Source of the DNA: Candidatus Melainabacteria bacterium 17Bon1m
Lineage (GTDB): Bacteria > Cyanobacteriota > Vampirovibrionia > Obscuribacterales > Obscuribacteraceae
Direction of reading: 5' to 3'
Assembly (NCBI GenBank): GCA_032128875.1
Contig: JAVLKG010000007.1
Coordinates: forward strand, 224,001 to 288,000
DNA: 64,000 nt
The number at the start of each line of letters is the position of its first letter. Within the stretch, counting starts at the first letter, position 1. Under the pieces are notes generated by a model. That model did no database searches. It had not been told where the DNA came from and saw only the letters and a list, made by a program, of their open reading frames with translations. Below, one piece after another: positions 1 through 64,000 of the stretch. Both the position numbers and the translations under genes were made by a program.

Positions 1-293
1 GCGAAAACGCCTGGCACATCCCGGGCGACCTCACCATCTTCGAGTTCAACAAGTTCTTCGGCTCCGGGCTCAGTTGCGAAACGCACTGCGTGACGGTGGC
101 GGGGCTTGTCATCGAAGCGCTCGATCGCCAGCCTGATGGTGGCGAAAGCATTCAGGTCAACGGCTACACGTTCACCATTCTCGAGATCAAGAATCGCGCC
201 GTCTTCCGGCTTGCGGTTCAGCGTCCCGATGGTGCGCCGCCGCTCGCCTTCCCGCCCGGCGGAGAGCACGGGCAAGCTGACGTCGTTTCCTGA
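1..293 (+). CDS. 3' end of a hemolysin-family/CBS protein (CorC_HlyC transporter-associated domain), truncated by window edge
   Basis: Frame open from position 3: ENAWHIPGDLTIFEFNKFFG...TVAGLVIEALDRQPDGGESIQVNGYTFTILEIKNRAVFRLAV, the typical CorC_HlyC pattern (T.aGlv...l.r.P..Ge.i...g..f.i). Confidence 0.8.
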   Translation, partial: ENAWHIPGDLTIFEFNKFFGSGLSCETHCVTVAGLVIEALDRQPDGGESIQVNGYTFTILEIKNRAVFRLAVQRPDGAPPLAFPPGGEHGQADVVS

Positions 294-397
294 TTCGCCC
301 AGGAGTGCGTTGGCACAATTCGCTTGCTCTGAGGCGTGCACCAGATCCGGTGCATGCCTCGGGGCGTTGTTAGCTGCATTGTTCACCCAAATTTTCC

Positions 398-452
398 CGT
401 AGGGGAGCCGCATGCGGCTCCCTGACAGGGAAGCGCATGCGCTTCCCCTACG
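398..452. repeat. GTAG-type REP doublet (REPIN-like inverted pair)
   Basis: cGTAGGGGAGCCGCATGCGGCTCCCT-gac-AGGGAAGCGCATGCGCTTCCCCTACg: two palindromes, flanked by GTAG/CTAC; related copies at 2041-2094 and 36626-36710. Confidence 0.7.
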
Positions 453-511
453 AATCAGAGCGGAAGCGATGCAGCCCAAATGAGAGCCGCCGTCACGTTT
501 GACGCGGCTGA

Positions 512-2032
512 ATGGAGACCCCGATGATTACTCTACTTGCTATTGTTGCCGCGGCTCTTGCTGTGGTGACTTGTATCGCGATTATCCGGCGGGGCTCCGC
601 GCGGCTTCGAGAAGAGGCACGTGACCCCGCTGTGAATACCTCGCCGTTCGTCGTCAAGCCGATGATTCAGCTTGGCGCACGTGACGGCAAGGCGATGTTC
701 GAAATCGTCTTTGCTGGCGCAGGCGTTGCAGCAGACTACAAGCTGCGCGTCTACGCCGACCGCTCGGGCACTTTGGATTTCACTCCCACTGTGTCGTACC
801 CGGTCAACCTGCCAGAAGCTCAGCCCAAGATCCCAGTGCACAAGGTCTTCCGCGTGCCGGTCAGTGGGCTAGAGCCTGGTGAGCGCTTTTCCTATCGCAT
901 CAATTACGCTGGCAATCAGGTCTTCGCGGCAACCGCGCAGGCTCCGACGGCGGAAGGCGAGAAGACGCGTATTGTCGTCACCGGCGACATCGCAAAATGG
1001 GGAGCGGATGAGCGACGCATCGCCAACCGCGCCTATCAGGAAAAGCCCAACATGATTGTCTTGGTTGGCGACATCGCCTACGACGACGGTCGAATCATCG
1101 AATATTTCGAGAAATTCCTCCCGGCGTACAACGCTGACCAGGCTGCCGATGCGCTCGGTGCGCCGATTCTGCGCTCGATAATGACGGTTGCTGTCGCAGG
1201 CAACCACTGCGTCGGGCGCCCGGAGACTATGGCTGTCCCGGATTTCAACGAGTTCGCGGATCACTTCGCGTACTTCGTCTACTGGGCTCAGCCGCTCAAC
1301 GCGCCTGTTCCCGCCGCCGCCGCTGCTGCCTACGGCAAGGACCTGATTGGTCCCAAGTCGCGCAAAGACGCTGTCTTTGCAGCAGCCGGTGAGCGCGCAC
1401 CCGCCATGCTCAACTTCTCTTTTGACCATGGCGATGCACATTGGGTCGTGCTCGATTCCAATCGCTACATGGACTGGACCGATCCGGTTCTGCGCGAGTG
1501 GCTCGAAAAGGACCTGATGTCCACCACAAAGACGTGGAAGTTCGTGACCTTCCACCACTCCTGTTTCCACTCCAGCCGCAAACACCAGGACGGTGTGCGC
1601 ATGAGGCTGGTCGCGGACATCTTCCAGAAGTGCGGTGTCGACATCGTCTTCACTGGTCATGTCCACACCTATGAGCGGACTTTCCCGCTCACGTTCAACC
1701 TCAAGCGGAAGCTCGCAGACCTCGGCAAGACCGAAGCCAACGACCTTGTCGCAGAGTCCACTAAGTACGAGGGCGACCTCGTTCTGGACAAGGAATACGA
1801 TGGTGTCACGAACACGCGACCCAAGGGCGTCATCTACCTCACCACTGGTGCCGGTGGCGCTCCGCTTCACTCCGAGGCAATGCCGGAAGAGCTGAAGTGG
1901 CAGCCGCAGACCTGTGTTGCGAAAGCCGGAAGGCACTCGCTCACGGTGCTCGACATGATTGGTCCGAAACTCGTCGCGCGCCAGCTCACCGCCCAGGGCG
2001 AAGAGTTGGATCGCTTCGAAATCACCAAGTAA
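512..2032 (+). CDS. Membrane-anchored purple acid phosphatase-like metallophosphoesterase
   Basis: N-terminal hydrophobic helix, FN3-like segment (VSGLEPGERFSYRI), metallophosphoesterase motifs GD, GDIAY, GNH, FHH, GHVH.YER. Confidence 0.85.
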   Translation: METPMITLLAIVAAALAVVTCIAIIRRGSARLREEARDPAVNTSPFVVKPMIQLGARDGKAMFEIVFAGAGVAADYKLRVYADRSGTLDFTPTVSYPVNLPEAQPKIPVHKVFRVPVSGLEPGERFSYRINYAGNQVFAATAQAPTAEGEKTRIVVTGDIAKWGADERRIANRAYQEKPNMIVLVGDIAYDDGRIIEYFEKFLPAYNADQAADALGAPILRSIMTVAVAGNHCVGRPETMAVPDFNEFADHFAYFVYWAQPLNAPVPAAAAAAYGKDLIGPKSRKDAVFAAAGERAPAMLNFSFDHGDAHWVVLDSNRYMDWTDPVLREWLEKDLMSTTKTWKFVTFHHSCFHSSRKHQDGVRMRLVADIFQKCGVDIVFTGHVHTYERTFPLTFNLKRKLADLGKTEANDLVAESTKYEGDLVLDKEYDGVTNTRPKGVIYLTTGAGGAPLHSEAMPEELKWQPQTCVAKAGRHSLTVLDMIGPKLVARQLTAQGEELDRFEITK

Positions 2033-2040
2033 CAGACCCT

Positions 2041-2094
2041 CTGTAGGGCCGCATGCGGCTCCCTGACAGGCAGGCACATGTGCCTCCCGTACAG
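2041..2094. repeat. REP doublet, degenerate copy
   Basis: ctGTAGGGCCGCATGCGGCTCCCTGACAGGCAGGCACATGTGCCTCCCGTACag, clearly related to 398-452. Confidence 0.65.
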
Positions 2095-2249
2095 AGTTCT
2101 CGGCGCGGGGGTGGGTTTCATTGCCTTGCAGTGAAGCTCACTCCCGTGTTTCCTTCTCTCGTTTCTCGCTTCATCGAAGAAACACAACCCTCAAAAAAAA
2201 GACTCACGTCCTTGGAGGACTACAAGAATCTCCAGGGAGAAGGTGCTAT

Positions 2250-3266
2250 ATGACCCGTACAAGGACCGTTGCGGTCAATCTTGACGCAAGTCACTCGAAC
2301 GAAATTTACCTTGCAGCTCTGAAGCCCAAAGCTGGATTTTTCAGCAAGCTGCTCTCAACCCTCTGGCTGTTTGTCGGACTCGGCGCACTCATCTGGTTCG
2401 CTTGGTCTGAGCCGTTTTCAGGCATGTTCTTCAACTGGTTGCAAAACCACGGCGTGGCACCGTGGGTGGTGACCTATGTCCTCACCCCTCTCGTCATGTT
2501 CGTGCGTGCTGTCATCGCAGTCGAATCGATTGGATACGGTTACCACCGCTTCTTCCAGCATGTCGGCTACTTCACCCGCAAGGCACAGGTGTTTCGGCGG
2601 AACCAGCGTTTTCACTGGATCCACCACATGATCATCTATCCGATCGGGCGTCTCTACAAGCACGGCAAGCGCTACCACACTTCTGAGAAGGGCTTCGGTC
2701 TGAGCTGGGTTCTGCCCGGTCTCATGGCTGCCGGACTCTTTCTCTACACCCACGGCTTCAACATGGTGAGCTTCGCGTTCATCTTCGGGCTGTGGTATTA
2801 CGCCAAAATGGTAGTCGACCTGACGCACGCGCGTTTTCACTTCGACAATCATCCGTGGGTTGGTAAGCCGTATTTCCTGTGGTTGGAGGAGATTCATCTC
2901 CTGCATCACTGGGACCAGCGGTACAACTTCACCATCGTGCATCCGCTCATGGACAGGCTCTTCGGCACCTATCTGGACCCTGCGACTCATCGCAAGGAGC
3001 TTCAGATTTCGCTCGAAGACAATGACGTGACGGTGTCCGATTTGATCAATTGGCGATACCTGCTTACCGAAGCGAGCCCCACTGAGTATGCGGCTTTCGT
3101 GTCGGCGGCGCAGCGCTATCCCAAGTCGCTTCGCAAGGTCAAGCATTTGCTGACCGTGTTGAAGCATCGAACCGACAGTCATCCTGAGGACGCAGAGGCT
3201 GCAGAGTTGCATGCCCGAGCCCTCAATTTGGTCACCGCCGTTGGAAAGACGCCGGAGACCGTTTAG
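2250..3266 (+). CDS. Fatty acid hydroxylase / sterol desaturase family membrane protein
   Basis: His boxes HRFFQH, HWIHH, HARFH, HLLHH, motif DRLFGT and several TM segments; start moved to ATG 2250 behind GGAGAAGG. Confidence 0.8.
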   Translation: MTRTRTVAVNLDASHSNEIYLAALKPKAGFFSKLLSTLWLFVGLGALIWFAWSEPFSGMFFNWLQNHGVAPWVVTYVLTPLVMFVRAVIAVESIGYGYHRFFQHVGYFTRKAQVFRRNQRFHWIHHMIIYPIGRLYKHGKRYHTSEKGFGLSWVLPGLMAAGLFLYTHGFNMVSFAFIFGLWYYAKMVVDLTHARFHFDNHPWVGKPYFLWLEEIHLLHHWDQRYNFTIVHPLMDRLFGTYLDPATHRKELQISLEDNDVTVSDLINWRYLLTEASPTEYAAFVSAAQRYPKSLRKVKHLLTVLKHRTDSHPEDAEAAELHARALNLVTAVGKTPETV

Positions 3267-3761
3267 TTTGAAATTCAGGTTGTGATTTAGGTTGATTCTG
3301 GAGACGCCGAAACGTCTTCTGACCAACCGCCTGACTGACTGTCACCGATTAACGCTGTTTCCCGAGAAGGGGGCGTATTTTGGTCTGGTGTTACTGGAGA
3401 AAGACCCGAGCCCAGATGTTTTTGAGCTCCGGTCTTTCTCTCTTGGCCAGCTGCCTACTAGGCTGAGTGGTATGCGCGGTTACTTTACCCGTGAGGCATT
3501 TTCTCCCGCGGGTTGTGAAAGCAGTGCTAGGTGCAAACCGACGCATTAGAGGTTTCGCTCTATGTAAACGCTTGGAAACCGGGCGTGCCCGCACGTAGGC
3601 TGGGGTTATCGCTTCTAGAACTTTTCTTTCCGAGACAACTACCCTCCTTCTTCGTCAACCTTGCACCAAACAGGCTTTCGCCTAACTCCGCGCGCACGCA
3701 CGCAGAGTCGGCCCCTGTCGCAATTGAGTCTCTGGAAGCGATTAGCTGAAAGGTCAGTACC

Positions 3762-4925
3762 ATGTATCACTTGAAGAATAAGACAACTATCATCAACGTT
3801 GGCGTGGAGCGGCTCGGTGTGGTCGCTTCGCCCCAGAGCGTCTTTCAGGAGGAAGGCGTTCTTAACCCTGCCGTGTATCAGGACCGTGCCGGAAACCTCG
3901 TCGTGATGATGCGTTCGGTTGCGAAAGGCAATCAATCGCGTCTCGAGATGATTCGGCAGCCCTGGGAAAACGGCAAGCCGTGCACGGATGCAGCCGGCAA
4001 TGAAGCGCCGTTCGAACGGATCGGATTCGCACTTGTTCCGCAGGCTTCTTACGAACGCCGGCGTCGCATCGGCGAGTCTGGCAAGGTCGAGTTCATCGGT
4101 GGCGAAGGCTGCGAAGATGCGCGCGTGACGTTCATCAAGCAGCTCGACCGCTACCTGATGTGCTACACGGCTTTCGGTCCAGAAGGTCCGCGCATCGCGC
4201 TCGCCTGGTCGCAAGACGGCTACAAATGGCACCGCATCGGACTTCTGCAATTCCCTGAGGAATTCGGACTGCATCCTGACGACAAGGATGCCGCTTTCTT
4301 CCCCGAACCCGTGCTTTCGCCGAAGGGCGTTCTGAGCATCGCGCTGTATCATCGCCCGATGGTCAACATTCCTGCCTCCGACGGCATGGATGTTGTGCAG
4401 TCGACGCTCTCGGCGCGTCCCGACAAGCGCCAGTGCATTCGCATCGCCTATATTCCGCTGGACAAGGTGATGAAGAACATCCGCAACGTGCTCAAAGTCA
4501 GCGAATCGAAGCTCGTCTTCGAGCCACTCGCTGAGTGGGGCTCGTTCAAGTGCGGTGCAGGAACGGCGCCGGTGCGCATCGGTAGCGGCTGGCTGGAAAT
4601 CTTCCACGGCGTGGATCAGTTTCCCTCCGCCTCGCGCCCCTCTGGCTACCAGGGTCGCTACGCGGCGGGGATCATCGTTCACGACATCGATCGCCCGGAC
4701 AAGATCCTCTACTACTCGACGGAGCCTGTCATCAAGCCGGAAACGAAGGACGAGCTGGAAGGCATCGTCAACAATGTCGTCTTCCCGACCGGCATTGTCG
4801 AGCGCACGGACCTGCGTTTCTCGCATCGCGCATTCGGTTACACCGACCGCGTCTTCGATGTCTATTACGGCATGGCTGATCGCCTGATTGGGCGTTTCCG
4901 CCTGACCGTGCGCGAAGAAGCCTAG
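3762..4925 (+). CDS. Glycoside hydrolase family 130-like glycosidase/phosphorylase
   Basis: Motifs GVLNPA, GCEDARVT, YTAFG, DKDAAFFPE, HRP, GWLEIFHGV, NVVFPTG, YYGMAD. Confidence 0.85.
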   Translation: MYHLKNKTTIINVGVERLGVVASPQSVFQEEGVLNPAVYQDRAGNLVVMMRSVAKGNQSRLEMIRQPWENGKPCTDAAGNEAPFERIGFALVPQASYERRRRIGESGKVEFIGGEGCEDARVTFIKQLDRYLMCYTAFGPEGPRIALAWSQDGYKWHRIGLLQFPEEFGLHPDDKDAAFFPEPVLSPKGVLSIALYHRPMVNIPASDGMDVVQSTLSARPDKRQCIRIAYIPLDKVMKNIRNVLKVSESKLVFEPLAEWGSFKCGAGTAPVRIGSGWLEIFHGVDQFPSASRPSGYQGRYAAGIIVHDIDRPDKILYYSTEPVIKPETKDELEGIVNNVVFPTGIVERTDLRFSHRAFGYTDRVFDVYYGMADRLIGRFRLTVREEA

Positions 4926-5098
4926 CGGTTTTCGCATAAAGAACGGCTACCTAAATCAGATCGGTAAATGCTGCCAGCCGTTATGGATTGGAGCATTTGC
5001 CGATCTGATTTGTTTTTGGCGGTGGCTATACGATATAAGATAGTGTATTCTGCTTTTGGTTTGGATGGAAGGACGGCGCTGATGCTGCACTTGCTGCT

Positions 5099-5650
5099 CT
5101 ACATGTCTTTGCCGATCAGGTTTTTGATTACTCCGGTTTTTGTGGCGAGAACAAGTACGCTGCCACAAAGGCCTGGAACAATGCAGAAAGTTAGAAATGT
5201 CAAAACGCACAAATAATCGATCTTATTTTGAGTTGATGCTTCATAGGTGTTTCCAAAAACAACGCACGTCGAAGACATAGACGCGAAGACCGTTAGGCTG
5301 AGTTTTGAAACAACCGGCAATTTTGATTTATCCAAGCAAGCCCACATGATGTGCGTGACGATTGCGGACAACGCGCCGAAAATTCCCAGGGTTGGCGAGT
5401 AGAGCAGCGCCTTTTCAAAAGTACAAAGTCCTACCAAAAACGGCAAAGCGACTGCAAGAAGAACTCCCGATGCGACGAAGGAAAATACTACTGCAGAAAA
5501 ACCTGTGAACACGCGCCAATCTTTGCTGTACTGTTTTTGCAAGCGTTCATAAGCGCGATAAGGATCAATCTCGTACAAAGCCTCTGGCCCGGCGTTTTCC
5601 AACAGCCGCTGCCTTGCTTCGTGCAGGTTCTCCCTCTGCTTTGTTTGCAT
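5099..5650 (-). CDS. Hypothetical multi-pass membrane protein
   Basis: 183-aa ORF with about four hydrophobic segments; no recognised family. Confidence 0.5.
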   Translation of the reverse strand: MQTKQRENLHEARQRLLENAGPEALYEIDPYRAYERLQKQYSKDWRVFTGFSAVVFSFVASGVLLAVALPFLVGLCTFEKALLYSPTLGIFGALSAIVTHIMWACLDKSKLPVVSKLSLTVFASMSSTCVVFGNTYEASTQNKIDYLCVLTFLTFCIVPGLCGSVLVLATKTGVIKNLIGKDM

Positions 5651-6282
5651 CGCAACAGTCTACTATGATCAACACTGATCCGTTTCCACTTCGCTCAAAT
5701 CTAGTCCCTAAGCCGTTGTTTCGAAAAGCAGCGCAGTCCACTGAAGAGACTTTCGAGAGCAGCTTTTCAGCATAACTCGTAATTTTGATCGAACGTCGAT
5801 GAGAGCCCCTTAGCAAAAAGGGCTCTCAAAGCGTTATTCGCATTCGAAACGTGTGTGGTGCTACAGGAACATCTCAGGTCTCATGCCGTTTCCGCAAGAG
5901 TTCCTGTCGCTGTTCTAATGACGCCTAGTTATCTATTGTTTTGACGATTGTAGTGGTTGAAGCCACGGAAGGTTCCCCATACCGGGGTGTCTTCGAAATA
6001 AGCAACATCAGAAACGGTTCTTTCAACTTCATCTACTTGTTGTTGCTTTTGAGCTTCGGCGGTTTGATTTGCAAGGATTTGATATTCAGGCATGAGAAAG
6101 ACACCTCGGGGTGGAGGGAGAATCGATGGGGTTGGTCAAAGGGTGGGGCGTCGAATTGCTTTCGACAAAATCATTGTCAAGCAAGGTACGTGAAAAACAC
6201 GTGAATCACGTATTCACTTTAAAAAATCCCCATTTTCTGGGAAAATTCGGGGGTCGTCCCCTGTCCGGACCACCCAAAAAGG

Positions 6283-7359
6283 GTGAAAAAGGGAGTAAAT
6301 ATTCACGTGAGCGTGAAAAATTGGCCGCCTGAAGCCGCCAAATTAATGTGCTTATTGAACGGCGCCTGCAAATTTGACGTCACGGACCTGGCTGAGCGTG
6401 CACTGACGCCGGAAATTCTCCAGTCTGTAAGTTATTTGGATTCCGACGAGGCTGTCGATAGTCTTCACGCTGACCCGTACTGGCCCAAATGGGATAGTCC
6501 CTGGTGGCACATGACCCTTCTTTATGAGATGGGGCTGGCGGACAAAATTCCCGACCGCGCTCTCGATGCGTTTCAATCCGTGGCGCGCAAGCACTATATA
6601 GATGTTTTTCCGCTTAAAGAGGAAGAGATTCCGGAAGGCTGCGACACGACGCGGAATATTTGCTGCTTCTGTGCGCTAGGCACAGCGATGCAAATTTTTG
6701 AATCACGGGGAATTCGCAGTGATGAGGTAATGCCTTGGGCGCGTTCGTGGTTTGAGCGCTATCAAATAAATGATGGCGGCTATAACTGCGCGGAAGAGGT
6801 TTATCTGAGGGACACGCCGCGATCATCGATCGTTTCCACCGTACCGATGTTGGAAGCTCTTTTGAAACTATCTGATCGCGGGCTTAGTGATGAAGAGTCG
6901 CAATTCTTGGATCGCGGCATTCAATATTTGTTGGAGCGGCGCCTCTTCAAATCGTTGAGCAAGCAAGATGCAGTAATCGACCCGGATTTTCTCAAGCTTA
7001 CCTTCCCGCGCTTCTATGAATATGATGTGCTGCGGGGGTTGAAACTCGTCACAGATTGGGCGATTAAGCGCAATAAAAAACTGCCCTGGCCGGCGGTTGA
7101 AGAGGCATTTGCAATCGTTGGCTCCAAGGTGAACGCGCAGGAAGCCACGATTAATTTAGAGCGACAGTTTTACGCCGATAAGAGAACACTCGCAAAAGAC
7201 GAAAATGGTGATTGGACGCGCGGTCACGACGCTTCTGTTTTTCCGCTATTGGAGGCTACGGGCGCCTTAGGTCCGTCGCCTTTCCTTTTCCGCCAGTTCA
7301 TGCACATGTACGAAAACGTCTACAAACTGACTTACTCCGGTTGCCTTGAGCTACAATGA
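6283..7359 (+). CDS. Prenyltransferase/squalene-cyclase-like alpha/alpha barrel hypothetical protein (start uncertain)
   Basis: QINDGGYNC resembles a QW-like repeat; also GIQYLLERRLFKS and LTFPRFYEYDVLRGL, typical of this conserved hypothetical family. Confidence 0.6.
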   Translation: MKKGVNIHVSVKNWPPEAAKLMCLLNGACKFDVTDLAERALTPEILQSVSYLDSDEAVDSLHADPYWPKWDSPWWHMTLLYEMGLADKIPDRALDAFQSVARKHYIDVFPLKEEEIPEGCDTTRNICCFCALGTAMQIFESRGIRSDEVMPWARSWFERYQINDGGYNCAEEVYLRDTPRSSIVSTVPMLEALLKLSDRGLSDEESQFLDRGIQYLLERRLFKSLSKQDAVIDPDFLKLTFPRFYEYDVLRGLKLVTDWAIKRNKKLPWPAVEEAFAIVGSKVNAQEATINLERQFYADKRTLAKDENGDWTRGHDASVFPLLEATGALGPSPFLFRQFMHMYENVYKLTYSGCLELQ

Positions 7360-7380
7360 TGCGACCTTTAGGAGTCGGGC

Positions 7381-8598
7381 ATGGCTGAGCATGAACGCTA
7401 TGACGTCATTGTTGTTGGGATGGGCGCTGCTGGAAGCTCTGCTGTGTATCAGCTCGCGCGGCGTGGTTCGAAGGTGCTCGGCATTGATCAGTTTGAGCCG
7501 CCCCATACACTAGGTTCCACTCATGGCGAAACACGTATAACTCGCCAGGCAATCGGCGAGGGCGATCACTACACACCTCTTTCGTTGCGTTCGTATGAAA
7601 TTTTTCGCGAACTCGAAGAGCTCACCGGCGAGCATTTGCTTGATGTGACCGGCGGATTGATGATTTCCAGCCCTGGCGCTACTGGCGTCAACAATGTTTC
7701 CAATTTTTTTGAAACGACACTTGCAGCCGCGAAGAAGCATTCTATCCCGCATGAAGTATTGAACGTTGATCAGATGCGCCGGCGGTTTCCGCAGTTTCAT
7801 GTGCAGGATAACGAGATTGGTTATTACGAAGTTGAATCCGGCATACTCCGTCCAGAAGCCTGTGTTAGAGCCACTTTGTCTATGGCTGCAAAGCACGGTG
7901 CGACTTTGAAAGTAAACGAAAAAATGACGGAGTATAGGGAAGACGCTTCGGGCGTAATTGTGAAAACAGACAAAGGCGAATATCATGCAGATAAGCTCGC
8001 TTTGACTGTTGGTCCGTGGCTTCCGCAAATAGTTGGCGAGCAGCTCAAGGGGCGCTTCAAAGTCTATCGGCAGGTGCTTTTCTGGTTCGACATTAGCGAC
8101 AACTATGATCGTTTTAAACTCGGCAACTTTCCAATCTTCATTTGGGATGGGCAAGGAGAGCGAGATTCTATCTATGGTTTTCCCGCGGTGGACGGACAGG
8201 AAGGCGGCATAAAGATTGCGTCTGAAGAATATGTGGTGGAAGTGACACCGGAGACTGTAGATCGCTCTGTGTCGCAAGATGAAATCGACAAGATGTATGA
8301 AACGCAGATTGTGCCTTGTTTCCCGGGTGTCGGAAAAGAGTGCGTCAAGTCTGCCGTTTGCATGTACACGATGACTCCTGACTCTGGTTTTGTCATAGAT
8401 TTTATGCCTGGCTCGTCGCGCACAATTGTTTGCTCGCCTTGTTCTGGTCATGGGTTTAAACATTCGGCAGCCGTGGGAGAATGCGTTGCGGAGTTGGCTC
8501 GTGACGGAAAGACGACATTGAATATTGAACCTTTGAGAATTGATCGAAAAGCATTAGTTCCATCTACAATTGAGAACCCCGCGCGCTTCCCTGCTTAG
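7381..8598 (+). CDS. solA: N-methyl-L-tryptophan oxidase / monomeric sarcosine oxidase family FAD oxidoreductase
   Basis: VVGMGAAGS FAD motif, GSTHGETRITR, flavinylation Cys in CMYTMTPD, SGHGFK. Confidence 0.85.
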   Translation: MAEHERYDVIVVGMGAAGSSAVYQLARRGSKVLGIDQFEPPHTLGSTHGETRITRQAIGEGDHYTPLSLRSYEIFRELEELTGEHLLDVTGGLMISSPGATGVNNVSNFFETTLAAAKKHSIPHEVLNVDQMRRRFPQFHVQDNEIGYYEVESGILRPEACVRATLSMAAKHGATLKVNEKMTEYREDASGVIVKTDKGEYHADKLALTVGPWLPQIVGEQLKGRFKVYRQVLFWFDISDNYDRFKLGNFPIFIWDGQGERDSIYGFPAVDGQEGGIKIASEEYVVEVTPETVDRSVSQDEIDKMYETQIVPCFPGVGKECVKSAVCMYTMTPDSGFVIDFMPGSSRTIVCSPCSGHGFKHSAAVGECVAELARDGKTTLNIEPLRIDRKALVPSTIENPARFPA

Positions 8599-8660
8599 GA
8601 CGCTGCAGGGAGCGACACCGTATAGAGCAGTTAAATCAGAAGTCAGCGGCCAAAAGTTCG

Positions 8661-8735
8661 GTCAAACGACACTCAAACGTCAGTCAAACGTCAGTCAAAC
8701 GTCAGTCAAACGTCAATCAAATGACAATCAAAAGT
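8661..8735. repeat. Degenerate 11-bp tandem repeat (TCAAACGTCAG, about 6 units)
   Basis: gtcaaacgacac tcaaacgtcag tcaaacgtcag tcaaacgtcag tcaaacgtcaa tcaaatgacaa tcaaaagtcag, directly upstream of the GNAT gene. Confidence 0.8.
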
Positions 8736-8762
8736 CAGGAGTCAAATGTGTCAGAAGTTGCG

Positions 8763-9269
8763 ATGAAACCAGAAATACGAGTGATTGAAGAGGCTGATGC
8801 ACAGGACTTTTGGAATTTGCGTCTGCGCGGATTGAAGGAAGATGCGGAAGCGTTTGGTGCGAGCTACAACGACTCGGTAAATATGGCGATAGAAGATATT
8901 CGCAAACGTTTGGCACCCACTGAAGATGCTTTCGTTCTTGGTGCGTTCAATCCAAAACCTTGCGGCATGCTCGGTTTTTTTCGTCGAGTTGGCGAGCGTG
9001 CGCGTCACAAAGGTTTTATCTGGGGCGTCTATGTTGCTCCAGAAGGCAGAGGTTGTGGGCTCGCGCGCAGACTGATGAATGAATGCATAGAGCGCGCGAA
9101 AAAGATGGACGGGCTGGAGGAGGTCATTCTCACTGTCAGCACGACGCAAGACGTGGCGATGAAACTCTACGAATCGATGGGCTTCAAAGAATACGGTCAC
9201 GAAGTTCAAGCGCTCAAACAGGGCGATATCTACATCGACGAAAAGATGATGGGACTGCGCCTACTTTAG
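8763..9269 (+). CDS. GNAT family N-acetyltransferase
   Basis: WGVYVAPEGRGCGLARRLM (motif A) and AMKLYESMGFKEYG (motif B). Confidence 0.9.
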   Translation: MKPEIRVIEEADAQDFWNLRLRGLKEDAEAFGASYNDSVNMAIEDIRKRLAPTEDAFVLGAFNPKPCGMLGFFRRVGERARHKGFIWGVYVAPEGRGCGLARRLMNECIERAKKMDGLEEVILTVSTTQDVAMKLYESMGFKEYGHEVQALKQGDIYIDEKMMGLRLL

Positions 9270-9845
9270 GGTGAGGGAGTCGATGATTTCGCTGAACGTC
9301 TTTTCGTAGTTGGAAAAGTTGTCGATGTAGGCTGCGCAAGAGACTATGTAGTATTTGCCGTTATTGGCGGCGAATGCTTTGAGCACTTTTGTCTGTTGGA
9401 CTTTGTGTTCTGAGCCAAATGAAAGCGGGATAGTTTGAACCAAAACGAGTCGTCGGGTGGGGGTTTTTCCTTCCTTTGAATGAACATCCGACTCGACCTT
9501 CCAGATGGCTCCCCACTGTTTTACCGCGGTATCAGATATGGTGTCAAGGGTGTGTCCGTCTGGAATGGGTCTCACGACTACTTTAACGTTCGGAATTGGA
9601 TTGGGACTCTTGAAACTTTCCAAGGGCGCCGCAACGAGGTTTACTATCGGGTCTTTCTGGGTTTTCCATCCTGCTGGAAATTCGAGGCTGTATCCGTTTT
9701 CTTCGTCGCTAAATTGCGTTTTGTCCTGGCTAACTTGAACATCCGCAGTTGTTTCTTCCGGTTTGTCTTTCGCTATTGCCTCTGTTGAAGCAGAACTGCA
9801 GATCAAACAGAAAAATAGCAAAGGTGCCAGAAAGTTGCTGTTCAT
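9261..9845 (-). CDS. Secreted PsbP/DcrB-like protein
   Basis: Signal peptide; F.D.ENGYSLEFPAGW and C-terminal YYIVSC...FSNYEKTFSEIIDSL pattern. Confidence 0.6.
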   Translation of the reverse strand: MNSNFLAPLLFFCLICSSASTEAIAKDKPEETTADVQVSQDKTQFSDEENGYSLEFPAGWKTQKDPIVNLVAAPLESFKSPNPIPNVKVVVRPIPDGHTLDTISDTAVKQWGAIWKVESDVHSKEGKTPTRRLVLVQTIPLSFGSEHKVQQTKVLKAFAANNGKYYIVSCAAYIDNFSNYEKTFSEIIDSLTLK

Positions 9846-10318
9846 GGCTAATTTCAAAACGCGGTCCTCGCGAAATCTGAGAGCGTGATCATGTGAATTG
9901 TGATTGTATCGCTTTGTTTGTTGGCTAGCTTGTGGCACTAGCTAGCGCAACAAAAGAGAGCTGCTGAAGAGCTTGTGTGATCGCCTGCTCATTTACAGTT
10001 ATTCTTTACAACCAGCTAAGAAACCGTGTGATTGCATCTTGGTGGCTCTTTGCAGCTTCTTTCTTCTGGAGTGAGTCTTAATACGCACGATAGGTATTTT
10101 TGACTCAGTTGAAAGCCTGAATCTAATCTCAGATCACTCCCGTTATTTCGCTCTTCTCAAACAGACACCTCTTCTAGATCATCATCCCGCTAAGTTCAGT
10201 CCCAAAGCCCAGCACCCTTCGGTGTTGGTCGTGGATCGTGCTTGGCGATTTGTCTGTTGGAGTTAGCGAAAGTCGGTTCAACTTTCCGCGACCACACTTG
10301 GTCAGAAGGAGAAACGAA

Positions 10319-11563
10319 ATGAGTCAACAACTCGCTGCTGGTGGCAACGCTCCGCTTCCTACGGAGAAGGTCACCGTCAAGTGCATCCACATGGGACCCG
10401 ACGCGGACCTCTCCGCGCTTCTGCTCACCGCCGCCGGCAAGGTTCGCTCTGATGCGGATTTCGTCTTCTATGGTCAGCCCGCGTCCACCTGTGGCTCGGT
10501 GACTTACCAGGACAAGAAGAAGACCGGCGACGCCACCGAGCAAGCCATCATCATCGACCTCTCGAAGGTGCCCGCCGCCATCGAGAAGCTTGCCATCACG
10601 CTGACCATCGATCCCGAGACGCCGAAGACATTCGCCGACCTCGGCGGCGCCGCTCTCTCTGTCTGCAATGCCGCCGGCACCTCGCTCGTCGAGATGGAGC
10701 CGAACGGCAACAAGGAGAACGCGTTCGTCATCGCCGAGATCTACAAGCGCAACGGCGCCTGGAAGGTTCGCAACTTCAACCAGGGCTTCCTCAACGGTCT
10801 GGCCGGCATCGCCACCGCATATGGTGTCGACGTCGGTGACAGCGCTCCTGCGCAAGCGGCTCCTGCTCCTGCTCCTGCGCCCGCTCCTGCTCCCGCACCG
10901 ACCCCCGCCCCGGCCCCGGTGAAGGCTGCTCCGCCGCCGCCTCCTCCCGCGCCTGCCGCCGCTCCGAAGGTAAACCTGACCAAGCCCGCACCGACCGGCA
11001 AGGTCAACCTGAAGAAGGGCAGCGCCATCAAGATCGAGAAGACCGCGACCATCGTTGCCACCGGCGAGTGGGGCAACAAGGGCTGGAAGAAGCTCGACTA
11101 TGACCTCTTCTGCCACATTGCGTACAAGGACGGCAAAACCGAAGTCGTCAACTTCGACAATCTCGTCAGCCGCAATGGCTCGGTGCGTCACCACGGCGAC
11201 CTCAAGGTAGGCGGCGTCGGCACCATCGAGAAGGTCTCCGTTAACATGACGGACGACATCGCGGCGGTCGGCTTCTCGTTCTACTCCGCGCGTGAGAATG
11301 GCACCGGCTCCTTCGCCGACGCCAAGGCGCGCGTGTCCATCGACAACGGCGCCGGCTCGACCATAACCATCGAGGTGGCGAACATGAGTGTCGACTCGAA
11401 TCGCTACACGCTCTACTTCGGCACTTGCATCAACAAGGACGAAGCGGCAGTCGAGATCGTGGCGCACGAGGACTACTCGGCGAAGCACTCGGAGAACCAG
11501 GCGGTTCTGTACAAGGACGGCACCCACAAGATGGACGCCGGCCGGGAGAACCGCACCAAGTAA
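10319..11563 (+). CDS. TerD/TerZ-family stress protein with Pro/Ala linker and second C-terminal domain
   Basis: DLSALLLTAAGKVRSDADFVFYGQP and AEIYKRNGAWKVR...QGFLNGLAGIATAYGVDV are the TerD signature; ATG 10319 follows AAGGAG. Confidence 0.85.
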   Translation: MSQQLAAGGNAPLPTEKVTVKCIHMGPDADLSALLLTAAGKVRSDADFVFYGQPASTCGSVTYQDKKKTGDATEQAIIIDLSKVPAAIEKLAITLTIDPETPKTFADLGGAALSVCNAAGTSLVEMEPNGNKENAFVIAEIYKRNGAWKVRNFNQGFLNGLAGIATAYGVDVGDSAPAQAAPAPAPAPAPAPAPTPAPAPVKAAPPPPPPAPAAAPKVNLTKPAPTGKVNLKKGSAIKIEKTATIVATGEWGNKGWKKLDYDLFCHIAYKDGKTEVVNFDNLVSRNGSVRHHGDLKVGGVGTIEKVSVNMTDDIAAVGFSFYSARENGTGSFADAKARVSIDNGAGSTITIEVANMSVDSNRYTLYFGTCINKDEAAVEIVAHEDYSAKHSENQAVLYKDGTHKMDAGRENRTK

Positions 11564-11743
11564 GGGCGGAAGCTCTGCCGCCACAGGCGAAGTTAGGTAG
11601 AGCGAGCGCTATCGCTCTACCGACTTCAACTCCGCACTTGGCGCAAGGTGAATCCGGCAAACCGGCCGCCTGCGCCTAACGGGGGTAACAACGTATCGGA
11701 TACGCGATAGGCCTGCGAGGCATTGCGTATCCAGGAGAAAGCA

Positions 11744-12220
11744 ATGACTCAATTGGAAAAGGAAGCCCAGGCGCGTAATTGGGGTGCGCTGCCGCTCACC
11801 ACGGGCTTCTACATGACCGACATGATCCGCTCGGTGCTTCAGTTCGCCGACACCGACGAACGTTGCATCGCCATGTCCCGCGTGGTCGACCTGCTCGAAT
11901 CGGGCAGCACGGACGAGACGAAGTGGCGCTTCGCCATCAACGAGTTGCAGGGGCTCCTGACGGCGCATCCCGATGCGCATAAGGAGTCCGGCACCTGGTA
12001 CGACGGTGACTCGACCATCCTTGCCCTGGCAGTGGCGAAGGAGGCGGCGTGCCATGCGTTGTACATGCTCTTCCCGCGCTCGTATTATCGCGGAGAAGAG
12101 CGTGGCGCTGCTTACAAGGTGCTCAAGTACACCATCCGCGCGCTCATGCAAAAGCCGGAAACGGCTGTCGACGCGCTGAAGTGGGTGGAGCGCAGCATCA
12201 ATCTGATGCAGCGCTACTAA
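11744..12220 (+). CDS. Hypothetical helical protein
   Basis: 158-aa ORF with AGGAG RBS and strong GC3 codon bias; followed by a terminator. Confidence 0.65.
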   Translation: MTQLEKEAQARNWGALPLTTGFYMTDMIRSVLQFADTDERCIAMSRVVDLLESGSTDETKWRFAINELQGLLTAHPDAHKESGTWYDGDSTILALAVAKEAACHALYMLFPRSYYRGEERGAAYKVLKYTIRALMQKPETAVDALKWVERSINLMQRY

Positions 12221-12257
12221 GCTCACGGCTGCACTTTCGCAGCTGGATTGAGGCTTG

Positions 12258-12313
12258 GGAAACAGCGGAGGAGCTCTTTAATAGGGGTTCTCTCGCTGTT
12301 TTCCTTTTTTTTT
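12258..12313 (+). terminator. Rho-independent terminator
   Basis: GGAAACAGCG...CGCTGTTTTCC stem followed by a T9 run. Confidence 0.6.
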
Positions 12314-12396
12314 GGGAGGTGCTAATACGTATAGTAAAGGTTGTTTTTCAATTCGGCAAGAAGTGTGATGGAAACACGATTTTCAGCTGAGCTGAT

Positions 12397-13932
12397 ATGA
12401 CTTATGCTGGAGAAATGCGAATCTATCTAACTTTTTTTATTGTTTCGCTTGTCTCCGGTCTTATCGTTGGAGGCACCGTTGAATTTTGGTCCGACAAAAT
12501 ACCTTCTGCCATGCTGGGAAAGGATGCAAGAAAGTTTTTAATCGACATGAATATAAATTTGTGCCGAAAACGTCTGCATTACGGTGACTACCTTGGGACA
12601 ATCAGAGCTTGCGAGGCTGTTTTAGACTTGGATTGCGATAATGTGATCGCTCTCTGCAATCGTGGACTTGCACTTTCTAACTTGAAACAATTCAACGGCG
12701 CGATGGATGACTTCAACCATTGCTTAGCTATCGCTCCAGATGATGCAATTGTTTGGAATGCGCGCGGCACCTTGTTCGCGAAAATGGATCGGACCAACGA
12801 GGCTGTAGGTGATTTTCGCCACGCAATTGCATGTGATCCCAAATATACGATCGCTCAGGTTAACATCCTGAAGTGGGAATTTGATAATAAAAAGATCTCG
12901 AGAGAAGAGGCTTTATCGCGTGTTAAGAAATTGGTTGAAGTCGATCCTGAATCTGATTTTGCCTGGTTTTATAGCGGGTGGCTAAAGTTTCTGGCCAAGG
13001 ATTATGCGAGTGCTGTTTCCGACTCGACAAGGGCGATTTCAATTGACGCTTCTGCTGATGTATATAGGGTACGAGCATATGCAAAATCTGCTAAAGGACA
13101 GCATTTTGAAGCGATAGAGGATTTAACGCAAAGTATTCGCCTGAATTCATGGAGCGCTTGCGCGTATAGTGATCGCGCGTATGAACGATCTCTTCTTAGA
13201 GACCAAGGGGGCGCGTTGCGAGATTACAGCACAGCCCTTTCTTTTGATCCAAAAGATGCTTGGGTCTGGAAATCGAGAGGGCGTAATCAGTTTGATACCG
13301 AATGTGCAATAAGGGACTTTACGATGGCCTTATCTCTCAAACCCAATGATTCTGAGATTTTAGAAGATCGAGGATATAGCTATCTTGGTTGTGGAAAGTA
13401 TTCTGAATCGATCTCTGATTTAAGTAAGGCAATTGAACTGAAGCCGAGTGGTTGGAGTTTTGCTTGGCGAGGAATGGCTTACAACGCACGCGGTCAACGA
13501 GATCAAGCGATTAAAGATTGCACCGAAGCAATTGGGCTCAATCCTGGCACACCAGCCCACTACATGAATCGCGCTATAGTTTATCTTGATTTGGGGAAGT
13601 ACGAGAAATCAGTCCAGGATCTTGATAAAGCAATTGAACTCAAGACTTCCGATGAAAGAGCTTATGATTTACGTGGATATGTGCGCAGGCAGATGGGCGA
13701 TGCGGCAGGAGCTTTTGCAGACTATAAGAAAGCACTTAGCCTTGAACCTCGTATGTTTTACCTACCTCGTCACCATGCTTGGGACAAAGGAAAGCCCTTG
13801 CAGTACGCTCAGGGTGTCTCTGATTATTTGATTGTTTCAATTACGAATCCCATGTGTTTCGTGAATACATTCGGTATTTTGATTGGGGATATGTACAATT
13901 CATTCAGAGCGGAGCGCGCTTCCGTCCCGTAG
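12397..13932 (+). CDS. TPR-repeat protein with N-terminal membrane anchor
   Basis: Many 34-aa units of type (Y/W)xNRG.a......A..D...AI.L.P; visibly more AT-rich than neighbouring genes. Confidence 0.85.
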   Translation: MTYAGEMRIYLTFFIVSLVSGLIVGGTVEFWSDKIPSAMLGKDARKFLIDMNINLCRKRLHYGDYLGTIRACEAVLDLDCDNVIALCNRGLALSNLKQFNGAMDDFNHCLAIAPDDAIVWNARGTLFAKMDRTNEAVGDFRHAIACDPKYTIAQVNILKWEFDNKKISREEALSRVKKLVEVDPESDFAWFYSGWLKFLAKDYASAVSDSTRAISIDASADVYRVRAYAKSAKGQHFEAIEDLTQSIRLNSWSACAYSDRAYERSLLRDQGGALRDYSTALSFDPKDAWVWKSRGRNQFDTECAIRDFTMALSLKPNDSEILEDRGYSYLGCGKYSESISDLSKAIELKPSGWSFAWRGMAYNARGQRDQAIKDCTEAIGLNPGTPAHYMNRAIVYLDLGKYEKSVQDLDKAIELKTSDERAYDLRGYVRRQMGDAAGAFADYKKALSLEPRMFYLPRHHAWDKGKPLQYAQGVSDYLIVSITNPMCFVNTFGILIGDMYNSFRAERASVP

Positions 13933-14168
13933 TTTCAACTATTTTTTTGAACGCGCTTTTGGTTTATTGCTAGACGGCCATACACAAAAAATACACAGAC
14001 TGTTCCGGTTTTGTTTCCAGACCAGCAATTATCGTGATTGCAGTCGACCGCTGAATGCGTTTCCTCAAACGCCGAAGAACGTTACAGCAATCGCCGAACA
14101 ACGTTGCACAAATCGCTGAACAACGCTGCAGCTGTCGCCCGTTTCTCCCCAAGCCCGGATTTACTAAT

Positions 14169-15074
14169 ATGCCCGACCTTATCGACACGATAGTGCAAGA
14201 CGCTATTGCTGCACAAAACAATACAGATAAAGGATCTGCTTTTCAGAAGATTCATGATGAAATCACCGAGTTGCAAAAACAGGGTGGTGGCGCAAATGGT
14301 GCGCAATTTCAAGCGGATCTGCGCACTCTCAATCAAAAATTGCATGAGAATGGCATCCTGGCAAACATGGAGATCAGAGGAATAGAAGAAGGTGATCCGC
14401 CAAGCGACAAGCTCTTTCAAAAACGGGACAGGATTATTTTGTCGGATGGACAGGTCAAAGGTGACCTGGTCAAAGACGAGTATTTGGCGGGTTCCAGATG
14501 GTTCTCGGAAGGTCAGCTCAGCCCCACACAAACAAACATTCTCAATCAATCTAAGGATGCAGTGGGGCAGCAAGTGTGGGCGACGCGCCACCCATCGCCT
14601 GGTTTAGCTGACAGTCCTGACCCACCGGGACCTCCGCATTATGGCGGTCCAGGCGGCTATGGATGCGCACCTTCAGTGTCTGAAATCCTGCGACGCTCTG
14701 GTGTTTTTTCACAAGACGAAGATCCGTTGAATGTTCAAAGCGTTCAAAACGTATTGCAAGACAATCATGGCTGGAAGCCGATTCCAGGCACATCTGGCGA
14801 GCCTGATCCAAATCTAAAACCTGCTGAGTTGAACTTACGTCCGGGCGATGTTATTTGCGGCTATCGCAAAGGAGATGATCCGACATTCAGTGGAGCCGGT
14901 GCACACGTCGGGATTGTCGGAGAGGATGGAAAAATTTACGGACACGGACTGACATTGGATCCTGCAAATCCTGGTCGAAAGCACGAAGAGTGGACGGCCA
15001 AGGACATCACCAACTGGACCACATTCGACTACGACGCGGGCATTGTTATATTGCGTGCACCGGACGCTCAGTAA
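14169..15074 (+). CDS. Hypothetical protein with C-terminal NlpC/P60/CHAP-like (papain-fold) amidase domain
   Basis: GCAPSVSEILRRSG (Cys), LRPGDVI and HVGIV (His) occur in NlpC/P60 order. Confidence 0.6.
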   Translation: MPDLIDTIVQDAIAAQNNTDKGSAFQKIHDEITELQKQGGGANGAQFQADLRTLNQKLHENGILANMEIRGIEEGDPPSDKLFQKRDRIILSDGQVKGDLVKDEYLAGSRWFSEGQLSPTQTNILNQSKDAVGQQVWATRHPSPGLADSPDPPGPPHYGGPGGYGCAPSVSEILRRSGVFSQDEDPLNVQSVQNVLQDNHGWKPIPGTSGEPDPNLKPAELNLRPGDVICGYRKGDDPTFSGAGAHVGIVGEDGKIYGHGLTLDPANPGRKHEEWTAKDITNWTTFDYDAGIVILRAPDAQ

Positions 15075-15225
15075 AACGAGTTTTGGGAGAAAGAGGAGGA
15101 AAGGGGCTTTTGGTCCCTTTTCTTTTTGATTGAATTGCCTTCTTCTTTGTTTGGCATCACGTTTTTTGTTTGGATTTTCGTGCTGGAATTCGAGAAACTA
15201 AAAGATATAGTGGAAAATGGGGTTA

Positions 15226-15278
15226 AAAAGAAACCGCGCACAGCAAGCCTTGTTTAAGGGCTCCCCATGCGCGGTTTC
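15226..15278 (-). terminator. Probable terminator after the Clp ATPase gene
   Basis: GAAACCGCGCA...TGCGCGGTTTC inverted repeat with an adjacent A-run on + (U-run on -). Confidence 0.5.
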
Positions 15279-15354
15279 GAAATCTGATACGCCGGACGCA
15301 ACCAACCTAACCTTTGCTTTTGGCTTGGTTACGAAGGTCGCGTGCGGTTAGGCG

Positions 15355-17820
15355 TCAGTTCTTCTTCAGCGAAGCTGCGGCTCCGTTGTCTGCCGGTCCG
15401 TCCTTCTTGAGAGAGACGGTGGCGTCGCCTTTGCCTTCAGCGTTGCCTTCGCCGGCGGTTTCCACAGTGGCAACCTTTTCCAGCGACACCGGCTTGGCCA
15501 GCGAGATCTTCTCTTCCGGAGGATTTTCCGCAGAGAGCACGAGCGTGTTGCCATCGGCACCAACGTTGACCTTGGCGCCGTGCTTGACGGACCCGTCGAT
15601 GATCTTTTCGGCCATCGGGTCTTCGATGAGCGCACGAACGGCGCGCTTCATCGGACGTGCACCGAACTGCGGATCGTAACCCGCCTCCAGCAGCACAGCG
15701 CGAGCGGCATCGTCGGCGTCGAGCGTGATGCTCTTCTCGTTGAGCTTCTTCTCCAGTGCCTTCAGCTGCAGCTTCAGCACTTCGCGCAGCTCGTCCTTGG
15801 ACAGCTGACCGAAGCAAACGATTTCGTCCAGCCGGTTGAGGAATTCCGGGCGGAACATCAGCTTGACGATCGGCATCACCTCGTTGAGAAGGTCCTGGTG
15901 CGAGCAGTCGACGCCGAGCTTTTCGAGCAAGGCCATGATCTGCTGCGCGCCGATGTTCGACGTCATGATGATGATCGTGTTCTTGAAGCTGACCGTGCGA
16001 CCCTGACCGTCGGTCAAGCGACCGTCGTCCAGAACCTGCAGCAGCACGTTGAACACGTCGGGGTGCGCCTTCTCGATTTCGTCGAGCAAGATGACGCTGT
16101 AGGGCTTGCGCCGCACAGCTTCCGTCAGCGTGCCGCCTTCTTCGTAACCGACGTAGCCCGGAGGCGCGCCGATCATGCGCGAAACGCTGTGCTTCTCCAT
16201 GTATTCGCTCATGTCGAGACGAACGATGTTGCGCTCCTCGTCGAAGAGGAACGACTGGAGAGCCTTGGAGAGTTCGGTCTTGCCCACGCCGGTCGGGCCG
16301 AGGAACATGAAGCTGCCGATCGGAGTGTTCGGGTCTTTCAACCCTGCACGCGAACGACGCACCGCACGCGACACGGCGGAGATCGCCATGTGCTGGCCGA
16401 TGACGCGCTTGTGCAGCTCATCTTCCATCTTCGAGAGGCGGGCGGCTTCATCGATGGTCAGCTTGTCCAGCTTGATGCCGGTCATCTGGCTGATCTTTGC
16501 TTCGATGTGCTCCTTGCTGAGTTCGGTGCCCGGGAAGTCGATAGCAAGCGCGCTACCGGCTTCGTCGATGACGTCGATGGCCTTGTCGGGCAGGAAACGG
16601 TCGGTAATGTACCGGTCCGCCATGTGCGCTGCCGTGACCACCGCTTCGTCAGAGATGGTGATGGCGTGGTGATCTTCCAGCGACTTCTTGCGGCCGCGCA
16701 GAATCTCGATGGTGTCTTGCACGGACGAGGGGTCCACCGTCACCGGCTGGAAGCGACGCTCGAGAGCGCCGTCCTTTTCGATGTGGCGGTATTCGTCCAG
16801 CGTGGTGGCACCAATGGCGGTGATCTCTCCGCGGGCAAGTGCCGGCTTGAGCGTGTTGCTCGCGTCCATTGCACCCTGCGCAGCGCCGGCTCCGATCAGG
16901 GTATGCAGTTCATCGATAAAGATGATGCAATCCTTCGTTGCCTGGAGTTCGGCGAGAAGCTGCTTCATGCGCTCCTCGAACTCACCGCGGAATTTCGTAC
17001 CGGCGACAAGAGCGACCAGGTCAAGGCGCAAGATGCGCTTTCCCTTCAGGCTCTTGGGCACGCGATCGAATGCAATCTCAACGGCAAGCCCTTCGGCGAT
17101 GGCAGTTTTGCCGACGCCGGGCTCGCCGATGAACACCGGGTTGTTCTTGGTCTGACGACCGAGAATTTCGACAGCCCGGCGGATTTCCTTCTTGCGCCCG
17201 ATGATGGGCTGGATCTTGTTCTCGCGAGCCAGCTTCGTCAGGTCGACCGTCATCTGGTCGAGCATGGAAGTCATGGCGCCTTCGCCTTCGGGCAGACCGT
17301 TGACGTTAGTCTTCACGGCTGCATCGAGGAAAGACGTCAGATTCTTCAGACGCTGTTCGGGAGTGAGATTGCCGTCGACTTGAGCGCCGCCCGGCAAGAC
17401 GATCGGAGGCTGATTCCGGCGTTCGATCGTCAGGAACGCGGATTTGATTACTCGCTGACCATCCGGGTGTTTCACCAGTTGGTGCAGCAAGTGAGTGGGA
17501 GTCGTGCAAATGTGCTTGTTCTTTTCGGCGACTTCGCCGGCTTTCACAAGCATTTCTTGGGCGTCGCGCCCAACTTCTGGTGCTGCGACTGTCGTCGTTC
17601 CACCTCCGGCCTGCGGCGAACCAAAGAGGTTTCGCGCAGTGCGCTCCAGGATGTCGGCCGTGAGACCGGCTTCCAAAAGGAGCTTGTGACCCAGAGATGA
17701 ACTTTCAGCTGCCACAGCCACCACAAGACACGCTACGTTTACATCTTTGGTGCCGATCGCAGCAGCCTTGAGGCCGGCGAGCGTCAGCACTTTGTCGAGT
17801 GATTGCGAGTTTTGCGGCAT
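15355..17820 (-). CDS. Hsp100/Clp class I AAA+ ATPase (ClpA/ClpC-like, no middle domain)
   Basis: Divergent Clp-N region; NBD1 GEPGVGKT / FIDELH / [12 protein letters not shown]2 GPTGVGKT / LLDEIEKAH / GYVGY. Only about 10 residues separate DVIDEAG from the NBD2 entry helix. Confidence 0.92.
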
Positions 17821-18021
17821 GGTGTCCGTCCTCCGTTAGAGGATCACCTCGTTACTAAAGACCAGGTGAGCATATTGAGGGGATGAGTTGTGAGACAAAA
17901 GAGGTCAACACAAGTCACCAGGGCGAGACACCGAGGCAACTTTGTCCGAGTGACGCAGACCGGTCCGGTGTGGACCCTTGACCGGTCTGCGATTTAGCCA
18001 TTTCGGCGCAGGTTTCGACGG

Positions 18022-18711
18022 TTAGTCGAAATTCCGCGTCATCGTGTACAGCGGACGGAGACCGAAGATGATCTCGTTGTCCAGGGTGTCTTCCTTGCCG
18101 CCCTCGATTGCCTGGTAGCGGATGAACTGCCAGACAGCCAGACCGGAGACGGTCTCGGCGGTGGGACCCACGGTGATCGACGTGCCGCAAGCGGAAACTT
18201 CCGCCTTGGCGTCGTCATAGAGGGTCGCTTCCCAGCCCTTCACCTGAGCGGGCTTGGTGGGGTTGAGCGTGTAGATGCGGCCCTCGGTCGCGCCCATGCG
18301 GGTCTCGATCATGAGCTTGGTGCGCATCTTGTAGCGGATGCCCTTGTTCCAGATCTCCTTGCGCGAAGCCATCGTGTCCGTGAGCAGGAACACGACGTCA
18401 CCGAGAGTCTGCGAACCATCGACGCGCTCGTTGTGCGTGTGGATCTTCAGACCGGTGGCAGCCTTCACGACTTCCGCCAGCGCCTCGACCTTGAGCTTGC
18501 CGATGTGCGACTGGTCGTAGGCCTGGTTGGCGATGTTGTGGGCCTCGACGATGTCGAAGTCCCAGACGTGGATGTTTTCCAAACCCAGCTTGGCCAGGCT
18601 CAGAACGATGCGCGAACCAGTTGCACCGGCGCCGATGACGTCGATGCGCTTGTTGCCGAACGCGTCACGCGAAAAGATTTCGACGTGTCGAGTGATATCG
18701 ACATTGTTCAT
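18022..18711 (-). CDS. Stand-alone ThiF/MoeB-family E1-like adenylating enzyme
   Basis: N-terminal Arg (ITRH), VIGAGATGS, DFDIVEAHNIANQ, LLTDT; candidate catalytic Cys in EVSACGTS (codon 18187-18189); no CxxC zinc pairs. Confidence 0.9.
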   Translation of the reverse strand: MNNVDITRHVEIFSRDAFGNKRIDVIGAGATGSRIVLSLAKLGLENIHVWDFDIVEAHNIANQAYDQSHIGKLKVEALAEVVKAATGLKIHTHNERVDGSQTLGDVVFLLTDTMASRKEIWNKGIRYKMRTKLMIETRMGATEGRIYTLNPTKPAQVKGWEATLYDDAKAEVSACGTSITVGPTAETVSGLAVWQFIRYQAIEGGKEDTLDNEIIFGLRPLYTMTRNFD

Positions 18712-18808
18712 GGTGTGTTCTCCTTCGAAAGAACAGCCGGACAGGCCTACGCTCGAAGAGCGCAGATCCGTTCGCGGCTGGACTTGTTAGGTTGCAGGTG
18801 TGAGCCTG

Positions 18809-20575
18809 TTACTGAGCGTCGTCCGGGAGCCGGTCGGCGCGGTTGTTGGGATTGGACGGCTTCGGACCCTTGTAGTTGGTGCTCCAGGGGTGCGACGGAT
18901 CGTTGCAGTTCTGGGGCGTGCAGCGCTTCTTAGGGCGCTCGGAAGTCGTCGACTGATAGGGCTGGGGTGGGGTGGGACCGCTCTCGAAGAGGCTGCCCAA
19001 CCAAGCGAAGAAACCTTTCTTCTCCTCGACTTGAGGACCGGCACCGCCCTTGTAGGCGCCGGGCTGACCATTAAAAGGGGTGCCACCCGGACGAATGTCC
19101 TTGCCGGTGGGAATCAGCTCGCCATCGACCACCTGGCTGCCGACATCGTCGGGGCCCGCGGTGGCGCCGGGAGCGCTCGCGTCGCCGGTACCGGCGGCGT
19201 TGTCACCCTTCTCATTGGCGCCGGGCTTGCCGTCGCCGTTGTTGTCATCGCTCTTGCCGAACCAGTTCTTGAACACCGTGAACGTGCGCTCCTTCACCTT
19301 CGCCTTGTACTCGGCGGTGACTTCGGCGCGCAGCTCAGCGCTGATAGCGAGCGGGTCTTCCTTCTTCGGCGCGGGCTTTTCGGCCTCGTCGCGGTTGAGG
19401 AAATTGCTCAAGCCGGACTTCTCGTCCTGCTGGCGAGCTTGCTCTTCCTGGCGCTCCTTCCAGGTGCTCTGGTAGCCGCCCTGGCTGTAGCCGTAGCCCG
19501 AGGGACGCTCGTCGCTACGACCACCCTGCCACCACTTGCGAGTGACGGTGCCGCGCTCGAGGATGACCCTGCCGCTCTCCGGGTCCATCACTCCCCACGG
19601 CACGTCGAGAAGACGGTAGCCGAGCTGGAAGTAGTAGACGTCGAAGCAGCCGCGGCCGAGCTTGTTGAAGATGCCGCGGATGTAGTATTCGTGGCCTTCG
19701 CGAGCGAAGCGCTGCATGGTGCTCTCGTCGGTGCCGGACGGGCTGGTGCCCATACGCACGTGCGAGTGACCCCAGAAGTGCAGCTTGTTGGACTTGTCCA
19801 AGCCTGCGTCGCCGGCTTCCAGAAGCTCGAGGATGAGCTTCTCGGTGCCCTGCACGGACAGCTCCGTCTCGGTCGGAGTGACTTCCTGTTCGACCAGGAA
19901 AACCTCTTCGATGAGGAAGTCGCCGTTGGGGCGCTTGCTGACGGTGCCGAGCCAGCCGACTTCCTTGGGCGCCAGCTCGACGTACAGGCACATGCGCTTG
20001 TACGCGTCGGGCGTCATGTAGACGGTCGGAGCCGGCGGGTCGAAGATGAGCTCAGCGCGCGTGTGCGGGTAGTGCGGCTTGAAGGGGCCTTCCGGCTCGC
20101 GGTAGACGTAGGACTTCTTCTCTTCCTTCTTCTCGCCGGCCTTGTCACCGCCGGTGGTGTCGCCGGTCTTGGCGGCATCGCCTTCCTTGGCAGCACCTTC
20201 GGACACGGTCGCGCCCTCGGACACCGCCGCGCCTTCGCTCACCGAGTTCAAGGGAGCGCTGGACGTCGGCAGCGGGGGCGGGACATTCGTGCTGGACGTA
20301 CCCGTCGTTGCACCGGAGGTGCCGTTCGATGCCGGAACGCGCGGGACGCTCGTGCCGCTGGGCTTGTCGCCCTTATAGACGGGCTTGCCGTCGCCGGAAT
20401 TGGTGTCCTTCTTGGCCGCGCCGCCGTTCAGCGGGAAGCCGAACAGCTTCTCGAAGAAGCCGGGACCGGACTCGATGTTCTCTTCATTCGGATTCACCGG
20501 GCGATTGGAGCCGGCGCCGTCGGACTCGGTCGTGCGAATGACCGGCTTTGCCGACTTGTTGTCGTCGTTATTCAT
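18809..20575 (-). CDS. JAB/JAMM (MPN+) metallopeptidase with long low-complexity N- and C-terminal arms
   Basis: KEVGWLG (catalytic Glu) and WGHSHVRMGTSPSGTD, an exact HxH-x7-S-x2-D JAMM motif. Confidence 0.88.
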   Translation of the reverse strand: MNNDDNKSAKPVIRTTESDGAGSNRPVNPNEENIESGPGFFEKLFGFPLNGGAAKKDTNSGDGKPVYKGDKPSGTSVPRVPASNGTSGATTGTSSTNVPPPLPTSSAPLNSVSEGAAVSEGATVSEGAAKEGDAAKTGDTTGGDKAGEKKEEKKSYVYREPEGPFKPHYPHTRAELIFDPPAPTVYMTPDAYKRMCLYVELAPKEVGWLGTVSKRPNGDFLIEEVFLVEQEVTPTETELSVQGTEKLILELLEAGDAGLDKSNKLHFWGHSHVRMGTSPSGTDESTMQRFAREGHEYYIRGIFNKLGRGCFDVYYFQLGYRLLDVPWGVMDPESGRVILERGTVTRKWWQGGRSDERPSGYGYSQGGYQSTWKERQEEQARQQDEKSGLSNFLNRDEAEKPAPKKEDPLAISAELRAEVTAEYKAKVKERTFTVFKNWFGKSDDNNGDGKPGANEKGDNAAGTGDASAPGATAGPDDVGSQVVDGELIPTGKDIRPGGTPFNGQPGAYKGGAGPQVEEKKGFFAWLGSLFESGPTPPQPYQSTTSERPKKRCTPQNCNDPSHPWSTNYKGPKPSNPNNRADRLPDDAQ

Positions 20576-20590
20576 TGTCTTCTCCTGGGC

Positions 20591-21451
20591 TCAGGCTCTT
20601 GCGAGCGGCCATTTGTCGATGAACTTGCTCATGTCGTCTTCGCCGACGCTCTCGACGAACTGGATAGCCAGCTCGGCGACGGTGGCGAATTCGAATTGCG
20701 CGATGAGCTCGAGGAGGGTTTCCTTGATTTCATCGATGCAAGCCGTGCCGTCCGGGTAGACGCGAGGCGCGTTCATTCCGGGCTGCACTGTGCGTACGCG
20801 GCGAGTGCTGTTGAACCATCTGACACCGTCATCCAGACCATCGGTGCGGATGACGATCATGTATTCACCCAGCTCATGCTGTTTGCCAGACTTGGGATGG
20901 GTGGCGACGAGAGTCTCGGTGAAGACCAGAAGCGCACCGTTGGTGACGCGAACGGCCTTCACTTTGTCGACCGCCATCAGGCGATCGTACTCGTCCGAGA
21001 AGCGCTGCTTGAGCGCGTCTTCAGGAAGGTTGGTGGAACCAACGAAGTGGTGCCGGGCATTCTTCACGAAGACTTCTTGCGCGGGACCAAGCTTCTGCTT
21101 GCGACTGTTGATCTTCGCAACTGCCTGCTTGGCCATGTCGCCGAGTCGCGCGGAACACAGCTCGATGTACCGCGCACGCGATGCCAGCATGGTCGCGTCA
21201 TATTGACGCCCGCGCAAATTGGTCGTCGTCACCACCGTGGGCGCGGGAGTGAATGCGAGCGTGAGCTGGTAAAAACCTTCGTACTCGGTTTCTTTCTCTG
21301 TGGCAGTGGCGCCCAGCAGCTTGAGTGCTTGCTGGAGATGCGCCTCGCCGATGATGATCGAGACGTCGTCCCACGGGTAGTACACCACACCGTGGTCGTG
21401 CAGCATCTGCTTATCGTTTGCGTCCAGGTTTGGAACGATATAGCTCTTCAT
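20591..21451 (-). CDS. Short E2/UBC-like protein, Cys retained
   Basis: C-terminal domain NAPRVYPDGTACID resembles UBC HPN(V/I)..dG.iCld; Cys codon 20738-20740; AGGAGA RBS. Confidence 0.7.
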   Translation of the reverse strand: MKSYIVPNLDANDKQMLHDHGVVYYPWDDVSIIIGEAHLQQALKLLGATATEKETEYEGFYQLTLAFTPAPTVVTTTNLRGRQYDATMLASRARYIELCSARLGDMAKQAVAKINSRKQKLGPAQEVFVKNARHHFVGSTNLPEDALKQRFSDEYDRLMAVDKVKAVRVTNGALLVFTETLVATHPKSGKQHELGEYMIVIRTDGLDDGVRWFNSTRRVRTVQPGMNAPRVYPDGTACIDEIKETLLELIAQFEFATVAELAIQFVESVGEDDMSKFIDKWPLARA

Positions 21452-21466
21452 AGCTTTTCTCCTCCC

Positions 21467-23371
21467 TTACCTGGCGACAGGCCAGCTGGTGATGTAGGCG
21501 CCCCAGTTGTCGGCGACGTTCACCGACTCGACAAAGGCGATGGCGAGCTGCACCGCAGAGGCGAGCTCACGCTTTTGAATGAGCGACGGGAAGAGATCCC
21601 GAGTATTGCCCATGCAAGCGTTGCCGTTGGGATCGACGTGCGGAGCGTTCATGTTGCCGTTGCCACCAGGGACCTTGCGGGTTTTGTTGAACCACTTGAT
21701 CATGTTGGTGGAGATGTCGATTTTGATGTCGAACGCGCCGATCTCGTGCTTCAGTCCCGTGTTCGGGTTGACGCAGTAGAGAACATCGGTGCTGACGACA
21801 ATCACGTTGCCGTCCACGCGAACGCCATTGACGTTCGCCAGCGTGGTCAGCTCATCGAACTCGCGGCCGATTTCCTCAGCCGGAGCAGCTTGCAGGCGTA
21901 GGAAATCGAACTCTTCCACAAGTGCACCACGCAGGTGCGCATGGAATGTCGCCTGCGAAGCGTTCAGATCAGCAGCGCTGATCTTTTTCGATTTGCCGGC
22001 ATTGAACTGACGCGTGCATTCCTGCACGTAGTGATCCGCGACTTTGCGCGTGATCACATTGTTGTCCGCGTCCACTGCGCCCTGCACTTCTTTGCGCACT
22101 TCCAGCAACAGTTTGGCAGCCAGAGCCGCTTCCATCTTTGCACCGAAGTGGACGTAGTGCATGTGCAGGTAGAGATTGCGTCCAACAATCTCGCCGACGA
22201 TAAAGCCGTTGTCGTCGATGAGTGGCATGCCGTGAGCCGAGGGTGCGAAGGCGGTTTCGCGCTTGAGCATGCGATGCCCCCAGACTCGCTCCGGTGCCGT
22301 GAGACACGGTGCACCGATGGGCGAGGAGTGCATGAAGATGCGGAAATTGCCGTCGTTGACAGGCGTCGCGTTGAGCCCGTTGCAATCGCGAATGATCACG
22401 TTGGAATTGACGACCGGCGTGAGGATCTCGCGCACAAGTGACGACAGCACAACCAGCCGTCGGCCGGTGATGCCTTCGCCTTCTACGCGGAAGTCAGTCG
22501 TGTCGGCATTCTCCACCGCCTGATTCTCAGCTTTAACCGAGGCGATCAGGTCTTCGAGGAACTTGTCGGCAGCCAGTTCGCCGTGCACCTGCTGCAGAAT
22601 TCTGAGCAGAAGACCGGCTCGCGCCTTCAAGTTCTTACGCGTGACCAGGTCGAGGTGGACATACAAGTTGCTGTCCACCAGCTCGCCGAGCGCGAAGTTG
22701 GTGTTGGGCTCGATGATCGGCACGCCCGTTCCGGAAGCGCCGAACACCGTATGACCGGTGCTCATCTGCGCTCCGAGCAGCCTCTGCGGCGGAGTCACAC
22801 CACCTGCCAGATTCTGTGGCGTGCTGAAAAGATACAGATGGAATTTCCCGTCTGTTGCGGGAGCTGCGGCTTGACCGTTCTTCAGGTGAACGACGATGTC
22901 CTTCTTCACGCTGGGCATGAGAGCATCGTTCACCAGAGCTGCAAGGCGGCGGCGATTGAGCCGGCCTCTGAGGTCGTACCACTTGAGAGATCCAGCGACT
23001 TCGGTCTTGAAGCCGCTTAACGCGGGGTCGCGCCTTTCAGGGAAAGCGAGAACCGCTTCCTCGAATGCCCGACCGCTTGATGGGAAGACTTCGACCACGC
23101 GCGCTTTGAGCAGTCGCTTTGCCCTTGCAAATGACTGTGGGGAAAACGAGATACCGTCTTCTCCAGCTCCAGCGCTTGTTTGAGTGTAGGGGATCGAAGC
23201 CAGACGCAGCTTCTCCTTTTGCTCTTCGGTGAGCCAACGAACAAACACCTGAGAAGGTGTTCCTGGGCGACCAAAGAACAGGTGGAGATAATGCTGCGCA
23301 AAGGCGAGCAACCCGGCGACTATGAAGACGCCTGTGCCAGCCAACGCGAGAGTTTGCTGAAACTCGTTCAT
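21467..23371 (-). CDS. Long membrane-anchored E2/UBC-like protein, Cys retained
   Basis: N-terminal TM helix, internally duplicated domain, C-terminal NAPHVDPNGNACMGN (Cys codon 21614-21616). Confidence 0.72.
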   Translation of the reverse strand: MNEFQQTLALAGTGVFIVAGLLAFAQHYLHLFFGRPGTPSQVFVRWLTEEQKEKLRLASIPYTQTSAGAGEDGISFSPQSFARAKRLLKARVVEVFPSSGRAFEEAVLAFPERRDPALSGFKTEVAGSLKWYDLRGRLNRRRLAALVNDALMPSVKKDIVVHLKNGQAAAPATDGKFHLYLFSTPQNLAGGVTPPQRLLGAQMSTGHTVFGASGTGVPIIEPNTNFALGELVDSNLYVHLDLVTRKNLKARAGLLLRILQQVHGELAADKFLEDLIASVKAENQAVENADTTDFRVEGEGITGRRLVVLSSLVREILTPVVNSNVIIRDCNGLNATPVNDGNFRIFMHSSPIGAPCLTAPERVWGHRMLKRETAFAPSAHGMPLIDDNGFIVGEIVGRNLYLHMHYVHFGAKMEAALAAKLLLEVRKEVQGAVDADNNVITRKVADHYVQECTRQFNAGKSKKISAADLNASQATFHAHLRGALVEEFDFLRLQAAPAEEIGREFDELTTLANVNGVRVDGNVIVVSTDVLYCVNPNTGLKHEIGAFDIKIDISTNMIKWFNKTRKVPGGNGNMNAPHVDPNGNACMGNTRDLFPSLIQKRELASAVQLAIAFVESVNVADNWGAYITSWPVAR

Positions 23372-23424
23372 ATGGGGTCCACCTATTAACGGCGACGCAC
23401 GGCCTCATAGAGAGACACTAAAGA

Positions 23425-23453
23425 GAAGTGGCTCCCCAAGCGGGAGCCACTTC
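23425..23453 (-). terminator. Strong hairpin between the Ubl gene and the first E2-like gene (partial terminator or stabiliser)
   Basis: GAAGTGGCTCCC-caagc-GGGAGCCACTTC perfect 12-bp stem with only a weak U tract on the - strand. Confidence 0.55.
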
Positions 23454-23523
23454 GACCAACAATGTCACGTAGGAAGCCGTCGCACCTCAATGCCTTGAGA
23501 TAGCGACTGACGAGTTGACGGTC

Positions 23524-24285
23524 TTAGTTGCCGCGGACGGGGCGGAGCAAAAGAACCGTCTGGCCGTCGGTGACCGCAGTGGTCAGCGAAGCCGGCTGGC
23601 CGCTGACACGGATGTCGTAACCCGAAGCGTCGACCTCGGCCTGGCGCAGCACGGACTGGACGGTCCAGCTGTTGCCCTCGAGGACGAGCTTCTTGATGTT
23701 GCCGGGGACGCCGACGTTCACGGAGATCGTTCCGGTTGCGCCGCCGTTGTCCTTGTTCAGGTCGACGTTGCCGCGCACGGGGCGGAGCAAAAGAACCGTC
23801 TGACCGTCGGTGACCGCGGTGGTGAGCGAAGCCGGCTGACCGCTGACGCGGATGTCGTAGCCGGAAGCGTCGACCTCGGCCTGGCGCAGCACGGACTGGA
23901 CGGTCCAGCTGTTGCCTTCGAGAACGAGCTTCTTGATGTTGCCGGGAACACCGACGTTCACCGAGATGGTGCCGCCGTTGTTCTCGTTCTTGCCCAGGTC
24001 GACGTTGCCGCGAACGGGGCGGAGCAGAAGGACGGTCTGGCCGTCGGTGACAGGCGTATCGGCGTTGGACGGCTGACCGCTGACGCGGATGTCGTAGCCG
24101 TTGGCGTCGATTTCGGCGTACTTCAGGACGTCCTTGACGGTCCAGCCGTTGCCTTCGAGAACGAGCTTCTTGATGTTGCCGGGAACGCCGACATTCACGG
24201 AGATGGTGCCGACGGCAGCGGTATTGTTGGTGCCGGTGGCGGAATCGGTGGTCGTGGCCGTTTCGGGCTTGTTCAGGTTTGCCAT
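23524..24285 (-). CDS. Tri-ubiquitin-like (3x beta-grasp) polyprotein
   Basis: 25-aa leader plus three 69-aa units (24210-24004, 23973-23767, 23733-23527) joined by 10- and 11-aa linkers; each unit has the ThiS/ubiquitin-like pattern WTV..VL...IRVSGQP....V.DGQTVLLLRPVRGN; AAGGAG RBS. Confidence 0.82.
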   Translation of the reverse strand: MANLNKPETATTTDSATGTNNTAAVGTISVNVGVPGNIKKLVLEGNGWTVKDVLKYAEIDANGYDIRVSGQPSNADTPVTDGQTVLLLRPVRGNVDLGKNENNGGTISVNVGVPGNIKKLVLEGNSWTVQSVLRQAEVDASGYDIRVSGQPASLTTAVTDGQTVLLLRPVRGNVDLNKDNGGATGTISVNVGVPGNIKKLVLEGNSWTVQSVLRQAEVDASGYDIRVSGQPASLTTAVTDGQTVLLLRPVRGN

Positions 24286-25026
24286 GATGTTTAGCTCCTT
24301 TGACTTCGTACGAGAGTGAGACCGTGATCAGGTCTCGGGGTTGGTGTGTTTCCTGCTCTGTCCACAGCAATCAAAAAACCCAAGCGCGCGCTACCCCGCA
24401 GCGGTACCGCTGGTGGTGACAACAAACTATCGAACGCGAATGGGGTTGAGAGGTGGGTGAAAGAGCGAAGGGAAAAACGAGGAAACACAGGATCATGTAA
24501 CTAGCAAAGAGGCTCTTGCTATTACAACGCGCGTATATGCATGCATGTTACCTGTTATGAAAAACTCTCGCGCGCACAAACGTAGTTCTAATGAGCTTCT
24601 TGAGGTGCTGTCAAGAAATAGACTCTCGAAGATATACATATGCTTTCGAATGCTTTAACAGATTCAAAGCAGACTAGAGATTCGCGCAGTTAGATACGGG
24701 CGTGCGGAACCTTGATCTCTTGGCATTTTGTTGTTAATAGTTGTCAGTTGTTGGTGTTGCCTGTGGCGACAAGCATTTGATTGGTTTTCAAGAAAGTGGC
24801 TGTCAATAGATGTTTGGTGTGGTTTGTTTTCAAGTGCTAGCGCTGCTTTCCAAAGGTTGAAGGTCGCCGGACTGCTGCTTGACTAGTGGTTTCTCTATTC
24901 ATTTCTATATGACATCGCGAGCCAAAATTGGATTTGCCGTAACTTATTTCGTGCGCCTGAGGTATTGCTGATAGATATGCGGCTTCCTAAATAAGCAATC
25001 GCTACAGCTTTGGAGATGTCGGCTTC

Positions 25027-25124
25027 AATGACTGCTCTGCTCTTGTTACTGCTCTAATGACTCTTCTGCTCTTGTTATTGCTCTAATAACTCTTCTGCTC
25101 TTGTTACTGCTTGAATTACTGCTC
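25027..25124. repeat. 29-bp tandem repeat, 3 copies plus a partial copy
   Basis: aatgactgctctgctcttgttactgctct / aatgactcttctgctcttgttattgctct / aataactcttctgctcttgttactgcttg, with no spacers. Confidence 0.85.
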
Positions 25125-25454
25125 GCCATGTACTCCGAAATCCCGGGATTTTTCGGAGTACATGAAGAGCAGTTGCACAGCAAGCGTTTCCGGGTTTTTA
25201 GCCGTTTTGCGTAGCATCGAGATGAGATTTTGAGTCATGGTTTTATGGCCATTTCGGGACTTCTGAGGGTGTTTTCTCCTCCGAAAAATTCCGAGTTTTC
25301 GGAGTGGATGGGCGAGTTGAAATTTCAGAATGGACTCAGGGAAAAACTCGAAGTCTCCGCAAATTTTGGTCGGGCACCGTATATGGTGCCAGGTTGATCA
25401 AATTTTTTTTGGGAAGTAATTCCGGTTAGGCGCTTAAAACGAAAAAGCAATAAA

Positions 25455-25517
25455 AGTGCAAAAAATGGAAGCCATGAGTACGAGTTTGCAAAACAAACTT
25501 GGTGTACTCATGGCTTC
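25455..25517 (-). terminator. Probable terminator of the second E2-like pair
   Basis: GAAGCCATGAGTAC...GTACTCATGGCTTC 14-bp stem with A-runs on its left (U-runs on -). Confidence 0.6.
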
Positions 25518-25554
25518 CCGAATTGATCAGATTTGGTTTGCTGTGACTCTCAGC

Positions 25555-26418
25555 TCACAGCAAAGGCCACTTACTCACGTACTTGCCGTACTCGTTGGCT
25601 TCCGGGTTCTCGATGAACTGGATAGCCAGCTCGGCTACCGTAGACAGTTCCAGGCGCGCGATCAGCTCCATGATTGTGGCATGGATTTCAGCGGCGCCTG
25701 CTCTGCCGTCGGAGAACACAGTCGGCGCCTGCATGCGCTCACGCACGCCGTCGACGCGGCGGGAGTTGTTCTGCCAGCGGATGCCGTCCTCACTGCCGTC
25801 CAGATAGACGGTGATGAGAAACTGGCCAATTTCATGGCGGAAGCCGCTCTCCGGGTCTGTAGCGCAGAGAATCTCAGTCGAGATGAGGAGCCTGTTTGGC
25901 ACCACATGCACCGCCTGAACACCCTGCACCATGCGGACACGCTCCAGTTCTGCGACCAGCGTCTGTCCCGCGTTTTCGTTGCCGGCAATCTTGCTCGAGC
26001 CGAAGACTTCCGTCCGCTTGCTCGTCACAAAGCGCTGCTTGGCTGCAGAGAGCTTCTTGCGATTGCCGGAGGCGGTACTGGCAGCGGCGTCGAGAATCGA
26101 CTTCGTGCGCGACTCACAGGCCTTGATGTACCGCTTGCGATACTCCAGGCGTTCGGCTTCGCGACGCAGTGTTTCCGCATCAACTTCGTCGTTCTTGCCC
26201 TGCTCTTTTCTCTTCTTCTTGAAGGTGAGCTTGAGCTTGTAGACGTTTTCGTACTTCGATTTGCTCTTGGCGCCGGTGGCGTTCAGGACAGCCAGCACGA
26301 TGTCCAATTGCGTTTCCTCGAACATGATGCCCGAGTCCCACGGATAGTGCTGCACGCCTGCATTGGTCAGCAAGCTCAGCTGCTCATCCGTGAGGTCTTT
26401 CACTAGATAGCTTTTCAT
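25555..26418 (-). CDS. Short E2-like paralogue lacking the catalytic Cys (UEV-like)
   Basis: Aligns end to end with 20591-21451 (MKSY.V..L, YPWD, HE.G, DG.RW.N..RRV, TVAELAIQF.E, KWPL) but has DGRAGAAEI where the paralogue has DGTACIDEI; start at MKSY after AGGAGAAG. Confidence 0.72.
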   Translation of the reverse strand: MKSYLVKDLTDEQLSLLTNAGVQHYPWDSGIMFEETQLDIVLAVLNATGAKSKSKYENVYKLKLTFKKKRKEQGKNDEVDAETLRREAERLEYRKRYIKACESRTKSILDAAASTASGNRKKLSAAKQRFVTSKRTEVFGSSKIAGNENAGQTLVAELERVRMVQGVQAVHVVPNRLLISTEILCATDPESGFRHEIGQFLITVYLDGSEDGIRWQNNSRRVDGVRERMQAPTVFSDGRAGAAEIHATIMELIARLELSTVAELAIQFIENPEANEYGKYVSKWPLL

Positions 26419-26439
26419 TTTGCTTCTCCTGGGCATGCA

Positions 26440-28302
26440 TTACACCTCGCCTACGGCTTCGGGAAACAGCGAGATTCCCTTGCCCCAGGCATCCGAGGTG
26501 TTGACCGATTCGACGAAAGCAATAGCCAGCTGCACTGCTGAAGCGTATTCGCGCTTCTTGATGAGCATCGGGAAGAGGTCCTGCGTGTTCCCGAAGCACG
26601 CCTTGCCGCGGCTGGAAACATGCGGAGCATGCATTGTGCGGCTCTCCATTTGGATGGTCCTGGTCTGGTTAAGCCAGGTCACCTCCGAGTTGGAATCCAT
26701 CGGGATGGTGATCTTGAACTCGCCGATTTCATGCCGCTTGCCCGAGCGAGGATCAACGCAGTAGAGCATGTCGGTCATGATCACGATCGACTTCTGCTTC
26801 ACTTCCACCGACCGCACTTTGTACACTCGGCAGAGTTCATCGAACTCGCGCCCCAGCTCTTCAGCTCCGGAGTGCTCGAGCCGGAAGACTTCGGCGTCTG
26901 CGATCACAGCGTCGCGCAGAGCCTTGCTCAGTTCTTGCTCGCTTACAGGCTTGTCGTTCTTGCCGGCTTTGACGCTCGCTGCAATCAGTGCCGCTTCTTC
27001 TTTGAGGTCTTCCTCCGTGAAGCGCGGACCACCTGCGCGTGCAGCCTGTTTTTCCACCAGCTTGCCTGCTTGGACAAACAGTCGAGCAAGCAGCTTCGCT
27101 TCCGCTTTGGAGGCGTGCGTGAGCAGGTACTGGTGAATGTACAAGTTGTTGCCGACGAGTTCTGCGTAGATGAAGCCGCTGGCTTCGAAGAGCGGGATGC
27201 CCAGACCGGTGGGACCGAACGCCTTATCCTGGCGAATCAAGTCACAACCGAGCAGCTTCTTGGGCACGTCTTCGCCTGCGCGTCCGGCGACGGCAGAGTT
27301 GAAGAAGACGTGAAACATGCCGTCGTTGAGCGGGCGCTGCGTCTGTCCATGGCAGTTCTTCACGTGGATTTCTTGCCGCAGGTAGGGGCTGAGGAACTTG
27401 TGGATGGTGGCGCGCACAACGGCACGCTCTCCCGCTTCCTCGAAGCCCTCGTCAGCGATCGTCTGGCGACCAGCCGCTGGTGGTATCCCTTCGCCTTCCT
27501 CGGCGTAAACTTCCTGAAGGAATTGTGCCGGGTCGCGCTCTATGAGCACCCGTTGCAAAACCCGCGTCAAAAGCGCATAGCGCTGCTCTTCGCCGAGCTG
27601 CCAGAAGTCAGCGTAAATATAAAGCGCGCCCTTCGTCAGTTCGCCGACGATGTAGCCGGTGGCCGGATCGATAACCGGAGAGCCGGTCACGGAGTAGACA
27701 TACGAGTGCTGCGGCGCAACCTCGATGTCGAACACTCGCGGGGGCAATTGTTCGCGCGTGCTTGTGCGCGGAACCGTGCCGAAGAGGATGTGGAAGTTGT
27801 GGTCGTATTCGCGATCAACGCGCCCGTTGGCGTCGAGCGTCACTTTGATGCGCTTGTCCAGGCGACCGGCTAAGACCGCATGAACAACCTGTTGCACTCG
27901 CGGCGCGGTTGTTTTGTCACGCTTGTTGACCCAAACTGTAATCTGCTCGAGGTTATGGGCGTTTGCATTCTCGTGGGGGAAAGCGAGAACCGCCTCGTGC
28001 AGCTCTTTGCCGTTGAGCATCAAGGACGCTGTGTGCGTCGCATTCAGCGCGGCTAGAGCTCGGGGAAGATGGTCGTACTTGACGATGATACCGGCAGTAG
28101 CGTCCGGTGCGTTGCCGGTCTCAAACTGAACACCAGCAGCCCGTAGAGCCTCTTTGTGCGTATCTTGCAGATAGCGCATGAAGTAATTCTTCGGACGTGC
28201 CAGGTATTTCTGAAGCAGCCGCCAGGCTTTCCATCCGCCGTAACCGAGCAGAGAGATACCAGCAGCAGCTAGAGATACATAGATAATCATTTGCCAGGGC
28301 AT
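26440..28302 (-). CDS. Long membrane-anchored E2-like paralogue, Cys retained
   Basis: Aligns with 21467-23371; N-terminal TM; HAPHVSSRGKACFGN (Cys codon 26596-26598); shared DLFP.LI.KRE.ASAVQLAIAFVESVN..D.WG. Confidence 0.72.
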   Translation of the reverse strand: MPWQMIIYVSLAAAGISLLGYGGWKAWRLLQKYLARPKNYFMRYLQDTHKEALRAAGVQFETGNAPDATAGIIVKYDHLPRALAALNATHTASLMLNGKELHEAVLAFPHENANAHNLEQITVWVNKRDKTTAPRVQQVVHAVLAGRLDKRIKVTLDANGRVDREYDHNFHILFGTVPRTSTREQLPPRVFDIEVAPQHSYVYSVTGSPVIDPATGYIVGELTKGALYIYADFWQLGEEQRYALLTRVLQRVLIERDPAQFLQEVYAEEGEGIPPAAGRQTIADEGFEEAGERAVVRATIHKFLSPYLRQEIHVKNCHGQTQRPLNDGMFHVFFNSAVAGRAGEDVPKKLLGCDLIRQDKAFGPTGLGIPLFEASGFIYAELVGNNLYIHQYLLTHASKAEAKLLARLFVQAGKLVEKQAARAGGPRFTEEDLKEEAALIAASVKAGKNDKPVSEQELSKALRDAVIADAEVFRLEHSGAEELGREFDELCRVYKVRSVEVKQKSIVIMTDMLYCVDPRSGKRHEIGEFKITIPMDSNSEVTWLNQTRTIQMESRTMHAPHVSSRGKACFGNTQDLFPMLIKKREYASAVQLAIAFVESVNTSDAWGKGISLFPEAVGEV

Positions 28303-29245
28303 GGCTGATATTCCTTCGGTTTTACTCTCTATGGGCAGCGCACGTGATGCTTTGTTGAAGCAGTCTCATGCGGCGCCCATAGAGAGTTTTGCGTTAGAGT
28401 CAGAAACTCGTTCCGCGCAGCAGACCCCCACCACTCTTGTCACCACATGCAGTGCCGTGATCCCGAAATTCAGGATCGGCACAAGATGCACTTGAGTAAG
28501 GTGAGATTAGTGGGGGACTGCTGAGGGAGCGGTAGTGCGAAAGGGAAAGTAAAAGAACAGGATCTGTAGCTATCAAGCTCGCACTTAGCAAAGTATTAGA
28601 GCATGTATATTTCGTGAGCTAAGAAAACACTCGCGCGCGCCTGCGGAATCTGGCGAAAGCGGCAACCGGTTTGAGTTTTTCTCTGACGCCGAAAGAAGAA
28701 CTATATGAACGCTGCGCTCATTATTTGCGCCGTTTAAGGACTTAACAGTGAGCGCGCGTTGGCCTAGGTGTTTCTAAAACCGTGTCAAAAAAATACCGGA
28801 ATTCGGTAACAATACCGGTTTACAATGTGCTTTACATCCAGCAAAAGAAGCGTTCTTAATCCGCAAACTCTTGGCCCACTTATAGTCTCTAATAACTACT
28901 TTGCTGAAAGCTCTTTGAACTTCCGATTGACTTATTTTCTTTGCTCTTACTAGAGTGATGTTCTTCCCTCCTCAGTCATCCTTCGTCGAGAAAAACCAGA
29001 ACTAGCCGCTTTCGTGTTTACACAAGCATCGAATCAGCACCAAAGCAGGTGTTCGTTCGAGCGCGCCGGTCGTTTTTTTCTGGGCAACTGATGCTGAGAT
29101 TTGTTGTCGGCTCTTCTGAAAGTTTGAGTCGAAACTCTTCGGGCGAGTGTTCTTGCGGTTGATGCCAAAAAGAGCGCACGCACTTATGCCTCCTCTACGA
29201 GGTCCACAGCCGCCACTACATGCGGTGCAACTTAATGGGTGCAGC

Positions 29246-29713
29246 ATGACCCAATCTTCCGATACAATCGCCTCAATCCGCAAGCAAATCTACGACGCGC
29301 TTCCGGACGGCGTTACCGTCAAATGGCCTGATCTCCTCGCCAAAGCCGGCGATCTGCGCGCTCACGTCGAATCACTCGCTTTCGGAAAACCCGACAGCGT
29401 TACTCGTCGCGGCGATCGCTTCCTCTGCTCGGGCAAAGTCCCGGCGCAGATGCCTCCGCGCTTCGGCTTCACTGCCTTCGCCGATAAGGAAGTTCGCTTC
29501 ACTGTGCGCGGTACGGGTGAACGGCTGATCATCAGCGACATCTCCGGTGTCAAAGTGCAGCCGCCTGTCGGCTTCAAGTTTTCCGTCACCGAGGTGATCA
29601 TCAGCACCGACGGCAAGGGCAACTTCACGCTCGGAACTTCCAAGTTCGGCGTGCCTCTCACCGTCACGCTCGACCCCAACGGCGATTTCGTCGGCTGGCG
29701 GTTCGGCAAATAA
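29246..29713 (+). CDS. Hypothetical beta-rich protein
   Basis: 155-aa ORF with coding-like codon bias; no family recognised. Confidence 0.6.
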   Translation: MTQSSDTIASIRKQIYDALPDGVTVKWPDLLAKAGDLRAHVESLAFGKPDSVTRRGDRFLCSGKVPAQMPPRFGFTAFADKEVRFTVRGTGERLIISDISGVKVQPPVGFKFSVTEVIISTDGKGNFTLGTSKFGVPLTVTLDPNGDFVGWRFGK

Positions 29714-29766
29714 TTTCGGCAAGTAAATCCGGCAAGTAAATCCGGCAAATAAATCCGGCAAGTAAA
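29702..29766. repeat. 13-bp tandem repeat (TCCGGCAAGTAAA, about 5 units)
   Basis: ttcggcaaataat ttcggcaagtaaa tccggcaagtaaa tccggcaaataaa tccggcaagtaaa; the first unit is the last codons and stop of the upstream CDS. Confidence 0.85.
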
Positions 29767-30117
29767 GTTGGCGTGAGCCAGGGCGGGGCGATGGTGAAAA
29801 CACTGTCGTCCTGCCGCTCTTGCGACGCGCACTACGGCTTCACAATCAAATCCACACGCACACCAGGAGTCACAAAATGCTCGATGTTGTTTTCGCGCAA
29901 ATCGGTAAGTTCCGCATGAGATCTGGTTCTTTGTGTTTTTTGGTGGTGACACTATGTGTGATAGTAAGATGCGTGCAAAAGGGAAAGAACAGAGGGTTTT
30001 TGGCCCTCCGTTCTTCCCAGAATCACTAGATGCCGTGAGGCATTCCGGGGAGCGTTCTAAGCTGGAGTTCTAGGCAAGTCCTCGCACATTCACGCTTGAA
30101 CCCTAGAACTCTTTCGC

Positions 30118-31101
30118 TTAGATGAACTCCTTGGTGGCAGCCTGCGGCGCGCCCGGAGGCAGCGCACGCAAGCCCCGCACGACGCCAGACTCCAAGTCAC
30201 TGCACTTGAAGACGACGTCGCCGTTGCGGTACGAACCGCTGACGACTTTGCCCATCACCTTGCGCGGAAGCAGCTCGGCGACGCCGAGTTCGATCGTCGG
30301 GTCGGAGTAGAACACGGTCATGCTGTGCGCATCCGACATGTCCGGAGTGGCGACGAAGATCGTGTGATCGACGTCGACCTTGGCGTTCAGGTCGGGCGCC
30401 TTGCCGTCGTGAGCGTCCAGCGTGGGGACGAACAGGTAGTCCTTGTCGTCCTGCTTGGTCGGCTCGTACGAGAAGAGCAGCGGCTTGGCGCGCTGGGCAT
30501 CGGTGTTGCTGAAGCAGCACACGGCGATCGCCCAGTTGGGGTACCACTTGGCGTAGGCCTTGAAGATCTCGTCGTTCAGCGCCGGGCGACGATCGTTGGA
30601 GATGGCATCGCTCTTGATGGCCTTGGCGAGGTCCTTGGCGCTCTTGGCGATGACGATGGTGTAGACGTCGAATTCGATGATGCGAACCGACTTGGAGTCG
30701 GCGCCGAAGGAGGCACCGCGGCGGCCGGCGCTGCGAGAGCGTGGCGTGAGCGCGGAGCGGATGTCCTTCAGGAAGTTCGGGCACGAGGTCGTGTCGATGA
30801 CCTCGATGTTGCCGACTGCGTCGGGAATGGGCAGAATCATCGCGTTGCCGGTTGAGGCAGCGGTGGTTTTGCCGGTCGCCTTGGGGGTCACCGCTTCCTC
30901 GAAGGACCAGTTGCCGCTGCGACGAGTGCCGCGACGAACGGGTTTGCGAGTGGTGGTCTCCTTCGGAGTCGCCACTGCGGGCGCGCCGGAAGCGAGATTG
31001 GACGCGGTGTTCTGATAGGCGAGGTAGCGACGACCGTCAGCCCCAACGAAAGCGCCGACGATCGTATCCGAGAAGTGAGCCGGGTGCAGTGAAACGCACA
31101 T
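30118..31101 (-). CDS. Conserved hypothetical protein
   Basis: ATG 31101 (MCVSLHPAHFSDT) behind AGGAG; strong codon bias; motif-like segments LAYQN, NAMILPIP, LFVPTLDAHDG, VDHTIF. Confidence 0.7.
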   Translation of the reverse strand: MCVSLHPAHFSDTIVGAFVGADGRRYLAYQNTASNLASGAPAVATPKETTTRKPVRRGTRRSGNWSFEEAVTPKATGKTTAASTGNAMILPIPDAVGNIEVIDTTSCPNFLKDIRSALTPRSRSAGRRGASFGADSKSVRIIEFDVYTIVIAKSAKDLAKAIKSDAISNDRRPALNDEIFKAYAKWYPNWAIAVCCFSNTDAQRAKPLLFSYEPTKQDDKDYLFVPTLDAHDGKAPDLNAKVDVDHTIFVATPDMSDAHSMTVFYSDPTIELGVAELLPRKVMGKVVSGSYRNGDVVFKCSDLESGVVRGLRALPPGAPQAATKEFI

Positions 31102-32171
31102 ACGTTGAATTCTCCTGGTCTTGTTGCCGCTCTTTGAACGCATCGCAAACCGCATTGCAGGGTGCATTGCAGAACATCGAGCAGAGTTTGTTTCGACGGA
31201 GTTGAAGCCGTCTAAAATATCCGAGCGCAAATCTGTCGCCATCACCGCGCGCGAAAGCCACGCCAAAACCGCCATCTATGCCTCATCGATGCGCAATGCG
31301 CATTGATGAAATAGAGTCGATTGGGCTGGGCGGCGGGTGAGAAAAGGTGATTTGAACTTGGACAAGAGAAAAAAGAAGCGACAAAAAGAGCCTATCCAGT
31401 GAACTCTTGAGTCTTCAAGCAGTGTCAAAGAATAAAAACTGACTGAGCGAGCTGAGAGAAGAGACGCTAGGTTTAGTTAGCGGTGGATAAGCTAGAGGAG
31501 AGCCAGTGGATGATGGTATCTCCGGCTCGAGACAACTTTTGCCGGCTTGGTGGTTGCAAAGGTGTGTGAGCTGCGCAAGGCTTGGTCTTGCTGCTGAAAA
31601 GGGTTTGCTGGTGTGGCATTTCACGATTGTCTGTCGAGGAGAACTCGAGCTACTTTCAGAACTCCAATATTAGTTGTGGCTTAATGACAACTTTTGCGCT
31701 GTTGCGTGAGGCTGGAATCAGGCAATACGTGACGCTTTCGCTCGTCGCCCAAAAAGAATTTTGTCAAGCGTCAAAAGATGCCTTTACTTTGAGAGCTCTT
31801 CACGGTTGTCAGTTGTTCTTTTGTTTGTATTGTCAACAGAACCAGTTGCTGATCCGCGCGCCTGTAACGGTTTCTTCTGACCAGATTTGTACTTGAGCAA
31901 GAGATCTTCCTAACGTATGGCGCTTCTTCACTTCGTTTCTAAACAACTAAACCAGTCTCCCAAAAACCCTTGCACACTCTTTCAGTTCATCTGAGTCCGT
32001 TCCCAAACGGCTGTGTGTGCTCGCGGATTGGTGATACCGCTGGTGGTGAAACAGGGTCTTAGAGAAGCACGGAATCGGCGCATTCCGCACTTGAAACTCG
32101 CGCAATGTCGCGCTTTCAAACACGCAAGCCGCGCCTCGAGCTTGCTGTAACAACGTATCCAGGAGACTCAC

Positions 32172-33152
32172 ATGGACCTCGGAATCGGAAGTATCGTAAC
32201 CATCTCTCTCATCGTGCTCGGCGGCATCATCCTGCTGTCCGCAGCTATCAGTTCGCTTTTCTCGGTCAGCAACCGCACGGTCAAGATCATCGAGCGCTTC
32301 GGCAAATACCAGCGCACTGCCGGCGCCGGTCTGAATGCGAAGATCCCTTTCATCGATACCGTCCGCGCCACGCTCAGCCTGCAGGTCGAGCAGCACACCA
32401 TCAATGTCGACTCCATCACCAAGGACAAGGTGTCTGTGCGCGTGAGCTGCACGGTCAACTACAACGTCCTGGAAGGTCGTGAAGCCGACTCGTTCTACAA
32501 GCTCGCCACCCCGAAGCAGCAGATCGAGACCTTCGTGTTCGACGTCGTTCGCTCGCAGGTGCCGAAGCTGACGCTGGACGAGATCTTCGACAGCAAGGAC
32601 CACATCGCCCAGGCCGTGCGCCAGGAGCTGATGCACGACATGACCGACTTCGGCTACGAGATTGGCAAGGTGCTGGTCACCGAAATCGAGCCGGACGCGA
32701 AGGTCAAGGCTGCGATGAACGAGATCAACGCCGCTCAGCGTGAGGCGCAGGCCGCCAACGCTCGCGGTGAAGCCGAGAAGACCCTGCGCGTGAAGAACGC
32801 CGAGGCTCAGGCCGAAGCCGACCGCCTCAAGGGTGAAGGTATCGCCGCTCAGCGTCTCGCCATCATCAACGGCGCCAAGCAGTCGGTGGAAGAGCTGAAG
32901 TCCGCGTATCCGGGCGTGAGTGAGGAAACCCTCATGAACATGCTCATGATGACGCAGTACTTCGAGACCCTGTCTCAGCTCGGCGGCAAGGCCGGCGACA
33001 AGGTCATCTTCGTGCCCGTCACTCCGGACGGCGTCGGTGCGTTCCGCCAGCAGATCATGGAAGGCCTGGCCGCAACCCCGGCTACCCGTCCGTCTCTCGC
33101 CAAGGGCGACGCGCATGCCCGTGGTGCTGAAGGCGAAGGTCAGAAGAGCTAA
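32172..33152 (+). CDS. SPFH / band 7 family membrane protein
   Basis: N-terminal TM, IIERFGKY...GLN.KIPFID, TKDKV.V, AMNEINAAQR, AEA-rich coiled coil, TQYFETL. Confidence 0.92.
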   Translation: MDLGIGSIVTISLIVLGGIILLSAAISSLFSVSNRTVKIIERFGKYQRTAGAGLNAKIPFIDTVRATLSLQVEQHTINVDSITKDKVSVRVSCTVNYNVLEGREADSFYKLATPKQQIETFVFDVVRSQVPKLTLDEIFDSKDHIAQAVRQELMHDMTDFGYEIGKVLVTEIEPDAKVKAAMNEINAAQREAQAANARGEAEKTLRVKNAEAQAEADRLKGEGIAAQRLAIINGAKQSVEELKSAYPGVSEETLMNMLMMTQYFETLSQLGGKAGDKVIFVPVTPDGVGAFRQQIMEGLAATPATRPSLAKGDAHARGAEGEGQKS

Positions 33153-33452
33153 GTGCTAAAAGCACTGATCGCGACCCAAACTCAAAGTGGCATAGGCGCT
33201 AGAAGCTGACGGCAAGCGGCAGGTTTTGGTGGTCGTTGGAGTTGCGTAAAGCAGCTCTCTTCGACCATCTTCTCCTGCTGCTTGTTTTACTGACTGCCGA
33301 TACTAAAGCGCGTAGTATAAGCATGATCTGGAAGAACAGGCGAGGTTGCGACTCCGGAGCCGAATGCTTTCGCAATCGGTTATTCCGAAGCACAACCCCG
33401 CCTGCCTTTGTACGCCGTTAATTCAGGCGTCTACGTCAGCAGCGTTCTCTGC

Positions 33453-33962
33453 TTATCGAGGCGTCCCCATCGAGATGGCGACGACTGCGATTGACTGATG
33501 CGCCAGGGCGCGAACGGCGAGAATGAAGGATTCCAGCGCGACGAGGCAGGCTGCCAGTTGATTGGCGGCGCCATCGGCCCGCAATCCAGCTTCCGCGTCC
33601 ACGTAGCCCATCGCAGCGGAATGCTGCGTTTGCTGCAGGATGTCGCGGCGTTGCCGCGCTTGAGTGATGTACCTTTCGGTCATCTGAACCAGCGCACCCG
33701 CCTGAGCATGCACGTAGTCCAGCTGACGCCCGCGAACACTGTGAGCCGACGCCGTATTAGCGGCAGTTTCCCGGGCGCTCACGGCGAGTTCGGATGCCTG
33801 GCGGAACAATTCCGCAGGCGAGGTGCAAGACTCGTGATTCTGATGGTTGTCGCACAGACCCAGTTCGCCGTGCGCGAAGGTCGCACATTGCTCCTGAGCG
33901 GTCAGCGACAAAAGCAACAGCCCGAGTAAATCGGGCTTTGCTTCGTTGGTCTTTTCCGTCAT
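33453..33962 (-). CDS. Hypothetical helical protein
   Basis: ORF with AAAGGA RBS before MTEKTNE; co-oriented with the HEAT-repeat gene. Confidence 0.5.
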   Translation of the reverse strand: MTEKTNEAKPDLLGLLLLSLTAQEQCATFAHGELGLCDNHQNHESCTSPAELFRQASELAVSARETAANTASAHSVRGRQLDYVHAQAGALVQMTERYITQARQRRDILQQTQHSAAMGYVDAEAGLRADGAANQLAACLVALESFILAVRALAHQSIAVVAISMGTPR

Positions 33963-34025
33963 TCTTGTCCTTTGATGCGTTAGCATCTCTGCGCAGTGTG
34001 GTGGTTTTCTTCTCGATGCCGTCGC

Positions 34026-34643
34026 TTACTTCAGGGGCGGTGCGAAAGGTGCGGGCGTGGACAGGTCGCGGGCATGCTCGGCTTGTTTTGCGGCAGCGCT
34101 GACGCTCGGGTCACTGTCCTGCTTGGCGCGCGTGATGAAGTAAGCCGCCTGCGGATAGGTCAGCTGCGCAGCTGCTTCCACAATGCACCGGCGCACGACG
34201 GCGTTCTTCTCCTTGCTGTACGAGGACTCGAGAATCTCAAGCAACTGCGGCTCGACGTTGCGAGCATGTCCAACCGCAGCCGGATTCTGCTTCTGGTTGA
34301 TGGCGATCTGCTTGAAGGCATTCGCGACCGAAGCGCGCACAGTCGGGTCGCTGTCCGTCTGGAGCGCCTGCGCCAGAGTGTTGAGCTCGTTGGTCGACGG
34401 GGTCGTGACGTGCTTGCCGAGCCACGCGACTGCCTGAAGGCGTTCGGTGGTCTGCGTTGAAGTGCTCAGCCTGGTGAGGCTCGAGGTCACCAGCGGCTGC
34501 GACACCTGCACGCGCGACTGTTGGGCGAGGCCGACCAGACTGGGGGAGAATGCCACCAGGGTGACCGCGCTCATGGCGAGGATGACGGCGACGATGCTCA
34601 GCTGGAATCGTTGAGTTTGTTTCGGACTTTGGCTTTGGGCCAT
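34026..34643 (-). CDS. HEAT/PBS-lyase repeat protein with N-terminal signal/TM
   Basis: DSDPTVRASVANAF, EKNAVVRRCIVEA and DSDPSVSAAAKQA repeats. Confidence 0.7.
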   Translation of the reverse strand: MAQSQSPKQTQRFQLSIVAVILAMSAVTLVAFSPSLVGLAQQSRVQVSQPLVTSSLTRLSTSTQTTERLQAVAWLGKHVTTPSTNELNTLAQALQTDSDPTVRASVANAFKQIAINQKQNPAAVGHARNVEPQLLEILESSYSKEKNAVVRRCIVEAAAQLTYPQAAYFITRAKQDSDPSVSAAAKQAEHARDLSTPAPFAPPLK

Positions 34644-35053
34644 ATCTTCTCCTAAAGGTTTGAGTGCCGGTTGCCTCAGCATTGGCACGACCGGGGGAAA
34701 ACTATTGAATCGTCCTTCGTTTTTGTCTTCTCACCAAAAACTCAAAGCACGTGCTCCCCTTGCCACCTGACCGCAGGCGGAAGAAAAAACAAAAGGGAGT
34801 ACAGAACAGAGCTTTGGGTTTGAACGGATACTGGAGGTGAGAGAAAAAACGAATACTAAAAACCTATCCGTAGAACCTGTTTGGCTCAATGAACATCTCT
34901 TGATATGTTGTAAAGTTGTATTTCAACAGTTCGCTTCGCTTGCCGAGCTTGGCGAACTTTTCTTTAGGCGCTTTTCAGCGTGTGTCGAAGAAGCGCATGA
35001 ACAGCCGTTTGCGCTAGGTCTTGTTAAGGAAAACGAAAATTTATTGCTAAGAG

Positions 35054-35620
35054 CTAGTGTCCGCGCCGCTTTCTGCCCTTCGCTTCTTTCATCGGTTTGG
35101 GTTCCGGCCCACCGTAAATGTCTTCGTGGGTTAGACCGTTCACATCCGTGACCCGCGGATAACCCTGCATTTCGGGCGTAAGCTTCAAAGTCATTGTCAG
35201 TGAAAACGGTATAACTTTGTCTGGTTTTCCTTCGACTTTGATGATGTTCTTGCCGGCTACTTTGAAGGGCGTCGATGTCTTATCGATTGGAACCATAGCG
35301 GTTGCAGAAGTGACTTCTACGACATTCCGGCGCTTCTCGTCTTCGGCAATTGTCTTCTCTTTGATGACGTCCAATCCGGCGTTGGGTATCACTTCCAACT
35401 TCGAAAGTTTGGCGATGCAATCATCAGTTAATTCTTGTCCGCGCAAGAAGTTTGTCGATTCAGAGAGAGTCGATGGATCTCTGTCCAGCAAATGTTTTGT
35501 TACCTGAATCGCCATTTTCTTCATCGTCTCAGCACGCTCTTTGGCTTGCTGTTCGGGGCTTTCGCAGCCTGCTAAAAACGATAACGCAATGAGAGCGCTC
35601 AAGGTTTTTATGACTGCCAT
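35054..35620 (-). CDS. Hypothetical lipoprotein
   Basis: MAVIKTLSALIALSFLAGC lipobox; the upstream part of the 321-aa ORF overlaps the opposite-strand gene and is likely spurious. Confidence 0.65.
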   Translation of the reverse strand: MAVIKTLSALIALSFLAGCESPEQQAKERAETMKKMAIQVTKHLLDRDPSTLSESTNFLRGQELTDDCIAKLSKLEVIPNAGLDVIKEKTIAEDEKRRNVVEVTSATAMVPIDKTSTPFKVAGKNIIKVEGKPDKVIPFSLTMTLKLTPEMQGYPRVTDVNGLTHEDIYGGPEPKPMKEAKGRKRRGH

Positions 35621-35837
35621 TTTGGAGGCTACGGTGATTTTGATTTCCATGACGTGACTTGCTTCAGGTTTGGTGCCGGGGAAGCAATTATCATACGTGC
35701 AGGCTGAAATGTCCTCTCTTGACCATTGGCATGTAAAGCGACTGTTGTAATTGAAGGTGATTTGCAAGATTGTTTGTTTTGCTTGATGCCTTCGGAAACC
35801 TTGATGAATAGCGACGTTTGATAGGTTATCAAATTCA

Positions 35838-36572
35838 ATGACTGCAATTTTTTTGGAAAACCTCACCTGGCTGGAAGCTGAAGAAGTTTTGCGCGAAGAC
35901 TCAATGATCGTCATTCCGCTTGGTGCCGCGCTGAAAGAACACGGCAAACATTTGCCACTCAACAACGACAAATTATTAGTGGACGGTTTGGTCGATAATC
36001 TTGGAAAACGGCTAAACATCGTCGTTATGCCAACGATCGGAACTTCGTTTTACCCAGCCTTTGTCGAATATCCAGGTTCTATTTCGCTTTCATTGGAAAC
36101 ATCCGCAGCTCTTATCGGGGAAACTTGCACTGGACTTGCGCGGTTTGGCTGCAAGAAGATTTACGTTCTGAATACCGGGGTTTCCACATCCCGAGTTCTG
36201 GATAAGGTGAGTGAATTTTTGAAGGAAAACCACCCCGCTCTCAAATTCTCTTACACGGATTTTAAAACGGCGCTCGAGGTTGCCGCACAGGGAATTTCGC
36301 AACAGTCTGGTGGTGGGCACGCCGATGAAATTGAAACATCGATGATGCTTTTTCTTGCACCGCAGGTGGTGCATATGGAGAAGGCAGAAAAGGACTTTCA
36401 TGGAAATGCTCCCGGTCCGCTTCACCGAGATGAGCAAAAGGCGCGCGATGCCAATGCTGTTTATTCACCGACCGGAGCTTGGGGTGATCCTACGCTAGCC
36501 ACTAAAGAGAAGGGTGAAACGATTGTGAACCGACTTCTGGACCGGATTGAGAACGACATCAAAAAAATGTAG
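35838..36572 (+). CDS. Creatininase / creatinine amidohydrolase family protein
   Basis: KEHGKHLPLNND, YPGSISLS, GHADEIETSMML, GAWGDPTLATKEKG. Confidence 0.9.
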   Translation: MTAIFLENLTWLEAEEVLREDSMIVIPLGAALKEHGKHLPLNNDKLLVDGLVDNLGKRLNIVVMPTIGTSFYPAFVEYPGSISLSLETSAALIGETCTGLARFGCKKIYVLNTGVSTSRVLDKVSEFLKENHPALKFSYTDFKTALEVAAQGISQQSGGGHADEIETSMMLFLAPQVVHMEKAEKDFHGNAPGPLHRDEQKARDANAVYSPTGAWGDPTLATKEKGETIVNRLLDRIENDIKKM

Positions 36573-36625
36573 GTGCGATGCCATGCATCGCCCTGGCTGC
36601 GTAATGGCGCATCATATGTAATGTT

Positions 36626-36710
36626 TCGTAGGGTAAGCGCATGCGTAATGTTTCGTAGGGGAAGCGCATGCACTTCCCTGACCAGGGAGCTGCAGGCGGC
36701 TCCCATACGA
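36626..36710. repeat. REP doublet with a partially duplicated arm
   Basis: tcGTAGGGTAAGCGCATGC repeated, then tcGTAGGGGAAGCGCATGCACTTCCCTGACCAGGGAGCTGCAGGCGGCTCCCATACga; lies between convergent genes. Confidence 0.65.
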
Positions 36711-37145
36711 TTAGAAACGAACGGGTGACGGTTTGAAATAGCTTGATGAGGCAGGCGCTGCCGGCAGTTCAAAACTGTTTCTGCGAGTCCTCTTGGGCTG
36801 TTGTTGTTTGCTCACGAAGAGACGAAGCACGGCAATCATAATGGCTGGGATGCCGATGCATGCACCGAATACCCCAGTGTACCCATCGAACAAACCATTG
36901 ATAATCGCCGTGCTAGTCAAATCGTTACCCTTTGCCAAATCGTTGATTCCACTGAAATTGCTGTAGTCTTGTACATAAATAGTCTGGCAGCAAACTGGCT
37001 CTGCAAAAGCATTTGGACTAGCGCTAACGCCGTCGATGACCATGTATTGCGCATTTGCTGCAGGTGTGGCAAATGCCACTGCCAGTGATGCCATGAGAAC
37101 AGCCTTGGTGATGTTTTTCTTTGAAATAACAGCGTATGAGTTCAT
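36711..37145 (-). CDS. Hypothetical exported/membrane protein
   Basis: Signal peptide ending PAANA-QY and a C-terminal hydrophobic helix. Confidence 0.55.
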   Translation of the reverse strand: MNSYAVISKKNITKAVLMASLAVAFATPAANAQYMVIDGVSASPNAFAEPVCCQTIYVQDYSNFSGINDLAKGNDLTSTAIINGLFDGYTGVFGACIGIPAIMIAVLRLFVSKQQQPKRTRRNSFELPAAPASSSYFKPSPVRF

Positions 37146-37189
37146 GTCGACCTCAGTGTGAAAGGTGGGTTGGACTGCATTTGAATGTC

Positions 37190-37756
37190 TTAGCTAAAGA
37201 GATTCGCGTCGCGTGCAGAGGCGACCAACCAGTTGATCAGCCCAGGTGTCGCCAGACCGCCGGTTACTCCGCAGCATCCGTGGATGATGCCTTTTACAGC
37301 GTCTTTGCTCCCGGCTGCCATCTTCATGAAGCCGTAAATGAGAGTCGGTCCGCCCCAGGCAACGCCGAGAATTTCCATGCCGTTGGCGATGATATTGAGC
37401 AAAGCTTCCAGGTTGGAGAGGTTGTTTACGCGTACTGTTCCGGCGGTGTTTATGCCTGTGATGTAGGTGGCATCAGCGCCCTGTGGCGCGATTGTTCCAT
37501 TTGTCGCGCCTTGTAGCTTTGGCGCGAGGGCATCCATGAAATGAAAACTTTGTGTTCCGGTATTGCCTTCGTAAGAGCTGGCAAACTGTCCGTGATTGTC
37601 GGCGAATGGATCGAGCGATGGTTGAGAAACGGTTGTGTACTGTGCTTGCGCGGGCGCGGTGCTGAGCAATCCCAGGGTGAAAAGTGAAACCAGAAGAAGA
37701 GAGAATGACAGTTTTTTCTTGCCAGTGTGCTCGCTGTTTTCGCGTCTCATTTTCAA
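37190..37756 (-). CDS. Hypothetical exported protein with a two-helix hydrophobic C-terminus (pilin-like?)
   Basis: Signal peptide ending PAQA-QY; C-terminal Gly-rich hydrophobic hairpin. Confidence 0.55.
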   Translation of the reverse strand: MKMRRENSEHTGKKKLSFSLLLVSLFTLGLLSTAPAQAQYTTVSQPSLDPFADNHGQFASSYEGNTGTQSFHFMDALAPKLQGATNGTIAPQGADATYITGINTAGTVRVNNLSNLEALLNIIANGMEILGVAWGGPTLIYGFMKMAAGSKDAVKGIIHGCCGVTGGLATPGLINWLVASARDANLFS

Positions 37757-38372
37757 ACTCCTTGTAGAACCGCTAGCCCGGTGGCTGCCTGTGCCGACTA
37801 ATTTAGTCGCGGGTTGTGGTCTAACTCGGGTCGATCTGTGGCGGACTTGTGGCGGGCAGATTAGAAGGAGTTGAACATCATCGAATTCGGAGTGAAATGA
37901 GAATTGAAGCCTGATCGTCTGGTCCTCGCGCTAACTGGCGAAGTTTCATCCAGGGACAGATGAGAATGTGAGCGATCTAAGAGTTCATGAGGAGTTGTGA
38001 CCTATCACCCCGTAGGCGGCAGTCCGGTCAAGAGCGGAAAGTTTGGGCCCGCTTGCCCATTAAGAACATCTTCACGATGTAAAGAAGAAAAAACTGCAAC
38101 GTTTATATCTTCAGATGCTCAAACTACTTAGGCTCTTAAATGTTCTATTTCTCTTCCCTAAGTCATATGCAGGAATCTTCCTCAGTCACCTAAAAGCGAA
38201 TATTCACCAGGTAAAAGCACTTGGTCATGGGCAAAACGTTGCCTTCGCTGTGGACTGAGGTTTGGTTTTCCAGCTCGAAAGACTGGCTGTATGTGTGTTA
38301 CGGGAATCGTCTCTGGCGCGAGCAGAAGTTCGTGTCCAACATTCACCGAACTCTAAATTCAGGAGCAACGCG

Positions 38373-38837
38373 ATGCAAGAGGTTTTCCTCAACCTCATCC
38401 GCTCAATCTTTGGCGGGCTGACACCACGTCTCGACCTCGATTGCGGCGGCAGCGATTCCGATAGCGGTAACTGCAGCGACTGCGGTGGCAGCGACAGCGA
38501 TAGCGGCGATTCGTCCAAGGGGATCGAAGGCGCCAGCAGCTCTGCCGATGTCTCATCTGATGCAACTGACAGCTCCGACAGCTCCGGCTCGTCGAGCGAC
38601 CGTCGCTCCCGCGACGCTGGTCTGGTAGGTGGTGCCGCTGCCGGTGCCGCCATTGCTCATCAACGTCGCAAGAAGGGACAGCGCAATGCAAATGACGCAA
38701 CCGATGAAGACCTTGCCTCTATCCCCCGTTGCCAGCGAGCTGAATGCCAGCGCAACGGTCGATGCGACTGTGACAACGGCGACGGCGGCGAACCATACGG
38801 CAAGCGCCCCGTCCGTATCCGCCTACGTAAGCGCTAG
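38373..38837 (+). CDS. Hypothetical Ser/Asp/Gly-rich protein
   Basis: AGGAG RBS, DCGGSDSDSG duplicated, GLVGGAAAGAAIA helix; the 3' end overlaps the next ORF. Confidence 0.5.
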   Translation: MQEVFLNLIRSIFGGLTPRLDLDCGGSDSDSGNCSDCGGSDSDSGDSSKGIEGASSSADVSSDATDSSDSSGSSSDRRSRDAGLVGGAAAGAAIAHQRRKKGQRNANDATDEDLASIPRCQRAECQRNGRCDCDNGDGGEPYGKRPVRIRLRKR

Positions 38838-39564
38838 TTTCCTCAAGAAGACGGCGTTCATCGTCTGTCTTCTGGCAGCCACCGTCTGCCGTCGGAGCCT
38901 CGCTTTCCTGGCGAGTGTGTTCGAGGCTCTCTTCGGAAAGGTGGAAGCAGGCGGCGAAGAACTGATTCCTGAAAAGGGCTCGTTCGTTCTTGTCGTCAAT
39001 CACTTCCACGGCGCCTGGACGCCCTTTGTTACTGCCGCTGTGCTCGCTGCCCTGAAGCGGCGACGAGCCGATGTTGTCGATGACCTGGCAATGGTCGTCG
39101 GTCAACGCGCCGACACGAAGAAAAAACGCTTCTTTGTCGCTCGGTGGGTGCGCTCGATTGTGATGTGGGTGCTCGAGAGGTGGCAGCACAATGTGCTGCG
39201 CATTCCGCTCGGCAATTCCAATGTCTCGATCGACCAGTTGCGCACTTGGAGGCGGGTAGCCACAGCGCGTCCCTCTCTCGTCTTTCCGGAAGGACTGGCG
39301 AGTATAACTTTCGAAAAGGTGCGTCCGGGCGCTGGACAATTCGTCCGCGCTCTCGGCGTTCCCGTTGTTCCCTGTGCGGTCTGGTATCACCAGGGGCAGT
39401 GGCACGTCGAATTCGACGCACCGATTGCCTGGGCGAAAAGCCCGGAGCTTAGCGATTTGCAGGTTGGGTTGTCGATTGCCCGACTTTTGCCTGCGGATCT
39501 TGCGCCAACTTGGCAGGGGCTTTTGGAGCGCTGGAATCGCGCTCACGATGCACCTGCCGACTAG
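38686..39564 (+). CDS. PlsC-like lysophospholipid acyltransferase family protein (start uncertain)
   Basis: IPEKGSFVLVVNH, LVFPEG, RPGAG and VPVVP blocks; the HX4D Asp is not evident. Confidence 0.7.
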   Translation: MQMTQPMKTLPLSPVASELNASATVDATVTTATAANHTASAPSVSAYVSASFLKKTAFIVCLLAATVCRRSLAFLASVFEALFGKVEAGGEELIPEKGSFVLVVNHFHGAWTPFVTAAVLAALKRRRADVVDDLAMVVGQRADTKKKRFFVARWVRSIVMWVLERWQHNVLRIPLGNSNVSIDQLRTWRRVATARPSLVFPEGLASITFEKVRPGAGQFVRALGVPVVPCAVWYHQGQWHVEFDAPIAWAKSPELSDLQVGLSIARLLPADLAPTWQGLLERWNRAHDAPAD

Positions 39565-39575
39565 TGGAGATTTCC

Positions 39576-39917
39576 ATGAAATTGGAGGATAAACGTTGCG
39601 CGACTGTGGCAGCCGTAGCTGTGAGCTGGGCTGCTGTCGCGATTGCTATCGAGTATCTGAGCGGCACGCAGCTGTTCACTGGCATCACGATCGGCCTCAT
39701 CGGCTTTATCGTTTCCGCCTTGGTCTGCATGTTCATCTTCGAAAGGCAGGATCGTAGGCGAGCAGCCGACGCCAAGCGCCGCGCCGATGGACTGGCTCGA
39801 GAGCGGCTGGGGCCAGTTTTTGCCCACGTGCCGGGTCCAGGTGAGCCGGGCTACGATCCGAATTACGACCCGGACGAAGACAAGTACGCGCGTCGCTACT
39901 ACCGCGACGACGAATGA
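39576..39917 (+). CDS. Hypothetical two-TM membrane protein
   Basis: GGAGA RBS, two hydrophobic segments and a charged tail. Confidence 0.55.
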   Translation: MKLEDKRCATVAAVAVSWAAVAIAIEYLSGTQLFTGITIGLIGFIVSALVCMFIFERQDRRRAADAKRRADGLARERLGPVFAHVPGPGEPGYDPNYDPDEDKYARRYYRDDE

Positions 39918-39994
39918 ACAATTCGGGAGGCCAGTCTAGACCTCTTACTGCGCCTTCTGAATGAATTCACTCAAATCCCAGAGGGAGATTGTCC

Positions 39995-40615
39995 ATGGGA
40001 GATTTAGTGACGTTTCCGGTCGTGAAACAGCTCGCCCCGACGCCCGCGGATTACGAAAGTGAGACGCAGGTTTTCGAGGTGGCATGGTACAGCCGGAAGT
40101 TCTACCGCCACGAGGCGGAGAAGTTGAAGAAGCATGGCATTCATGCCATGTTCGCTCCAGCCAATCAGTCCTTCTTCGTTATGCGGAAGGACATCGAGCG
40201 TATGTGCGAAATCCTCGGCGCCCGCATCAATGGTATCGTTGATGGTGGCAGCATGTATGCTCGCAAGATGGTTATCGACTCGCGCTCCAGTGCGGACGCT
40301 TCCGTCAACGGCAGCGAACTTCCCTATCTGGTGCGCCAGGACGAAGACCGGTTTCTTGCCGGAAATCCAAACACGTATTTCGATGTGCGCGCTTTCGGGC
40401 GCAAATTGTCGGACTACGAAGTTCGCAAGTTGCGCGGCCACAAGATAACGGTCAGCTTCAGCGTCGTGTCCGACAGCTACCACATCGCCAGGAGCGATAT
40501 GGAAGCCGTTCTGCACATCCTGCAAGCACAGCTTCTCGGTGTCGTCGATTCGAAGACCGCCAAGAAAGTGACCATCGATGTGGGCGCGCTCAAATCCCGG
40601 CGACAGGTTTCATAG
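39995..40615 (+). CDS. Hypothetical protein made of two homologous domains
   Basis: FEVAWYSRKFYRHEAEKLKKHGI...DIERMCEILGARINGIVD aligns with FDVRAFGRKLSDYEVRKLRGHKI...DMEAVLHILQAQLLGVVD. Confidence 0.65.
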   Translation: MGDLVTFPVVKQLAPTPADYESETQVFEVAWYSRKFYRHEAEKLKKHGIHAMFAPANQSFFVMRKDIERMCEILGARINGIVDGGSMYARKMVIDSRSSADASVNGSELPYLVRQDEDRFLAGNPNTYFDVRAFGRKLSDYEVRKLRGHKITVSFSVVSDSYHIARSDMEAVLHILQAQLLGVVDSKTAKKVTIDVGALKSRRQVS

Positions 40616-40649
40616 CACGTCGCCATAACGTTTGAAACAGGAGTTGAAA

Positions 40650-40769
40650 ATGACACTCGATCTCGTTCTCAATCTCGTCGCTCAAGCAGCTGGTTATGCG
40701 TCTCTCGTGACGTTTCCCACCCTGCTGGTGATTCGATTCGTGCGTGACCGTCTTCCGCACAACGCGTAA
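40650..40769 (+). CDS. Small 39-aa hydrophobic protein (below ORF-track cut-off)
   Basis: AGGAG RBS then MTLDLVLNLVAQAAGYASLVTFPTLLVIRFVRDRLPHNA*. Confidence 0.45.
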   Translation: MTLDLVLNLVAQAAGYASLVTFPTLLVIRFVRDRLPHNA

Positions 40770-41097
40770 GGCGTCGCTCTGAGTACTTCATGCAAACTGC
40801 ACGGGTAGCCGTTTTCGATAAGGTTGAGCGGTTGCTTGACTGAGTTCGAACGGTTGCCCGCAGCAGTGCGTTTCAACAACTAAAGCTGTTGGAGTCCGTC
40901 GCAAATGCCGGACTCTGCAGTTTTAGTTCTTGGCGACGCTATACTGAATCGTGTAGTATAATGCGTGCCGAAAGCGATGGAAGAGAAAAGGGAAAGAGCT
41001 AACTTTCCCCTTTCTCCCCACCGCGGAGCCGGTTTCCCGGTAACTGACGGAGGGGAGTTTTCGCCTTGCGGCTTGACTCCCTCTCCTCAGCAGTTGA

Positions 41098-42405
41098 TTA
41101 CTTCTTGTCCCCGCCGGTCGGTCCATTTGTCGGACCCTGCGCATCGTCATCGTTCTTTGCTTCCGGCACGCTGCTCAAGATGGGCAGCAGCAAGAAGCAG
41201 GCGAACGTGAAGCCTGCTGAAACGAGAATCAGCGGGGTCAGGGTATGGAACACATCCACGTACAGACGCGCGCCGATGATGGCGGAAATTTGCGTGAAGG
41301 CGTTCGTGACGGACATCAACGCGGCGAAGGTGAAGCCTTCAGCCTTGGGCGGGCAAGCCTGAGCCGCCAGAGTCAGCGTCGACAGCGTGGCGATCATTGC
41401 AGCAGCACCGAACACGAGGTTGATGCCGATTGCGATTGCCTGGCTGTACGCCGTGGGCGTCAGCAGCAAGAGGTAAGCAAGCGTACCGATTGTGCCGGTG
41501 ACGATGCTAAATGCGAGCTGCTGCTTGAGCGGACGTTTGGCGAAAAACTTGCCGTAAGCGATAGCGCCGAGCACCTGACCGGCAGAGCCGATCGCACCCA
41601 GAATGCCGATGAAGGCCTGGGAGAAGTGCAAGGTGTCCACCTGGTGGTAATACCATGGGCTGCCGAAGCTCGGGCTGAAATACCAGAAAGCCAAGAACGC
41701 GATCACCGCCCAAAGAGTCTTGGAGCGGAAGCCGGCGAACAGGCTCTTGGTGGTCGCTTTCATTTCTGCGACGTTGATCGGGCTCTTCTCCTCGCGGACG
41801 ATGAACCAGCTCGCTGCCATCACTGCAAGCGGCGCGCACATGGTGATGATTGCCGCCACGTGCAAGGCCGTTGTGGGCTCGAAGACCGTACACAGCCAGC
41901 CGCCGAACAGTGAAGTTCCGACGGAAGCGATGTTGATCCACAGCCACTGCACACTCTGGAAACTCGCCGTCATCCCGGTTTTCTTACCGTTTTCCACCAT
42001 GACCGCGTCGATGATGACGTCGGAGGCGGCGGTGCCGAATGCGGTGAGCATCAGCGCCGTGACAATAGTGACCGGGTTATCCAGACCGAATAGCCATAGG
42101 AAGCCACCAGCCGCCAGCGTGTTCGTGACAAGAAGCCACGTTTTGCGCCGGTAGCCGAAGAGGGGGATGAAGTCACTCACCAATCCGTAGAGCGGTTTGA
42201 TTGCCCACGGAAGAGTGAGAATCGCCAGGTACTCTGTGACCTGCGCCGGGTTCAATCCCAAAGCCTGCTTGAAGAAGAACTGCAGCGGCTGAGAGACGAG
42301 TCCGACGTGTTGTCCGATGCCCTGGCAGAAGTAGACCAACCCAAACAGGATGATCAGCCGCCTTGCGTAGGCGGTCAGATCTTGATTGTTGTTGGAGGGC
42401 GTCAT
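41098..42405 (-). CDS. MFS transporter, BT1 folate/biopterin family-like
   Basis: LPWAIKPLYGLVSDFIPLFGYRRK, SDVIIDAVMVE, CPPKAEGFTFAALMSVTN; about 12 TM segments. Confidence 0.88.
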   Translation of the reverse strand: MTPSNNNQDLTAYARRLIILFGLVYFCQGIGQHVGLVSQPLQFFFKQALGLNPAQVTEYLAILTLPWAIKPLYGLVSDFIPLFGYRRKTWLLVTNTLAAGGFLWLFGLDNPVTIVTALMLTAFGTAASDVIIDAVMVENGKKTGMTASFQSVQWLWINIASVGTSLFGGWLCTVFEPTTALHVAAIITMCAPLAVMAASWFIVREEKSPINVAEMKATTKSLFAGFRSKTLWAVIAFLAFWYFSPSFGSPWYYHQVDTLHFSQAFIGILGAIGSAGQVLGAIAYGKFFAKRPLKQQLAFSIVTGTIGTLAYLLLLTPTAYSQAIAIGINLVFGAAAMIATLSTLTLAAQACPPKAEGFTFAALMSVTNAFTQISAIIGARLYVDVFHTLTPLILVSAGFTFACFLLLPILSSVPEAKNDDDAQGPTNGPTGGDKK

Positions 42406-42737
42406 GTTTTCTTTCCTTGCCGCTCCCCGCTCGCTGCTCTATCGACCGCACCATGGGTGGTGCAGGCATATAGCAGCTTTGTCACGGAGAGCGCGCACTT
42501 ACAAACGAGAGGAGATTGCTGTCCTCCTCAGACGTCAGCAAAAAATTCGTCATTGCACACAACCTGTAGTCATTGCTTACATGAGCGCTCAGGAAGGCGG
42601 CGTCAGTCGTGCCTCACGCTTTTACGCCGCTTGGATTTCGAGGAGGCAAAGCTGGGCGGAGATTCAAACCGACGTAACCGTCGACTTGCACCTCCGCTCC
42701 AGCTCATGAATCGCTTGCGCGTTTAAAACGCAGTCGA

Positions 42738-43175
42738 TTACTTCTTCGTCACGACGCAGTCGATCTGCTTGTCGCCGACAAAGAGCTGATACACCGGACA
42801 CTGCTTGGCAGTGGCCTTGATGTCGTCCAGCTCCTGCTGCGTGAGATTGCCGGTCACCTCGATGTCCTCGGTGATGACGGAAATCTTCTTCGTGGCATCC
42901 GCGGGGTCCGTCTGCTTGGTCTCGGTCACGGTGACCTTGACCGTCTGGACGTCCCAGCGCGGCATGTTGGTGGCGGGCAGGACCTTCGATGCACGTGAAA
43001 TGATCGTCATGGCAGTGCAAGCACCGAGCGCACCCAAAGCGAGCTGCTTCGGGTCAAGACCGCTGTCGTCACCACCCGAGGTCGTCGAGACATCGCTGAC
43101 CACGGAGTGATTGCCGTTGCTGATCTTCTGCTGGTACTTCTTACCGGCCACGCTGCTAACAGTTACGCTAGGCAT
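42738..43175 (-). CDS. OsmC/YhfA family protein
   Basis: GGDDSGLDPKQLALGALGACTAMT and AKQCPV (two conserved Cys). Confidence 0.88.
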   Translation of the reverse strand: MPSVTVSSVAGKKYQQKISNGNHSVVSDVSTTSGGDDSGLDPKQLALGALGACTAMTIISRASKVLPATNMPRWDVQTVKVTVTETKQTDPADATKKISVITEDIEVTGNLTQQELDDIKATAKQCPVYQLFVGDKQIDCVVTKK

Positions 43176-43319
43176 TGGGTTTTTCTCCCGGTAGATTGGA
43201 AGCCCACATTCATGCGGGCTTCGTATGTGTGTTTCAGGATGAAGCTGATGGGCTGAAGCATTTGTCCCGGCTTAGCGCAAAACCGGCTGTTGCACCGGTA
43301 ATGCGCAGTCCGGACAAAC

Positions 43320-44189
43320 TTACTTCTTCAGCTTCTTCGCCTTCTCGACCTTCTTGAGCGCCAGACGCAGCTCGTGGTTGATCGTCTCCAGGACGCTGAC
43401 GCGGCTGTACCGCTTGTCCTCGCTGGAGATGATGTACCAGGGAGCGTAGTCCGTGCCCGTGCGCAGGAACATCTCGTTCGCGCAGACGGTGTACTCGTCC
43501 CAGTGCTCACGCGCCTCGATGTCGTCGGGCGTGAACTTCCAGGCCTTGTTCTTGCGGCGGTCTTCGAAGCGCTTCCACTGCTCGTCCTTCGTGATGTCCA
43601 GCCAGAACTTCACGACGATGCAGCCCTGCTGCTCGAGCAGCCACTCGAAGGTGCGGATCTCACTGTAGGAGGCGTCGAGCGCTTCCTTGGGAGCGAGCTT
43701 TTTGACGCGCTCGACGAGCAGACGCTCAGCCCAGCTGCGGTCGAAGACACGCATCTGACCCTTGGCGGGCATGCGGTCGTTGCGGAAGAAACGCCAGAGG
43801 TACGGGTGCGCACGCTCTTCTTCGGTCGGCTTCTTGATCGGCACGCCCTGGAAGATGGACATGTCGAAGCCGAGTGCCTCGACGATGCGAGACGTCGCAC
43901 CGGACTTGCCGGCGCCGTCGCGGCCCTGGAAGACGACGATGAGCGCCTTGCCGGACTCTTCCAGCTTGCGGACGAGCTTGTTCAGCTCGATTTCCTGCTC
44001 GGCGAGCTTCTTCTTGTACTTCTTCTTTTTCTTGATGGCGAGGCTGTGGTCTACCTTGGCGAGGTAGTCGAACGCTTTCTCGTCGTGATACTCGTCGGTC
44101 GGAGAATGGAACTGCCGAGCGACTTTGATCGTGCCGTTCGGCATGACCGTGAACTGGTCGCCGAAGGGCTTCTGGAACTTTTTAGCCAT
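43320..44189 (-). CDS. ppk2: Polyphosphate kinase 2 family protein
   Basis: FQGRDGAGKSG, PTEEERAHPYLWRF, FDRSW, KFWLDITKDEQ, WKFTPDD, APWYII. Confidence 0.92.
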   Translation of the reverse strand: MAKKFQKPFGDQFTVMPNGTIKVARQFHSPTDEYHDEKAFDYLAKVDHSLAIKKKKKYKKKLAEQEIELNKLVRKLEESGKALIVVFQGRDGAGKSGATSRIVEALGFDMSIFQGVPIKKPTEEERAHPYLWRFFRNDRMPAKGQMRVFDRSWAERLLVERVKKLAPKEALDASYSEIRTFEWLLEQQGCIVVKFWLDITKDEQWKRFEDRRKNKAWKFTPDDIEAREHWDEYTVCANEMFLRTGTDYAPWYIISSEDKRYSRVSVLETINHELRLALKKVEKAKKLKK

Positions 44190-44330
44190 GTGAGTTTTCC
44201 TTCTTTCCTCGCGTTTTAACCGCGCTGTTGAAAGACATGAGAGCCATGTGGGCTATGTGAGTAGGACCCAAAACGGGACAGGCAGCCTGTTGCCACCTGC
44301 CCCGCTCGGGAGTGCGAATGATGCAGCCGC

Positions 44331-46358
44331 TTAGCCGGCTACTTCCCCGTAGAGGAGGAAGTAGCGCTTCAGCACGTCGTCCGTAGCTGCACCCGGTCCG
44401 AGAGTTTGTCTGCTCACCACTGTGCCGTTGTTGACGCTCAGGGTGACAATCTCGACCTGGATGAGCTTGCCGGAAGATGAATAGCTGAAGACAGCGTCGA
44501 TGATCGGTCGCTGATGCTCATCGAGTTGGCGAATCCGCTCGATTTTGGTCAAAGATGAGTTCGCCGTGTAAATCGTCCGCCCGCCCGGGAAGCCATTCGG
44601 CTCGTAACGGTTGACGATGATGTTGCGACCGCCGTTTTCGGTGGTCACGATGAGCTGGTAGAGGAAACGCTGGCTGGAGCTGAACTCCATGCGGTTGATC
44701 AAGTCACCGCCGGCGGTGGTGCCGTTGACAGTGATGCCGCACGAATGTGTCACCACGTTCCACGTGTACACGCGCCACCGCACTGAGTTGTTCAGGTGCG
44801 GGACGACTAATGCCGGTTCTGTCTTCGTCGTGCTGGTCGAGATGACCGCGCAAGGTGCGGTAGGAACCGTCGGTGTCACCACCGGCGGTTCGGTCCCGAT
44901 AATGGGAGGCACTGTGGTGCCGCCGCCATTGTCACTGCCGTCCTTGCCAGGCCACAGCCTACCAATTGCGAGGATCGCAAGCACGGCCAAGATAAAAACC
45001 AGTATCGCCAGCAAGCCCTTCTTGCCCTTTGGCTTGTCCGGTCCCGGAGGGGGCGGCGGAGGCGGAGGGGGCGGCGGGGGCGGAGGAGGCGGAGGAGGCG
45101 GAGGAGGCGGTGGAGGTGGAGGAGGCGGAGGCGGGTTCTTGCACTCGCAACCGCAGTCCGGCTTGCATGCGCAGGTGCGCTTGCAGCTTTTGCCGCAGTG
45201 GCAGGTGCAGCCGCATTCGTCCGGCTCCAATTTGCCCGGCTTGCGCTTCACCGACATCTTCACGTCAACGGTGAGTTCGTGCTCGCGGGGCGGGCAGTCG
45301 CTTCCGTCCGTGGCTTTGCCACCGGAGTTGACGGTCATCGTCAGTTTGGCTTCCGCCTCTTTGTGCTCGGTCGAGCCGACGTTGCCCATGCGCGAAAGCG
45401 CTTCCTCGGTGCCGATCTTCCCGAACGTTTCCAAAATTCGGTGGAATTCGGCATCGCGCTGACCATCGCTCATCCCGCTTTCACAGCCGTCCTTGGTGGG
45501 CGGTTGTGGTTCGGGTTCGGGCGTCGGTGTCGGCGGCTCAGGAGTGGGCTCCGGGGTGGGGTCCGGCTCAGGCTCGGGCGAAGGGGCAGGCTTCGGTTCG
45601 GGGCTGGGAGCCGGCGTAGGAGCCGGAGTCGGCTCGTCGCCGCACCCACAATCGTCGCTTGCCTTGCACTTCTCGTTGCGCTCGCGATCGGCTTCTGTAG
45701 CCAGTCGCAGGCACTCGATCGCCTGCGTGCGCAAGTCGTCCAGCGTTCCCGAGTTGTCGATAACCCGGTCAGCCAGCGCGACCTTCTGGTCTTGCGGCAT
45801 CTGCACGGCGATGCGTGCGCGAGCTTCGGGCTCGGTGATACCGTTGCGCGTTTCGTCAGCGACGATACGCTTGATTTGCAGCTCCGGGTCGATGATCAGG
45901 CACCACGTTTCGTGGTAGTCGCCGGTCAGCTTCGACTCGTTGAGCAGTGGCACAAGAACAGCAACCTTCTGCGTTTTGGCAGCCTTGGCCCGGGCGCGAG
46001 TAGCGCGACGAATCTCCGGATGGAGAATGGCTTCCAGTTGCTTGCGGGCGTCCGGTTTGTCTTGTGCGAATACGATAGCGGCCAGCTTCTTGCGATTGAT
46101 GGGACCGCCAGGAGCGTCGACGAGGTCGTTGCCAAAGCAAGCGAGAACCTGGTCATACGCGGGATTTGGGGAGTTGAGCAGCTCGTGCGCGATGTGGTCT
46201 GTGTCAAGCACAGTTACACCGAGCGCAGCAAGCGTCTTCCCGAGCGTCGATTTGCCGGCACCCATCACCGAAGTGATGCCGATCAGGTACGGACCATCAC
46301 AATCAGTGCTGCGCGGGCCTTTACCAGCATTCGACAGATGCTCTTCATTTGTGCTCAT
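44331..46358 (-). CDS. Dephospho-CoA kinase-like domain fused to Pro-rich, Cys-rich, poly-Pro, TM and C-terminal domains
   Basis: IGITSVMGAGKST, DTDHIAH, INRKKLAAIVF, LEAILHPEIR, RIAVQMP, ADRVIDNSG, followed by about 450 extra residues. Confidence 0.8.
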   Translation of the reverse strand: MSTNEEHLSNAGKGPRSTDCDGPYLIGITSVMGAGKSTLGKTLAALGVTVLDTDHIAHELLNSPNPAYDQVLACFGNDLVDAPGGPINRKKLAAIVFAQDKPDARKQLEAILHPEIRRATRARAKAAKTQKVAVLVPLLNESKLTGDYHETWCLIIDPELQIKRIVADETRNGITEPEARARIAVQMPQDQKVALADRVIDNSGTLDDLRTQAIECLRLATEADRERNEKCKASDDCGCGDEPTPAPTPAPSPEPKPAPSPEPEPDPTPEPTPEPPTPTPEPEPQPPTKDGCESGMSDGQRDAEFHRILETFGKIGTEEALSRMGNVGSTEHKEAEAKLTMTVNSGGKATDGSDCPPREHELTVDVKMSVKRKPGKLEPDECGCTCHCGKSCKRTCACKPDCGCECKNPPPPPPPPPPPPPPPPPPPPPPPPPPPPPPGPDKPKGKKGLLAILVFILAVLAILAIGRLWPGKDGSDNGGGTTVPPIIGTEPPVVTPTVPTAPCAVISTSTTKTEPALVVPHLNNSVRWRVYTWNVVTHSCGITVNGTTAGGDLINRMEFSSSQRFLYQLIVTTENGGRNIIVNRYEPNGFPGGRTIYTANSSLTKIERIRQLDEHQRPIIDAVFSYSSSGKLIQVEIVTLSVNNGTVVSRQTLGPGAATDDVLKRYFLLYGEVAG

Positions 46359-46823
46359 ACTGGATTTCTCCGTTCAGTTAGTTAGCGAAAAGAGACAGAT
46401 GCACTTCATTTGAAATGCATCCCTTACAACAAGGCGTGCGCCACTTATGAGCTCCTAGAAAGCACATTAAGGGCGCGCATCTTGATTGCTGCTTAGTTCA
46501 GAGTTTGAATCTGAAGTTTGTTCAGGTGGAGATTTGGAATAAATGGAAACTTGAAAAAACTAGCCAACACCAGTTCTTGAATTCAAGAGTATTAAAAAAC
46601 GTTCTTACTAGAACTAAGCGCGAGTTAAGTATCTCCGTAAACGCTTGAGGTTGCGGGGCTTCTGACGGTTTGGTGAAACCTGATCATGGGTCGCGCAAAG
46701 TCATTGTCGACCGCAAGAAGGCGGCAACAAGACAAGTGCTAACTAGCCGCGCCAGCTGTTTAGTGCTTGATAAGCGGCTGCACATCTAAGGTTTTCAGAG
46801 CAAAGCAGTCAGTACAAGCCGCC

Positions 46824-47033
46824 TTAGAAAACGGCAGTCGGATAGTTGAGGTCTAGCCAGCGGCACACAAAAAAGACAGCCAAAACCAAGCCGAATACAA
46901 GCAAAAACCAGTCTAGGAATGTCATTCGCTCTGGGTCTAACACGTGGATACCTGCTTTACGATCTCGGACGGGTTGGCCAGTCTCTACCCTTATGCCGCT
47001 ATAATCTGTTTTCTGTTTTAGCGGAGCGTCCAT
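46824..47033 (-). CDS. Possible small single-TM protein
   Basis: 69-aa ORF with one strongly hydrophobic C-terminal helix. Confidence 0.35.
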   Translation of the reverse strand: MDAPLKQKTDYSGIRVETGQPVRDRKAGIHVLDPERMTFLDWFLLVFGLVLAVFFVCRWLDLNYPTAVF

Positions 47034-47081
47034 CTGGCGAAAAGCTGGGTCGTTCCAAATTCGAGCATAAAGGTGACAATA

Positions 47082-47498
47082 ATGAGCAACGCTCCCCAGC
47101 TACTCGGTATTTTACTCTGTGAGCGCGTTTTGCAGGATGTGCTACGTCGCGATGCTATTTCGCTGATCAACATTCACAATGGCATCAGCTCTCAATCATT
47201 CCCCACACTCATTCCATTGCTTTATGCCTTCGCTCAATTGTCGGCCTCAAGCAGCCAATTCAAGTATCAGTTCAAGGTTCTTGATGCGCGCGGAACCGTC
47301 ATTACAGCTTCGCCTATCGCACAAGTAGAGCCGCTTACAAACGGCGAAAGCACCCACAAAGTAATGAGTGCCTTCACTGGTTTGATCTTCCCGTCGGAAG
47401 GCTCATACAGAGTCACTCTGGAAGTTGAAGAGAGAGAAATCGGCAGCCTTCCTTTCCAAGTTGTGAAGATCGCACAACCCGAAACAGCTAACGCTTAA
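47082..47498 (+). CDS. Conserved hypothetical beta-sandwich protein
   Basis: ILLCERV..D....ISLINI and L.FPSEGSYRV.L pattern. Confidence 0.65.
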   Translation: MSNAPQLLGILLCERVLQDVLRRDAISLINIHNGISSQSFPTLIPLLYAFAQLSASSSQFKYQFKVLDARGTVITASPIAQVEPLTNGESTHKVMSAFTGLIFPSEGSYRVTLEVEEREIGSLPFQVVKIAQPETANA

Positions 47499-47524
47499 GT
47501 TTTTACGCGAAGCTTTGAGTGGCG

Positions 47525-49993
47525 CTAACGCGTTATAAATCCCGGTACTGGCGATTTCTTCGCTGGTACCGTATTTGTTTTTGGCTTTGCAACTGGCGGT
47601 TTTGTGTCAATTGGTTTGCTCTTCGCGTCAAATCTAGCAGCGCCGGCAGATGTGGCTGATTTGGCTTGGACCTTTTTCGTACTCAGAGCTTTTACTTCGT
47701 CAGCTTGTGGGTAATAGTGTCGCAGTTGTTCGGCGACTAACCTGGCTACGTCAGTTTGTCCTGTTGCTGTAGCCAGACGGTATTTAGCCCAGAGCCCCTG
47801 CCAGTTCGTAGGCTCCAATGTGAGTGCCTGGTTGAACACCTTTTCGGCCATATCATTGTGATTCAATTGCACTAGAATCAATCCGGCTGCCACCATCACT
47901 AGTGGCTCGGTCGGGCCTAGCTTTGCAGCGGCACCAAGTGTTTTTCTTGACGCAACAAAGTCTTCTTGCGATTTTGCGTGCTTCAGGCGAGACATGCTCA
48001 TGATCGATGCGACTTGTGCTTGCACTTTTGCGTCGCGTGTACTCTCGGCTAGTTTCATCGCATCGTCAAAGCGCTTCAAGGCAATTTCCTGCCCTTCTGT
48101 GTCCTTCTTGGCTGCTGCTACATCCCATTCGATGGCGGCCGAACTCGCCTTGGCCAGGGCTTCTATGGTCGGAAAGCCCAGGTCTTTTGCGTCTTCGGCG
48201 ACTCGCAAAACTGCTTTGATATTGTTGGTACTGGATGTGGTATCGGGGTGATTAAGCTGCTGCTGCAGAATTGCCTCCATGCGGGCCGTCAATTCGTTTG
48301 CCTTGCGCTTTTCAGGAGTGGTCTCTAAGAGCAATCTCTGACCGCGGTAATCTACGGTCATGCGATAGCGGCTCCAAAATGGATTGCCTAATACAGCTAA
48401 TTTAGTGCCTCCCGAGAATATTCCTGCCGGCACTGCTGCATTCTGTGAAGCCACTGAGAAGACCGGGTTGTTGACCGAAATCGGTCCTAGTTTGATGTTG
48501 TTGAACCTTACAGAGCTGGTTTTGATGCGGCGACCGTCTAATCCGAGCACGTCGCCCATGGGAAGAAGCGAGCTTGGCAAAATTGATTTGACTACGCCTT
48601 CGGAAATATTGTTGAATGCAGCTCCTGTATCCACCAGGCATGTCACAGGGACAGCACCATCCAAGATACCTTCCACGGCCAGACCTGAAACGCCCAGAGC
48701 GGGTTTTGTCTTGACGATTTCCACATTCGTCAAATCCGGTGTTTCTGAAGGATCTCGCAGTGTAAGCGTCTTTTTCTCGTAATCAAAAGTGATCAAAAAT
48801 CGCTTCAAAATATTGGCGCCAATCAGTCCGGCCGGGCGTGCGCCGATCAAGTGATCGAAGCTAGCCAAGCTGGTTACGGCAAAGGGGACATTGCTAAGTG
48901 AAACATCTCCCAAAGCAACTTTATCCAAGTTCATGTAGTTCATTGCCACGCTGCCCGCGCCCGTGGTCATAGAAATATTGGAAGCTTTGAACTTGCCTAA
49001 AGTGCCCGCTACATCTTGATCGAGAATGCTTTGTGTAGCGCCTGTATCTACCAGGAATCTCAAAGTTTGACTGTCGTTGAGCGTGACGCGCACCACTATT
49101 TCATTGGACAGATATTCAAATGGAATTGTCACCGGGCCTTTTTTTAGCCTGGCGATGGGTCTTTCCGTGGGGATGCTGAAAATTGAATCTTCTACATCTA
49201 CCTGCGCGATAGATTTGATATCAGTCTCGGCAGATTTCTTGTCGTTGCTGAATTCTGTGATGTGATAAGGCATTACAGAACCAAGAATTGGTCGATTGTC
49301 TTTGTATTCGCAAATTTTTGAAGAGGCGATACCTTGTTCTAGATCAGTGCCCATATAGTCGCTGCGCAAGATCAGATGAGTTTCGTCGTCAGCGTAAAAG
49401 GTTGATGGTTTGCCATCTTCCGCATAAATCTTCAAGCCTGAGCAAGGCCGTCCGTTTACTTCCCTTCTGTCCGCTGCTTCGATTCGGGCATTCGGTTCTC
49501 CCAGTTTGAGCAGCAGCACCATGCCGTGTTTCACTTCTTCGACGATTCTCTGAGTCGTGGTTTCATCGGCCGGAAAAACATGCTCACCTTGCTGAATCCA
49601 GCATTGCTTGCCATCATATCCGGTGACCATCGGTTGACCCATCAACTCGATTTTCGAGCGCATCATCTCGCCTTTAGAGATGGTCTCAGTTTCAAAATTA
49701 TTGCAGGCGCCGGAAATCGTAGAGAATTGCTTTAAGTCCCCAACACTTTTGAAAGCCATTGCGTCCAGCTCTTTCATTTTGGCGTAACCGCCATAAGCGT
49801 CCAAAATCTGCTTCGAGAGTTCTTTTACATTGATAGGCGAAGTCGAGCGATGCTTCGCGGCGCTGCTCGTGTCTGCTGAGTTGAATGCTTCCTGTTTGTC
49901 CTGAGCGGACCAAACTGGAGGAGCAGAGGTGCTAACAAGTAAAGAGAAAAAAACTAAAAGAGCACTCGCTCGCCGAATACGGTACTTAACCAT
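47525..49993 (-). CDS. Exported retropepsin-like aspartyl protease (two DTGA domains) with N-terminal LolA-like region and C-terminal TPR
   Basis: FLVDTGA...GLIGANIL and CLVDTGA...VLGNPFW; signal peptide; helical TPR-like tail. Confidence 0.82.
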   Translation of the reverse strand: MVKYRIRRASALLVFFSLLVSTSAPPVWSAQDKQEAFNSADTSSAAKHRSTSPINVKELSKQILDAYGGYAKMKELDAMAFKSVGDLKQFSTISGACNNFETETISKGEMMRSKIELMGQPMVTGYDGKQCWIQQGEHVFPADETTTQRIVEEVKHGMVLLLKLGEPNARIEAADRREVNGRPCSGLKIYAEDGKPSTFYADDETHLILRSDYMGTDLEQGIASSKICEYKDNRPILGSVMPYHITEFSNDKKSAETDIKSIAQVDVEDSIFSIPTERPIARLKKGPVTIPFEYLSNEIVVRVTLNDSQTLRFLVDTGATQSILDQDVAGTLGKFKASNISMTTGAGSVAMNYMNLDKVALGDVSLSNVPFAVTSLASFDHLIGARPAGLIGANILKRFLITFDYEKKTLTLRDPSETPDLTNVEIVKTKPALGVSGLAVEGILDGAVPVTCLVDTGAAFNNISEGVVKSILPSSLLPMGDVLGLDGRRIKTSSVRFNNIKLGPISVNNPVFSVASQNAAVPAGIFSGGTKLAVLGNPFWSRYRMTVDYRGQRLLLETTPEKRKANELTARMEAILQQQLNHPDTTSSTNNIKAVLRVAEDAKDLGFPTIEALAKASSAAIEWDVAAAKKDTEGQEIALKRFDDAMKLAESTRDAKVQAQVASIMSMSRLKHAKSQEDFVASRKTLGAAAKLGPTEPLVMVAAGLILVQLNHNDMAEKVFNQALTLEPTNWQGLWAKYRLATATGQTDVARLVAEQLRHYYPQADEVKALSTKKVQAKSATSAGAARFDAKSKPIDTKPPVAKPKTNTVPAKKSPVPGFITR

Positions 49994-50167
49994 CGAAATC
50001 AAACCTTTTTCTAGTTCCCCATTAGATTTACCCGTGGCAACCGAGTGCATCTATCGATATACTTTCACACTTCATTAGTTATATGTACTTTCCGATTTGC
50101 CTGAAGCACCCTGCCCGGAAAAGTGCTATAGTGACTTGACTGCAATTTGTAATCAAGCAACTACAAT

Positions 50168-50761
50168 ATGGCTGAAAAGACTTCAAATATTAGCCTCCGC
50201 ATCCCGGACGAGTACCGAAAGCGCCTCCAGCTTCAAGCTGATAAGAAGGGTATAAGCTTTAATGCTCATCTGTTGCGAGTTATGGAGATTCATTTGATGA
50301 ACTCCGGCTTCGGTCCGACGTCACTGACATCCGCGTCAGGGCGCCTTTTCCAGATACGTTGCGAACCCTACATTGACAACATAGATGAAACTACTTGGGC
50401 TTATTTTATAGATGAGCCGAAATTTGAAAAGGAAAGAGCATATTATTTGATTGGCATTGGACGAACCATCCTTCGAGATTGGCAAGTGAAGGATAAGGGT
50501 CAAGTGTCGAAAGAAGTTGGTTTGGCTTTGCTTAGTTACTACACCAAGCGAGGTATGGAAGCAGACCGGCTTGTGTGGAATCAGTACCCTGGTCCGGAAA
50601 ACGACGGACGCAGGGTCCTGCAAGTCGCTGAAGTGCCTGAAACGCTTGAGCAATTGCTGGACCTTCTCATGACCGACAATTGGGTCGACAAATATGTCTC
50701 CCAGGATGAAAAGAGCCAGGACATTCGGAGAGGTCGCCCAGAGTCAGCGCTGTATCGCTGA
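50168..50761 (+). CDS. Protein with N-terminal ribbon-helix-helix (Arc/HicB-like) DNA-binding domain
   Basis: NISLRIPDEYRKRLQLQADKKGISFNAHLLRVM. Confidence 0.7.
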   Translation: MAEKTSNISLRIPDEYRKRLQLQADKKGISFNAHLLRVMEIHLMNSGFGPTSLTSASGRLFQIRCEPYIDNIDETTWAYFIDEPKFEKERAYYLIGIGRTILRDWQVKDKGQVSKEVGLALLSYYTKRGMEADRLVWNQYPGPENDGRRVLQVAEVPETLEQLLDLLMTDNWVDKYVSQDEKSQDIRRGRPESALYR

Positions 50762-50783
50762 GTAATTCGGATCGAGGTCATTA

Positions 50784-51644
50784 ATGCTGGAATTTATCAC
50801 AGTCTTCTTAGTCAGCTACGTACTCCACGCTTGTGGAATCACGATTGGCTATCACCGTCTTCTTTCGCACCGTTCTTTCACGTGCCCGAAGCCGGTCGAG
50901 TACTTCTGGGTTTTTATGGGCTTGCTGGCGTTTGAAGGTTCACCAATCTGGTGGGCTACTATTCACCGCGCTCACCACCGCTGGACCGACACCGAAAAGG
51001 ATCCGCATTCACCGCGCAACGGTTTGATGTACTCCCTCACTGGTTGGTTGAGTGAAAAGGAATACTTGCCGCATCTCGATCCGCACACCCAGTGCAAAGA
51101 TTTGTTCAAGGATCCGATCTACAGATTCATGGAATGCAACGGCAACTTGCCTGCTGGTCACGCGCTTTCCTTCGCCATCGGCTTTGGCTTCAGAGGTATT
51201 CTCTGGGCGCTGTTTGGTTGGCAGGTTGCGCTTGCAAGTTTGCTTGCGGGATTTGCCGTACTGACTATTCCGCTGATGCTCAACGTAGTTTGCCACCTGC
51301 CGGCTCTCGGTTACAAGCTCTACGCCAGTGATGACGACAGCGTAAATGTCTGGTGGGTTGGACTTCTCGCCATGGGCGAAGGTTGGCACAACAATCACCA
51401 TGCTTCACCTGGTTCTGCCAGAACCGGCATGATGCCTTGGGAATTCGACCTTTCCTGGCTGATCATCAAAACCATGCACAAGTTCAAGCTTGTAACACGC
51501 ATGAACGTTGCTACCCACTATCAGCTGTATCGCGCATCAATGAAGCGTCAGTTGATCCAGGCGCGTGCAGGCAAAGTCCCGGCACATCGTCCGATCGACG
51601 TTACATCGCGCAAGCGCAAACGGGCTCGCGTACGGGCTTCCTGA
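50784..51644 (+). CDS. Delta-9 acyl-lipid/acyl-CoA desaturase (DesC/OLE1-like)
   Basis: GYHRLLSHRSF, HRAHH..D...DPHSP, GEGWHNNHH. Confidence 0.92.
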   Translation: MLEFITVFLVSYVLHACGITIGYHRLLSHRSFTCPKPVEYFWVFMGLLAFEGSPIWWATIHRAHHRWTDTEKDPHSPRNGLMYSLTGWLSEKEYLPHLDPHTQCKDLFKDPIYRFMECNGNLPAGHALSFAIGFGFRGILWALFGWQVALASLLAGFAVLTIPLMLNVVCHLPALGYKLYASDDDSVNVWWVGLLAMGEGWHNNHHASPGSARTGMMPWEFDLSWLIIKTMHKFKLVTRMNVATHYQLYRASMKRQLIQARAGKVPAHRPIDVTSRKRKRARVRAS

Positions 51645-51688
51645 GGCGGGTTGCATAGTCTGGGGTTGCAAACCCCATCAAAGATTCA

Positions 51689-51715
51689 GAAAGCCGGCGG
51701 TAAGCCGGCTTTTTT
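51689..51715 (+). terminator. Rho-independent terminator
   Basis: AAAGCCGGC-ggtaa-GCCGGCTTT plus T run. Confidence 0.8.
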
Positions 51716-52070
51716 GTGTTTGTTTTTCCTGTGCCAAAGTTCAGTCACAGTTTCATCATAAGTAGCCGGTAGATTGACAGTGGGAGTGATGACAGCCCAT
51801 CACTCCGATTTCTTGACCGGTCGTTCCACTTCTTGTTCGGGCAAATGGCGAGTCCCTCCCACCGGACTTGCTTTCGCCTTTGAGCGCGTTTTAAACGCCT
51901 CTCAAACGCCTCTCAATTGCGTCTCAAAGGGGTCTCAAGCGCTTCTGGTCCTGTTTTGAGTGCGTCTCGGTTGATACTTGAGTAATTGCGCTCGGTGAAG
52001 GACAATAGCTGACTTGGTATAACTGACTTTCCGGTCTTGCCGAGAGGTGGTTTTGATTTTGGAAAATGCA

Positions 52071-52937
52071 ATGTCGCCTGTGAAAACGCAAGTGCTCGAC
52101 AGCATCGATGCAGTTCGCCTCTGGCGCCGCGCGGCCAGTGTCGCCGGAGAAAGAGTTGGTTTTGTGCCAACGATGGGCGCCCTTCATGAAGGGCATCTGA
52201 CCCTCATGCGCGCTGCACGCAAAGAATGCGACAGAGTTATTGCTTCCATTTTCGTCAACCCGTTGCAGTTCGCCCCTCACGAAGATTTCGGCAAATATCC
52301 GCGCACTTTCGATCGTGACCTCGAACTGATGAGTCAGGAAGGTGTGGACGCTGTCTTTTATCCCAATGAAAAGGAAATGTATCCAGAAGGCCGCGAGTCG
52401 GTCACCAGGGTCATGCCTCCGACAGAATTGGCTGATTGCCTGGAAGGACATTTCCGCCCCGGTTTTTTTGTCGGCGTAGCCACCGTTGTGGCCAAGCTTT
52501 TCAACATTGTTCTTCCTGAAGCGGCCTTCTTTGGTGAAAAGGATTATCAACAATTGCTGGTCGTAAAACGCATGGTGCATGATTTGAACTTGCCGATTCA
52601 GGTCACTCCGGTTGCGACTGTTCGCGAGAATGACGGATTAGCGCTCAGCAGCCGTAATGTTTATCTCTCCGATGCAGAAAGAAAAGTCGCGCCGCTACTA
52701 AATCGCACGCTCAATTTTGTAAAAGACTCGGCGCAATCTGGACAGTTGAGTCTGGAAGCGGCGCTGGAAAAAGGCCGCAATGACTTGCTGGCGTTGGAGG
52801 GGGTCGAACTGCAGTATTTGGAAGCGAGGCATGGCGAGACTTTCCAGCCTGCCACTCAGTTTGAATTGCCGACAGTCATTTTGCTCGCGGCAAAACTGAA
52901 GAGCGTGCGTTTGATTGATAATGTCGTGGCACGCTGA
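52071..52937 (+). CDS. panC: Pantoate--beta-alanine ligase
   Basis: GFVPTMGALHEGH, SIFVNPLQF, FGEKDYQQ, RENDGLALSSRN, RLIDN. Confidence 0.97.
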   Translation: MSPVKTQVLDSIDAVRLWRRAASVAGERVGFVPTMGALHEGHLTLMRAARKECDRVIASIFVNPLQFAPHEDFGKYPRTFDRDLELMSQEGVDAVFYPNEKEMYPEGRESVTRVMPPTELADCLEGHFRPGFFVGVATVVAKLFNIVLPEAAFFGEKDYQQLLVVKRMVHDLNLPIQVTPVATVRENDGLALSSRNVYLSDAERKVAPLLNRTLNFVKDSAQSGQLSLEAALEKGRNDLLALEGVELQYLEARHGETFQPATQFELPTVILLAAKLKSVRLIDNVVAR

Positions 52938-53821
52938 TGGACGAAATCAAGTCACTGGCTGTAATTGGTCCTGGAAGAGTTGGGACTGCAATCGCTGTTG
53001 CAGCTAGGCGTGCCGGAATTCGCGAAATTTACTTGGGTGGACGTCATCTCGATAAAGTCGAGCAGTCCGCACGATTGGTAGAAGGTGCAAAGGCGTGGCG
53101 TATGGCGGAAGCCGCTCATCACGCGGATATTGTTCTTATTTCAGTAAGCGACAGTTCAGTTGAATTGGTGGCGAAACAGCTCGCTGAGGAAGACGCCTTT
53201 CGCAAGGGAGCTGTAGTCGCGCATTTGAGCGGTGCACTCGATAGCAGCGTTTTGAAGCCTGCTAAGACGTTGTGCGGCGCATTTATTGCTTCTGCGCATC
53301 CATTGAATACATATCCGTCCGTTGCGGCTGCGGTTGATGAAAAGCCCGGTACGCACTGGTTTTTGGAAGGGGACGCCGAAGCAATTGAGAAGCTTTCTCG
53401 ATTAATTTCTGTGATTGGTGATTTGCCTCATGCCATCACCGGTGAAGGCAAAGCTATCTATCATGCTGCTTCTGTTGTTGCCTGCAACTATCTCTCAACC
53501 CTTATGGATACTGCGCTCGAGATGATGGTCCAAGCAAAAGTAGAGAAGGACGTCGCCTGGAAGGCTTTGAGACCGCTTGTATTTGCCACTATGAGCAATA
53601 TCGATAATATCGGTCCCCAAGCAGCTCTCACGGGACCCATAGCGCGTGGTGATGAAGTCACTGTGGAGAAACACATGCAAGCAATGCACAATTCTTCAGA
53701 AGAGCAAAGAAGGCTTTATGCTGCTCTGGGATTGAAAACAGTGGATCTTGCTTTGCGCAAAGGAAGCATCGACGAAAATGCGGCCAATAAAATCACGCAA
53801 AAGTTGAAGCAAATGTTTTAA
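52937..53821 (+). CDS. Rossmann-like + DUF2520 oxidoreductase (PanG-type ketopantoate reductase candidate)
   Basis: IGPGRVG, HLSGA, HPL, YHAASVVACN, ALTGPIARGD; TGATG overlap with panC. Confidence 0.85.
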   Translation: MDEIKSLAVIGPGRVGTAIAVAARRAGIREIYLGGRHLDKVEQSARLVEGAKAWRMAEAAHHADIVLISVSDSSVELVAKQLAEEDAFRKGAVVAHLSGALDSSVLKPAKTLCGAFIASAHPLNTYPSVAAAVDEKPGTHWFLEGDAEAIEKLSRLISVIGDLPHAITGEGKAIYHAASVVACNYLSTLMDTALEMMVQAKVEKDVAWKALRPLVFATMSNIDNIGPQAALTGPIARGDEVTVEKHMQAMHNSSEEQRRLYAALGLKTVDLALRKGSIDENAANKITQKLKQMF

Positions 53822-54341
53822 CAATTTCCCTTTGCGCTACATTAAACGAAAGGTCCAGCCTGTCAGCTTTTATAAAGAATCAACATTTGTCCTTTCGTTC
53901 GGTTACGAAGTTCAAAATTTGTCGAATTCATTGCATATTTGCGACATATTCATTGAAACTGGCTTGGGCTGTTGATTTGAAAAGATGAAACGCGAATTTC
54001 GACTCTTTCAGAAAAATTCTTAGCGCAGAGTAATTTGATCGTTTGTATATACGCCCTGGGGCGTCTTTGGCGACTCTTGGACCTCTTTATGCTTATGCGA
54101 ACGTGTTGCATTTTGGTCTCATCGGGAAATTACAAATGAGGTTAAACCTTGCCTGAAGGGGTTGTCATCCTCATTAGACGCGTTTAGACTTGTGGAGTTA
54201 AGCGCGATGTTTCATTGCCATGCATTAAATCAAGTACCGGCCTGGTTGCGGGCTGTGTGCCGGATTCTTCGCGCCAACTTCCAGGGTTTCAGAATCGCAC
54301 TGTTATAGCGTTCTGAATGAGAGCTAGAGAAAGGGGTTTTT

Positions 54342-55547
54342 ATGCTGATCTCGACTGCTAACTTCGCGAGCAGCGCTGGCAGTGTAACGAGCATTGCTCC
54401 AAAGCCTTATGTTTCTGTGCAAGCAGAGATTAGTGCTGCCACCGCGACACGCATGAGCGTGCTTATTGATGGTGATGCGGCGCTTGCTGTTTCCTGCCTT
54501 CTAGCGCAGAACGGTCACTCAGTGCGTGTTTGTGCTTTGAATAAAACAGCGCAAACACCTGCCGAATTTGAAATCAGAACCCGTCATGCCAGTGTTGGAA
54601 GTTTTCGTGGCAGAGTCCCTTATAGAAGTATAGAGACTGATATCGAGAAGGTTTTCTACGAGTCTGATGCAATCATTATTTCCAGCCCTGCCACTGAATA
54701 TGGTGCAATGGTTGAGAAGATTGTTTCTCATCTGCGTCATCAGCAAACCATTCTTTTAGTAAATGCTCCGCTGGGAGCTGGTATGCAATTTGCTCATGCC
54801 ATCAAAGCGACTGGAGCCGATTTACAGCTCAATATTGTGGAGATGGGCACGCTTTTCGATTGCGCAAAAGTGGAAGCCGATGTTCTCCTTATCACCGGAT
54901 TGCGAGACAACGTAAGTGTTTCTGCCAACAAGCGCAATGAAATGCGCAGAGGCTTGTTTGTCGCTAACGCAGTGGCAAAAGGGCTTGTGCCTTCATCGAA
55001 TTCTATCGAGCGTGGACTTTCCGATGTGGAGCGTATGCTTCGCCCGACACTCCTGGTGGCAGGTATGCTCGGCGGAAGAGATGTTTCTCTTGACAATATT
55101 CAATCTTGGTTGAACCCTTCTCTGGTATCGATCGTTTCTCGCTTGGACGCCGAAATACAGGGTCTTGCCAGGGTTTTCAAGGGTGTTGTGCCATCCTTCT
55201 CGCGAGCTCTGCGAGAGTTTGCAATCAATGCACCTATTGCAGAGATCGGCGCGACCGAAGAGTTGGAGCCACTTTTGCTCAAACTCGGGCAGAGCATGTT
55301 TGATACCGCCGATGGAGTTGACCTCGGTACGGTCAATGAGTTTGTAAAACGCGATATCGTTGAAACCCTGATTCTAATTGCCGATTTTGCCCGCTTGGCA
55401 AGATATCAAATGCCTGTACTGCAGAGCGTTATTCAACTTGGCGAAGTAATTCTGGGCAGCGAATTTGCAAAAGAAGGTCGTAAGCTTGAAGACCTCGGTC
55501 TGGTCGGCTTCGACATCGATGAGATTGTGGAACTGTTTAACGCCTAG
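54342..55547 (+). CDS. Opine (octopine/nopaline) dehydrogenase-like protein, degenerate
   Basis: Overall layout resembles the family (vestigial Rossmann N-terminus, LD.E...LA, R.I.E....D.ARLA...P...SVI.L...ILG..F...GR.LEDLGL), but GxGxxG is absent. Confidence 0.6.
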   Translation: MLISTANFASSAGSVTSIAPKPYVSVQAEISAATATRMSVLIDGDAALAVSCLLAQNGHSVRVCALNKTAQTPAEFEIRTRHASVGSFRGRVPYRSIETDIEKVFYESDAIIISSPATEYGAMVEKIVSHLRHQQTILLVNAPLGAGMQFAHAIKATGADLQLNIVEMGTLFDCAKVEADVLLITGLRDNVSVSANKRNEMRRGLFVANAVAKGLVPSSNSIERGLSDVERMLRPTLLVAGMLGGRDVSLDNIQSWLNPSLVSIVSRLDAEIQGLARVFKGVVPSFSRALREFAINAPIAEIGATEELEPLLLKLGQSMFDTADGVDLGTVNEFVKRDIVETLILIADFARLARYQMPVLQSVIQLGEVILGSEFAKEGRKLEDLGLVGFDIDEIVELFNA

Positions 55548-56093
55548 TGGCAAGAATTGCGGGCGAGCCGCCCGCGCTCCCAGGTTTGTACACCATTGAG
55601 AGAGTGCGGCCAGCTACGTCACAACTTGCGCCAGTTAGCTTCAATTCGCAGTGAAAACGGCTAAAAATCGGCTGGGTTGGCATTTCACCCGCGCTAGTTA
55701 AACTGCCTCTTTTGATCTTTGGTTTTCAAGGTGATTGAACCGTGATAGCTGAAGCTAATAGCCTATGGAAGTTTTGCTGCCATATGTTTCTCCAGGAGTC
55801 CCCTTTAACTTAGTTTCCCGATAAAAGTCTCTGTTTCCCATACAGGTCTTTGGATGCGTCCCCCGCGGGATGTGATGGAAACGTGGTTCAAGTGGCGCTG
55901 CTTGATTGGAGCAAAATTCAGAAAAGTTCTGGTGTGGCCCTGAAGATGTGCTCGCGCAACGACGATGTACGCGCGCTCATGTCTTTTGGTCCTGGATGCG
56001 CAGATTTGCCGACTGATGCTCAGTTCGCAGATGCTGCCCCTCCCGCACCACAAAAATAACAGCCGACTTTTAGTCGTGCGAGGAATCCCAACT

Positions 56094-57140
56094 ATGGTCA
56101 AATTCATAACTCCGGAGGTCCTCGACCGTCTGGGCTACAGCCGTGTGTCCGAGATAACCGATGAGGAAATCTGGGACACCCTGATCACGCCTATGACCAA
56201 AGGACTTCTAGGCAAAATCCTGCGCAAGGATGCGCCCAAACTGATGGAGACCGTTGCCGGCAAGTTCCCTGGCGACGAGGTCACGAACTTGAACAACCAC
56301 CTGCTCTACGGGCAGCCTGGTTTCGTTCGTTACCCCTACCTGCACACCTTCTGGAAGACCCGCCACGGAGCCGTCGTCATCAAACGCGACCGCCTGAAAT
56401 TCGAGGTCCTCTGCTGGTACGGTGATGTCGAAAAAAATCGCGGCGAGTTGATTTACAAAGCTGGTCTGCGCGATCGCCGTTTTGACGGCACTCCGCAGGC
56501 AAACGATTGTGCTCTGCTCGACTTTCCGTACGACGACCCAGTCTTCAACCGCCAGATAGCACCCGGCCTTCGCTCGGTCGAGCTGTCTGTCTACGGTTTT
56601 ATGCCCGGGTCGAAGATTTCGGAGGGCGATGGCGACACTGAGTTCGAGAGCTTTATTCAGCAGCCCTTCCAGTTCCTGGACCGCCCTGAGAAATTCATGG
56701 CGCTGTTCAAGCGAGCCTGGAAAGGTCGCCGAGCTCCCGGACAATACGGCAAGCCGATCGATGACATCAGTGAAGATGTGCTTCCTGCCTTTGAACAGCT
56801 AGCGGCAAAGTACGGTTTCGACATGATCGAAGCTGCTCCAAGTCACTACCACGTTGCTCGATGGGTGCTCAACAATGGGTATACCTTCGCGTCCGCTGAG
56901 GACAAGGCGACGTTCAATGGCTTCTCCGAGGGACTGGAGCGCATTCGCGCTTCCGGCACTCCCCTGACTCGCCAACAGCAGTCCTGGGTGTGCGTGATTC
57001 AAAGCCTGAAACCGGCCGAACTCATTCCTCAGGAGCTTCAGCTTCCGGGGTTGGTTTGGCCTCAGGACAATCTCAGCAAGCGCTGCCTCTGGCTTTACCG
57101 GCCAATCTCCGAGGCGGCGAAGGCGCTAAAACTTTCCTAG
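56094..57140 (+). CDS. Hypothetical protein, tandem paralogue 1
   Basis: Collinear with 57282-58343 over its full length. Confidence 0.75.
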   Translation: MVKFITPEVLDRLGYSRVSEITDEEIWDTLITPMTKGLLGKILRKDAPKLMETVAGKFPGDEVTNLNNHLLYGQPGFVRYPYLHTFWKTRHGAVVIKRDRLKFEVLCWYGDVEKNRGELIYKAGLRDRRFDGTPQANDCALLDFPYDDPVFNRQIAPGLRSVELSVYGFMPGSKISEGDGDTEFESFIQQPFQFLDRPEKFMALFKRAWKGRRAPGQYGKPIDDISEDVLPAFEQLAAKYGFDMIEAAPSHYHVARWVLNNGYTFASAEDKATFNGFSEGLERIRASGTPLTRQQQSWVCVIQSLKPAELIPQELQLPGLVWPQDNLSKRCLWLYRPISEAAKALKLS

Positions 57141-57281
57141 CAACAGCAAATTTACTTGCTTCATCGCTTAGAGGAAGGCGGGATAACAGCACCAGGTGGT
57201 GCCGGTTCTCGCCTCCAACTTCACGCGTGTGTGGACCTCAAGTCTCCTCTCGCGTGTTGAAAAATCTAAAGGAGACCCCCT

Positions 57282-58343
57282 ATGTCCAATGCATTTCCAT
57301 CTGCAAACTTTACTGAAATGCTGGGCATTACACCGATCGCGCTGGTCTCAGATCAGCAGATTTGGGACGAGCTCCTGACACCACAGGTGAAGGCATTCCT
57401 GGGAGAAATCCAGGGAGCGCCGACTGTGCGTGTCCAGGAGACCGTGTCTGGTGAGTTTCCCGGCGATGAGGTCACCAATTTGAACGGACACCTCCTGTAC
57501 GGAAAGCCTGGCTACGTCCGGTTTCCGTACATTCAGACCGTCTACCGTACCAAGTACGGTTGCGTGATCATCAAGCGTGATGGTCTGAAGTTCAAAGTGA
57601 CAGCCTGGGTTGGCAAACGCGGCAAGCAGGAGCTCATCTTCCGAGCTTCTCTGCGTGACCGGCGCTACGACGGGACGAAGAGGGCGGACGACAGTTCGCT
57701 TCTCGACTTCACGTACGCGGACGCCATTAACGCACCGCTTCAGAAAGACGGCAAGTCGATCGACGCAAAGTCGGTCGAGCTGTCGATCTACGCGTTTATG
57801 CCTGGCTCCAAGATCGCCTCGGCGTGTGGTGACAATGCGTTCGAAGAATTCGTGCGCAATCCCTACACCTTCCTCGACCGTCCGAAGCTCTTCATCAAGT
57901 ACTTCCGGAAGGCGTGGAAAACCGAGCGGTCGCCGGGTCAGGTTGCTAACCCGATCCCCGACGTGTCCGGTATCACTCCCGCTGTTTTCGAAAAGTTCGC
58001 TACCGAAGCGGGCTACGATTTCATCGAGAACTCCTCGAGCCACTACCACATCGCAATGTGGGGTGTTTCGCTGGGCTACCGTTACACCCTGCCTGAGAAC
58101 GCCAAGGTGCTCGCCGCTTTTACTGCTGGAATCAAGCAGCTGAAGGCGAGCGGCATCGAACTGACGCGTCCTCAGGAGTCGTGGGTATGCGTCCTGCAGA
58201 GTCTGCCCAAAGAACATCTTCCCAAGGACCTCAAGGTCCTGGACCTCGCTGGTCCGGTTTGGCCCCAGGACAACATCGGTCCTGCCAACCTGTGGATGAA
58301 CAAACCGCTTACAGAGCGGGCAAAGCAGCTTCTGCCAGAGTGA
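57282..58343 (+). CDS. Hypothetical protein, tandem paralogue 2
   Basis: AAGGAG RBS; shares FPGDEVTNLN.HLLYG.PG.VR.PY, LRDRR.DGT, FMPGSKI, SHYH.A.W, SWVCV.QSL and WPQDN with paralogue 1. Confidence 0.78.
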   Translation: MSNAFPSANFTEMLGITPIALVSDQQIWDELLTPQVKAFLGEIQGAPTVRVQETVSGEFPGDEVTNLNGHLLYGKPGYVRFPYIQTVYRTKYGCVIIKRDGLKFKVTAWVGKRGKQELIFRASLRDRRYDGTKRADDSSLLDFTYADAINAPLQKDGKSIDAKSVELSIYAFMPGSKIASACGDNAFEEFVRNPYTFLDRPKLFIKYFRKAWKTERSPGQVANPIPDVSGITPAVFEKFATEAGYDFIENSSSHYHIAMWGVSLGYRYTLPENAKVLAAFTAGIKQLKASGIELTRPQESWVCVLQSLPKEHLPKDLKVLDLAGPVWPQDNIGPANLWMNKPLTERAKQLLPE

Positions 58344-58464
58344 CACAACCCGGGCGAATGCGAAAGTATTCACCCCCCAGACGTGTAATGCGTCACCTCG
58401 GCTCACCGAGGTTCACTCTAGAAAACGGTGCAGCCTGAGAAATGCACTGCTCTCTTATCGATTC

Positions 58465-58510
58465 AGAACCGGGTTTCTCTCAGGCGGAAACCCGGTTCTT
58501 CTTTCTTTTT
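58465..58510 (+). terminator. Rho-independent terminator
   Basis: AGAACCGGGTTTC...GAAACCCGGTTCT stem followed by a T-rich tract. Confidence 0.75.
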
Positions 58511-59218
58511 GAGAGGATACTATATAAAAGCGTAGAACGAACTTTCTCTGTTTTCATGCGGCTTTCGTTTGAGGCAGATTTCTTCTTGATTTAGTTCTAC
58601 GCAATTCTCGTTTTCCTTCATGCGCGTTCGTCTTGTGCATTGTTTTTCTGAATGCAGTGATTAGCGCAGGAATGGGAAAGTATCTCGGAGGACACTGCGT
58701 ATCCGGTGCGTAACTGCCTTCGATTATTTCAACAATCTTTCGACTAAAACTGTGTTGTTTTGACGTCAATAACTATTATGAGAAGCCTGTCTTAGGGCTT
58801 ACGACTCGCACTAGCTATGACACTGTATTTGGTGCATCTGTTTTGGTCTTTTCAATGATGCTGCAACATTAAATGGAGTGGAGAGCCGCTTGGAAAGCTC
58901 GATATTGCAGCGGCAGTAGCCTGTTTCAGCCTTGATGTAATTTTGATGTCGGAACTTTCAACAAGCATTCAAAGCAGGTGCTGGCCTTGCGTTGGAGGAT
59001 TGCGAAGTCTAGGGTGAAAATATTGTTTTTCAGTTTTTCAATTTTCCAGAAACCCTTTACCAACCCAAAGTCCGCACTATAACAGCATCTACCAAGCAAA
59101 CCTTTCGGTTTGCTGTCGCACTGCTTGCGTTTGACTTGCGTCTTTTCGCGTCATGCAGGCATTGAATCACCGTTGTTAAGCGGTAAAACCCAACGTCACA
59201 ATTGAGAAAGGTGGACAT

Positions 59219-60208
59219 ATGTTCTTAGGATATGGCATTGCTATTGCCATCATCATCGAGTGGTGGCGCCGTCGCAAAGACCGTTTCAAAGATCCATCCG
59301 CAAGCTGGATGACAGATTTTGTTCGCGATGAATTGCTTCCAGTTGATGAATCAAAATTGTCTGCAGAGGCTAAGTACGAGCGTTTCCTAAAACGCTACAA
59401 CAGACAATGGCGTGACAAATACGGTAGTGAGTCAATCTATCGCGTCACAACTATTGCCAATCTTGTCGAGCTGTATATCAGTCAGAGGCGGTATTACGAG
59501 GCTCGCGGGTGGCAAAACCTGGTCATCCAAATTATGGAATTTAACGGCGTCGATAAGGACAAACTGGCTTCTGCGTATGAGAAGCTGGCGGTTCTCGAGC
59601 TTCACATGGGACGCGTCATTGAAGCTTCTCTGAACTATCGCAAGGCAGCAGTTATTTATCGAAGTGTGCAAAATTTCAAGGCACTTTCAGAGTGTCTGAT
59701 TGCTCACTTTGACACCATCGCCAACCGCGAAATGTCTGAGGAAGCATTGGCTATAAGCTGCGAGCTTATTGATGTTTTTGAGATCTTGTATGGACCTACG
59801 TCGATGCAAGTTGAGACGCATCTCTTGCACGCAGAGGCTTCGCTTGAGCGTGATAAGACTCCCGCCCACCGGCGTCAGTTGCTTCAACTGCTGATTTCCT
59901 TGCACGTCAGTGAAGATGCACTTGGCAAAGATCATTACGCGGTCGCGGGCGACTTGAGGCGATTGTCGGCGTTTTTTGCAACTCAAGGAAAAGTCATTGC
60001 CGCCGCCGATCTTGCTGAGCGTTCTGGCAAAATCATGCTTTTGAATAAAGTCGACGGTGTCGATTATCCGGGCATCGAGCGAGACTTGCTTGAGGTAGCA
60101 GATTGGCTCGAGCAGCGGAATCAGGACGCCGATCGCACGGTTGCGTTTCACATGCGTAAGCGTGCAGAGCGTATTGCAGAAAAACGCCTTTCCAAAGGAA
60201 AGAGGTAA
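59219..60208 (+). CDS. TPR-like helical repeat protein with N-terminal anchor
   Basis: IANLVELYISQRRYYEA, LGKDHYAVAGDLRRLSAFFATQGK (kinesin-light-chain-type TPR pattern). Confidence 0.65.
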   Translation: MFLGYGIAIAIIIEWWRRRKDRFKDPSASWMTDFVRDELLPVDESKLSAEAKYERFLKRYNRQWRDKYGSESIYRVTTIANLVELYISQRRYYEARGWQNLVIQIMEFNGVDKDKLASAYEKLAVLELHMGRVIEASLNYRKAAVIYRSVQNFKALSECLIAHFDTIANREMSEEALAISCELIDVFEILYGPTSMQVETHLLHAEASLERDKTPAHRRQLLQLLISLHVSEDALGKDHYAVAGDLRRLSAFFATQGKVIAAADLAERSGKIMLLNKVDGVDYPGIERDLLEVADWLEQRNQDADRTVAFHMRKRAERIAEKRLSKGKR

Positions 60209-60212
60209 TCGA

Positions 60213-60713
60213 ATGAAGACGAAGAATTTCCCCGCGGGGCTGCGCTCCGATTTGCTTATCGTTGTGTCCAAGCGCCTCGATGAGCTTCTGGTTGACGCAA
60301 ATCTTGATGCGTTTCTGTTCGGCGAGCTGCGCAGATCTTTTCAAAAGCTCGACATGCTCGTCGTTGTTTCATACGATCCGTGGAGCAAGTGGCCTTGGAA
60401 GCGCACGCCGGTGTCGTTCCATTCTGATTTGTATGAACGCACTCAGCGGCAGCGCATAACTGATCTTGTCGCACCACAGATTGTTGATTTGATGTTGCGT
60501 GAGATGTCTGAGAATTCGCAGAAGGTCTTGTTTCACTTGAGAAAAGAGAATCTTCTGGCAGCGCTCAATCGCTTTTACATCAACCAATTCACCGGTGATG
60601 CAGTGGCTCGTCTGATTCTGCAAATGGCGGTGGATAGTGTCATGGAAGAGGAGGGAGTGCTCACGCGGGAAGCTTTGAACGAGATGTTCTCTTCGGAGAG
60701 TAGCGACCTCTAA
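60213..60713 (+). CDS. Hypothetical protein
   Basis: GAGGT RBS, starts 4 nt after the previous stop. Confidence 0.55.
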   Translation: MKTKNFPAGLRSDLLIVVSKRLDELLVDANLDAFLFGELRRSFQKLDMLVVVSYDPWSKWPWKRTPVSFHSDLYERTQRQRITDLVAPQIVDLMLREMSENSQKVLFHLRKENLLAALNRFYINQFTGDAVARLILQMAVDSVMEEEGVLTREALNEMFSSESSDL

Positions 60714-60991
60714 GGCTCAAAGTGTTGACAGTGCCATAGAGCGCTGGAAAGGGCGAGACTGCGTTTAGACAGAAGTAGTCTGCATGCAGTGGGTTTGTGG
60801 AGTGTTTGGGCTAATGCCGCCTCCATTTTTTTTCGCGCCTTTGATACTAAAGTTTATAGTTAACCCTGCGGAACTTAGAAGCCTTAGCTCCGTCGACATC
60901 TGGGAGCTGCGAGGGCAGCTCTTTTCATTGTTTACATCAGTAAATGCCTGAATGGCGGATACATCGGAGCCCCGGAGAAAGGACCTTTTTT

Positions 60992-61792
60992 ATGGGATTT
61001 GTTGCAGAGTTCAAAAAATTCGCCTTGCGCGGAAACCTTATGGACATGGCGGTCGGATTCACAGTGGGCGCCGCTTTTAGCACCATTGCCAAATCGCTGG
61101 TAGACAACGTGATTATGCCGCCGGTTGGTTTGGCGATTGGCAAAGCCGACTTCTCAGACTTCTATGTATTACTCAAGGCGGGCACCAAAGTGGCGCCTCC
61201 TTACGCGACTTTGGAAAAGGCACAGGCAGCTGGAGCTGTAACACTTAACTATGGTTTATTTATCAACAGCGTTATCGCATTTTTGCTTGTCGCTCTGGCG
61301 ATGTTCGTCATCATCAGAGTGTTCAACAAATTGGACAAGAGCCTGGAGCATTCATTCCTTACATCAAATGTTGAAGAAGGCAAAGAGCCCGAGAACAAGA
61401 AGTGTCCGTACTGCGTCTCTACAGTTCCCTTTAAGGCTGTACGCTGTCCTTTCTGTTGCTCTGATTTAGCCGATGAGCAGAAAATACTGACTGAATCGAA
61501 AGTCGGTCAGGAGGTCGTTGCGAAGGCGCAGGCTGCTCTTGCTGAGAGCGAGGCGGCGGCTGCCGAGGCTGCTAAAGGTATCGACGACGAGGACAAGGCA
61601 AAAGTTGTCGCTGCGAAAGCGAAGGAAGCGGCTGAGAAGGCACACAATATGCCGATTGCACCAGAACTCGTTCTTGCAAAGGCCTGCGGGGAGGAAGTCT
61701 GTCAACCTGAAAAGAATGGTGATGGTGCGCAAAAAGAGGTGAAGATGATCGAAACATCGAAACCTCCGGCAGATGCGCGAAAAAGCGCTTAG
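60992..61792 (+). CDS. mscL: Large-conductance mechanosensitive channel with C-terminal zinc ribbon and Ala/Glu/Lys-rich tail
   Basis: EFKKFALRGNLMDMAVGFTVGAAFSTI..SLV..VIMPP, NYGLFINSVIAF, then CPYC-x10-CPFC. Confidence 0.92.
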   Translation: MGFVAEFKKFALRGNLMDMAVGFTVGAAFSTIAKSLVDNVIMPPVGLAIGKADFSDFYVLLKAGTKVAPPYATLEKAQAAGAVTLNYGLFINSVIAFLLVALAMFVIIRVFNKLDKSLEHSFLTSNVEEGKEPENKKCPYCVSTVPFKAVRCPFCCSDLADEQKILTESKVGQEVVAKAQAALAESEAAAAEAAKGIDDEDKAKVVAAKAKEAAEKAHNMPIAPELVLAKACGEEVCQPEKNGDGAQKEVKMIETSKPPADARKSA

Positions 61793-61831
61793 TTCGCCGC
61801 GGCGCATGGCTTTCCTCTCAATGAGAGTTGT

Positions 61832-62500
61832 TTAGTGAACTTCAACAACTGTGTCTCCGGCCAAGACATAGATACGTTCGCTGCCTGTCGGTTCTAAGTC
61901 TGCACAGCCGGTAAAGCTTCCGAATGCAGGCAAAGTGCCGATGTGGTCGTCAAAAACGTAGCACGGCAGCCTCAGACTCTTTTGTCCGGCGCCGTGTAAT
62001 CGCACAGCAGGATGGGTATGCCCGCACAAAACGTACCCCGCGGAGTCTTTCTCTGGGTGGTGTTTGAGTGCGAATGGCTGCATGACTAGCGGTTCTTCCA
62101 CGATATCGAGGCGCATCAATTCCGCAATCGATGGAATTTTTCTATCGTGATTACCGCGGACAAGTGTGATTTTAATTTCGCTATGATGCTCTCTCCATGC
62201 CAGTATCAAGGAGCAGGTTCTGTCTGTCAGTCCACGTTTGTTGTGTACGAGATCGCCTAGAAAAATCAAATGTTCAGCGCCCGTCTTAACGATCAGTTCT
62301 GACAAGGCCTGCAAATCCTTTTCTGTGGTTCCTGTTGGAACCGCGATGTTGTGTGCGCGAAAAGTGGCTGCTTTACCGAGGTGTGCGTCGGCCACCAGCA
62401 GAGTTTTATTCTTCTGCCAGTAAATTGCACGTTGAGGCAGAAGAATCAATGATTCGCCTTGAATTTCTATTTCGAGGTGTCCACTAATTTTTGTTTGCAT
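61832..62500 (-). CDS. pdeM: Ligase-associated DNA damage response endonuclease (metallophosphoesterase)
   Basis: ADAHLGK, LGDLVH, RGNHD, GHTHP, LPAFGSFTG; directly downstream of the Lhr-like helicase. Confidence 0.88.
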   Translation of the reverse strand: MQTKISGHLEIEIQGESLILLPQRAIYWQKNKTLLVADAHLGKAATFRAHNIAVPTGTTEKDLQALSELIVKTGAEHLIFLGDLVHNKRGLTDRTCSLILAWREHHSEIKITLVRGNHDRKIPSIAELMRLDIVEEPLVMQPFALKHHPEKDSAGYVLCGHTHPAVRLHGAGQKSLRLPCYVFDDHIGTLPAFGSFTGCADLEPTGSERIYVLAGDTVVEVH

Positions 62501-62502
62501 TG

Positions 62503-64000
62503 TTAGGAGACTTTAGAACCCTGCTCTTGTGCGGCTTTTTTCAACATTGTCTTCTGTGTGATTTTCGTTTTTGCGATCGGTGTGCGAGTAGCTTTTGGTG
62601 GTTTTTTCGTCAGGGCTAATTGCATGCGTGACACCCGTTGTGCGATTGTTTCAGAACTCACTTTGCCTCTCCACGATTCGACTAAGAGCGGCAGTGCCAT
62701 TGGAGATGGGCGTTGCAGTTCAACTGAAATCAGACGACTTTTCGACAATCGTTTCATCGCATTGCGCAAGCGACTCTCTTCCAGTTGCTGCTCCAAGACC
62801 TCTCTTTGAGCTTGATGCAGCAATAGATTCTCAGGATCGTATTCGGAGAAAACATCGAATAAAAGCCCGCTCGATACCTGCACTTGGCGGCTTGTTTTGG
62901 ATTTGCCTGGATAGCCGGAGAAGACGAGACCGGCAACCCGAGCGATTTCGCGAAAGCGTCGACGAGCCATCTCTGAGGCATTCATGCTACGCAGAATGTC
63001 GTCGGCTAGGTTTTCCGGATTGAACAAGTGGTGCTCGGAAAGCATTTCGACAGGAATATCGATGTTTGAAACCATCTCAAAGCCATAATCGTTGATGGAC
63101 AAACTGAACGTTGCCGGAGTGAGTCGAGACATGCGATATGCAAGCAGTGCAGCCAGCCCTTCGTGTACGAGCCTTCCTTCGAATGGATAAATGAAGAGGT
63201 GATAGCCTTCGCGCGACTGCATGTGCTCGACGAGAACAGACTTTTCATCAGGTATTTGCGACCAGGTCTCTTGCAATCTCAAGAGCGGCTCGACCAGTTT
63301 CATTTCCTCTGATTCGTATCTGCCTTGCGCGGTAATGCCGAGCTCCTCACGTACAGCTTCGGAAAGTTCTGAAGACAAAGGCATGCGCCCGCCCATCCAG
63401 CGTGGCACAGTTCCGCCTTTTGCAGGAGCCAGTCGGACAAATGCTTTCATGTCTTTTGTGCGGACGAGTTCTAAACATCTTCCTGCAAAGACGAAGCGGT
63501 CGCCCGGTCGCAAGCGCGCAATGAATGATTCTTCGAGCGATCCGATGCGCTCTCCCGACATGAAGACGACATTCATGCTGTCGTCACTGGTGATTGTTCC
63601 TATCGACATACGATGTCTTTGACGCACGGAGTCACTCTCGACAATGTAGTACCCATCGTACTCTTGTACCTTGCAGTACTCGGGGTATGCACCCAGTGCG
63701 CGCCCACCCTTAGTAATGAAATTGAGCACCCAATCGAATTCGATGTCGCTCAAGTTTCTGTACGAGTAAGCGCTGCGAATTTCCGCAACAACGCTTTCCA
63801 ACCTGAATCCGCCACCGACGGCAAGTGTGACCAAATGTTGGCTGAGCACGTCCAGGGGTTTTGGCAACGGTCTTCTCGATTCTATTTTTTCTGCTGCCAA
63901 TGCCTTTCTCGCAGCCGCAAATTCCACAATTTCGAATGCGTGTGTCGGTACACAAACCACCGAGCTGAGAGCGCCCGGTTTGTGTCCGCTTCGACCGGCA
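62503..64000 (-). CDS. Ligase-associated DEXH-box (Lhr-like) helicase, C-terminal part, truncated by window edge
   Basis: PLDVLSQHLVT, HRMSIGTI, PRWMGGRMPLS, YPFEGRLVHEGL, RRRFREIARVAGL. Confidence 0.9.
   Translation of the reverse strand, partial: AGRSGHKPGALSSVVCVPTHAFEIVEFAAARKALAAEKIESRRPLPKPLDVLSQHLVTLAVGGGFRLESVVAEIRSAYSYRNLSDIEFDWVLNFITKGGRALGAYPEYCKVQEYDGYYIVESDSVRQRHRMSIGTITSDDSMNVVFMSGERIGSLEESFIARLRPGDRFVFAGRCLELVRTKDMKAFVRLAPAKGGTVPRWMGGRMPLSSELSEAVREELGITAQGRYESEEMKLVEPLLRLQETWSQIPDEKSVLVEHMQSREGYHLFIYPFEGRLVHEGLAALLAYRMSRLTPATFSLSINDYGFEMVSNIDIPVEMLSEHHLFNPENLADDILRSMNASEMARRRFREIARVAGLVFSGYPGKSKTSRQVQVSSGLLFDVFSEYDPENLLLHQAQREVLEQQLEESRLRNAMKRLSKSRLISVELQRPSPMALPLLVESWRGKVSSETIAQRVSRMQLALTKKPPKATRTPIAKTKITQKTMLKKAAQEQGSKVS

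Follow-up and report, generated by a model that had tools for sequence, protein, structure and literature searches.

Does a bacterial gene that strings three ubiquitin-like domains together encode one composite tag, or several complete tags in a single precursor, as the polyubiquitin genes of eukaryotes do? The question is posed by the polyUbl gene in a 64,000-nucleotide stretch of DNA from Candidatus Melainabacteria bacterium 17Bon1m (the window), and it belongs to a young field, that of bacterial ubiquitin-like tagging operons, in which the role of multi-domain tags is described as open by Gong et al. 2024 (bioRxiv 10.1101/2024.11.21.623966). The gene consists of a 25-aa leader and three 69-aa beta-grasp units separated by linkers of 10 and 11 aa (Table 1); each unit ends in the tail ...LLLRPVRGN, with Arg-Gly-Asn closing all three, and the stop codon lies immediately 3' of the final Gly-Asn. 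Tandem Repeats Finder reports a single array at 23527-24211 (period 240, 2.9 copies, 86% matches), within which the initial annotation had singled out 23527-23973, that is, unit 3, linker 2, and unit 2. In 16 proteins of the Obscuribacterales branch the leader (M-x-N-L-x-K-P...) resembles the start of the linkers (V-D-L-x-K...), so each repeat looks like a full copy of a monomer. A strong AAGGAG ribosome-binding site sits 9 nt ahead of the ATG, and the 1.27 kb upstream of the gene (24286-25554) is without a long open reading frame; a tandem repeat of about 33 nt was read by eye around 25040-25110. Rfam gave no match within 23300-25600, and a sigma-70 promoter scan at the Ubl locus found no promoter.

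Table 1. Features of the polyUbl locus and its neighbors, in window positions
Feature	Positions	Strand	Remarks
polyUbl gene	23524..24285	minus	253 aa; ORF list, Pfam ThiS, AF2, and Foldseek
N-terminal leader (MANLNKPE...)	24211..24285	minus	start similar to linkers
Unit 1 (type A), aa 26-94	24004..24210	minus	separate clade in unit tree
Linker 1, VDLGKNENNG	23974..24003	minus	predicted disordered; pLDDT <50 at residues 92-102
Unit 2 (type B), aa 105-173	23767..23973	minus	from unit alignment
Linker 2, VDLNKDNGGAT	23734..23766	minus	predicted disordered; pLDDT <50 at residues 171-174 and 179-183
Unit 3 (type B), aa 185-253	23527..23733	minus	protein identical to unit 2; 15 silent differences
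Hairpin, 12-bp G+C-rich stem then T-rich tail	23425..23453	minus	about 70 nt past the Ubl stop; terminator- or attenuator-like
Long E2-like protein, 634 aa	21467..23371	minus	hydrophobic N-terminal segment; C-terminal UBC-like domain, Cys kept
Short E2-like protein, 286 aa	20591..21451	minus	Cys kept; profile search
Predicted JAMM/JAB peptidase, 588 aa	18809..20575	minus	central catalytic domain flanked by low-complexity arms
E1-like adenylating enzyme, 229 aa	18022..18711	minus	one ThiF domain (Pfam 5.5e-22, residues 19-199)
ClpB/ClpA-like double-AAA+ ATPase, 821 aa	15355..17820	minus	Pfam/NCBIfam families
Second E2-like pair, upstream	25555..28302	minus	620 aa with Cys; 293 aa without Cys

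By family match and predicted fold, each unit is a beta-grasp domain of the ThiS/SAMP2 type, and the linkers that connect the units are predicted to be disordered. The polyUbl protein matches Pfam ThiS at 30.4 bits (cut-off 22.5) and an NCBIfam ThiS-like model at 8e-14, which is below that model's cut-off, and its relatives also match SAMP2 and RnfH-type ubiquitin folds. The Pfam ubiquitin family (PF00240) has no match in the window protein, and the distant relative P0034 has a sub-threshold one (24.4 versus 25.4 bits). A profile of the units aligns weakly to MoaD (E 0.17), placing the terminal Asn opposite the second Gly of the MoaD Gly-Gly. AF2 given a 24-row alignment predicts three separate beta-beta-alpha-beta-beta domains with block-mean pLDDT of 85-94 (overall mean 80, pTM 0.33; a single-sequence run reached only pLDDT 33), and pLDDT falls below 50 at residues 1-22 as well as in the linker stretches given in Table 1. 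A Foldseek search of PDB with this model returned 103 matches at E <= 0.001, the top five of which are linear tetra- or tri-ubiquitin chains (E 6e-9 to 2.6e-7), followed by ISG15, then the Citrobacter and E. coli 'multi-ubiquitin' structures 9d5a and 9cd2, and then Naegleria polyubiquitin.

The initial annotation, made by hand alignment, had proposed that units 2 and 3 are identical in protein and differ at about 15 synonymous sites, and the count is exact: the 69 amino acids are the same, 15 of 207 nt differ, and all 15 differences are both third-position and synonymous. With 55.2 synonymous sites among the 207 in this pair, the probability that 15 of 15 differences would be silent without constraint is ~2.5e-9. 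The divergence of unit 1 that had been read from the same alignment is also borne out, with 36 nt at which it departs from unit 2, spread over 12 codons with a synonymous and 12 with a non-synonymous change; 12 residues differ, including KDVLKY/QSVLRQ and SNADTP/ASLTTA. The alignment thus indicates that, since their duplication, units 2 and 3 have diverged at silent sites alone. We also considered selection for silent divergence itself, which would stabilize the repeat.

An array of this kind could be a product of assembly or of a very recent duplication, and two circumstances lean that way, since the genome and all of its relatives are metagenome-assembled and no single public contig spans the whole array. 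We give this explanation almost no credence. Units 2 and 3 are told apart by 15 fixed differences and have different linkers, and three units recur in five separately assembled genomes. Contigs from four public runs of four studies (one run may be the source sample) were mapped on 23300-24500. All four runs have contigs across both junctions, that of units 3 and 2 (for example, 23647-23862) and that of units 2 and 1 (23920-24099); these contigs show zero or one differing letter, no indels, and no alternative joints. One of the runs that contain the stretch, X2, is an RNA library, whose contigs do not prove transcription. That the duplication is not brand new, as the initial annotation held, follows from positions 27, 114, 150, and 198 of the unit, at which units 2 and 3 differ by one consistent pattern in two or three of the genomes G000 (the genome of the window), G011, and G007. 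These unit-specific sites indicate that the duplication is older than the separation of at least three species-level genomes, among which the neighboring gene has a dS of 0.26-0.50.

The silent differences had also been taken as a sign of strong purifying selection, and this is supported. The ratio of synonymous to non-synonymous differences between units 2 and 3 is 15:0 in G000, 11:1 in G011, 9:0 in G007, 9:0 in G002, and 3:0 in G008; added up over three such pairs that are roughly independent, the total is 27:0, whereas three independent orthologous contrasts give 44:17 (Fisher p = 0.001). Selection is nonetheless not the whole story, because orthologous units do vary between species, at many residues. 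Among 23 informative sites, 27, 114, 150, and 198 follow orthology, whereas others follow the genome (9 in G011, 30 in G007, and 105-146 in G008), and the four-gamete test fails for 71 of the 253 pairs that these sites form. In G008 the two units have eight sites in common, two of them amino-acid changes, and the two units of G002 share ~10 non-synonymous differences from those of G000. Gene conversion or re-duplication is needed for the same replacements to appear in both units of a genome, and these patterns indicate that one or the other, acting occasionally, keeps units 2 and 3 identical in protein within each genome despite change between genomes. Judged from these alignments, what is conserved is the within-genome identity of units 2 and 3 and not the protein between genomes. 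Purifying selection, together with conversion or re-duplication that carries accepted changes to both units, would yield one uniform type B product per cell.

The initial annotation held that unit 1 may be a functionally distinct tag; as a sequence type it is set apart by a clade of its own throughout the genus (100/99 support). Its silent changes between G000 and G011, G007, and G008 number 2, 5, and 9 over ~54 silent sites, and the dS of the adjacent gene is 0.26, 0.50, and 0.91 (loci L003-L005), so that the silent divergence of unit 1 is several-fold lower (four to six times). Strong codon or mRNA constraint, or recent exchange, are possible causes. On so slow a clock, the 15 silent differences that separate unit 2 from unit 3 represent a long span.

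The number of units was to be checked in related genomes, and it varies between 1, 2, and 3 while the operon stays the same. The Ubl protein was found in 14 of 61 related genomes including G000; 13 of the 36 genomes of the same family have it and none of the 24 from other families searched. Protein identity across the genus is only ~84%. A separate search of genome contigs with a narrow peptide pattern returned Obscuribacterales/Melainabacteria MAGs exclusively, and it speaks for these rather than for the wider family. Three units are present in G000, G011, G007, G008, and G002, two in G004, G012, and G015, and one in G020, G031, and G024, in counts that leave out L013, L014, L015, and L018, which do not match the tail pattern. 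As all these genomes are metagenome-assembled and short-read assemblers can collapse near-identical units, the two-unit counts may be underestimates. Two metagenome proteins, P0009 and P0003, have two units in sequences that closely resemble those of the three-unit G002 and G008, and they may reflect either real copy-number variation or assembly collapse. In P0002 and P0012, from other lineages, the duplicated unit is of the first type, and expansion has therefore occurred more than once.

Five genes follow polyUbl on the same strand. Both the 634-aa and the 286-aa protein have a C-terminal domain with the motif ...APHV-x-P-x-G-x-AC, and their cysteine aligns with the catalytic cysteine of E2 enzymes; searched against PDB, the profile of this domain matched E2 ubiquitin-conjugating enzymes in six of six cases (best E 0.02). 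The predicted JAMM protein has the motif E..HSH-x7-S-xx-D, invariant in 13 sequences from several genera. Pfam Prok-JAB reaches it at E 0.054, below the cut-off, and a phmmer search of PDB with the full 588-aa protein gave no match; a profile of 13 orthologs found the deubiquitinases BRCC36/RPN11 in seven of eight PDB matches (E 0.5-1.2). The JAMM and E2 assignments draw on motifs and on weak profile matches, those to PDB having E values of 0.02 to 1.2. Matches of the central JAMM domain to IMP dehydrogenase (phmmer against PDB) were at chance level and were discarded.

Beyond the JAMM and E1-like genes lies the ClpB-like ATPase, which looks like a conserved member of the operon, as in five of five other genera (G018, G024, G031, G072, and G073) a close homolog has the same orientation as the JAMM gene and sits 1-2.5 kb past it. 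The hairpin between polyUbl and the enzyme genes recurs at the same place in eight of eight orthologous loci (L003-L009 among them), with different stem sequences and, in several, a T run after it. Its conservation suggests stronger transcription of the Ubl tag gene than of the genes for the enzymes, and the hairpin is probably an attenuator that lifts expression of the tag gene above theirs.

How far does the locus resemble known systems? With eukaryotic polyubiquitin genes of the yeast UBI4 or human UBB/UBC type it shares head-to-tail beta-grasp units with one protein sequence and silent differences in their DNA, a unit number that varies between relatives, and linear ubiquitin chains as the best structural matches. 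It differs in belonging to the ThiS/SAMP2 family, in ending with Gly-Asn rather than Gly-Gly, in its leader and the linkers between units, in the ~84% identity across the genus, and in having two unit types in one gene; its processing, too, is a prediction. The likeness drawn in the initial annotation is thus right as to selection on the units, but the protein is much less conserved than ubiquitin, and the concerted evolution described above had been missed. For polyubiquitin genes, the roles of selection with concerted versus birth-and-death evolution are themselves under debate (PMC10457151).

Bacterial polyUbl proteins with two to three Ub-like domains were described, and called reminiscent of polyubiquitin, by Iyer et al. 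2006 (PMC1779556). Bub operons were defined by Ye et al. 2024, and as characterized in that paper and by Gong et al. 2024, Bub (6E) operons have a fused Ubl-E2 and JAB-E1 (type I) or a fused E2-E1 (type II). These fusions are absent from the window operon, in which the Ubl, E2-like, JAB, and E1 genes are all separate open reading frames, and BubE, the DUF6527 serine protease, has no Pfam match among 13 proteins around the Ubl gene. The Bil (BilABCD) gene set of Ubl, E2, JAB, and E1 is present together, the E2 and JAB by weak profiles and motifs; the window E1, unlike that of Bil, is only 229 aa long with one ThiF match at residues 19-199. PADLOC, run on the Ubl, E2-like, and JAB proteins, returned nothing but a chance-level match to Cas2e. 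Having no DUF6527, no fusions, and a small single-domain E1, the operon is by its gene content not a member of Bil or Bub. A limited literature search found no paper that describes the Gly-Asn family or this operon type, and supplementary operon tables of the preprints could include members. We regard the finding as a form of bacterial ubiquitin-like tagging in which the tag gene is laid out much as a polyubiquitin gene is.

SAMP2, ThiS, and MoaD are the closest sequence families, and a ThiF-type E1 adjoins the window gene; they are, however, single units with a Gly-Gly end and no E2, whereas the window gene has tandem units, Gly-Asn, and E2-like neighbors. Two-domain Ubl proteins such as ISG15 and BilA share the tandem beta-grasp domains (Foldseek E 2e-6 to 5e-5). 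In ISG15 the conjugation tail is on the last domain only and the domain number is fixed.

To see the family beyond this branch, we searched 1.84 billion cluster representatives with a profile made from 15 units and obtained 499 proteins at E <= 0.001, 154 at 1e-10, and 21 at 1e-30. Among 169 analyzed proteins of up to 500 aa, 42 have one unit, 96 have two, 25 have three, and six have four. Where the alignment reaches the end of the profile, Gly-Asn closes 145 of 145 interior units and 150 of 150 terminal ones, a count that leans toward Gly-Asn because the profile was built from units with that end; a few members have Gly-Ala instead (P0038 and P0053). Exactly half of the 150 proteins (75) stop at the Gly-Asn itself, 34 run on for one residue, 22 for two to five, and 19 for six or more; among the commonest endings none stops at the Gly. 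The units of one protein are mostly 60-80% identical, and at least 90% identical in 13 of 118 proteins; as the representatives were clustered at 50% identity, such similarity within proteins implies that duplication or homogenization recurs across the family. Some very large proteins match the unit profile in 3 to 26 stretches, among them P0032 (7296 aa, 26 stretches), P0123 (2115 aa), and P0154 (1263 aa).

At least some members of the family sit on viral contigs. Four such contigs of 30-50 kb (L047-L050) encode a two-unit Ubl with an extra C-terminal domain, next to an E2-like protein (E 7e-7 to that of the window), a JAMM-like protein, and an E1 of the same PHROG as the window's (phrog_15670). 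The viral JAMM-like gene is a 311-aa open reading frame judged by eye from fragments; a 119-aa phage open reading frame, tried as JAMM candidate, showed no relation to the JAMM profile in hhalign. A viral scan with P0043 found no relative.

The explanation that we prefer, and hold to be fairly probable, is that polyUbl is a bacterial analog of a polyubiquitin gene, encoding three full ThiS/SAMP2-type modifiers head to tail that are cut to monomers and then conjugated. The JAMM peptidase of the operon would cut the precursor at each Gly-Asn junction, releasing one type A and two type B monomers, whose tails would be adenylated by the small ThiF-type E1. The E2-like cysteine could then take over the monomers, which would finally be attached to target proteins; one E2-like protein has a hydrophobic and probably membrane-anchoring N terminus, and modification perhaps takes place close to the membrane. 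Proteins tagged in this way may then be acted on by the ClpB-like ATPase, and additional units would supply more of the type B tag. We infer all of these biochemical steps, from cleavage to conjugation to targets.

Structure prediction bears on the cleavage step. Modeled together, the JAMM domain and one Ubl unit gave a predicted complex with a score of 0.85, and the best of three controls scored 0.00; the mark used for this score is reached by 116 of 157 solved complexes and by 2 of 215 mismatched pairs. Between runs, 100% of the contacts agree, the partner's pLDDT is at least 92, and the predicted interface brings the catalytic residues E46, H111, H113, S121, and D124 of JAMM together with residues 63-69 of the Ubl tail. 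Because JAMM-ubiquitin complexes have already been solved, the score may merely mirror a known likeness; the predicted complex supports cleavage and is not proof of binding.

The mature C-terminal residue of a freed unit could be Gly or Asn. We favor Asn, since many proteins of the family end exactly there and the weak MoaD alignment points the same way. A bolder proposal builds on this: a true prokaryotic polyubiquitin system, built on a modifier family that would be new, with a mature Asn end, in which the dedicated JAMM cuts precursors of one to four units and the Hsp100-type unfoldase takes the tagged proteins. We put it forward tentatively and think it rather unlikely.

The competing explanation that we take most seriously, while considering it rather unlikely, is that the three-unit protein stays uncut, is activated only at its last Gly-Asn, and is conjugated in one piece, in the manner of ISG15 or of the Bil and Bub Ubl3 proteins, its interior tails being leftovers of duplication. 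The Ubl3 structures 9d5a and 9cd2 of Bub/Bil, from Citrobacter and E. coli, are indeed among the Foldseek matches of the window protein, and three-beta-grasp Ubl proteins of these operons are described by Gong et al. 2024 as acting whole. The same paper gives them distinct domains, the first two tightly packed, and calcium-dependent dimers and filaments, and the Ubl3 proteins of Bub (6E) and type II Bil are treated there as single modifiers, whereas the units here are near-identical, have tails of their own, and are joined by predicted disordered linkers (pTM 0.33). Interior tails that are leftovers would not be expected to be invariant across the family, as all 145 are, nor would close relatives be expected to have the same operon with one, two, or three units. 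The within-genome identity of units would likewise be hard to explain if each unit had its own place in a fixed architecture.

The remaining two readings do away with protein tagging. The JAMM peptidases of the CysO/Mec and QbsE/QbsD pathways trim sulfur-carrier precursors, and the units could be precursors of carriers of the ThiS/MoaD kind, adenylated by the E1 for thiocarboxylate formation and trimmed by JAMM; the ThiS match, the ThiF-type E1, the weak MoaD alignment, and the label 'sulfur carrier protein ThiS' given to relatives in the source databases all fit. We judge this very improbable, since the C-terminal Gly-Gly is missing, two to four E2-like genes lie in the operon, and no synthase gene was found nearby (the thiazole, molybdopterin, and cysteine synthase families have no match among the 13 neighboring proteins scanned); we also know of no sulfur carriers with tandem identical units. 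The protein could instead be a beta-grasp scaffold or adaptor that is never conjugated, with units alike only through frequent recombination, and this too seems improbable, if a little less so. Beta-grasp domains do have many roles outside conjugation (PMC1949818), and very large proteins such as P0032 match the unit profile too. Recombination alone, however, would wipe out silent differences as well, in conflict with a count of 27 silent and 0 replacement, and a scaffold would explain neither the synteny with E1, E2-like, and JAMM genes kept across genera nor the invariant tail motif.

That each unit is a functional modifier on its own is supported by an evolutionary argument, independent of biochemistry: the interior tails are invariant, the number of units is free, and protein identity is held while silent sites drift. 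If the precursor is truly cut, the polyubiquitin gene design is not a eukaryotic invention but a recurrent way to make much tag. Should the bolder proposal prove right, the system would be a bacterial and phage parallel to ubiquitin with Cdc48/proteasome, with a new activation chemistry at Asn. The invariant Gly-Asn end and the conserved ClpB-like partner pose two sharp, testable biochemical questions.

The genome of the window also carries a second, diverged system on contig C19 (loci L002 and L032). Its Ubl has two units, is ~40% identical, and ends in Gly-Asn, and it directly adjoins a JAMM gene of its own that is 46% identical to the JAMM of the window.
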